NCBI GenBank assembly: GCA_963514005.1
Contig: OY740817.1
Coordinates: forward strand, 7,936,001 to 8,000,000
DNA from: Raja brachyura
Taxonomy: Eukaryota
Direction: 5' to 3'
Length of the DNA: 64,000 nucleotides
A model generated the notes under the pieces. The model saw only the letters and a program-made list of their open reading frames with translations. It was not told the origin of the DNA and ran no database searches. Below are positions 1-64,000 of the stretch, piece after piece. A program made the translations under genes and the position numbers. The first letter of the stretch is position 1. Every line of letters begins with the position of its first letter.

Positions 1-414
1 GAAGGGAAATATTTAAGGAGATTTACAAGGCAATACTCTTAAATATGCAGTATAGTTGTTCTGTAACTTACGGTGGAGGTGGTAGCAGATTTGATAGCAA
101 TGTTTCAGAGGCATTTTGGTTGATACATGAACAGGCAGGGATTTGGACCAGAATTAGTTTAGATTGGCATCGCAGACGATGCATTTGTGGTGGGCTGATT
201 TTTACTTTTCTATGTTAAATGTACAGCTTGACATGACTCAGCAACGAACTATGCTGAATGCTAGGCCATTCAGTAACTTTATTTTATTCTTGTCTTTACT
301 GACAGCTATAGGTCCACATCACCGTTGTCAGGGTTCAGCGGGGATGAGGGAAAAGATGATGAAAAATAGCAACCCTGTTATTTTTGCTAGAAATAGTTAG
401 TGCTTAGAATTGTT

Positions 415-540
415 TAAGAAAGAACTGCAGATGCTGGAAAATCGAAGGTAGACAAAAATGTGGAGAAACTCAGCAGGTGAGATAGCATCTATGGAGCGAA
501 GGAATAGGTGACGTTTCGGTTCGAGACTCTTCTTCAGACA
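415..540 (-). mobile_element. Penelope-derived short element with degenerate hammerhead motif
   Basis: gaactgcagatgctgg...ctcagcaggtga...ggtgacgtttcggttcgagactcttcttcagac; same family recurs many times in the window. Confidence 0.7.
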
Positions 541-1069
541 GGGTGTTGTCCAAACATTTTGAAGGTGAGCAAGGCTAGGCATAGAATCCCCCAAGTGGGC
601 TGCACAGAGTTATACAGAAATTAAAATGAGGTTCCTTCAGGTAAAACGCTAAAGTTCCGTGTTTAAAAATCAAGACTTTTCATATAGTACATGGAAATAA
701 CTCGGATACAGCAATATACCAGGATTTCTCCCCTCCTCGTATTGTTAGCGTTCAGCGAGAGCCAAACATGTCATAGTTAAGAGTCAACATTCTTAAAACA
801 TAAAGGAAGGGGGGAATTTGTACGTGCAGAATTTTTTGACGAAACAAAAGTACCTACAGACCTGTGTTAAATGGCCTTGTTGTAAACCAGATACCAATGT
901 GTAGTTCCTGACTGGCTCAAGATAGTTTTGTAACTACAAATATTGTTCATTTGGAAATAAGAAATGTTTAATTGGGCAGCCATAATCATTTACTGCATTA
1001 ACAGAAATGTTTTGATTGAAATATTCATCAGCATAATTGTCTGCTTTCCTTTTTTTCCTATTATTTCAG

Positions 1070-1210
1070 CAGACAGATGAAGCAGCACAGACAGATGGAC
1101 AACAAACACAAAGCACAGAGAGCAGTGAGAGCAAACCCATACCTAAACGGCTTCACGTTTCCAACATTCCCTTTCGATTCCGTGATCCTGACCTCAGGCA
1201 AATGTTTGGG
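1070..1210 (+). CDS. RBFOX2: RBFOX2 coding exon (QTDEAAQ...[22 protein letters not shown]), start of RRM/RNP2; earlier exons lie upstream of the window
   Basis: Polypyrimidine tract + ttcag|CAG acceptor, GGG|gtgagg donor, 141 nt phase 0-0; invariant RBFOX motif [22 protein letters not shown]. Confidence 0.95.
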
Positions 1211-1824
1211 GTGAGGATGAGCTTTTACTGGAACTCTATTCAAAGCTTCATAGAAAAAAAAAAATTATCATTAAGTTAATAATGTTCCATCAGAAAAGGA
1301 ATTTAAGAGCAATGCTTGGTGCAAGAATTTTGGTGAAAGATTTAAAAAATGGGAATTTAAATAATATAAAGAGTTTAGTTCCTTATAACTTAAAGTTCAT
1401 CTCTAGAGCTTGGGATGCAGTCTTCATGGGACAGAGAAATAAGAGGGGAAAAAATGGAAAAATTGAAATTAATTTGGAAGATATCTTTCCAATTCTGTGC
1501 AATTGAAATTCAACAGTGTAAAATAACTGGTTATGTGAACTTTAGCACTATTTCTGACCCTTTGATTTATTCCTATACAATTTACTGTATGTTGATTGCT
1601 GCTAGAGTTATTAAATTAACAAGTGCGGTTCTGAAGCTGTTTAGTGTAACAATACCAAAATGTTAGCCGCACTTAATTTTTTCATCTGCAGCTGTCTTCT
1701 GTCGCAAACTTTGTTGGGTTGTACTCTTCATCTCATGACCTCCCTACAAATACAAATGAAAAGTATAATACATCATTCAATGTCAGTGATTATTCTCCTT
1801 TCTAACCCTATAGCTGAAATCCCT

Positions 1825-2573
1825 CATAGAAACATAGAAAATAGGTGCAGGAGTAGGCTATTCGGCCCTTCGAGCCTGCACCGCCATTCAATATGATCAT
1901 GGCTGATCATCCAACTCAGTATCCTGTACCTACCTTCTCTCCATACCCCCTGATCCCTTTAGCCACAAGGGCCACATCTAACTCCCTCTTAAATATAGCC
2001 AATGAAGTGGCCTCAACTACCTTCTGTGGGAGAGAATTCCAGAGATTCACCTGTGTGAAAAATGTTTTTCTCATCTCGGTCCTAAAAGATTTCCCCCTTA
2101 TCTTTAAACTGTGACCCTTTGTTCTGGACTTCCCCAATATCGGGAACAATCTTCCTGCATCTAGCCTGTCCAACCCCTTAAGAATTTTGTACGTTTCTAG
2201 AAGATCTCCCCTCAATCTTCTAAATTCTAGCAAGTATAAGCTGAGTCTATCCAGTCTTTCTTCATATCCTGAAAGTCCTGACATTCCAGGAATCAGTCTG
2301 GTGAACCTTCTCTGTACTCCCTCTATGGCAAGAATGTCTTTCCTCAGATTTGGAGACCAAAACTGTACGCAATACTCCAGGTGTGGTCTCACCAAGACCC
2401 TGTACAACTGCAGTAGAACCTCCCTGCTCCTATACTCAAATCCTTTTGCTATGAATGCTAACATACCATTTGCTTTCTTCACTGCCTGCTGCACCTGCAT
2501 GCCTAATTTCAATGACTGGTGTACCATGACACCCAGGTCTCGTTGCATCTCCCCTTTTCCTAATCGGCCACCA
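1825..2573 (-). mobile_element. CR1 LINE, 5'-truncated, young
   Basis: ORF 1916-2593 with RPHLEYCVQFWSP and RGDLLETYKIL (CR1 ORF2 C-terminus); catagaaa 3' tail repeats. Confidence 0.92.
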
Positions 2574-4940
2574 ATCATGACTGGGATCATCACCTATGCA
2601 CCACTGATAGTTTTTTGTTTCTTTAAAATTTGATTCTGCCACATTCCTTTTTCCTACTCTTTAAGATTCTGTGGGTGTCAAAAGCTTTCTTATACCCCAT
2701 CCAACTAGGAATAGACACATGAGCCATTGTGTTATTGGTAAGTGAGATGGACAAGGGGAAGAGCACTATATAATCATTTTGGCACAAGAGACCGCTGTTC
2801 AGCCCAGCGTTTTGCTGTCCCTGTGTGGAGCAATTTATTCCAATTCTTTCTCTGCAATTCTTTGAAAGCATGGTTAGTTCTGTTTCCAATATTCTTGCAG
2901 CAGAGAGCTCCAAATTATAATACTCTTAACATATAAGGTTGTTCCTAACCATCTTTCTTAGAGCTTGTAGTACTTAAATATATGCCCTGATGCTTGACCT
3001 ATCCATTAATGGAAACAGGCTTTCTTTATACCCTCTCATGATTAATACAGATCCATGAAAACTCCCTTCTAATTTTGTTGCTCTAATAACAACCCCAGCT
3101 TCTCCAGTGTAAAATACTGGTAATTGGTCAGGCCATGGTGAGAATACTGTATCCAGCTTTGGTCAATACCACCACACAAAGTAACTATCTATTTTGGAGA
3201 AAAAAGGAGGATTCACTGGAATGATTCCACTAGATGTTTAATTTCTGTTTTGAGATGAATGTGAAAAATTGCTGAGCAAAATCATCATGATTTAAATTGT
3301 ATTTGATGCTCAGTTTTACAAACAATGAACTTGAATATCAAAGGATACAGTGAGGCATGTAAGATGGTCTTAAAAATTTGATCTTTCCCTCCAGCAGTTG
3401 AAGTGCATTCGAGTAAGTTTTTATTTGCTATGTTTGAATTTACATTCTGGATTGCCAGTGGCAGCGAGTTGCCCTATTAATCTAACTACTTAGCCTAGCA
3501 GCAGATTCACAGACCCATGAAAAGTTTGCTGCTGGAATAATGGAACCACATTTAGCAGCATGAACCCCATGAACCAGAATGGCAGTCACCAAGAATCTAA
3601 ATCAAAGTGGAGACCATGTAAAACAATAATTTGCATGTATCATGCACTTTCAATGCATGAAAATGTCACAAAACGCTAACAGTCATAATCAGAAATGGGG
3701 AGAAAAAAAAGCCAGGGCAAAGAAAGATGTAGTGAGGATGTAAACCATGCTTAGTGAAGGTTTTTTTTTTAAAAGAGAATCTTAGAAATAAAAATGAACA
3801 ACGGAAAGACAGTTGAAGGAGATCAGAGAGTATGGAATCTTGGTAGCGCAAAACTGTGTTGTCAATGGTGGGAGGAAAAAGTGCGGAGTCTAAGCAGTAA
3901 AGTAGTTGGAAGAACAGCATTCCGTAAGCTGAAGGATGGTTTATAGAGAGAGGATGGACCAAATAAGTGAACAAAAATATTGAAATTATACTTTTGGGAC
4001 CAGATATTCAAGAGTCCATTGTCAGTTAACATATTTTCATGTCAGTTTGTGAGTGATCTTCTGCCAGTTTAGTATAATCCATGTATCAAAATCTGAGCAA
4101 ATCAGTGGCTCATTAACACCATATTATGGGTGACAGAAATAGATTCGAGAAATAAGGTTACGTGAAGTTGTAGAATCGATATTGAGTCCAGAAGGCAGCA
4201 ATGTGTGCAGATGGAAAATGAGCTTGCATGGGGCTCACAATGCCACAAAAGGATGGGGACTGCAAATCAATAGGCCAGAGTGGGAGTGGGATGAGGAGTT
4301 GAAGTGGCAAGCATGATGATGATTTTTGTATCTGATTGATTTTCAGGAATTAAAACCTGTGCCCGATTAAATCAGTTGAATTAAGGGCATGTTACAAAAT
4401 TGTTTGATTCCTAAATCCATAATGGGTTTAGCCTCTGATCTGTGCAGTGGTGAGTGGCTTCTGGTCAAAATAATAAGTTAAACTTGGTACTCTGAGAGGC
4501 GCTGGCACCGGTCACTTTCCAGTAATTCCACTCAAAAGTCTATGTCCGTAAATAAGATGCAGGATCAGGTTTCTCCCTTGGGGTCATATAGCTATGAAAG
4601 CTTGCTGAATAAATCTTTCAAAAAGGCTGAATAGTGAGTCATTAAATATAGTCAAGGCCAAGTTAGACCTATGGATTATAGGTAATTGAAAGTTATGAGC
4701 ATCAGGCAGATAAGCGAACTTTAGGGTAATGATCAGATTTGTTATGATCTTATTGAATGGTAGAGGAGATAAGAGAAGCCATATGGCTACTCCTTTATCT
4801 TTTAAGTTACTTAAAGAAATCTAATATTGACATCTATTCCAGTAGGAGTCAGCATCTTTAAGTCAATGTACAAAGTAGAACTCAGCAGAATTTTGAACTG
4901 ACATTTGTACTAATAAATTCTTATTTTATTTTCTCTGCAG

Positions 4941-4994
4941 CAATTTGGTAAAATCATAGATGTAGAAATTATATTTAATGAGCGTGGCTCAAAG
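4941..4994 (+). CDS. RBFOX2: RBFOX2 54-nt RRM exon (QFGKIIDVEIIFNERGSK)
   Basis: ttctctgcag| acceptor, AAG|gtaagc donor, 18 codons matching the RBFOX RRM. Confidence 0.96.
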
Positions 4995-7900
4995 GTAAGC
5001 ACATGTTTTTTAACGTTTCTTTGGTTATACTAATTACTGTATATAATTGCTAAAGTTGGCTGTTTTAAACTATTTCAAGCTTGTGGCATTTTCCAAAGTT
5101 GATCCTTTTCACTGATCATCTTCATAATAGGATAGATTGTAGTTATCAGCGTCTCCCCGTCCTCGTAATCGTCATTGTGTATAATGGCATTTTATTGTTT
5201 TTAATTATTCCCCTATTTGTCCTTTATTAATTCCCTTTCACTGTGTTCACAATTCAGAATTGTAGTTGTTTATCGAGTCTTTCACCTGGTTTCCTTTACT
5301 AAGTATTTAGTAATATGTGCAGTCAAGGCCCTATTTATTTATTTGCCAATTTGTGATACCAACAATCAACGTGTTGATTCTATCTGTGCGTGGAAACGAC
5401 ATAATTTGGAAAATGATGCTTGGCTGGAATGAGTTTCAGGTCACAAAACTATGCTGATTAAGTAAACATACTTAAAAATAAGTTACTGATTTTTTAAATT
5501 ATCATCCTATTCTGCTGCACCTTCTTTCCCATAAAGTAAAATTTATCATATTCCCCATTGATATTTACTATTGTGGCGTTGAATTCATCTCTCTCCTCAT
5601 TCCTTTTCAGACTGCTAAATGTTTTAATTATATACTATTCTAATGTCAAGTTCCTAGTTTTATTTCAATTCTCCAGTTTATCTGAAGAGAAATTCTCAAG
5701 GTGAACGTTCTTCTTTTGTCCTTTTGAGAACTAGCTGACAGGCTTTTTAATCATAGAGCTGCCATTAAAAGCCTTTTTAACTACAGAGCAGTTTAGAGAT
5801 GCTCAAAAAAGAGAATGGCTCTGTCCTTTAAGGTAACTTAATTATTCTGCATTGTACTTTTTTTTCCATTACAACCCGTTTTAAATTGATAGATGAGCAC
5901 ATGCTCTTGGTTCCTGCAAACCTTGAACATTGCAGCAACACTGGAAATGAGGGTCACTGAGGTGGGCTGCTATTCAGTAAACAACGTTGAAGCTTCATCT
6001 AGTTCTCTATCCCTTGCCATAATTGAACTGACTAGAAAAGGAAAGGTATTAACCTCCAACCTAATAAATGGCTTTGTGAAGACTGCAAATACTGCAGTTT
6101 TCTCACATTTACTTTATGAGCAGAGTGAGAGTGGTGGCAGCAACCCTGCAACAACTGCAGATGCAGCAAATCATATGTCACCTTGTTAACCTTGTATTTC
6201 TATTCATGGATCTTCAGTGGTGTTGAGGGAAATACCATATCAGTAAGCAACGTGATAACTGGCTCAGCATCAAATTCCAAACTTGCCTTTGGTGCTCACA
6301 GCCATCTGAATGTAATATTAAATGGATCTCTAAAGATATAAGCTGTGTTTTTTAATTGGTAAAAGCTTAAAAGCAAAACAATGGTGGTCTTTTGAGCTAG
6401 CCATTAATAGGAAAAGAGTCACGGTGGTATACCACTAGTTAGCAATAGTGTCATATTTGAGGTAATGGGCTTATAGTGTGACAATCCCTGGCTACATCTG
6501 AAAGTATGCATGCCCACTGGGAGAACTAGGAATGCTGTTGACTCGTATGCCATCAGTATGCTTGTATTTGTAAACCAGGCTTAAATTTAAATAATTGTTG
6601 TTGGAAGGAACTGCAGATGTTGGTTTAAACTGAAGATGGACACAAAATGCTGGAGTAACTCAGCAGGACAGGCAGCATCTCTGGAGAGAAAGAATAATGT
6701 GCTGTTAAATGACTAGTGCAGATAAAACAGTACACTAGAAAAGGTAGCAATTTCACTTGGAATAAGGACTGAGTATTAAGGGTATTTAATGTATTTGTAA
6801 TGCTGGAAAATCAGCTTAATGTTTCTTAATGATCTATCACAATCACCATTGCAGTCAAACAAAGATTTGGGATGGAGAGAGATGACCATATGTGATATCA
6901 CTTATGATAATCTGATTTATTAATTATGAAAATGTTATGATTGCAGCATTTCATGGAATGTTTTTAAAGAGAGAATCTTCCATTTCATTGTCCTTTGCAA
7001 GAAGTTTTAAAACAAAATGTAAATACAAATTCACTCAAAAAAAAAGCTGCAGATGCTCACAAAAGAACAAAAAGCTGGAACCACTCAACAGGTCACGCAG
7101 CATCGTTGAATTTTTTTTTTTTAAATCAACATTTCTGGTTGATGAATGTTCATCAGTACAACCTTCTCTCCCCATATATGCTGCGGACCTGCTGTAGAGT
7201 TGTACCGTTTTTAAATTTCTTCTTGCTTTGTTGTTTATTTCAATTCAAATCAATTCAAAGATTTCTGGAGTCCAGTGCTGGATTCCCAATCTGCCTTTTC
7301 CCATCAATCCTACTAGACTGTGCTTGTGGACCATCTAGTAATAGAGTCAAAAGCTGAAGCAAATAGATTCATTTTTCTAACGGTAGATGCCCATTTTTTG
7401 GAGGGCGGGGGGGAAGATCTTGCCTTTTTCTTCTGTGACGTGTTTAGGCTCAGTCTCAGTTATCATAGAGCTGTTACAATCATTGCAGACATTCTGTTGT
7501 TCTACCCAGCCTGAGCCACAACCCTCTGAGCTGTCACAGCTTTAAGTGGGATAGGATGGTTTTGAATGTAGAAAATTACGTGAATTATTCTCTCTCCAAA
7601 CATTCATTTTCCATTCTGATCTCATAATAAATACAATAATCACCTTTGCGTTTAACAATGATTTCAAGTGACTGTACAGGCCATAAAAATGGGATATTGC
7701 CTTTTTTTAAATTACATCGATTTGAAATATATTTTGATGTTTATTTTCAGTATGTGTAGGAAGGAACTGCACGACACAAAAAAGCTGGAGTAACTCAGCG
7801 GGTCAGGCAGCATCTCTGGAGCGAAGGAATTGGTGACGGTTTGTGTCATGGCCCTTCTTCAGACTAATTAGGGAAAAGGGGAACAAGAGATATAGACAAT

Positions 7901-8538
7901 GATGTAGAGAGATAAGAACAATGAATGAAAGATATGCAAATAAGTAACGATGATAAAGGAAACTGGTCATTGTTAGCTGTTGGGTGAAAACGAGAATCTG
8001 GTGCGACTTGGGTGGGGGAGGGAGAGAGGGGGGGGGGGGGGGAATGCCGGGTTATTTTAAGTTAGAGAAATCAATATTCATGCCTATACCTCCTCCCTTG
8101 ACTCTGTCCAGGGACCCTATTTTTCAGGTTAGGCAGAGGTTCACATGCACCTTCTCCAACCTCATCTATTGTGTCCATTGTTCAAGATGTGGACTCTTAC
8201 ACATCAGGGAGACCAAACGTAGACTGGGTGATTGTTTCGCTGAACACTATTGCTCAATCTGCCTGAACCTACCTGATCTCCCGGCTGCTAAACACTTTAA
8301 TTCTCCTTCCCATTCGCACACTGATCTTTCTGTCCTAGGTCCCCTCCATTGTCAGAATGAGGCTAAATGCAAATTGGGGGAACAGCATCTCATATTTCAC
8401 TTGGGCAGCTTACAGCGCAATGGTATGAATGTTGATTTCTCTAACTTCAAGTAACCCCGGCATTCCCTCTATCCATCCCCCATCCAAGTCGCACCAGCTT
8501 CTCATTTTCACCCAACAAACAGCTAACAATGGCCTGTT

Positions 8539-9267
8539 ACATAGAAACATAGAAAATAGGTGCAGGAGGAGGCCATTCGGCCCTTTGAGCCAGCACCACC
8601 ATTCATTGTGATCATGGCTGATCGTCCCCTATCAATAACCCGTGCCTGCCTTCTCCCCATATCCCTTGACTCCACTAGCCCCTAGAGCTCTATCTAACTC
8701 TCTCTTAAATCCATCCAGTGACTTGGCCTCCACTGCCCTCTGTGGCAGGGAATTCAATAAATTCACAACTCTCAGGGTGAAAAAGTTTTTTCTCACCTCA
8801 GTCTTAAATGACCTCCCCTTTATTCTAAGACTGTGGCCCCTGGTTCTGGACTCGCCCAACATTGGGAACATTTTTCCTGCATCGAGCTTGTCCAGTCCTT
8901 TTATTATTTTATATGTTTCTATAAGATACCCCCTCATCCTTCTAAACTCCACTGAGTACAAGCCTAGTGTTTTCATTCTTTCCTCGTGAACCTACGCTGC
9001 ACTGCCTCAATCACAAGGATGGCCTTCCTCAAATTAGGAAACCAAAACTGTGCACAATACTCCAGATGTGGTCGCACCAGAGCCCTATACAACTGCAGAA
9101 GAACCTCTTTACTCCTATACTCCTATCCTCTTGTTATGAAGGCCAACATTCCATTAGCTTTCTTCACTGCCTGCTGTACCTATAAGCCAAGTTTCAGTGA
9201 CCGGTGTACAAGGACGCCCAGGTCTCGCTGCACCTCCCCTTACCTAACCTAACCCCATTGAGATAAT
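8539..9267 (-). mobile_element. CR1 LINE nested in the Penelope-like element
   Basis: ORF 8632-8976 CR1 C-terminus; flanked by CTGTT direct repeat (8534-8538 / 9268-9272). Confidence 0.9.
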
Positions 9268-9368
9268 CTGTTTTCTTTATCATCGTTACTTTTTTGCATA
9301 TCTTTCATTCATGGTTTTTATCTCTCTACATCATCGTCTATATCTCTCCATCCCCTTTTCCCTAACCA

Positions 9369-9400
9369 GTCTGATGAAGGGTCTCGACCCGAAACGTCAC
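9369..9400 (+). ncRNA. Minimal type I hammerhead ribozyme motif (Penelope-associated)
   Basis: CTGATGA-A-GGGTC-tc-GACCC-GAAAC-GTC: intact core, perfect stem II, palindromic ACGT stem III; stem I only ~2 bp. Confidence 0.65.
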
Positions 9401-12400
9401 CCATTTCTTCTCTCCAGAGATGCTGCTTGTCCCGCTGAGTTACACCAGCTTTTTGTGTCTAATATCTTGAAGTTTATTTTCTTTCTGTTTCTGACATTAT
9501 AGTGGGTGGGAGCTATATTTAGCAGCGAAGGAGTTAAATTGTGATTTGATTGGTTATGTTTGTGTTTTTCCAGAAATACAGGGGACCAATTCGCCACACA
9601 GTATTCTGATGTTTTATATGATTAACTGTCTCACTAAAACCACTTCATGCTTAAAAAGGGTTAGGAAAAACAAGTTTTCTTTCATATTCCTTTGATTTCA
9701 TGACTAATGAAGCAACATTTTTAATACCGAGATAATATTTCTGGTGAAGGACTTGGCCAGAATCCTTTCGACCTCACACCTTTTGCTTATATTCGTCAAT
9801 TTCACAGCTGTCTTTGCCTAGTTGCTATCCTTTACAGTGGGTCCTCAGAGTCGGCCACAGGTATCCAGCTTATGGAGCCTCACCATGCATTGGTGTGCTT
9901 GCTGTGTACGGTATCTGGGAGACCACTGCTAACCATGCCCAAACTGCCCGAATTGGGAGAAATCAAACTGAACTGATGATGAGGAGTGGCTTGCAAGAAT
10001 GTCCAGGGATCTTTAGTCAGGGCATAATAATTGATGGAATGGGCACTACGATAACACTTAGCTGTTATCACTCCATTATTTAAAACGTTAGAGATCTGTA
10101 ATTTTATTAGCTGGAAATTAATATTCAGTGTGCTGCTAAATGTATATTTGTTAGCTAACTTATTTAACCCCATGAAGCTGTTGATGAATTGTTCCATGCA
10201 ACTTCCAAAAAAATTTTAATTCCTGTTAGAGCATAGAAAATGAGTATGAGCAAGCTATTCAACATAGATGTTCAAACATCATTGGCATTGATTTTTTTTA
10301 AAACAGTTTGCAAGTGTTTGTGGCATTCATTCATGAAAACTCAAATCACTATTTCCTGATGATTTAATTGCCTTAAAGTCTAAAAAAATCTCATGTTGAT
10401 GCTAGACTGTGCCATGCGAGTTAATTTCGATCAGAGCAGCTGTAAGGGCATAAATATCAGCAGTACTACCCCATTGATAACGGAGTAGAACAATTGCTGC
10501 CCAAAGATCATTGTACAGACATTTGATGAGAATAGGATCAGACTTGCCTATAATGTTTATCGTCACACAACCAACTCATTGCCAGGGCCTATGCACAAAG
10601 ATATGTCACTTTGCCGTCTATTAGAGGACAGCCAGTAGCCAGAAGCATTTTATGTAGAAAATTTAGATCAGGGAAGAAAATATAAATACATTGGAAAATA
10701 GTAAGATGCATCACAATGCTGGTATCTTCCCATGCTCATATATTGAGGCAAATTTTAAAGTTGCCAAGAGGTCAAATGATTTCAGCAGATAGCACAATGT
10801 TTATAATGTGAACAGAGACCTTTGATTAACAGCTCCATTAATTACAAACAAATACTTTTCTCATACTGGGCTATATTTCATATGCTCGTCAGAAAATCAC
10901 GTGATTTTGAGTTAACTTTTTTAAAAATGGAAACAATATGAATGTCAAATGCTGAACTTAACATTTTTTTTTGTTTCATCCAGTTAATCAGGCTTAGAAT
11001 ATGAGCAGGAATGTGAGTTATATTATATAACACATAAACCTACAGTTAACCAAGATCAGACCAGACTGTTTTTTGTTCTTCACTGAAGGGATCTGTCCCA
11101 GTGAGAAGGATAACACGGGGCAGCTTAATTCTGATTTTCATTGGTCCTGATAGTGGTGGTTGGCAGTGTCACCTGTGGGCACGAACAGGGGAACTGATTC
11201 TTGCAAAAAGCTTCACGTCATTCTTAGTTGATGAATAAGGTTTTAGATAAAACTCCTCTAACGCAGCATGAAAACAACTACCCTCGACCAATCACTTCAA
11301 GCATGATTGTTTTTGCTGCTGAAACTGTGTTATTATGTGCACTGTGGTATATTGGGGATATGGTGCATGTATTCTTATGGGTTAAATTGTGTTTTCTGTC
11401 TATGAACACACATAGGAGTATTGCCTTTTTTATTTCTCGTTTTTATATTTGTATCTAGTAACATTTATTTATCATTCTTCTGCAGGGGTTGTTGATCTAC
11501 TTTTTTGACACTGCTCATCTGTTGCTTGTATTTATTGCAGTTCTGAGGCCAGGTTAAAACGGCGAGTTACTTGGGCTATCTCCATCACACTTCCTTTCTA
11601 TAAATATTTACTATTAATTTCTTTAAGCTTTGATAAAATCCTTTATATGGCCCATAACTTTAAATGCAGACCTACCTACATTGAGTTATCATTTTATTTT
11701 CAAGTGCCCTAGACTTCCATACCCACATGTCCAAATTTGGCTGTGAAACTGTGTGTGTGCTCCCTGCCAAATTGAGGATAGATGACTTTAGGAATAGCAA
11801 GAGCAGAATAAGATTGAATTTCTGCCCTCAACACTAAATGTGGATTTGTAAGAGCTGACAAAGCATTTTGTAAGAGTGTTGATTTTTATGGTTGGAGAGA
11901 GGAAATTTTATTGAGTTGACCTTTCATCGTTATGGAACATTATAAGCTACCGTTTAAGAATTTTTGGAACTTGAGAACTTTTGCATTGTTCCTTTGTCTC
12001 TGTTCATCCTCCAATTCTGTAGCTGTCAAATCTTGATAACTGGTTATTCAATGTTACACAAAAATTGGGAAGTTAGATTCATTCAATACCTCGTTCAACC
12101 ACGAGGCTTCACCGTGATTCATGGCCAATGAACTATTTTGGAGTATATTCACTACTGTATGGGACAAACCGTGATGATTGTGTGCTCAATATAGCCCCAT
12201 CAACAGCAAAGACGTCAGTTAATTCCTGTGGCATTGTTGTTTGAGGAATGTGTGTGGACAGGAACATCAGACAAACACTTCAGATCATACCATAAGGAAG
12301 AAAAGAGATCTGTTTAATGTCCCCTTTGAAAACTCTGAGCATGCACAACTGCAAAGTACTGCATTGAAATTGCTCAAATTACATGACCAGGTCTAGGAAT

Positions 12401-13369
12401 AGATTTGGATTTTCAGACCTCCTGACTCGGGCAATGATCCAATTGTTGAGGCACTCTCAGGTTTAATACAAAATACATGTTGCAACTTTATCATCACAAT
12501 ATTTTCCAAAATATTTGTCCGTTGTTGATCGCACTTTAGGAGGAAGCTGGCATCACTGTTGCAAAAGATTTTAGTGCTTTTTTGTGAAGAAACTTGGCCA
12601 GCTAGAGCAATTTAAGGAAGGAAAAATAAAATGGAAAAATCAATCATTTGATGTGAATTGAAAGATCAGTGCATTTGTTCAGGATTGGAATAGAAAGAAA
12701 TTGCAGAGGAGGGAAATAATTTTAAGGAATGGATGATGGTTTTGATTGATGGGGAGTCAATAAAGACAAAAATGGTAAAAGTGATTTGTGATAATGTTAG
12801 AAATCTTTAATTACAATTTAAATGATTAATATGTTCCCATTTGCCATTAATTTTAGATATTGCCAAATCTTGACCTGTTTTCCTCCGATCATTCCCACCT
12901 TTTTTGTTGAAACGTTTATCACAATTCTCATATTATAGTGTCTGCACTTAACAGGGAATAATTTTCAAAATTGCTGAAATTTAATGTAATATAAAAAATA
13001 CTGCAGGAAGAAAGTTGTTTAGCAAAGTAATCACTCATTCACATATACTTCACAGTAGGATTTTTGATTATTGCAGCAGTTCCCTTACTCCACAGCCGAT
13101 ATAAAATGAAATGAGACTAATTAGGCCATGGTAACAGTAAGATAAAAATAGATTTAGTAATGCATAATGCTTTTGAATGGTCAGATCCGATATACAAATA
13201 ACTATTTACCAAACACTTTGAGAATTGAGCATCATATTTAAATTGGCTTTTAAATTTTAAATACTCCATGAATACTGCTGAGTGATAGCACACCACTATT
13301 GATCTGGAAATAAAACCCAAGATCGTCACTAAAAATATATCAAATATACAAGAAGGTGGTGGTGTTGGG

Positions 13370-25839: not shown

Positions 25840-27810
25840 AAAGACAGAAAATGCTGGAGAAAATCAGCGGGTCAGACAGCATCCCTGGACAACATGGTTG
25901 GGTGCAGTTTTGGGTCAGGATCCTTCTTTAGACTGATTGCAGGGGTAGCGATGGCAAGCATGGCAAGTCATAGGAAGGTGGTGGTGGACAAAGCATTGTA
26001 GGTCATAGGTGAATACATGCATGGGAGGGTTGTTTGATGGTTGGACAAGTACTAGAGATGAACACGCATCAGGTGCGAATTGTCTAGGAATTTGATTTCA
26101 TTACTTGTCATTCGAACCTCAGAGAGGCTCGAACGAAACTCCGTTTCTACAAGCCATACAAACAGAACAATTCATAAAAAAAACACACAATTCAAATCAC
26201 ACAAACATCCATCACAGTGAATCTCCTCCTCACTGTGATGGAAGGCAAAGTCTTCTCTCTCCCCTGCACCAATTCTCTCCCGAGGTCGAAGCCCCAGGCG
26301 GGCGGTATTAAGTCCCATGGCAATTGAGGCCGTGCCGGCTGATGTACGGCCCCGCTCTAGTCCCAAAAGTCATAACGTTGGAGCCCCCGGCGGCCGCTGG
26401 AATGTCCCGCATTAGAGCCGCGCCGGGCGATGTATGACCCCACTCCGGGTCGCTCCAACCCCGCGACACGGGCTGGAGAAGCTGTGTTGCGGGAGCTCCG
26501 GAGAGCGGTCTCCTACCCGGACCCACGAGCTCCCGATATCCCGACAGTCCACCAGTCTGCAGCTGGAGCTGGAGCTCCGGGGTCGTGCCGCAGCGGCGAG
26601 CCACCACCGCTCCCCACGCTCCGAGGCCAGCCAGCCCCACGACTGGAGCCCCCAGGTCGTCCCGATCGGAGGCCGCTCCACGGTGCTAGGCCCCAACGAC
26701 AACGGAGACCCGACAGGGAAAAGGTCGGGTCTCCCGTGCAGGGAAGAGATTTTAAAGTTTCCCCCTCCCCCCCCACCCCACCCCCACATATACACCATTA
26801 GAGACAATACAAAAAAAAACACGAACAACTACATTCAACTAGACAAAATTAAAAAAAAAAGACAGACAGGCTGTAGGGGCCGCTGCATCGTGAGTCGCGC
26901 CCACAAACAATTCCAGTTGGTGGGGTGGTGCGGGGAGAGATAGGTGCAAGGTCAGACAGAGCTCAGTTGGGGGGGAGCCAAAAGAAAGAAGGGGTGGTGT
27001 TTATGGGGGAGAAAGGGGATGGGGTTGTTTTGTAGAGGGTACCCAAAATTGGAGAATTCATTGTTTGTATCGATGGGTTGTAAGCTACCCAACTGGAATA
27101 TGAAGTGCTGTTCCTCCAGTTTGCATGTGGCCTCATTCTGGCTATGGAGGAGGCCAAGGTCGGTATGGGATGGGAATTATAATGGTTAGCAATCGGTAGC
27201 TCCTGCCTGCCTTGGCAGACCAAGCGCAAATGTTCGGCGAAATGGTTGCCGAGTCTACGCTTGGTCTCGCTGATGTACAGGGGGGGCCTTATCGGGGACA
27301 TAAAATGCAGTAGATGAGGTTGGAGGAGGTAAACGTGGACCACTGTCGCTGGAAGGGCTGTCAGAGTCCCTGAATGGATGCGGAGGAGGACGTATAGGGA
27401 CAAGTGTTGTATCTCCTGCGGTTGTAGGGGAAATTACTCAGAGTAGGAGTAATTTGGATGGGAAGGATGAATGAACTAAGGAGTTGGGGAAAGAGCAGTC
27501 TCTGCCGAAGGCAGAAAGGGTGGAGATGGGAAGATCTGATGGGTGATGGGATCACATTGGAGGTGCCGGAAATGTCGGTGGATGATGTGTTGGATGCGGA
27601 GGCTGGTGGGGTGAAAGATAAGGACCAGGGAACAGCATTTTTGTTGCTTCTGATGGGAGGGGGAGCGAGAGCAGAGCTACGGAACACAGAAGAGACATGG
27701 GTGAGGGATCCATCCATGACAGATGGGGGGAAATCACGTTTTCCATAGAAAGAGGACATCAGAGATGATGCTTTTTGAATTGAAAGCCTCATCTTGGGTG
27801 TAGACATGTC
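25840..27810 (-). mobile_element. Penelope-like element fragment (RT C-terminus + GIY-YIG), split by a GC-rich insertion
   Basis: Minus-strand ORFs with MSSFYGKRDFPPSV and LYISETKRRLGNHFAEHLRLV; pLTR remnant at 25840-25935. Confidence 0.8.
26095..26902 (-). mobile_element. Unclassified GC/CpG-rich non-autonomous element with Rex1-like 3' tail
   Basis: Abrupt GC-rich block inside the Penelope copy; minus-strand end gagtttcgt-hairpin-tgacaagtaa resembles the tail at 24382-24418. Confidence 0.55.
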
Positions 27811-28589
27811 AGAGACAAAAAGGCCAATGAACACGGGAACTTGAAAGGAATACTGAATGATCAGCGGGTTAATAGAAGGGAGCAGAAGATAAGGAGGTTG
27901 GATGGGAAACTAAAGAAAAATATAAATTCTAAGCCTGGGCTAGGGAAGGAACATTCTTTCATCCAGCAGGTTAGGAGAAAAGAGGGAAGCCATGGAGACA
28001 GTGGGCAGAGTTAAAAAGAAACTCATGACTATTAGAAATCTGAATGTTAGCCGTGAATATAAATTATTCTGAGCAAAGCTTCCGATCGTCATTTGCGATG
28101 CAGCAATTTAACACATCAATATTTGGAAAACCAAAGCTACATGACGGTTTTGCTGTGTAGTGGTGATACCCTAGTTTGACACCTAGCTAAATTCTAGTTA
28201 CTATGTTAAAAAGAACAGTTGCATGTGACAGAGTGCAAAGATGATTCCACGGGTGAAGGGAACTGAGGAAAGATAAGAATAGCTTGAATTGAAAAAAGGG
28301 GGTTGTTAAATTTTATCTTATCATGGCATTGATTATACTGGTGCATTACCAGGTTAGACCAGAAATATTTAAATAACCAAGTTGCATAGAACTGGTGGAC
28401 CTTGCTTTACATCAGGGAAAATACCAAAAAGAGTTTTGCTACTGTTTGAACAACAACATGGCAATTGAGACTCTTGTGGATGCAGAGCATTAGGCGCTCA
28501 CCGCCGTGCATGTGGATCTTCTACTGCAGTAGATATCGGACATCATCCTGTAATTAATTTTAATATACGAGTTGAATCAGGGACAGACT

Positions 28590-29560
28590 TATAGAAATCA
28601 TAGTACACCCTGGCAGGGGGTGAGGGAGTACACCTTTTCCTCATCTTCCTTTTAGTGCTTTTTTAAAGGAAATCTATGCCTCTGATATTTGACCCTTTGC
28701 TAAGGGAAGAGGCCTTATTTATTTCCCCTCTTTTTTAATAAACCTCAATTGAGTTTTCCCTCAGCTTCCAAGAAGAACAACCCCAGCTCATCCAACCTTT
28801 CTTCTCAGTTGAATTATTCCAATTCCGGCCACATCCTTGTAAATCTCCGCACCCCCTCCTTTGCAATCACATGTATTCTGCAATATGATGACCAGAAGTG
28901 AGCCATCATGAAATCTGTGCTCTTTTTATTTTGTGTTTGGCTAATGAAGGAAAGTATCAAAATGCCTTTTCAACCATCCTATTGATTGGTCTTGCTTACT
29001 ATAAGGATCTCTATACTCTATGGTTGCTCTGTTCTTTCACACCACCACTCTGTGCCCTCGTATATTGTGCATTCTCTTGCTTTCTTGTCCCCAACACATT
29101 ACCTCGCACTTTTTTGAAATTACTTTTGCACTTTTTCTGCAGTTAATTTTATTATCATCCTCAAACTATTCATCGTGCTCCTATAATTACGTCTAAATCA
29201 TATGTATTACACAATTCAAGATTTCAGTACAAAATCCTGTGGAAGCCACTGGATTTGCTTCCAGAAACAAAAATACCCGTCAAGCATACTCTGACTCTTA
29301 CCAATGAGCCAATTTAGGATCCAATTTTCCATTTTCCCTTCAATCCCCCAGATTTTTAGTATTCTCACCTGCATGTAATGTAGGACTTGCTCAAATCCAT
29401 ATAGACCACATCAAACCTTCATCAACCCTTTTGTTATGACAAAAAATCCAATTGATCCTCAAACATTGAGTATGAACTTATTAATAATTTGTTAACATCC
29501 ATTATTAATGTACGCCTGTCCAAGTGAAGCTTTATATTATCCTTTAGAATAGATTCTAGT
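28590..29560 (-). mobile_element. Old decayed CR1-like LINE
   Basis: atagaaatcatag tail; remnants such as caaatccatatagaccacatc (VDVVYMDL) and tgaccagaa (FWS). Confidence 0.6.
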
Positions 29561-29599
29561 TATCTGCCACAACCAAAGTTAACTGTCTACCTCCAGAGT

Positions 29600-29822
29600 G
29601 AAATAGAGCAGGAAATAAAGACACCCACCATTGTTGGATGAATTACGGGTAATGATGAGTCAGTTGAGGAGGAAAATCGATCGTCTGATTGAGAATGGTG
29701 CCTTGCTCTCAATGTCATTCAGACCAAGGAACTGATTGTTAAGTTTAGAAACGGAAGTCCAAGGAAATCCACAAACCTTTTTTCATAGACAGGCAGGTGG
29801 TAAAGAGTCAACAACTACAGGT
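29600..29822 (+). mobile_element. Rex1-like RT fragment
   Basis: Remnant TIVG...NDES...LALNV..TKELIV. Confidence 0.5.
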
Positions 29823-29837
29823 TTACTTTACTATATG

Positions 29838-29985
29838 TTAGAGATACAGCGCAGAAACAGGCCCTTCGGCCCACAGAGACCGCACCGACACCTAACACTA
29901 TCCTACATACTATTTTACAATTTTATCAAAGCCAATTAACTGACAAACCTTCACGTCTTTGGAGTGTGGAAGGAAACCGGAGCAC
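29838..29985 (-). mobile_element. V-SINE 3' fragment
   Basis: aaacaggcccttcggcccac...gccaattaac...gtctttggagtgtgg, reverse complement of the 49830 copy. Confidence 0.7.
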
Positions 29986-30084
29986 ATGCCTTAATGTAAG
30001 TTATAGAACCCCCCCCCCCAAATTGTGAGGACCTAGCATTTTAGTGTTAATGAAGAACCCAAATTAGCTCAGTAAAAATAATTA

Positions 30085-30935
30085 GCATAAGAGAAATTAA
30101 TGGGACAGAGAGGTGATAAATCTCCATTATGAGGTGATTTACATTCTTGGGTTTTGAAGTGGCTATGGAGATAATGAATGAATTTAACCAAGATAATCAA
30201 AATCATCTTCCAAAATTCCAGATGTTTCAAAATGATTTCCATAGTTTGGAAGTTGCAAATATAATCAAGCTCCTTCAGAAAGGAGATAGAAGAATAAAAA
30301 GAGGACCATAGACCAAGTTAGCTGATATCAGAATGGAGGAAATGCTGGAATCTATTGCTAAGACGTGATAACAATATTTGTTTAAAGAAAGATGCTCACA
30401 ATAGGATTAGATTCATGATAGGAAAACCAAGACGTGATGGAAGTGACTGTAGTGACTGTTGCAGGGGCTCCAGCTGTTCACAATCTATATCAATGATTTG
30501 GATGAGGGGAACAAGTGCAAAACATGGAATTTTGCTGATGATACAAAACTAGGTAACAGTGTCTTGTGCCTGTGAAATAAGAGCAAACTATCAAATTGTC
30601 CTCTTTAGTACAAAAATATAGTATGGAGTTTGGTCTTTTGGGGGATAATGGACAAATAGGTGGCAGATGGAAAATATGTGTCAATTCACCTTGATGTAAG
30701 AGTGGAAAGATGGAACAAATTTTGAATGGTGAGAGATGCACGTGTCCCTTGTATGTGAATTGCAGAATACAGATACATACATGCAAGCAATAAGGAAGGC
30801 AGACAAATATTGGTCATTTTCTTAGTTAATTTGAGTGCAAGCATAGAAACATCACCTTGCTACAACTGTATAGACCCCATTTGGAATAATGGCCATACAT
30901 TACAGATCTCTGATAGATTAAGGATGTCTTGGATA
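30085..30935 (+). mobile_element. Old decayed CR1 LINE
   Basis: Remnants IYINDLDE, FADDTKL, LYRPHLE. Confidence 0.65.
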
Positions 30936-31089
30936 TGTTCAGTTCAAAATTTTTAATACTTGATTTGGGGAAACCTGTTGATTTCCTTACATCTGGGAAA
31001 ATAATGCTTGTAAAGTGGAATTACAGCCACATTTCTCAAGTACAGAAAATCACATCTGTGCCATTTCACCATTGCTGTCACCGTCTCTA

Positions 31090-31790
31090 TGAGAGATATG
31101 GCACTGTCCCACTGGATAATGTGGTGGGAGGCTGCAGCAACCTGCAGGGCAGCACATTAGCATCACTTGCCAGTCATCTTAAAGAGGCTGCACAATAATT
31201 CACTGCAATTTTAGGAAGATCCATATCCAATAGATATGGTTGTCTATTTACATCACCTCTTAGTGTAAGGAACTACAAACACCATTGTATTTTGCTTTTG
31301 TGGATCTCAACAATGCATTTGATACTTTGTACATGAGAAAACTCCCAGACACCAAAAAAGCTGGCCGTCCCCTAAAGCTTCTCGGTCTCATTCATTCCTT
31401 TCATGACAACATCCCTAACACTACAGTTTGATGATTTCATTTCTGATTGTTTTGAGATGAAAAATGGCGTGAAACACCTGTTTTTCTGCATTCTCGACTT
31501 GCATTGCATTCATGCTGATGGGAAAAGTATATATATTAATTAATAAATTATTTGTCTAATCAATAAATCTCACATGGAAGAATAACAAACTCACACTTAA
31601 GAATAAAAAGTTGATCTATAATTAGGCTAAAGAAGGATCCTGACTCAAAGGGTTGTCTGGTCTTTAACGTCTACATTCTTAGCATATTGCCATATGGTAG
31701 TGAAACATGGTTTACATGCTACTTACATGCTGAACACACTTCTCGACATCTGCGTCTTGTGCATCTTGTGCGTAGTGGTGGACACAGGGC
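31090..31790 (+). mobile_element. Highly decayed RTE-clade LINE fragment
   Basis: LYFAFVDLNNAFDT...LIHSFHDN...KNGVK...YGSETW remnants. Confidence 0.5.
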
Positions 31791-32479
31791 CGTGACGTGA
31801 ACGCTCTTTCCTTGTCCCCAGGCTGCTTTCTGACCTAAGGTCTAACATAACATTGGTGGACTTGCTATTGATTGCATAAGTCTCAAGCACACTCTGTTGA
31901 ACCTGTTATTTCCGGTGGCTTTAAAAGTTGTATCAGTTGCTCACCAGAATGTGACCAAACAGCTTGTGTGAACCGTGATGATAAAAGTTCGTAGGCAGCT
32001 CCTGTATTTGGTACTGTGTTCACTCACAGCTTTGGGATTGGTTGTCTCTGGTTCATTTAACCCAACAAGAGATAAGAGCACTTGTGTGTACCACAAATAT
32101 TGTGCATAATATTTTTCATTTGTTTGAATAAAGTTGCTGACCTAATAGGAAACTAATGTAAAATAGATTAATCTGTTGCAATGGTGTAGCTTGGAAGACC
32201 AACATCTGTCAGGCTCTTGAGCAAAACACAAAGTGCTGAAGTAATTCAGCGGGTCAGGCAGCATTTCTGAGGAAATGGATAGGCAACGTTTTGGGCCAGG
32301 ACCCATCTTAATTTGAAGGATGAGGGGGGATCCTGATGTCTCTGTACCTTTTGTGTCTGTCAGAATCTTGGTATTCCCATTTGTTTCCTGTGCCGTTTTT
32401 TTGGATACTCAATGTTGTGTTTGTTCAAACCAAGGCTTGATGTTGCCACCATTTAATAGTATTTGCATTTGATTTTCAG

Positions 32480-32533
32480 GCTGGAAACTGAGTCCTGTGG
32501 TTGGTGCTGTCTACAGTCCTGAATTTTATGCAG
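32480..32533 (+). CDS. RBFOX2: RBFOX2 54-nt exon ([17 protein letters not shown])
   Basis: ttttcag| acceptor, CAG|gtaaag donor, phase 1-1, frame continuous with neighbours. Confidence 0.95.
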
Positions 32534-33446
32534 GTAAAGTGTTTCATCAGCTTTCATCCACATATTGTAACAGTTTAAAGATAAACAATCTCAACCACGG
32601 TTCCATATTTCCTTACAACATTTCTATTTTGCAGTTTCTGTATTTGTCAATCAAATTATTCCAGTGAATCAATCTAAAACATTTTCTGAATTAAAAATTG
32701 AAAACATTTGAAAAATTTGCAACTAAGAAATAAATTATTTTGTTTCTCTTTTTGAGAAGTTGGTTTAATAATAATATTATTCATAATTAATGAGTAATGA
32801 TATGTAATAATGTTGTTTACATTTTTTGGAAGTGGATCTGTGGCACTGTCCCCTAGGTTGGGTTGCGGAGATCAGCACACTGAACCCAGGCTGAGAACTG
32901 CTGGTCTGCATGATTTACACTCGTACTAGAATTTGTAACTGAGTGTCTGGTAGCCCTGCAACATAAATAGGATTGATCTAGGAAAAATTGTGCTTGCTGC
33001 TGATATCAAAAGAACGTTTTTTGTTTTATCCAAAGATACTGTCTCAGTTACTCCACATTTTTGTGTCTATTTTCTGTTTTATTTTTTTCCCTTCTCTTTG
33101 ACTATTTCGTTCCAAAAAAATTATCTTATTTTTTGCGCCCGTAGAAATTGTTGCCCTCTTCCACAAAAGGAAACGTTTTTATATATACTGTGAATCTTTT
33201 AAATGGAGGAAGTAAAGTGATCACATTTCGGATGTGAAGAATAAAAAAAAATTCTGGTAGAATTAGGAAATCGATCATCTGAATTATTGAATGATCTATT
33301 TTTGTCTATGGAAGGATACATAAAACAGTGAATTCTTGGAAAAGAGCATACAAAATATCATCATAAAATATGCATATTATATATAATGCATTTTTGCTGC
33401 CAAAGAAAATAAATGTTAATGCTGTTTTTGACATTTTTTACATTAG

Positions 33447-33521
33447 GTCCAGCATCACTATCATCTTTACCCTTTCACCTACATCCTGTTGCGTCTACAG
33501 CACTCAGTCCAACACACAATG
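33447..33521 (+). CDS. Candidate 75-nt in-frame cassette exon (GPASLSSLPFHLHPVASTALSPTHN)
   Basis: tttttacattag| acceptor, ATG|gtaaga donor, 75 nt, phase 1-1, stop-free in the required frame; no homology recognised. Confidence 0.5.
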
Positions 33522-34876
33522 GTAAGACCAATTTTTAAATATTCTATTCAAATAATTTACCTTGTAATATAACAAATGAATGGTTCAGTGGTTTCATTAT
33601 TGTTATGTATGTATAACACAATGAAATTATTTTGCACAACCCACAAATGCACAGTCACCATATTTAAGTGCCATTTACAAAGAAAGTGGCTGGCTTCTGA
33701 GGTCCTAATGTGTCTCCAAATATCTCTTAATAAAATACAGGTTATTGTAGTTTGGCATATCCAATTTGGCTTGTCTTGTGAACTCTTCTATTCCTTCCAA
33801 TTCTACACTGTATGTTCATCCCCACACCCCTCAATTCAGTGCATGCTCCACCAAGAGGAATTTAATGGTTAGGGTTTGAAAATCACTTGATAATAGTCAT
33901 AGTTATACAGTGCGGAAACAGGCCCTTTGGTCCAACTTGCCCGCACCGGTCAACATATCGCAGGTACACTAGTCCCACCAGCTTGCGTTTGGCCCACATC
34001 CCTCCAAACATGGCCAGATTATTTTGTTTTGGAGGAGCTTAATAATGTGCTTTAATTTTGTGTATAATTGTGATATGGTGTGGCTGATGTAAAGTAAAGC
34101 TATTTGCACATTTATTTAATAGATTCCTACCATATTATCACAATATTACCATAGCACGGCAAATTGAAGCAGTTCAAAAGGGGACCAGCTAGTCTATTTG
34201 CCTCGGCCATGGGGTCATATCTACATGCCCCCATCCCAACCTATATCCAATCTCTCCCCTAGTTTCAAACTGGCTAGTTAATCACTTTTAGAAGCTAAGA
34301 GCCACAGAAAAATATCCATGAGTAAAATATGAGCAATCTCTCTTCAGCTCGTTAAGACTAGCAAACTTTCCATTGGGGATCTGTATTAGGACATAGCCCG
34401 TTTATATTGTCTGATTCATAAGCTCCTCAAGATTAGTTTTGATGTTTGTTGTGAGTCCGTAATTATTGCACATGCTGGCAGTTTTTTTTCATTGAATGCC
34501 TCTGAGGAGTGGACATAGGGAAGTGCGGAGGGGGGTGGGTAGAAACAGCCTTTGATATCGTCAGTGACATTACATTTGCTTCATTTCATTCTTACTCTTT
34601 AATAGCCAGAGAGAGAGAGAGAGATTTCTCAAAACAAAAGATGTAGAAGATCCGCCTCCATTGTATTGAATGGCAAAGCAGACTTGAAGAGCCAAATTGC
34701 TGCCTTCCACTTCTTCTATGCTGTGATTGCTTTTACACAGTTTTAATTGTTTAAATGATTTTTGATTGATATATGAGAGCCACAGTTGATGATGCATAGC
34801 TTGTTTTGTTTGTTATTTTGAACAAATGTTTGTGACAGTGATCTATGTCTCTCTCCTTCATTCTGCGCATCTTCAG

Positions 34877-35006
34877 TTCCTGGTTTCCCATATCAAGCAG
34901 CCACTACTGCAGCTGCACTGAGAGGAGCCCTGAGAGGACGAGGCCGTGCAGTCTACAGCGCATTCCGTGCAGCAGCACCTCCCACTGCTATCCCAACCTA
35001 CGGAGG
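34877..35006 (+). CDS. RBFOX2: RBFOX2 130-nt exon ([44 protein letters not shown])
   Basis: cttcag| acceptor, AGG|gtaagc donor, phase 1-2; Fox-1 C-terminal domain motifs VPGFPY and LRGRGR. Confidence 0.95.
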
Positions 35007-35814
35007 GTAAGCAGATGTATTTGGAATTGAATTAGAAATCTTTGCATGTAGATTCCAATGGGATAACTTTCACTATATCTAACATAATTACTCCCCTTTT
35101 CTTTGAATTCATTATATTGTACTTAATGTCACATCATACTGTATTGCTCTAGTCAGAACATAGCATGACCTCTAATTGACCCCTTTCCGCTCATTCCTGC
35201 TCACAGTGGAGAGTGAAAAAATCTGCTTCTTGTTTTGCTCTAAATTTTGTTTTTTTATAAGGAACATCTTAGATGCTCTACAAAATTCATGGTTTGGAGA
35301 TCATTCCACTGTACCACATGCCTGTCTTACTTGCCTGCTACACAAAATGTTCTTTCTGTACCTGACAGTCTATTGAGTAGGGAACAATTTAATTAGGTTA
35401 TAATACATGATACGTATTCAGCTAACTGTATAGATCAAACTATTATGGTTGCTTGTGATACATTGGTATGCCATTTGCTCATAATTAAGTGGATATATTG
35501 TATAATTAAACAATGTACTTTAGGTATAAAAATGGTTATAATCAGGTCCAGTATAATAGTTTGGTATTCTTAACTGAATAAAGGCAGGCATTCTTAATCA
35601 ACGTTATTGCAACTCCAATTTCACCTCTTATGCAAAAAGGAAACTTATGTGAATATTTTTTGTTACTGTTTTCATATTCTCTTTGCCAACCTTCATCCTA
35701 CATTTCATTATTTTGGCTGAATTGAACACCCCATTTATGTACTTTTATAAAATGAAAAAGATGTTGTTCCCTCCCACAAATATGCAACGGCTACCACACC
35801 TTTACTATAACAGT

Positions 35815-35957
35815 GGGTTACACAAAAAGCCTTGAAGGGTCTCGACCCGAAACATCGCCTATCTCCTTCGCTCCTTAGATGCTGCTGCACCCGCTGAGTT
35901 TCCCCAGCTTTTTGTGTAACCCTCGATTCTCCAGCATCTGCAGTTCCTTCTTTAACA
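35815..35957 (+). mobile_element. Short Penelope-derived insertion with 15-bp flanking direct repeat
   Basis: CTTTACTATAACAGT at 35800-35814 and 35958-35972; truncated hammerhead gaagggtctcgacccgaaac. Confidence 0.8.
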
Positions 35958-37149
35958 CTTTACTATAACAGTCATTACTTGGCAAATTAACTATGCCAAA
36001 TGTTGAGCTTATCAATTAAACTTTATTTGAGATGTTGTACAATATAGCTGATTGAGCTGACATCAGTCGCTTTTTCCCCCTTTCCACTGTGTGCCACATG
36101 GGGAATCTTCTGCCACGACACAAGTTCAAGTGCTTGGTATTTTATCCCTTCTCTGTTTATGAAGCCAGTTATAGCACTGGGTCTCCAATATTTTGTGCTG
36201 TGGTCAATACTCTCCATTCAGTGGGCTTCTGTTGTCAGAACCATTCGTTCACCCTAGATATTGCCACATAGTATGTCTCTTGCCCTGCATGGTTTCAAAG
36301 GCTCAAGCATGCTGAGTGGAATAAATGGTTGCTGCAATGTAAAACAGTGTGCAACCCATTACTTCAAATTACCTCGAGCAGGTGATCTGCCTCCCTATCA
36401 GTAAATGTCAAGAAATGGAGAAAAGGGCAGATGGAGAGAGAGAATATTTGTTTTAGAAGTTGGCAGCAAAGATCCTTGACCTACTGCAGAAGAATGTTTC
36501 TAATTTTCGTGTTTACCAAATATCTTCAACCACACTATTCTGAAAGTAATCTTTAACACAAGCATGTTTTAACCAATGTAGATTTTTAAGACTGCTTAAG
36601 GCATGTGAATAATTTATGTTGGCTAACAATGTCACTGATGGCTGAGAAGGAAGGTTTGTCTCAAGTAAAAGAGGAGCTCAGGAATATTGGATTTTTTTAA
36701 ATTGCTAGGTGCTGAATGTTGGGCTAGAGACTCTTAAATCAATGAAGTGCCTGTTTCCAAATAATGTACATTGTATTTTACCCCATACAAAAATCCTCAC
36801 CATAAGTGACTCTTAAGAACTCCTGACTCAAATTGCATTCACAATTGTTCTGAAATTGTAATTAATTTACTGAAACTAATCTGCATTTCTGAAATGTTGA
36901 GTCCATCATTAAGCAGGATACTGCTGAAGCTAGGAATTTTAATGTAGGGCAGTGTGCATCTCCTCAGTCAAATACCATTCAGTCCCATAATGCCAGCCTT
37001 TTTCTGCCATAAATATGTGGGCTTGTTCACCGCTTGTTAGAATAAGCCTCCATTGAAGTAGAGGTAAGGCATCCTGGTCCCTATGTTTATATAGGACGAA
37101 TAATAGACTTGCAGTCTCTCAGGCTTTTTCTGCTGTTCAACACCAAATT

Positions 37150-37665
37150 TTAACTTTGACTCTGGCCTATTTGCCTTAATTCCATATCCTTTAGTATTCT
37201 TAACACATTTTTCATGTTAACAAATTTATCAAAAACCTTTTAATTCCCTATGATCCAATATCCATCCACAACCTATACAGTGAAATTATTTTCAAGTTTT
37301 CACTACACTTTTTATGCACAGTCTGCTTCCAGATTTTGCTTTTATATGACCAGGCGCTAATTTTTTAATAATCTATTGGATCCTTATCATTTTAATCATT
37401 TATTTAATCACCCCATGTGTACTCATGGGAATATAATCCAGGTTATGCTGTTTAACCCAGAAACTCTCAGTGTCATTCTGGTAAACCTGAACTGCAGCCT
37501 TTCCAATATATCTTTTCTGAGATGGAATGCCAAAAGTTGAACATAGTACGCCGTATGAAAACTGACCTTTGTTCCACATAATCAAAGCATGGCTTCCACA
37601 TTGGATATTCAAGGCTTGAAATAAAGGCCAAGATTGCATTAGCTTTTTGATTATATTTGTGGTCC
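37150..37665 (-). mobile_element. Old decayed CR1 3' fragment
   Basis: Minus-strand remnants of the LEY-VQ-W region and 3' end. Confidence 0.5.
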
Positions 37666-38132
37666 TCTGCTAAACACTACAACCAATTCCCGTGTGACCT
37701 ACAAATGAGAATGGAAAGAAACCATCAAGAAAATCAAAAGCTGAATTAGTTGAATCTTCCTGCAAGTTTCAAATCCTTCTGATTCACGTGCTGTTCAATG
37801 CCAATTAGGTAACTCACTTAGCTGTAGAGTTTAAATGGTACTGAGTTGTGTTCTGTGGCCTGGGCCTCTTGACTGTACAATCATATACTTCAAACTAGCA
37901 GCCCAAAAATGGCAGCATGATGGTTCCCAGTATAAAGATTTAATGGGAAATGTAGCTTAAAAAGTATCCCATGCATATTTTGAAAGAAAGAAAATGCCTA
38001 ACCTTAAAGCTTTTGAAGATTTCCCGTGAGGATTCGCTATACCAGTGCAGTTCTTGTGACAAACCTTACCTGTATTAGCCCCTGCATGTTGGAATTGCAG
38101 TAATAAGAGTGTTTCTGTGTGCATCTCTGCAG

Positions 38133-38172
38133 TGTGGTTTACCAGGATGGATTTTATGGTGCCGATATTTAC
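38133..38172 (+). CDS. RBFOX2: RBFOX2 B40 exon (VVYQDGFYGADIY), brain/general mutually exclusive exon
   Basis: tctctgcag| acceptor, TAC|gtaagt donor, exactly 40 nt, phase 2-0. Confidence 0.95.
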
Positions 38173-38976
38173 GTAAGTATAAATATTATTTTACACTGTC
38201 TCCCTTCTGTTGATGAAGCCATTCTTTAAATCAGTATGCTAATACTTCCTCCAGCTGTGTGTTTTTCCATATCTGAGAGGTGTTAATTTCATGGTTTGAT
38301 CCAGTTACTTAAACTTAAAACAAGTCCCCTCAGTTTTGTACCCTGCTTAAGCTTCGTCAACTGTAAAGTTGTGCTCCTTTGCTAATAGTTGCAGTGTACA
38401 ATATTCTGAATCCTTTGAGCATTGCACACTAAAAGAATCAGAGTTTCATTTGGAATATCGTATACACTTCATTGCTTTTGTATTGAGTAAACTTGACCTT
38501 TGCTGCACTGGTTCTGATACTGCATGTAGGTTATAAGGAAACCCTTGATAAAAGTTGCTCAGGCTTACAGTATTGCTCACTAACTCTTTTGCTCTTTTTC
38601 ATTTCTACTTTTAATTATGCTGAAATCTATTGGAAAAACATTAGTCTGTCGAGTGTGCATTTGCCTTTGAAATCATATCCCTCACCTTTTGATCTATAAA
38701 TAGCAGCTGAAGTTGGCGAAATAAATGTTGTGACAGGTGCTCTGAGAGTAAATTTAACAAGTGTTCAACCTTTTCGATGTATGTAGTTGTGCAGCCTGTG
38801 ACGATCTCTTATTTAAAGACCAAGTGTTAAAAGTTTATCAGTTTAAAGCATCCTCCAATAATAGAATGGCTTTATCCAAGGAGGGTCTCTCTCTCTCACT
38901 CTCTCTCTCTCTCTCTTTGCGGTTGTTTTTTTTTTCCAGCCTCGTCGCCAATGTTCTTCCCTGTGTTTTATTATAG

Positions 38977-39019
38977 AATAGTGTATCAGGAACCAGTGTA
39001 TAGCAGTAAGTTACCGCAG
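38977..39019 (+). CDS. RBFOX2: RBFOX2 M43 exon (IVYQEPVYSSKLPQ), muscle-type mutually exclusive exon
   Basis: Long pyrimidine tract, ttatag| acceptor, CAG|gtatga donor, exactly 43 nt, phase 2-0; xVxQEP motif of known M43 exons. Confidence 0.9.
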
Positions 39020-39314
39020 GTATGATAGAAATGTGTGAAGAAACCAATCGCACAGATTGTGGATTGCAGTGAAAATCCTACTAACAGCAAAGACTGCAGT
39101 TAGGGATGGGAGCAGGCACCATATGGAGATAAAGCATTCCAGCAAGAGCTTAACACAAACGTGAACAAAAATCTCCCCTGCTAATTAATATAATTGGTAG
39201 GTTTATAACATGGGTTGTGTCGATTACTGACACAATGCATTTAATTTTGTATTATTAAAATTCTTATCATTCTATCAGTCTGATTAAAGGATAATGCTGT
39301 ACAAAGGCATTTAT

Positions 39315-39448
39315 CAGTCTGAAGAAGGGTCTCGACCCGAAACGTCACCCATTCCTTCTCTCCAGAGATGCTGCCTGTCCCGCTGAGTTACTCCATCATT
39401 TTGTGTCTACCTTTGATTTAAACCAACATTTGCAATTCTTTCCTACAT
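39315..39448 (+). mobile_element. Penelope-derived short element
   Basis: Same family as 9369-9460 and 60407-60545. Confidence 0.8.
39317..39348 (+). ncRNA. Minimal type I hammerhead ribozyme motif
   Basis: CTGAAGA-A-GGGTC-tc-GACCC-GAAAC-GTC intact; stem I ~2 bp. Confidence 0.65.
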
Positions 39449-40549
39449 ATAATCCGTTTCATCTCCTGTTTGGGTGGAACCTGGATATTCGAGGTGAGAG
39501 AACAGTTTTCCAATGTGGTACTTGAGTGGATCACTTAGCAGATTTTATTTATTACCTTATTGGAAGCAAATCCCCCCCATATCCCATTCCATGGAAAACA
39601 TTTTAACAGGAAATTATTTTTTTCCAGACTTCTTGGAACTTTGCAGTAGGGACTGTAAGAGAGACCCAGAGTAACACTAATTCCCAACTTTTTCCATCCC
39701 TTACAGCTAACCTGTTGCATATATGAATGGGTGTTTAAATATTTTTTGCTTCCCAAAAACCCATTTCATTGACTGCTGAAAGGTTGCAATACTGTATCAG
39801 TCCGTTTCACCTAGTCACTGAAAATAGATAATTATAATAGCCTTGTTTACACTGGGGCTTGCAAGAAATCTTTGAGGACACGTGTCTGTAATAAGGGAGA
39901 TGAATGAGGTAATAAAAACTCTCCTTTGAAAAGAGTGGAAGCAATATCATCTGGAAACGTGAAACCAGCCCTCAGTACATTAATCATGCAGGAGAGTGCA
40001 GATAAAACCTAATGGGATCCAAGCATTGAATTCCAATGAACCAAGTCACTCTTATTCACTCAAATACATCGTGGCATAACCACCACCATACTTTTCCCAT
40101 TAATTCACGCTTCACTGCATTTGTGCAAAGTCTCAATTGAGTGCCTAACTTCAGATATTTGGGAATTTCTTGTTCATAAATATTTAAATGCACTTCAAGT
40201 AGAATTGTCACCTTCTGATCACTTTTCACTTGCAGCCGGTACAAGAAATGTTCAAGGCCTCTGAGGTTCAGTTTCCATGGAGATACAATTATATAATGTG
40301 ATCGCCAAATCTCTAGTAAAACACAGAATCTAATCTAATAAAAACTGAATTTGATTCATTGATGTAGAACAATGGCTCTGATAAAGCAGACAGAATAGAG
40401 CTGCTATATATTTTATCAAAAAACATCCATTAATTCTGCCGTTATTTGTTTTGAAAGTGAATACCTGAAACAGTACATCCCATTAATCCCATCACCAATG
40501 CCTTTCTATGCATGACACTGAAGGGTGTGCTGTTGGAGTCCGAGTCGTT

Positions 40550-40848
40550 CTGCACAGAAACGGGCCCTTCAGCGCGCAGAGTCCATGCCAACCAACCACC
40601 ACACATTTATATTAATCCCATTTTATTCTCCCTACATTCTCATCAACTAACCCCTAGATTCTAGCCCTCTACTCCACATTTGGGATAATCTAGAATAGCA
40701 AATAAATCTACCGGCCCACTAGTGGGAGGAAACTGGAGCAGCTGGTGGTCACGGAGAATGTGCAAGTTCCACATAGTCAGTATTTGAGGTCAGGATTAAA
40801 CTAGATTCCTGGAGCTGTGAGGCAACTGCTCTGCCAGTTTCAGCACCT
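40550..40848 (-). mobile_element. Decayed V-SINE
   Basis: acagaaacgggcccttcagc...ggagaatgtgcaagttccac...gagctgtgaggcaactgc. Confidence 0.6.
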
Positions 40849-43048
40849 CCTTTTATACCAATTATTTCTTCAGAATTACAGATCTCTGCTAGATTAATAT
40901 GTTTTCAGCAGCTCGCCCAAATGGCTTTACTACTTGTGGATCTTGGCAGTGAATATTGGGAGGCTATTCACATGCGGCATACTCACTAACGGAGCCAGAT
41001 CCTGCTTCCCTCCACACACCCTTCCCACTGTTTAGAACATAGAACCAGCATTTCCCTTGTTGAGGGTCATTCCAACAATTTGTCTCCCTACTTGAGACCT
41101 CTGCCCCAGTCCCACCCTCCCAACACAATGTCCTTTCACACAACTTTGATTGGAAAATGAAGCTAGGGCTGGTGTTTTTGTCTTATTTTCTTACTGAGCC
41201 ACGAAATGCCCGCTCCTGCATTTCGCTACCCCTTGAAGAAGATACAATTATCTTATCTAATCTTTTTACCAAAGTTGCAAAAACTTATTCAACGAGTGCA
41301 TCAAATTCTACCTCCTCCCCGCCTCTAAATCTACTCTTTCAATTGAAACTAGAGTTCCTGAAATTCATTGTTAAAAATAAAATGTTTTTTAGAACCTAAC
41401 TATGTCAGTAAGGAGATAAATGTAGATGTATTCAAGATTTTTATTAAATCCTTTTGCTGGTCAGTAATGAAACTTAAAAATAAAGTTAATTCCCACAGGC
41501 AATTACCAGAAGTAATTTATTTTCCATAGATGCTTGACAAATATGCTGTAGAGTTTGGTTAGTATCTCAGCTCCCACCTCTAACTGCAGCAAGAACTCTT
41601 AATGTGGTTTGCTTGACGTGGACGTTAACCTCTTAGGTATGCGGGAGAGGCTGCAATGAATGAATGGTGATAGTGAATGTTTATTATATTTTCATACATA
41701 CATTATATATATGTATATAATACTGAGAATTGTGGCTGCACGCTCTAGTAATCCAGGCTGTTTCCTTCACTCGGCTTGCCATAGCAAATAGGGCTCAGGG
41801 CCGTCCACTGGAGAATGCTGGGACGGCCAGAGTTAGTCTGTGGATCATTTGGTTGGTGATTGCTAGTGCTGTAGATACGAACATTCGCATGCTCCAATTT
41901 CTCCTGATTGACAGATACCACAGCTTGACTGTTTAGAAAATAAAGATTCATTTGTAACTGCATATTTAATCTAATGTTTTAAAACTGCATTTGTTTTAAT
42001 ATGATCTACCAAACTTGGATTACAGATGGCAATTATACAACACATCTTTTTGGCAGTGCTGCTAAAGTAAAATTCCAAGCCGGGTTCAAAATCTGCTCTA
42101 GTTTTGCACATCTGTTAGACATTTCCTGTTCAACAGACTGCATTTCACCCACCCCCAGGAGTTCTGATTATAAAAGCAATTTATGCACGATTAATATTGG
42201 GTGGAATGGCAGTGAAGGCAATTGCACTTGGCCAGCTTAATGCTTCTTGGCTCAGTTCATGAAAGGCAGACATTTGGTGGGGGGCTGGGGGGGATGTTGC
42301 AACCCTTCAACAATGCTGCAAAGTCCTGAAGAGAAATGGGGACAGGAAGGGGGGTGTTGTGCTTGAAGAATGGAAATGTATAACTAGTCCTTTTCATTTT
42401 TTTTGTTTATCCCCATGGCATTAGGATTGGCAGCACTTGATATTTCTTTTCCCTTTGAGTCTCTACCTTCTGCTGAGAAGATCTAACCTTAAGATGGATG
42501 GATTAGTCTATCCTTTCACCATATGTGGAATTGAAATCAACAGCCAGTTACGTAGGGCAAAAATGCAATCCAGACTCTCTGTTGGTTTCATAATGGTGCA
42601 TAATATGCAGGATCAGCAGATTCAAAGTTACTTGCATGTTAGCCTGTGCGTTTAATGGGGCATAGGTTTGATGGGCAGTGGGTGTTGGCAGATGTAATTT
42701 GCCAGTGAGGCCCCGAGCGAAGTCAGTACCAGGCTTTTAGCTAAATTACTTGACCATCAAAGATGAAAATCTACCTGCAGTTTTCAGCGCCTCTCAAATT
42801 ATCAGACAATTCTTTGATAATTGTACAGTCAGATATTTCAATTGTCACTAAAAATCGTTCATGCAATTGTTATTTAAAAAAAAACATTTAAAGCAAAATC
42901 GACACTGCTAAGATTGAATGATACACCCATTAAATGTTATTTTAACATACGTAACGTATGAAACAAATGCAGTTTTCCCTTCATTGCTTCGGTGTGTGTG
43001 GTGTGCACATGTTGCAGTGTTCTGAGATATCTTCTTGACTGTTCCCAG

Positions 43049-43113
43049 GGTGGATATGCAGCCTATAGGTATGCGCAGCCAGCAACTGCTACTGCTACTG
43101 CATACAGTGACAG
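43049..43113 (+). CDS. RBFOX2: RBFOX2 65-nt exon (GGYAAYRYAQPATATATAYSD-S)
   Basis: ttcccag| acceptor, CAG|gtaaga donor, phase 0-2. Confidence 0.95.
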
Positions 43114-45619
43114 GTAAGAACCTTTGTTTGTTTGCTTGTTGTTTTTGTTGTTGCAACAAACTTTCTGTGCTGGATGCTATCATGCTGTTCATCCTGAAGT
43201 TTCCATTTTTGAACATTTATGATGAGAAACTATAATTGCATAATTTCTGAAATGTTGTTATAATGTGGGTTCATTGCTGAGAGCACTGTATGGATTGCCC
43301 ATGAGTGAATGAACAAACAGCACTACTTTATATTAGAGACAGTGTCATTCTTCACCACCTTACCATTAGAATAAAATCATGGTCAGGTCAAAGATATGAA
43401 AATAAGAAAAGTACCAGAAGGGGTAAAGGCACATTTAAGTTGTTTTATTTCTCTCAACGGTTTTGTGATTATTTTTTTCTCCGACTTATTCTTCCTAAAG
43501 ATATTGCCAAATGGGATATTTTTTTCTAAAGGCAATACTATTTGCGTTGCTTGTTTGAACTAACCAAGTCTTAATGGAGAATCCCTTGACTTGAAGCCTA
43601 CAGATGAACAAGTTAAAGTGTAGCTGGAAGGTTATAAATGACGCCAAGAAAGCCTTCCATCTATTCAGTGGTGGCATTTTGACATCGCCTCAACCCTCAC
43701 TGCTGGCAGGCACTATTGTGATCTTTAATGGCTGTTCTTCCCTATCTCCATTACCCAGTATTTGAACATTTGATATAAAATAAGGCAGGCAGGCAATACA
43801 AAAAAGAATTATTTTAATAGCCTTTCCCTGCACTGTATAATAATGTGTCCTCACTGATTCACCGAGGGGCTGCCTGGAGTTTAGCAATATTTGGGAGAGG
43901 ATTCTGATATACTCTGACATCTTCAGAAGGTTCTCGACGTGAAATGTCACCCATCCCTCACCTCCTTGGTGTGTTGGATTGTTGGTTGCGACGGCAATGA
44001 TAGAACAATCTGACAATGAGAGCAAAAAGGTTTCCTTGCCTTATTTTGTGGACTTTTAAAATTTGACTGCTTTCACTATTTGCCGTGATTTGTTTTGTTT
44101 TGAGAAATGCCTTATTTTTCTAAAGAAGCATATCGAGTTGTTTATGTGCCATGAATTTCACAACCAGTGCACCAGATGATTGATTTGATACGGTCAACCT
44201 AAAATCCCTTGAGGTGATCCTTCAGCCAATTCCAGACCTATAGAGAATTTCTGTTTTAAAGGTTACTAACATTATTTAGCTTCACTTTGTGAAAGGTATT
44301 GCGTCCTCAGAGTTTAGATTCAGTTTTCATCTGGAATAATGTAGGTAGCCAGCAGCGGTGCTGATGGCATGCAGTCTCTGACCCCAGTTCAATCCTGACG
44401 GAATGTTCTCCCTGTGACCTCACGTGTTTCCCCATGATGTTCCCGTTTCCTCCCACAAGACGTGGTGATTGGAAATTTAATTGGCTACCATACATTCAAC
44501 TCAAACATTCCATTAATCTTTATTGTCACACATGTACCTAGGTACAGTGAAATGCTTTGTTTTGCAGACAAACCTGGTAAAATCATAGATAGACACCAAA
44601 TGCTGGAGTAACTCAGCTGGATAGAAGGAATGGGTGACATTTTGGGTAGACTCCCTTCTTCAGACTGAGTCAGGGTAGAGGGAGTCACAGATATAAGGGA
44701 GTGCAAGTGATCATATAGCAGACCTCACCTAGGCAGTACACAACTGTACTACACCACAAGTGTATCTACGTCTTGGTGTAGAAGATGCGAGAGAGGGAGA
44801 GAGTAGGTCTCATGTAAATAAGTGCGGGAATGGGATTGTGATCGTGATAGATAAATAAGGCATTTCCTGAATCTTTGACAATGACATCTCACCTTAAGAT
44901 TGGTGATAATGAGCTTTCTCCAATTTTCAAATACTTAACCAATTCTTCTTTGTATAAGTCTGGTGCTTTTAATGTAAAGTCATAATGCTCCCTATTTAGT
45001 AATCTATGTGATTGAAATCCCCCTTGCTATAATCCTATTTCTTAGTTTATTTCTGTTTGCTTCCAATTTGCTAGCCAGAGGACTATTAGTTCATTTTATA
45101 TCCTCTTAAAACCTTTGATATTTTGAAACCTTCATTAAATCCATCATTAATCTTCCTCATTATAGTGAAAAAATAAATGTTAAACAATGTTAAACTTCAA
45201 TAAATCTGCCCTGATGTCTTTGATTTCACAGAGTTCGAATAATAGCCTTCTTTCTATATACTATATTCAGAGATCCTTGCAGTACACAAACTTTACCCTG
45301 ACCAATATGCTGTACACATTCAAAAACAGACCATGTTTAATGTTAAAAGACTGGCCAGGCTGCTTCTATGAAACATCCAGTGAGAGTGTTAGAATTACAG
45401 TATCTGTTTTTAAACTCTGTACAGGCAATATTATAAAATCTAATGTTCTTTTTCTTTAGGATGTTTCCTAAGTGCTTCCACATTTAAAGATTAATGTTAA
45501 TTTCTACAACAGGAAATATTACGATTCTAAATAATACCATTTGTCTTTAGTGTTGCTGTCCTTGCTTTCTTTGAAATAGAAAAGCCTACTCCTTGGTCAT
45601 GAGTTCACCTGTGACTTTG

Positions 45620-45902
45620 AATCTCTCTCTCTCTCCCCCTCTCTCTCCCCCTCTCTCTCCCCCTCTCTCTCCCCCTCTCTCTCCCCCTCTCTCTCCCCCT
45701 CTCTCTCCCCCTCCTCCCCCCTCCACCCCTCTCCCCCTCGTCCTCTCTCTCCCCCTCGTCCTCTCTCTCCCCCTCGTCCTCTCTCTCCCCCTCGCCCTCT
45801 CTCTCCCCCTCGTCCTCTCTCTCCCCCTCGTCCTCTCTCCCCCCCTCGTCCTCTCTCCCTGTCTCTATGTCTCTCCCTCTCGTCCTCTCTCCCTGTCTAT
45901 GT
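45620..45902. repeat. CT-rich minisatellite (12-mer ctctctctcccc then 18-mer ctcgtcctctctctcccc) running into the gap
   Basis: Directly visible tandem units. Confidence 0.9.
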
Positions 45903-46440
45903 NNNNNNNNNNNNNNNNNNNNNNNNNNNNNNNNNNNNNNNNNNNNNNNNNNNNNNNNNNNNNNNNNNNNNNNNNNNNNNNNNNNNNNNNNNNNNNNNNN
46001 NNNNNNNNNNNNNNNNNNNNNNNNNNNNNNNNNNNNNNNNNNNNNNNNNNNNNNNNNNNNNNNNNNNNNNNNNNNNNNNNNNNNNNNNNNNNNNNNNNNN
46101 NNNNNNNNNNNNNNNNNNNNNNNNNNNNNNNNNNNNNNNNNNNNNNNNNNNNNNNNNNNNNNNNNNNNNNNNNNNNNNNNNNNNNNNNNNNNNNNNNNNN
46201 NNNNNNNNNNNNNNNNNNNNNNNNNNNNNNNNNNNNNNNNNNNNNNNNNNNNNNNNNNNNNNNNNNNNNNNNNNNNNNNNNNNNNNNNNNNNNNNNNNNN
46301 NNNNNNNNNNNNNNNNNNNNNNNNNNNNNNNNNNNNNNNNNNNNNNNNNNNNNNNNNNNNNNNNNNNNNNNNNNNNNNNNNNNNNNNNNNNNNNNNNNNN
46401 NNNNNNNNNNNNNNNNNNNNNNNNNNNNNNNNNNNNNNNN
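45903..46440. other. Assembly gap (538 N)
   Basis: Run of n. Confidence 1.
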
Positions 46441-46639
46441 CTCTACCCCTCACACAACAGAACAGCAAACTGGTTATTTTCGGGGCAGATTGGTAACCAT
46501 TGTGAAAATGCTGTTTGTTGAAAGGGTTAATATGGAAACAAGTAGAAAATAGACTCAAACATTGCTGTTAATGCTTAATACCATATAAGCCAAGCATTTC
46601 TGTTTTTACATCGCAAATAAATGCCTTGCCTCTTTTCAG

Positions 46640-46712
46640 CTATGGGCGTGTTTACACGGCAGATCCCTATCACACACTTGCTCCTGCGCCTACCTATGGA
46701 GTCAGCGCTGTG
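46640..46712 (+). CDS. RBFOX2: RBFOX2 73-nt exon (YGRVYTADPYHTLAPAPTYGVSAV)
   Basis: tcttttcag| acceptor, GTG|gtaagt donor, phase 2-0; RVYTADPYH is RBFOX2-like. Confidence 0.95.
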
Positions 46713-47206
46713 GTAAGTCAACCATTATATTTGTTTCTTTAAACAACAAAGTAGTGAATTACCGTCTTTGACATTAAACACACTGCAGGATTATAAAAGA
46801 TTGAAATGGGCACCAGGTCAAATGTCATGTCAGGGGAGGCCTGGATGGCTGAAACGGTAGAAAGTGGTTGATGCAACAAAGTGACAAAGATTCCTGCTGG
46901 ATGGGATGACACCAGACACAGCATTACAATCATTGAAAGATATGCCGTTGCAGAAAATGCTTATGCGACGATTGGGTGGGTAAAATTGGAACCAAATTAG
47001 GGCAGACCCATGAAACATCACAACTGAGAAGAGACGTTGGAAGACATAGGTGTGACAAATCCTGTCATGAACTGCAGAAAGATTCATAGAGAAAGGTGTA
47101 AGATGCCCAAAAGTCGGTGTATTGTCAGTCATTGCTGTGACAAGAGCGGAAACCTGTTAGGAGATTGAAAAGTGGAATTCTGGCCTTGGTCAAATTGACG
47201 TATGAG

Positions 47207-47508
47207 TTTTACTTTAGAGGTACAGTGGGGAAACAGGCCCTTCGGCCCACCGAGTCCATGCCGACCAGCGATTCCCGCACACCAGCACTATCCTACACAC
47301 ACTAGGGAATATTTACAATTTTACCAAACCAATTAGCCAACAAACTCGTATGTCTTTGGATTGTGGGGGGAAACTGAAGCTCCTGGAGAAAACCCACGCA
47401 AGTCACGGGAAGAACGTACAAGTTCCATACAGACAGCACCCGTACTCAGGATCGAACCCGGATCTCTGGCGCTGTGAGGCAGCAACTCTACCGCTACGCC
47501 ACCGTGCC
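47207..47508 (-). mobile_element. tRNA-derived V-SINE (HE1-like), near full length
   Basis: Minus strand ggcacggtggcgtagcggtag (A box), gggttcgatcc (B box), V-domain core, CR1-like tail. Confidence 0.85.
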
Positions 47509-48042
47509 TTGGGTTTCACAGCTACAAACAGATTCAGTTCCACAGCTAGTCTTGATGAGAATTGATTTCAACTTCTAAGCTGATAATAAATATATTTGTT
47601 GACAGTACTTCAAGGTCAGTTCTATACCTTATTTGAATTCACCTCGAAGCACTTTTTGAAATGTAATTTGTTTGTGTTTTACCATCAGGTCTGTAGATTA
47701 CATGATGGTTGTTGAGGCAGAGTAGGACCTGTGCACACTGCCACAGGTGGTGCAAGAGGTGTGGTGGCTTGGCAAGTGGTGCATTCACTCCGTCATATGC
47801 TTTGGTTTTTTTTGTTCCCGAGTATCCATTTGCCATCCAGAACGCTGCTGTGAACCAGGGATTCCCATGTGTCATTGGGCATGCTGCGCTTTTACAAGGG
47901 AGCTTTGAGGGGGGGGGGGCCTTGAATCACATTGGGTTTTCTCCCTTTTATCCACTTGGTGATCTTTTACGGTGACAAAGCTCTGAGTGCAGTATCTGTT
48001 TCAAGAGTCTGGTGTTGGGGATATAAACAATGTAGCTTTGGA

Positions 48043-48340
48043 TGGCGTAGCGCCAGAGTAGTTACTCCACAGCGCCTCACAGCACCAGAGACCCGAGTTC
48101 AATCCTGATTACGGGTGCAATCTGTACAGAGTTTGTATGTTCTCCCCCTGACCACGTTGGTTTTCTCCCGGTGCTCCAGTTTAATCCCACGCTCAAAAGA
48201 AGTACAGGTTTGTAGGTTAATTGGCTTGGTAAAATTTTACATTGTCCTTGGTGTGTGGCATAGTGTTAGTGTAGCAGGGTGATCGCTAGACAGCGTGGAC
48301 TTGGTGGCCGAAGGGCCTGTTTGCATGCTGTATCTCCAAA
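48043..48340 (+). mobile_element. tRNA-derived V-SINE
   Basis: tggcgtagcg A-box-like, gagttcaatcc B-box-like, ggccgaagggcctgttt tail. Confidence 0.8.
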
Positions 48341-48850
48341 TTTGTGGAAGGACATTCTTGCTATTGAGGGAGTGCAGCGTAGGTTCACGAGGTTAATTCC
48401 CGGAATGGCGGGACTGTCCCATGTCGAAAGAATGGAGCGACTGGGCTTGTATACACTGGAATTTCGAAGGATGAGAGGGGATCTTATTGAAACATATAAG
48501 ATTATTAAGGGATTAGACACGCTGGAGGCAGGAAACATGTTCCCGATGTTTGGGGAGTCCACAACCAGGAGCTACAGTTTAAGAATAAGGGGTAGGCCAT
48601 TTAGAACGTAGATGAGGAAGTCCTTTTTCACCCAGAGGGTTGTGAATTTGTGGAATACTCAGAAGGCAGTGGAGGCCAATTCTCTGGATGCTTTCAAGAG
48701 AGTTAGATAGAGCTCTTAAAGATAGTGGAGTCAAGGGATATGGGGAGAAGGCAGGAATGTTGTATCGATTGTGGATGATCAGCAATGATCACAGCGAATT
48801 GCGGTGCTGGCCCGAAGGGCTGAATGGCCTACTCCTGCACCTATTGTCTA
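48334..48850 (+). mobile_element. CR1 LINE 3' fragment abutting the SINE
   Basis: SPNLWKDILAIEGVQRRFTRLIPG...RGDLIETYKIIKG; ctattgtcta tail. Confidence 0.88.
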
Positions 48851-48961
48851 AGTTGAAAGCCCACTCATCAAAGCTGGCTGAGTGTAATTAGAGTCACAAC
48901 TCACAAGAGGAAGCTGACATCTATCCTGCCAACGCTTTTGGAGGATGTTTCCAAAACAATG

Positions 48962-49135
48962 AACCTTTCTCCCACCTTCTCCCTGTAACCTTTGATGCCT
49001 TTACTAATGAAGAATCCATCAGTCTCTGCTTTAAAAACACCCAATGTATTGGCTTCCACTGCTGTCTGTGGCAATGAATTCCACAGACTCACTACCCTCT
49101 GGCTAAATAAATTCCTCCTTGTCTCCATTCTAAGA
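48962..49135 (-). mobile_element. CR1 3' fragment
   Basis: RRNLFSQRVVSLWNSLPQTAVEA. Confidence 0.75.
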
Positions 49136-49827
49136 CATTCTAAGAGCAACATATTTGCTCCTGTTCTTTAGAATGTGGAAATACAAAGAAAATAGTTTTG
49201 TTTAAAAACATTTAATCAGTGAGGTTGAGTAAATGATTGTGGTCTTCAAATTAATAAAAAGCAACCACCTTTCTGGTTTGAACCTCTGGGAAGTGGGAAG
49301 GCGATAAAGAATCAGGGCATGAAATTGTTTGAATTTCTGTCTGCAGACATACTCACATTGTTAGTGTTATCGGGGAACCTGCAAAATGTTTTAATTTCAC
49401 CTTGTCTGGGAGATTGTGCGCACTCAACTATCTGATCAACAAATCTCTGGAACAATTCTATAGGCACTAGGTTCAATTAAAGTGATTGATTGTTTTTTGA
49501 TGGTTAATGCGTCTATCCAAGTTTCAATTGAATTCCTGTACTGCTGATTGATGAGGAGGCCAGGTACAAAATGGTTATTTCTGCTTCTCTCCACAACTAT
49601 CAAAATAAAACTTGCCAGGCTTGAGAACTTCTCACAGACGTACTTCTCAGTTCTCTGCTGGTTCTTTTATTGACTTAATTTTAACTCTCCTGACTGAGCA
49701 CAGACTGACTGAACAGTGAGCCAGCTGTTGACGCTGCATATTGACCACCTGAAACTACAGGTCACGGGTCAGGGCAATTGAGTTTCTTACCGAAGGTCTC
49801 CTATGTTTATCCTAATGGTTTGAATTG

Positions 49828-50111
49828 AGCAGCGGTAGAGTTGCTTCCTTACAGTGCTTGCAGCACCAGAGACCCGGGTTCGATCCCGACTACTGGCGCT
49901 GTTTGTACGTTCTCCCCATGGGTTTTCTCCGAGATCTTCGATTTCCTCCCACACTCCAAAGACGTACAGGTTTGTAGGTTAATTGGCTTGGTGTATGTGT
50001 AACTTGTCCCTAATGTGTGTAGGATAGTGTTAATGTGCAGAAATCGCTGGTTGGTGCGTACTCAGTGGGCCGAAGGGCCTGTTTCCGTGCTGTATCCCTA
50101 AACTAAACTAC
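49828..50111 (+). mobile_element. tRNA-derived V-SINE
   Basis: gcagcggtagag, gggttcgatccc B box, (ctaaa)n tail. Confidence 0.85.
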
Positions 50112-50673
50112 ATGGGAGATTTCCTGAATGTGTTGACTTGAGATGAGATTGAATAGAGGTATCTTGGACTGTTTAATCACTTATTTCAGCCAGGGCAACA
50201 ATTGATTCACAGTGCAGTTCAGGAGGGGGGAGATATAGAGCAACCATTCTCAATCGCTTTCCATTCTCTCCATACGAGAGAATAAATATCTTATCAAGTG
50301 TGGGCAAAATTAAGTTCTGGTGTATGCTCCAAAACTCCTAAATAATCAGCCAGCACTCACCCATATGAGTTAAAGCAGCAGTACTGAAGATAGGAACTGG
50401 CATTCCAAACTGCATTGGAGAAGAGATGGTCACAGATCAAATAAAATACCAAATCCTTCATTGCACTTTGCTTTGCAGTTGTTACAGTCCCTGCAGCTTT
50501 ATTTTAATGCAAGTAGATTAAAAGATAGTTTCCCTCTTTCATCTCTTCAAACTGTAAATCCTGCTAATATGTGGTTCTCTCTAATGACCCCTGGTCATTA
50601 ATTCCAGGCGTTAAGTGTCTCCAGGCTATTCAAACATGGCAACAGGTTTGAGCCTGTCTTTATTTGACATGTA

Positions 50674-52747
50674 CAGTGCCCTCCATGATGTTTGGGACAA
50701 AGACCCATCATTTATTTATTTGCCTCTGTACTACACAATTTGAGATTTGTAATAGAAAAAAAGTCACGTGGTTAAAGTGCACATTGTCAGATTTTAATAA
50801 AGGCCATTTTTATACATTTTGCTTTCACCATGTACAGCAGTGTTTATAAATAGTCTCCCCCATTTCAGGGCACCATAATGTTTGGGACACAGCAATGTCA
50901 TGTAAATGAAAGTAGTCATGTTTAGTACTATGTTGCATATCCTTTGCATGCAAAGACTGCTTGAAGTCTGCGATTCATGGACATCACCAATTGATGGGTG
51001 TCTTCTCTGGTGATGCTCTGCCAGGCCTGTATTACAGCCATATTTAGCTTATGTTTGTTTTGGGGGCTAGTACCCTTCAGTTTTCTCTTTAGCATATTAA
51101 AGGCATGCTCAATTGGGTTCAGATCAGGCGATTGACGACCACTCAAGAATTGATCATTTTTAGCTTTGAAAAACTCCTTTGTTGCTTTAGCCGTATGTTT
51201 GGGATCATTGTCTTGCTGTAGAATAAACCGCTGGCCCATAAGTTTTGAGGCATTTGTTTGAACTTGAGCAGATATGATGTGTGTACACATAGAATTCATT
51301 ATGCTGCTACCATCAGCAGTTATAGACAATAGGCAATAGGTGCAGAAGTAAGCCATTCGAGCCAGCACCACCATTCACTGTGATCATGACTGATCATTCA
51401 CATTCAGTACCCCGTTCCTGCCTTCTCACCATGTCTCCTGACTCCGCTATCTTTAAGAGCTCTATCTAACTCTCTCTTGAAAGCATCCATAGATTTGGCC
51501 TCCACCTCCTTCTGAGGCAGAGAATTCCACAGATTCACAACTCTCTGGGTAAAAAAGTTTCTCCTCATCTCTGTTCTAAATGGCCTACCCCTTATTCTTA
51601 AACTGTGGGCCCTGGTTCTGGACTCCCCCAACATCAGGAACATGTTTCCTGCCTCTAGCGTGTCCAATCCCTTAATAATCATATATATTGTAATAAGATC
51701 CCCTCTCATCCTTCTAAATTCGAGTATATATAAGCTCAACATATGACAGTCCCGCCAGTTGTATTATCAATGAAGATAAGTGAGCCAGTACTTTCAGCAG
51801 CCATACATGCCAAGACCATAACACCCCCACCACCGTGTTGCACAGATGAAGTGGTATGCTTTGGATCTTGGGCAGCTCCTTCTCTCCTCTATACTTTGCT
51901 CTTGCCATCACTCTGATATGTTAAACTTCGTCTCATCTGTCCACAAGACCTTTTTCCAAAACTGTAGTCGCTCTTTTAAGCAGTTCTTGGCAAACTGTAA
52001 CCTGGCCATCCTATTTTTGCGGCTAACCAGTAGTTTTCTTGCAGTGTAGCCTCTGAATTTCTGTACATTAAGTCTTCTGCGGACAGTGGTCATTGACAAA
52101 TCCACACCTGACTGCTGAAGAGTGTTTCTGATCTGTTGGATGTGTTTGGGAATTTTTCTTTGTTATAGAGAGAATTCTTCTGTCATCAGCTGTGGAGGTC
52201 TTCCTTGGCCTGCCAGTCCCTTTGCGATTCGTAAGCTCACCAGTGCTCTCTTTCTTCTTAATGATGTTCCAAACAGTTGATTTTGGTAAGCCTAAGGTTT
52301 GGCTGATGTCTCTAACAGTTTTATTCTTGTTTCTCAGTCTCATAATGGCTTCTTTGACTTTCATTGGCACAACTTTGGTCCTCATGTTGATAAACAGCAA
52401 TAAAAATTTGCAAAGGTGATGGAAAGACTGGAGGAAAGACTAGGTGCTGAGAACTCTCTTATACCTGCATTAAGGAGGGAATTAAACACACCTGAGCAAC
52501 TACAAACCCCTCTGAAGCCATGTGTCCCAAACATTATGGTGCCCTGAAAGGGGGGGGGGGGGAGACTCTGTATAAACACTGCTGTAATTTCCACATGGTG
52601 AAACCACAATGTATAAAAATGGCTTTTATTAAAATCTGACAATGTGCACTTTCACCACATGTGATTTTTTTCCTATTACAAATCTCAAATTTGTGGAGTT
52701 CAGAGGCAAATAAATAAATGATGGATCTTTGTCCCAAATATTATGGA
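50674..52747 (-). mobile_element. Tc1-family DNA transposon (defective), ~220-bp IR/DR terminal repeats
   Basis: TA|CAGTG start; IRs 50674-50890 and 52522-52747; transposase pieces HTH-GRPRK, WTDETKFN, QQDNDPKH, SPDLNPIEH; frameshifts and a nested CR1. Confidence 0.92.
51322..51755 (-). mobile_element. CR1 LINE nested in the Tc1 transposase
   Basis: ORF 51404-51742; CAGTT flanking repeat at 51317-51321 and 51756-51760. Confidence 0.9.
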
Positions 52748-54723
52748 AACATCAAGTACAAAGGCACTTTCTTATCTGAGCATTTGTTAATGACGAGCTA
52801 TGAGAAATGTGATTATTTTCTGAGCCAGATGCTGTAAAATCTTTAACATAATGTGCAGGCTATTCCCTCCACACCTTGCCAGTTCCTCCCAGGCGCCTCT
52901 TCAGCTTTTGGCCTAGGCTAGGATAAAAAGCTAGGATAACAACATTTAGTGAGTAATCTGTCTTGTGACAGTTAAGAGAAATTAACATTGAATGTGCTAT
53001 GGCAGACAAAAGTGCTGGAGAAACTCAGCGGGTGAGGCAGGCAGCATCTATGGAGCGAAGGAAATAGGCAAAATTTCGGGCCAAGACTCTTCTTGTGCTA
53101 TGTTCCATTTTCCTAATTTACAGAGCTTCTGGTCCCCCAAATAGCATCAGCAATTGAAAAGCTGACAAAAAGCAGCAAAGTACAAGTTGTGTGTCACACA
53201 ATGTACCGTTGAGTTGAGTGGGTATGGTCAGAAAAGGATTTATAAGCAGTTTTGCAGCAAAAGTCAGCCATGTCTGCAGGATCACGCTATAAACAAGCTT
53301 CAAATTCCAGCTCGCTTTTAAATAAAATCAACTTCAGCTCCGCTAAAATAAAACATCAAGTCTCTAGTGGGCAAAGTCCATTCAGGTCAAACTGCCTGTA
53401 TGTGGATTCGCTATTTATTATATTTCCCACCGATGAAAGTACTGGCTCATAATTAGCTGCACTTGTGCATCAGCTACCCAGCAGGTCAGGCAGCATCTGT
53501 GGAAATAGATTGGTGTCAGGTAGGCAGCCAGATCATAGACAATTGTGGACACAAAAATCTGCAAATGCTGATTTAGAGGGAAAAAAATAATGCTGGTTCG
53601 ACTCAACTGATCAGGCAGCATCTCTGGAGAAAATGGATAGGTGATGTTTCGGGTCGGAACCCTTATTGCGACAATTATGCATCGCTACATTTTTAGACCT
53701 ATTCATCACATAGAAACATAGAAAATAGGTGCAGGAGTAGGCCATTCAGCCCTTCTAGCCAGCACCGCCATTCAATATGTTCATGTCTGTTCACAACAAC
53801 CATTAGATAGTAAGGGCATGAACTGGGCTGATATTTAAAAAAAATGTTTTTATTTCACTATGCCAGTGTGCCCAGCCACAGTATGCCGAGTCACTCCTAA
53901 ACTGAGTATTCAGTACAGTTACATTTGAATACTAGGCTGGCGATGGTGCCTTGCAGCTTAGATCACCCAAAGTCATAGTACCTGCAGGAAGAAAACAGTT
54001 GTTGTATCAGTTTCATTTTCCACAGATGCCTGACCTGAATGTGTCCAACATTCTCTGCTTTTATTTCAGATTTTCAGCATCTACAGGTTCAGGAAGATAA
54101 ACTCGATAAGGAATGTTCTTCTTTTGTTCAGCTAGTGAGGATCAACTGTAGAAACCCTGTGTCTAACTGATCACTGGCCAGTCCTTTTTAGATTTTCCTC
54201 AACCTGGCGAGTAACACGCTGTCCTCTCTCCCCCACCCACCCACCCAGAGTCTGTTGATTTTACAGTCAAATAAGCATCTTATATCACTGGCAAACGGGA
54301 GAGCAAATTTTCCTTTCAAATAGAGAAATTCTATTTCATATGGGAAATATTACGACCTTATGTAGAAAGATCTTATAAACAGCAACATGTCAATGACTCA
54401 ATTATCTGCCTCAGTATGCTGATTGAGGGACCAGGGAGTATATTTCTTGCATTTTAAACATTGCCATGGTATTGCTTACATCCACTGGAAAGTACAGTAG
54501 GGGCCTGATTTAACATCTCATAAATATTCTAACTTGCAGACTGCGCATCTTCAGTATTGCACTTCATGGCCCACCTAGATTTTCATGTTTAATTCTCTGG
54601 AATTGGAAGCTACATAGATGAGTGTGTGCTGGTGCCAATGCCGCAGCTGAATGTTAAATGTTTATTTTGCTTTACACACTGCATGTTTAGTTTGCTTTAC
54701 ATAGTGTTCTTTTGTTTTTCCAG

Positions 54724-54768
54724 GCTAGTTTATACCGAGGTGGATACAGTCGTTTCGCTCCCTACTAA
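54724..54768 (+). CDS. RBFOX2: RBFOX2 terminal coding segment (ASLYRGGYSRFAPY*) with PY-type NLS
   Basis: tttttccag| acceptor; ends TAC TAA; matches the RBFOX2 C-terminus as recalled. Confidence 0.96.
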   Translation, partial: ASLYRGGYSRFAPY

Positions 54769-57700
54769 AAGTGATGTGAACTCCTGCAATGGGAACAGCC
54801 CCTTCCCAAGGCCTGGTTGTTGCAATATTACAAGTAGTGGAACTTTATAGCAACTCAACACGAAAAAAAATACACGAGAAAGAGAGGAAATCATTACACA
54901 AGAGACCTACTTTTTTATACCTCATTATGTTCTTCTAAACATGTATTTTTTTTCCTTATGTTTATGCCTTCATTTTTTTTTGTTCCAAAGATTGTGCAGA
55001 CAGTTTTTAACTGTGGTATAAAAGTGCATTTCTTTGTGTGTGTAGTGACATTTATAAAATCAGCCTCATTTGACAAAAGACAGTCAAGAAATTAAAAATA
55101 TTAGGCACAAAAGCAGTAGTAGAAACCAAAAGTGAAATTGGGTGCTCGTGGGAATCTGGTCCCAATGGTGTGTGTGTATGGAACAGCAGCGCCAAAGGAT
55201 TGTGGTTATAAAGAATCTTGATAGGAGAGAGAAAGGCAGACAGATTTGCCACTGAATGGGATCAGTCCAAAATGAGGAGGAGAGGTAGGGGAAAGCTGGA
55301 AATTACCCAAATGTGAGTTGATGGAAACAGTTTTATGTTGTGCTTTGATTTTTGTTGTGAGGATAGCAACAGTTTCCATCTATTCATCATTTCCAGAGGT
55401 AATCGGCATGTTAATTGTGCCTGTTTGTACCCAACTAAATGGTAGCAACGAATGAAATATAGGTTGCTATCAAATGTAAAGTGGCTGCAACGTTAACTTT
55501 TTGTCCATTTTTATCATTTGTTTAAGACTCTTAAGACCACACATGCCACCTCATCCTACCCTCTTCCCACTGGTATGTAAATTTATCTGAACAAATTTGT
55601 TTTTAAAATTATCTAGACTGAATGCATTAGGATCCCAGCAAATTCCAAATGGAGGTTTTATTGGAACCTCCTGGTGTAAATGGGGCAGGTTTACACTGCA
55701 CTGTCAGGTAGCACCATTGAGTAAAGTGATACAATCCAGAAGTGTTGGCACTAAATATATGCATGTTTTAATTGCATCAGGTTAATTGAATTGTATTACC
55801 CAATTTATTAGTTTTTTTTAATGTGACCGAGGATATTGCTCAGACTGGCTGACATTTTTGCATTCAGCAGAATTACATGCAAATTTAATGCAGTTTCTAA
55901 ATCAAACTTTCTGTTAACTCTAATTGTCATCATTGGATTTTGGCTGCTTTGTGATCTTTGTTTCATTTACCTCTGTCTTCGGTGAGTACCTAAACGAGCA
56001 GGGAGATGCTGCACAGAAAATGGTCATCTGGCGAAAGACGACTCCAGCTCTACCTCTGCCTGAGAGGTGCGAGCTGGAAGGAGCGATGCATATAGGCTGG
56101 GGATTGAGAGCTTGCAGCAGCAAAAGTGTGGAAGGATGGTCAGCCACACAGTAGTATCATGTAAAAAGAGGTATGAATTCCACAAAATGTCAGCTGGCAT
56201 TTCACAGGAATTCGTGTTGTTATTTCAGATGTTAAACTTTTTTAAGAAGTTAGCTGAGCAAATGTGTGAGGGTTAGTCACTGAGGCTGCAGGTCAGATTG
56301 ATTTATTGTGCACATCTGGGCCTGGCTTGGACCTATCCATTCTGCTCTGATGTTCCTGGGGCTTTGCTGTCTGTTTGAGAACCCTGTTATATCTCCACAC
56401 TGGGAGATCTGGGTTGAACGAAGTGTACTTCCACAGTTCAGACAGCACAGTTGTTGCCAGAGCTTCTGATCATGCAGTATCCCCCCCAACACAGTGTACA
56501 CTGCACCGGCTTAGTAAGCTATTTAAAGAAAATCAATCTTTGTTAAAAGAAAAAGGGACACTAGTCGTAGAGACCACACTGCCGCCCTTAAATTATGATT
56601 ATTTTTTTTGCAAGCCAAAGCATGGTTTGTCGCTGTATGACAATTATGTTTTTTGTATATAAAATATTTTAGTTGTCGTTATAATGGGGAAACATTCACA
56701 GAAAAGTCTCATCACAGAGGAAGGAAATTAAAATGGGAATGTGGTGTGGTGCTTGACAGCATCTCCTGATAGTGCTCCAGTTAGTTTAGTTGCGCATATA
56801 AAATGCTACCATAGAACGAAAACCTAAAAATCACAGATGGCTTGTATTAATGGGAGTTGCTATTCTGTGTCACACCAGATTCAATAATCGCTTTCATTCC
56901 TATGACTACAAATCATATTCTTTTACTTAGGTTAACTTTTATATTATAACCAGTGAACATGTTAGTAAGTTAGTACTGCAGCTGCACTCTACTCTATTGA
57001 CTACCAAGTAACCCAAGGGTATTGTTCTCGATCCTTGTCTTTGTTTTGTAAAAGCCTCAGAGCAGTTGTAGAATAGGCAGAATGTTTGGAGGGAACAATT
57101 TCTGAGTAGAGTAAATGTTTTTTTAATCCTCTTTTTATTTGTCAAAAAGACCTTCTTGCTTCTAGCAGGAATTGGCCATGTCCAGTCAACAGCTTGTCGC
57201 ATGGTAAAAGTCCAACAGCCCGTCCATCAGATCAGCTTCTATGGGACAGACCCGTTTTATTTGTTTTGTGTTGTGCATGCGTGTGTGTGAGTGTGTGTGG
57301 TTTTTTTTTGGACGGGACCCATGGCTGTATCCCGACTGGAATAGGAAACCCTTGGTTGTTAGCAGTAGGAGTCATTATCACAGCGGCATGGCTGACGCAG
57401 ATACTTGAACCATTTAACCATTTCAGCCTTTTTGTAAACAACATTAATTTCTTTCCATTTACTTCTAATACAGTTCACCCGACACAATCACAATCCCTTT
57501 TCCCCACCAACACCACCATCATCCTGGCCCCCCTTCCCCCCCAGGAAAACAAGGATAGGCTTCATCTTCCGCAGCTGGAAGGCTGTATGAACCTTGAAAG
57601 ATAAGAGAACTCGCTCTGCGAGCTCCGATCAGAGATGAGCGGTGGGATGGGGGATCTGGAAGTTGTGCTGTGGTGCAGGCGTGGGAAAGGGAATAAAATA

Positions 57701-58060
57701 GGAGAAAACACTAAACAGAATTTTCTAAAAAAAAAACATGCGCAGGTGGTATTTAATCTTGCTAGAAAGCTAGCATCAACACTGTCCTGACCCTGATCCA
57801 CCTTGTTTGTGAACGTTTCCCTGGAAGGTATGGTATATCGTATAGTAGCTTCATCACCGAGCAGTATTCATTGGGTTATAATTAGATATAATCATGAATG
57901 TTAAGTAGATAGGACATGGACTATTATTCCTTTTGTATTACTTCCCATGTATAAATTATTGATCTTGTTGCTGGCTTTTATAAACTCGAAGGAGGGCACA
58001 CCCTTCCCAACAGTAATAAAGCACTGTTTTTAAAATAAAACAAAAATGGTGAGAACACGT
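54769..58060 (+). other. RBFOX2: RBFOX2 3' UTR (approximate end)
   Basis: Follows the stop codon; no recognisable LINE/SINE until ~58350, unlike the introns; AATAAA pair near the end. Confidence 0.6.
58015..58039 (+). terminator. Candidate polyadenylation signals (AATAAA at 58015-58020 and 58034-58039)
   Basis: Two AATAAA hexamers, upstream TGTA elements, downstream GT-rich tract, located at the end of the repeat-poor block. Confidence 0.55.
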
Positions 58061-58394
58061 TCCGACTCTGCTGTATTTGTGCGTGACATAAGTTGGTGAT
58101 TGATTTGATCTCATTTGGTTGGAAATGAATTGTTTCCTGTATAATCATATCTTCATTCAACAAAGTTGTCTGTGGAACAGGAACTTTTGCTGCAGCCAAG
58201 AAGGATTTGTGTGGTGTGATCGGCAGTGGCTTGCTATGTTAAAGATGTACTGCTTATGCCCCTGCAATAGTACAAGCTGCTGCTTATGCAGGTTGTGTGT
58301 GTATGCTTGCATCAGTTCACCTCTCCATCTATGCAGCCTTCGCCTTCCTCAGATTAGGTGGACAAAAATGCTGGAGGAACTCAGCAGGTGAGTG

Positions 58395-58848
58395 GGAATT
58401 TCTGGAACGCGATGGATTGGAACGTTGCGGTTGCGGTGAATTTAAACCCAATATCGGCAGGAAAAACACTGCCGGTTCGTGTGGGGAATAAATTACCGTT
58501 TCGCAACATGAAATGTTGATTAAGGTCATCTAAACAAGCAGGTTTATATGTAAAAATAAACAGCTTTCACTTACTAGTCCCCTACGTAAAATCCATCCCC
58601 GTTGTCGGCGTTCACGGCATTAGGAGCTAATTTTTATTTTACTGCAGCGCTGAAATAGTAGGGCGATAAAAAATTTCACTTACCAGCAGTCGGAACGAAT
58701 CTTTAGCAAAAGATCGCATTCCTATAAAATATAATTCCGAATGGCAAGGGAAAACCAAATTTTAACCCCCCCCCCTCAACGGCGCCAAAGTCACGCACAC
58801 GGCCAGTGACAGAACTGCAGCACCGCTAAAGGTAAGTTTTGTAACATA
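58395..58848. mobile_element. Unclassified CpG-rich interspersed-repeat fragment
   Basis: CpG-rich block with abrupt edges; its end continues at 60381-60391 beyond the CR1 insertion. Confidence 0.4.
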
Positions 58849-60380
58849 GAACATAGAAATTAGGTACAGGAGTAGGTCATTCGGCCCTTCGAGGCTGCAC
58901 CGCCATTCAATATGATCATGGCTGATCACCCAACTCAGTATCCCGTACCTGCCTTCTCTCTATACCCTCTGATCCGCTTAGCCACAAAGGCCACATCTAA
59001 CTCCCTCTTAAATATAGCCAATGAACTGGCCTCAACTACCCTCTGTGGCAGAGAGTTCCAGAGACCCACCACTCTCTGTGTGAAAAAAGTCCTCATCTCG
59101 GTCCTAAAGGATTTCCCCCTTATCAATAAGCTGTGACCCCTTGTCCTGGACCTCCCCAACATCGGGAACAATCTTCCTGCATCTAGCCTGTCCAACCCCT
59201 TAAGAATTTTGTAAGTTTCTATAAGATCCCCTCTCAATCTCCTAAATTCTAGAGAGTATAAACCCAGTCTATCCAGTCTTTGTTCATAAGACAGTCCTGA
59301 CATCCCAGGAATCAGTCTGGTGAACCTTCTCTGCACTCCCTCTATGGCAATAATGTCTTTCCTCAGATTTGGAGACCAGAACTGTACGCAATACTCCAGG
59401 TGTGGTCTCACCAAGACCCTATACAACTGAAGTAGAACCTCCCTGCTCCTATACTCAAATCCTTTTGCTATGAAAGCTAACATACCATTCGCTTTCTTCA
59501 CTGCCTGCTGCACCTGCATGCCTACTTTCAATGACTGGTGTACCATGACACCCAGGTCGCGCTGCATCTCCCCTTTTCCTAATCGGCCACCATTTAGATA
59601 ATAGTCTGCTTTCCTATTTTTGCCACCAAAGTGGATAACCTCACATTTATCCACATTATACTACATCTGCCAAACATTTGCCCACTCACCCAGCCTATCC
59701 AAGTCACCTTGCAGTCTCCTAGCATCCTCCTCACAGCTAACACTGCCCCCCAGCTTAGTGTCATCCGCAAACTTGGAGATATTGCCTTCAATTCCGTCAT
59801 CCAGATCATTAATGTATATTGTAAATAGCTGGGTTCCCAGCACTGAGCCTTGCGGTACCCCACTAGTCACTGCCTGCCATTGTGAAAAGGACCCATTTAC
59901 TCCTACTCTTTGATTCCTGTTTGCCAGTCAGTTCTCTATCCACATCAATACTGAACCCCCAATGCCGTATGCTTTAAGTTTGTATACTAATCTCTTATGT
60001 GGGACCTTGTCGAAAACCTTCTGGAAGTCCAGATACACCACATCCACTGGTTCTCCCTTATCCACGCTACTAGTTACATCCTCGAAAAATTCCACAAGAT
60101 TCGTCAGACATGATTTACCTTTAGTAAATCCATGCTGACTTTGTCCAATGATTTCACCACTTTCCAAATGTGCTGCTATCCCATCTTTAATAACTGACTC
60201 TAGCAGTTTCCCCACTACCGATGTTAGACTAACTGGTCTGTAATTCCCCGTTTTCTCTCTCCCTCCCTTCTTAAAAAGGGGTTACGTTTTCTCTCTCTTA
60301 AAAAGGGGTTACGTTTGCTACCCGCCAATCCTCAGGAACTACTCCAGAATCTAAAAAGTTTTGAAAGATTATCACTAATG
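58849..60380 (-). mobile_element. CR1 LINE, ~1.5 kb, young, RT domain to 3' end
   Basis: ORFs with [55 protein letters not shown]; GTAACATA target-site duplication 58841-58848 / 60381-60388. Confidence 0.95.
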
Positions 60381-60405
60381 GTAACATACCTACTAAGATG
60401 GGATA

Positions 60406-60545
60406 GGTCTGAAGAAGGGTCTCAACCCAAATCGTCACCCATTCCTTCCCGTCAGAAGAAGGGTCTCGACCCGAAACGTCACCCATTCCTTCTCTACAGA
60501 GCTGCTGCCTGTCCCGCTGAGTTACTCCAGCACTTTGTGTTTATC
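60406..60545 (+). mobile_element. Penelope-derived element with two tandem hammerhead motifs (both mutated)
   Basis: ctgaagaagggtctcaacccaaatcgtc and cagaagaagggtctcgacccgaaacgtc, 44 nt apart. Confidence 0.75.
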
Positions 60546-62269
60546 TTGGGACAAGATATGCCTGGCTGAGTGGGTGGGTGCATAGCTGGGCACTTGTTTC
60601 GCCATTTATTCTGGGTTGTCGCATGGACTCGAGGTTCTCAGTGCTATCCTGACAGCTCCTTCTCCACTTTGAATGGTTATGAGCCGGAGATACCAAAGAA
60701 GAGGAGGGGGGTTACATATTTTTTCCAGGGGTCCATAAAACATAATTGAATGTCCCATCCGCCGATGATTCCGTATTCTGTTACAAGAAGTGATTGAGTC
60801 TTGTTTTGCAATCTAGTGTCAAGTATGCAAATGGCATGGCTGCAAAAGCTGAGGTGACAGAGTATAATTAGGTCCACAAACTTTTATTTGCCTGAATCCT
60901 CACCCACCAACAAAAGGAGCAATTTATAGAAGTCAATCAACCTATCAACATCTTTACTTTATAAGGACAAACTGCAGCATGTTGAGAAAATCCAGGCAGT
61001 CACGAGGAGAATGTGAAAAGCCCTTACCGAGAGCACCCAAGATCAGGAGCAAACCATCTCCCTAGAGCTGTGAGGCAGTAGTGCTAACTAAGTGCCTCTT
61101 TAACAATGTACAAAATGGTAACAGGAATAGATCGAGTAAACGCACAGTCTCTTTCCCAGGTAATTGAGAACCAGAGGACATAGGTTTCAGGTGAGAGGGG
61201 AAAAATTTAATAGGACACGGAGGGGAGATCTGGGTTGAACGAAGTATACTTCCACAGTGCAGACAGCACAGTTGTTGCCAGAGATTCGGATAGTGGAGCG
61301 ATCTATGGTCACACAAATGAAGACTAGGCTAATAAATGGCAAGTGACATTCACATCACCCTCGCCCAAGAAATGACCATCTCCACTAAGAAGAAACCTGA
61401 CCCCCCCCCCCCCCCCCCCCCCAACATTCTTGTGAGAGGTAATGGATTCCAATGAATTGTGTGATCGCTGGACAGCACGGACTCGGTGGGCCGTGGGGCC
61501 TGTTTTTGTGCTGTATCACTAAAATCATTGCATTGTGAATTTAGGATAGTGTATTGTACAGGTAAAGTTTGAAAGGTGGAACATAATTTGTTTATCAATT
61601 GTAAACAAGGTGTGAAGCAGCGGATAAGGAGCAGTACGGAGTGATCCAGGTTCTTGGTTCTGGCAGCCTCGCCGCTTTTAAGCAGTCTGTAGCTCATTCT
61701 CTCACACTGCCAGTCTTGTGAGAGGTAATGGATTCCAGTAAGTAGCCAGAGGTACTTGAACAGTGCGGTAAATTGGTGGAGCTAAAATATTTATAATTAA
61801 ATACAGAATAAATGTTTGGAGTTGCTTGGAGAATTAGCTGCTTCTTGGAACAAGATAAACGAGATTTTCTTTTGGAAATTATAGATTTTTAAATGCTGGC
61901 ACTCTGGAGCTGTAAGTATATTAGGCAGAATGCTAAAGAGAACTAGAAATGTCAGGAATACTCAGCAGGTCAGGCAGCATCTGCCAAATCTACCTCTCCT
62001 TGACTGGATTCACATGTCGCTTGCTAGTTCTTGCCCCACCCTTTTCTAAAAGCATTTTCCCCTCCACTCCTTCAGGCTGAAAAAGAGTTCCATCCTGAAA
62101 CATTGTCTGTCCATTTCCCTCTACCAATGCTTCTTGACCGACCTGATTTCTGCCAGCAGTTTGTCAAAAAAGACACAAAGTGCTGGAGTAACTCAGCAGG
62201 TCAGGCAGCAGCTCTGGAGAACATGGCTAAGTGGGAATTTAGGTCGGGACCCTTCATTTACACTACTGT

Positions 62270-62662
62270 GTTCTCCCTAAATTAACATTTCGCCCTATAC
62301 CCGGGCTGCAGAACTCATTGATTTCATTAGCTTCCCCACTAACTTCCACACTGCCCTCAAATTCATCTGGCCTACCTCCAACACCTCTCTCCCCTTTCTT
62401 GATCTCTTTTGTCTCCATCACAGGGGACGGACTATTGACTGACGTCTAATACAAACCTACCGACTCCCATAATTATCTGGACTACACTTCCTTCCATCCT
62501 GCTTTTTGTTAAGATACTCTCCCCTACTCCCAATTCCTGTCCCAATCACATGTGCTCCCAACATGAGGCTTTTCATGCAGATATGTGAGATGTCCTCATT
62601 CTTTAGTAAACATGGTTTCCCCCCGGCTGTCACTGGTGGCTCCCTCACCCGTGTCCCATATC
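62270..62662 (+). mobile_element. Penelope-like RT fragment
   Basis: Remnants LPFLDL, KPTDSHNYLDYTS, MSSFFSKHGFPP. Confidence 0.7.
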
Positions 62663-63420
62663 TGAGGAACGATGCGCTGGCTCTGGAGAGGAGGAGGTTT
62701 ATGGGAATTATCCCAGGAATGAGTGGGTTATCATATGATGAGCATTTGACGGCACTGGGCCTCTCCACCTGCTGGAGTTTAGAATGGGGGGGGGGGGCCT
62801 CATTGAAACTCATCAAATAGTGAAAAACCTGGATAGGGTGGATGTGGAATGTTTCCATTAGTAGGAGAGTCTAGGACCAGAGGGCACAGACTCAGAATAA
62901 AAGGACGTTCCTTTAGGAAGGAGATGAGGAATTTCTTTAGTCAGAGAGCAGTGAACCTGTGGAATTTTTTGAACCGTCTGAATTTTGTAGTCGGCAGGGC
63001 AGTACTCACCATATCGCCAACTTGGACAATTTAACATTTTTATCAAGCCAATTAACCTACAAAAGTAGGAAACCAAAAATCTCTGAGAAAACCCACGCAG
63101 ATCACAGGGAGAACGTACAAACTCCGTACAGACAGCACCTGTAGTCGGGATCAAACCCGGGTCTCTGGCGCTGCATTTTGCTGTAAGGCAGCAACTCTTA
63201 CCGCTGTGCCACCGTGACTGCCCACAAAAGGCAGTGGAGGCCAAGTCAGTGGATAATTTTAAGGCAAAGATAGATTCTTGATTAGTACGGTGGCAGGAGT
63301 TATGGGCCAAAGGCAGGAGATAGATGTTAGGAGGGAGATAGATCAGCCACGATTGAATGTTGGAGTAGACTTGATGGACCGAATGGCCTAATTCTGCTCC
63401 TACGTCTTATTAACTTATGA
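62663..63420 (+). mobile_element. CR1 3' fragment interrupted by a minus-strand V-SINE (~62971-63218)
   Basis: RRFMGIIPGMSGLSY, MFPLVGESRTRGHRLRIKG...NLWN, resuming at cccacaaaaggcagtggagg; SINE B box gggtttgatccc on the minus strand. Confidence 0.8.
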
Positions 63421-63569
63421 TTCACCAGATGGCTAAGAAAAAAATACATGGGCTGGGAGAATATAGAGGAAAGTGAACTAGCAGCTAATATAAAGTCTAG
63501 CAGCTATTATATATCATGCAGCATGAATATATCTACATGTGTATAGAGGGGGCATTGAGAGCCAAGGTT

Positions 63570-64000
63570 GGCCTTTGGGAGGGAGGGAGGGGGAGGGGGG
63601 GGGGGGGTGGGGGTGGGTGGAGGCAGCGCCAGCGCCCCCAGGCGGCGACCAGCTGTATCGCAGCCCTATCAGCGCTCCGCCATCGATTGTGCGGCCTGGT
63701 GGAGGTGGAGGGAAGATGGCGGCTCCTCCGTGGCGGGTGTTGCGGGCGCTGCTGAAGGAACTGAGGTACCTGGGCCCGGAGAGCGGCCATTACCGCCGCA
63801 CCGCCGCCTACAAGTACATCACCGAGCAGTTCCGCAAGAACCAGGTGAAGGGCCGTAGCCGGAGGGAGCAGCCCGAGCAGCCATGGCTGCCGCTGAGCGA
63901 CGGGGCGGCGGCACCGGGGGGGAGGGGCACAAGTGGAAGGGGCGTGGCTATACGGTTATTGACGGGAGGCACGACCGATCACAGCGTCGGGCAGTGACCG
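63570..64000 (+). promoter_or_regulatory. CpG-island promoter/first exon of FMC1 with G-rich tract
   Basis: Sharp rise in GC and CpG; G-runs at 63577-63620; AAGATGGCGG (YY1-type motif) over the ATG. Confidence 0.75.
63716..63844 (+). CDS. FMC1: FMC1 (C7orf55; mitochondrial complex V assembly factor, LYR-like) first coding exon MAAPPWRVLRALLKELRYLGPESGHYRRTAAYKYITEQFRKNQ
   Basis: aagATGG Kozak context in a CpG island; resembles human FMC1 (RGLLRELRYL...YRDTAAYRYL...FR); CAG|gtgaag phase-0 donor. Confidence 0.85.

Follow-up and report, generated by a model that had tools for sequence, protein, structure and literature searches.

A 75-nucleotide RBFOX2 coding exon conserved among cartilaginous fishes and likely included constitutively

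The stretch of Raja brachyura DNA analysed here (64,000 nucleotides, referred to as the window) carries a gene that, by its sequence, is the rbfox2 gene of cartilaginous fish. Its exons were mapped across the window by tblastn with skate and shark proteins (Table 1). The matching proteins contain an RRM (PF00076) and a Fox-1_C domain (PF12414), the latter at window positions 34876-35010. Three Fox-1_C loci are present in this genome, on contigs C21, C23 and C55. Exon sequences mark the C21 locus as RBFOX1-type and the C23 locus as RBFOX3-type, and C55, the contig of the window, carries rbfox2 at 7.94-7.99 Mb, heme oxygenase at 8.48 Mb and EIF3D at 10.24 Mb. The other heme oxygenase is located on C21 together with the RBFOX1-type gene. 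The neighbours on C55 and C21 match the surroundings of human RBFOX2 (22q12: heme oxygenase, EIF3D) and of human RBFOX1. When an N-terminal query was used, the named proteins among the 86 listed non-chondrichthyan matches were RBFOX2 or unspecific, and none was RBFOX1 or 3. In a tree of 23 proteins, from which the slot inserts described below had been removed, the chondrichthyan proteins form a clade (99/99) which is sister to bony-vertebrate RBFOX2 with moderate support (84/75). The 130-nt exon of the gene is 100% identical to that of Amblyraja. Two tandem heme oxygenase genes occupy C55:8478132-8488005, about 0.5 Mb from rbfox2. A protein of the sawshark Pristiophorus groups with a fourth, rbfox1l-like paralog (P0388, P0468); three Fox-1_C loci were found here, and a fourth Rbfox gene may have been lost, may have diverged or may have been missed in this genome.

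Table 1. Exons and splice signals of rbfox2 in the window (window positions)
Feature	Position	Strand	Evidence
93-nt RRM exon, skipped in 16/127 records; internal control for alternative splicing	17044..17136	+	tblastn, splice sites, records
61-nt exon ending the RRM (VNNATARV...PYAN); accounts for the loose 5' end of the contig	23550..23610	+	contig, tblastn, splice sites
Upstream 54-nt exon	32480..32533	+	tblastn, splice sites, contig
Candidate branch point TTAAT, A at -28	33416..33420	+	sequence only
T-rich tract and acceptor AG (AG at 33445-33446)	33421..33446	+	sequence; joint 32533>33447
75-nt coding exon of rbfox2, phase 1-1, adds GPASLSSLPFHLHPVASTALSPTHN	33447..33521	+	junction-spanning contigs, chondrichthyan protein records, single copy in genome
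Donor gtaaga of the 75-nt exon	33522..33527	+	joint 33521>34877, GT..AG
Downstream 130-nt exon, start of Fox-1_C (PF12414 positions 1-47)	34877..35006	+	contig, tblastn, domain match, splice sites
40-nt alternative exon; internal control	38133..38172	+	tblastn, splice sites, records
43-nt alternative exon; internal control	38977..39019	+	tblastn, splice sites, records

The 75-nt exon is located in the intron between the 54-nt and 130-nt exons, the place where inserts sit in some Rbfox genes and which is called the slot here. An earlier sequence-only reading of this DNA had described a stop-free block of 75 nt with an acceptor ending in cattag, the donor ATG/gtaaga and phase 1-1 in agreement with both neighbours, and all of these features are confirmed in the sequence. 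It had also described the block as C-rich within a very AT-rich intron. The first part of this description stands, since the exon contains 36% C and 11% G against 18% C in the rest of the two flanking introns. The second part does not, because with 65% A+T the introns differ little from the average of the window, and only the 200 nt upstream of the exon are markedly AT-rich (74% A+T). The splice sites are ordinary (donor with 5 of 7 consensus positions, 11 of 16 pyrimidines) and equal to those of the 54-nt exon; the candidate branch point was chosen by the consensus for such sites. A scan of about 53 kb of rbfox2 introns, in which the values of the exon itself served as thresholds, gave three frame-preserving, stop-free exon candidates. 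One is the 75-nt exon, and the other two have a common donor at 25745, inside a dispersed repeat. No other copy of the 75-nt exon was found in this genome, where it gives a single match both as DNA and as peptide. The exon also has no similarity to a dispersed repeat that would suggest a repeat-derived exonisation, although very common words are ignored by the DNA search and a source of great age may no longer be recognisable.

Assembled read contigs reveal how the exon is spliced. Each of 11 runs, belonging to six organisms and 7 studies, contains all 7 sampled words of the exon; none of these runs is on record as RNA and 5 are guessed to be RNA. Four runs (X1, X2, X4 and X5) were placed on window positions 32300-35200, the span in which joints were assessed. 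X4 and X5 have one 322-nt contig each, with depths of 504 and 581, which crosses the 54-nt, 75-nt and 130-nt exons. In both contigs the joints 32533>33447 (913 nt skipped, GT..AG) and 33521>34877 (1355 nt skipped, GT..AG) are found, exactly those expected from the sequence-only reading. The two runs represent one study of one related organism with unlabelled tissue and are flagged as 'RNA? (probably DNA)'. Despite this flag their contigs are spliced RNA, because introns are missing at exact splice sites, the contigs continue into the exon at 23550-23610, and the exon is single-copy in this genome. X1 and X2 contain the words of the exon, yet are without a contig over it (a filter of the tool leaves some records out). 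The stretch at 33447-33521 is a real, spliced, in-frame coding exon of rbfox2. That it might instead be a chance pseudo-exon or an annotation artefact could be argued from the one other donor in the gene that passes the same filter and from the predicted nature of RefSeq isoforms. This is refuted by the junction-spanning contigs, whose depth is about 500 compared with only 11-14 for the intron-reading contig. Moreover, the same peptide occurs in 22 species and two proteins called on Logan contigs (P0187, P0228) include the exon, so that we consider an artefact practically excluded. The intron that follows the 75-nt exon contains a short high-copy repeat (window positions 33895-34010), whose summed depth exceeds 20,000 in each of the four runs.

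A joint that skips the exon (32533>34877) is present in neither the X4 nor the X5 contigs, and contigs drop rare variants. The 3' end of the 322-nt contig is at 35006, the point where the 40-nt and 43-nt exons diverge. By its length the contig starts 2 bases before the 61-nt exon, at an AG common to the ends of two possible upstream exons, which is the branch for the 93-nt RRM exon (30 of the 62 letters were seen). From these two ends we infer that the contigs seem to be interrupted where two known alternative events occur, but not at the 75-nt exon. Assemblers can lose low-coverage paths, and a minor or tissue-limited form without the exon could be missed in contigs.

Protein records point in the same direction. 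Among the fetched chondrichthyan RBFOX2 records with the upstream exon, 127 of 128 have the identical 25 residues. These records, gathered by an exon-blind search, from cluster members (92 listed from 10 clusters) and by a peptide search, are mostly predicted isoforms with many per species and are not independent. They represent 22 named species (three skates, six other batoids, twelve sharks and Callorhinchus milii), so that holocephalans and elasmobranchs are both covered. Frame-preserving conservation in shark, skate and chimaera, which the sequence-only reading had proposed as a check, is found in these records in the strict form of 25 identical residues. The sole record without the 75-nt exon is P0211 (UniRef A0A4W3IYG6), a 265-aa Callorhinchus fragment. 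A downstream-exon query, which is blind to the insert, retrieved 77 proteins, and all 47 chondrichthyan ones carry the 25 residues. A skip isoform scores 89 bits in the peptide search, below the 93-bit listing cut-off, and only slot-blind searches bear on skipping. In the same record set the 93-nt RRM exon is skipped as tabulated, and the 130-nt exon is followed by the 40-nt exon in 53 records, by the 43-nt exon in 47 and by neither in 26. The 40-nt and 43-nt exons are presumably those named B40 and M43.

The term cassette, applied to the exon by the sequence-only reading, does not agree with its inclusion in 127 of 128 records and the lack of a skip joint in X4 and X5, where a rare form may escape the contigs. 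The exon could nevertheless be a regulated cassette that is mostly included and is skipped in some tissue or stage. Its length divisible by three, its phase 1-1 and the Callorhinchus record without it are in favour of this possibility. Amniote RBFOX2 provides a further argument, as it is without its own slot exon in 33 of the 76 records that have the upstream exon (mostly bird and turtle; 10 more are unscorable), and TGCATG sites are present at 32907-32912 and at 33840..33845 (+), the latter about 320 nt downstream of the exon. However, TGCATG is not enriched around the exon: the 2.3 kb there have 2 sites and the 53.7 kb used for comparison have 30, which corresponds to the average of the gene. 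The X4 and X5 contigs are unbroken, and inclusion is seen in 47 of 47 and 127 of 128 records while other exons vary. A regulated cassette therefore appears improbable to us. The 75-nt exon is likely constitutive, i.e. always included and not optional, and its near-complete inclusion in all tissues can be inferred. Around the 93-nt RRM exon (window 16941-17143), TGCATG occurs at 16941, 17007 and 17138 together with a GCATG just before the acceptor, and the site at 17138 overlaps the donor of this exon (GAG/gtgcatgt). Self-regulation of Rbfox is known, and the TGCATG sites around the 93-nt exon fit it.

None of the 25 columns of the peptide varies, whereas 24 of 108 do so in the disordered exons at the N-terminus (Fisher p 0.004). 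Among the other post-RRM columns 9 of 170 vary (p 0.28), which indicates that the constraint on the peptide equals that on the remaining C-terminal half and does not exceed it.

The sequence-only reading had called the exon unrecognised, which does not hold, as it is already part of RefSeq models. Predicted chondrichthyan isoforms named 'RNA binding protein fox-1 homolog 1-like/2-like' have the same exon, the same 25 residues and the same neighbours without any sequence difference. Examples are XP_032868976.1 of Amblyraja radiata, XP_055519134.1 of Leucoraja erinacea, XP_041033882.1 of Carcharodon carcharias and XP_042200983.1 of Callorhinchus milii. These models are silent on the lineage range and the splicing status of the exon. 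No paper on the 75-nt exon was found in the literature covered, which mostly excludes subscription journals. The exon itself is already in automated gene models, and what is added here is an evolutionary context and a test, not a new gene part.

The slot inserts retrieved from amniotes are 31 aa long in RBFOX2 (ASSFQADVSLG...) and 27 aa long in RBFOX1 (G[TR]VLLCQANQEG...). The amniote RBFOX2 exon is similar to the chondrichthyan exon in gene, intron, phase, frame-preserving layout and conservation within its lineage. However, it is longer, unrelated in sequence and, as described above, missing from many records. A 12-nt acceptor variant (SLPLV) has been reported for the mammalian RBFOX2 slot exon, and 44 rat brain clones vary at this acceptor beside the slot, with no loss of the slot exon listed in Table 1 of that report (PMC5577181). 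The amniote RBFOX1 exon is present in the same slot and phase of the paralog and is likewise Ser/Thr/Pro-rich in its second half, but it has no significant similarity to the chondrichthyan peptide (best p 0.16) and no match in the RBFOX1 intron of this genome. It is missing in 12 of 30 non-chondrichthyan records of the exon-blind search (10 of 28 mammalian ones, plus frog and teleost). No assigned role of the amniote slot exons was found in the literature covered.

Slot peptides were aligned globally and locally with three matrices and compared with 5000 shuffles. In these alignments the chondrichthyan peptide resembles neither the RBFOX1 nor the RBFOX2 slot exon of amniotes (global p 0.16-0.98, local p 0.56-0.98). 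Between the three slot-exon families no pair scores better than the shuffles, while the similarity of the two RBFOX1 versions to one another reaches p 0.0002. What looked like a match to the sauropsid RBFOX1 exon (PV.S...L..T) lacks significance against shuffles and was rejected. The proposal that the chondrichthyan gene has a third, sequence-unrelated exon in the slot of the RBFOX1 and RBFOX2 exons is borne out by these alignments. In this genome the slot introns of RBFOX1 (34,591 nt) and RBFOX3 (17,639 nt) have no match to any of four slot peptides. A survey of representative protein records (20 of 150 named) reveals an empty slot in teleost rbfox2 (Mastacembelus, Scleropages, Notothenia), in teleost rbfox1 (Perca, Cyprinus, Paramormyrops, Gadus) and in RBFOX3-type and hagfish records. 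Other slot inserts, of 3-55 residues, occur in a few single records and look like prediction noise.

Among the best 120 of 3413 peptide-search matches, no related insert was found outside chondrichthyans, and scores drop from the chondrichthyan set (126-174 bits) directly to amniote RBFOX1 (93-94). In a simulation of the sensitivity of this search, a tetrapod-like RBFOX2 with a 30%-identical copy was listed in 19 of 20 cases, and teleost-like flanks need about 80% identity. Absence of the exon in bony vertebrates is a statement about protein records, among which no coelacanth, lungfish, gar, bichir or amphibian RBFOX2 is named. A single gain in the chondrichthyan stem, independent of the amniote slot exons, is likely, and a single stem gain before the split of chimaeras and elasmobranchs is the simplest history. 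This split took place more than 400 million years ago. Since basal bony fishes lie outside the records covered, a loss of the exon in bony vertebrates is possible. The best reading of the Rbfox slot is one of repeated exon gain rather than of demonstrated turnover. The hot spot for exon turnover suggested by the sequence-only reading is therefore an overstatement, as three separate gains into an empty intron fit the records better than replacement.

An older exon would have been present in the RBFOX2 ancestor of gnathostomes and subsequently lost, moved or replaced in bony vertebrates, or would have diverged from an amniote exon beyond recognition. Such a history would account for the intron and phase common to the chondrichthyan and both amniote exons and for their similar lengths (25, 27 and 31 aa). 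It could also draw on the alignment to the sauropsid RBFOX1 exon (6 identities in 24) and on a resemblance of the 5' half (ASLSSLPF) to an insert of 8-12 aa located one intron upstream in teleost rbfox2. However, no alignment to the amniote exons beats shuffles, and total divergence between lineages is unlikely as each exon is nearly invariant in its own lineage. A loss also takes two steps against one, the teleost insert precedes the 54-nt exon instead of following it, and any pyrimidine-rich stretch gives peptides rich in S, L, P and F, as the look-alike from the repeat at 25638 illustrates. We therefore regard an older origin as unlikely, and a stem gain as the preferred history.

The teleost insert is situated between the 61-nt and 54-nt exons (EALSTLPYA in P0340). 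Its likeness to the 5' half of the 75-nt exon, noticed after the fact, reaches local p values of 0.0006-0.02 in 7 related records (P0340, P0370, P0385, P0389, P0399, P0406 and P0415). A pyrimidine-rich origin of both sequences could explain this likeness, which may reflect homology with a swap of exon order or convergence. A match to the teleost insert at about 31678 (5 of 500 shuffles, one query) is without fitting splice sites and reads like a retroelement fragment, and was discarded. A 108-nt pseudo-exon at 25638-25745, with 10 identities in 22, was considered as a duplicate of the 75-nt exon and rejected. It belongs to a dispersed repeat that matches at 10 other places. An equal score at some place in the gene is reached by 199 of 200 shuffled peptides, and an equal DNA alignment by 212 of 980 random windows. 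The stretch is nevertheless frame-preserving and stop-free with good splice signals inside a pyrimidine-rich dispersed repeat, and repeats of this kind are a possible source of S/L/P-rich exons.

Among lineage-specific internal exons, the older ones have been reported to tend to be constitutive and coding (bioRxiv 10.1101/009282). The 75-nt exon is comparable to the older exons described there in being single-copy, non-repeat, old, coding and apparently constitutive. In contrast to that mammalian set, it is far older and is part of a splicing regulator of cartilaginous fish.

The insert follows the residues of the 54-nt exon and directly precedes Fox-1_C. In an AlphaFold2 prediction based on an alignment of 26 sequences, only the RRM folds. 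The insert (P0016 residues 228-252) has a pLDDT below 50 nearly throughout and no secondary structure, low pLDDT not being proof of disorder. Only scores below 0.8 were obtained from the ESM Atlas for residues 276-340. The insert is devoid of tyrosine and rich in Ser, Thr, Pro, Leu, Ala and His. The C-terminal domain of Rbfox has been described as a Tyr-rich low-complexity sequence which interacts with LASR and on which higher-order assembly and the activation of splicing depend (PMC12435732). Taken as a whole, the explanation that we favour, and regard as fairly probable, is a likely constitutive exon, gained once in the stem, which encodes a predicted disordered 25-residue spacer before the Tyr-rich domain. 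A pyrimidine-rich intron sequence would have been exonised where the ancestor of gnathostomes had an intron without any exon in it, and the new exon would then have become fixed. Its Ser/Thr/Pro-rich, tyrosine-free peptide would act as a linker and determine how far the RRM lies from the Tyr-rich region, which serves LASR binding and self-assembly. Through this distance the spacer may tune splicing activity, with RNA recognition unchanged, and it might carry a putative Ser-Pro phosphorylation site. The weakest step of this explanation is the predicted role of the insert as a distance-setting linker that tunes splicing activity, to which we would give slightly less than an even chance. A wider and rather unlikely extension is that vertebrate Rbfox genes have repeatedly come under pressure for a longer linker from the RRM to the Tyr-rich region. 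The three unrelated slot exons and a fourth, teleost insert next door, each frozen in its lineage, would then have arisen convergently and be interchangeable in tuning LASR binding or self-assembly, and the shark version would be locked in as constitutive.

In heart, muscle and brain, RBFOX2 has a central part in the regulation of splicing, and it owes its activity to the C-terminal domain. The three unrelated slot peptides constitute a natural swap experiment. If they can replace one another, the slot is a length-tuned spacer, and if they cannot, each of them hides a motif of its own. Further along the C-terminal region, the 26 records with neither the 40-nt nor the 43-nt exon have a C-terminus in another frame, which is open in the window (38133-39019, 43050-54850). 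These records resemble the '-40' isoforms reported in rat (PMC5577181). Two Leucoraja erinacea records (P0180 and P0185) have a short alternative tail after the 40-nt exon.
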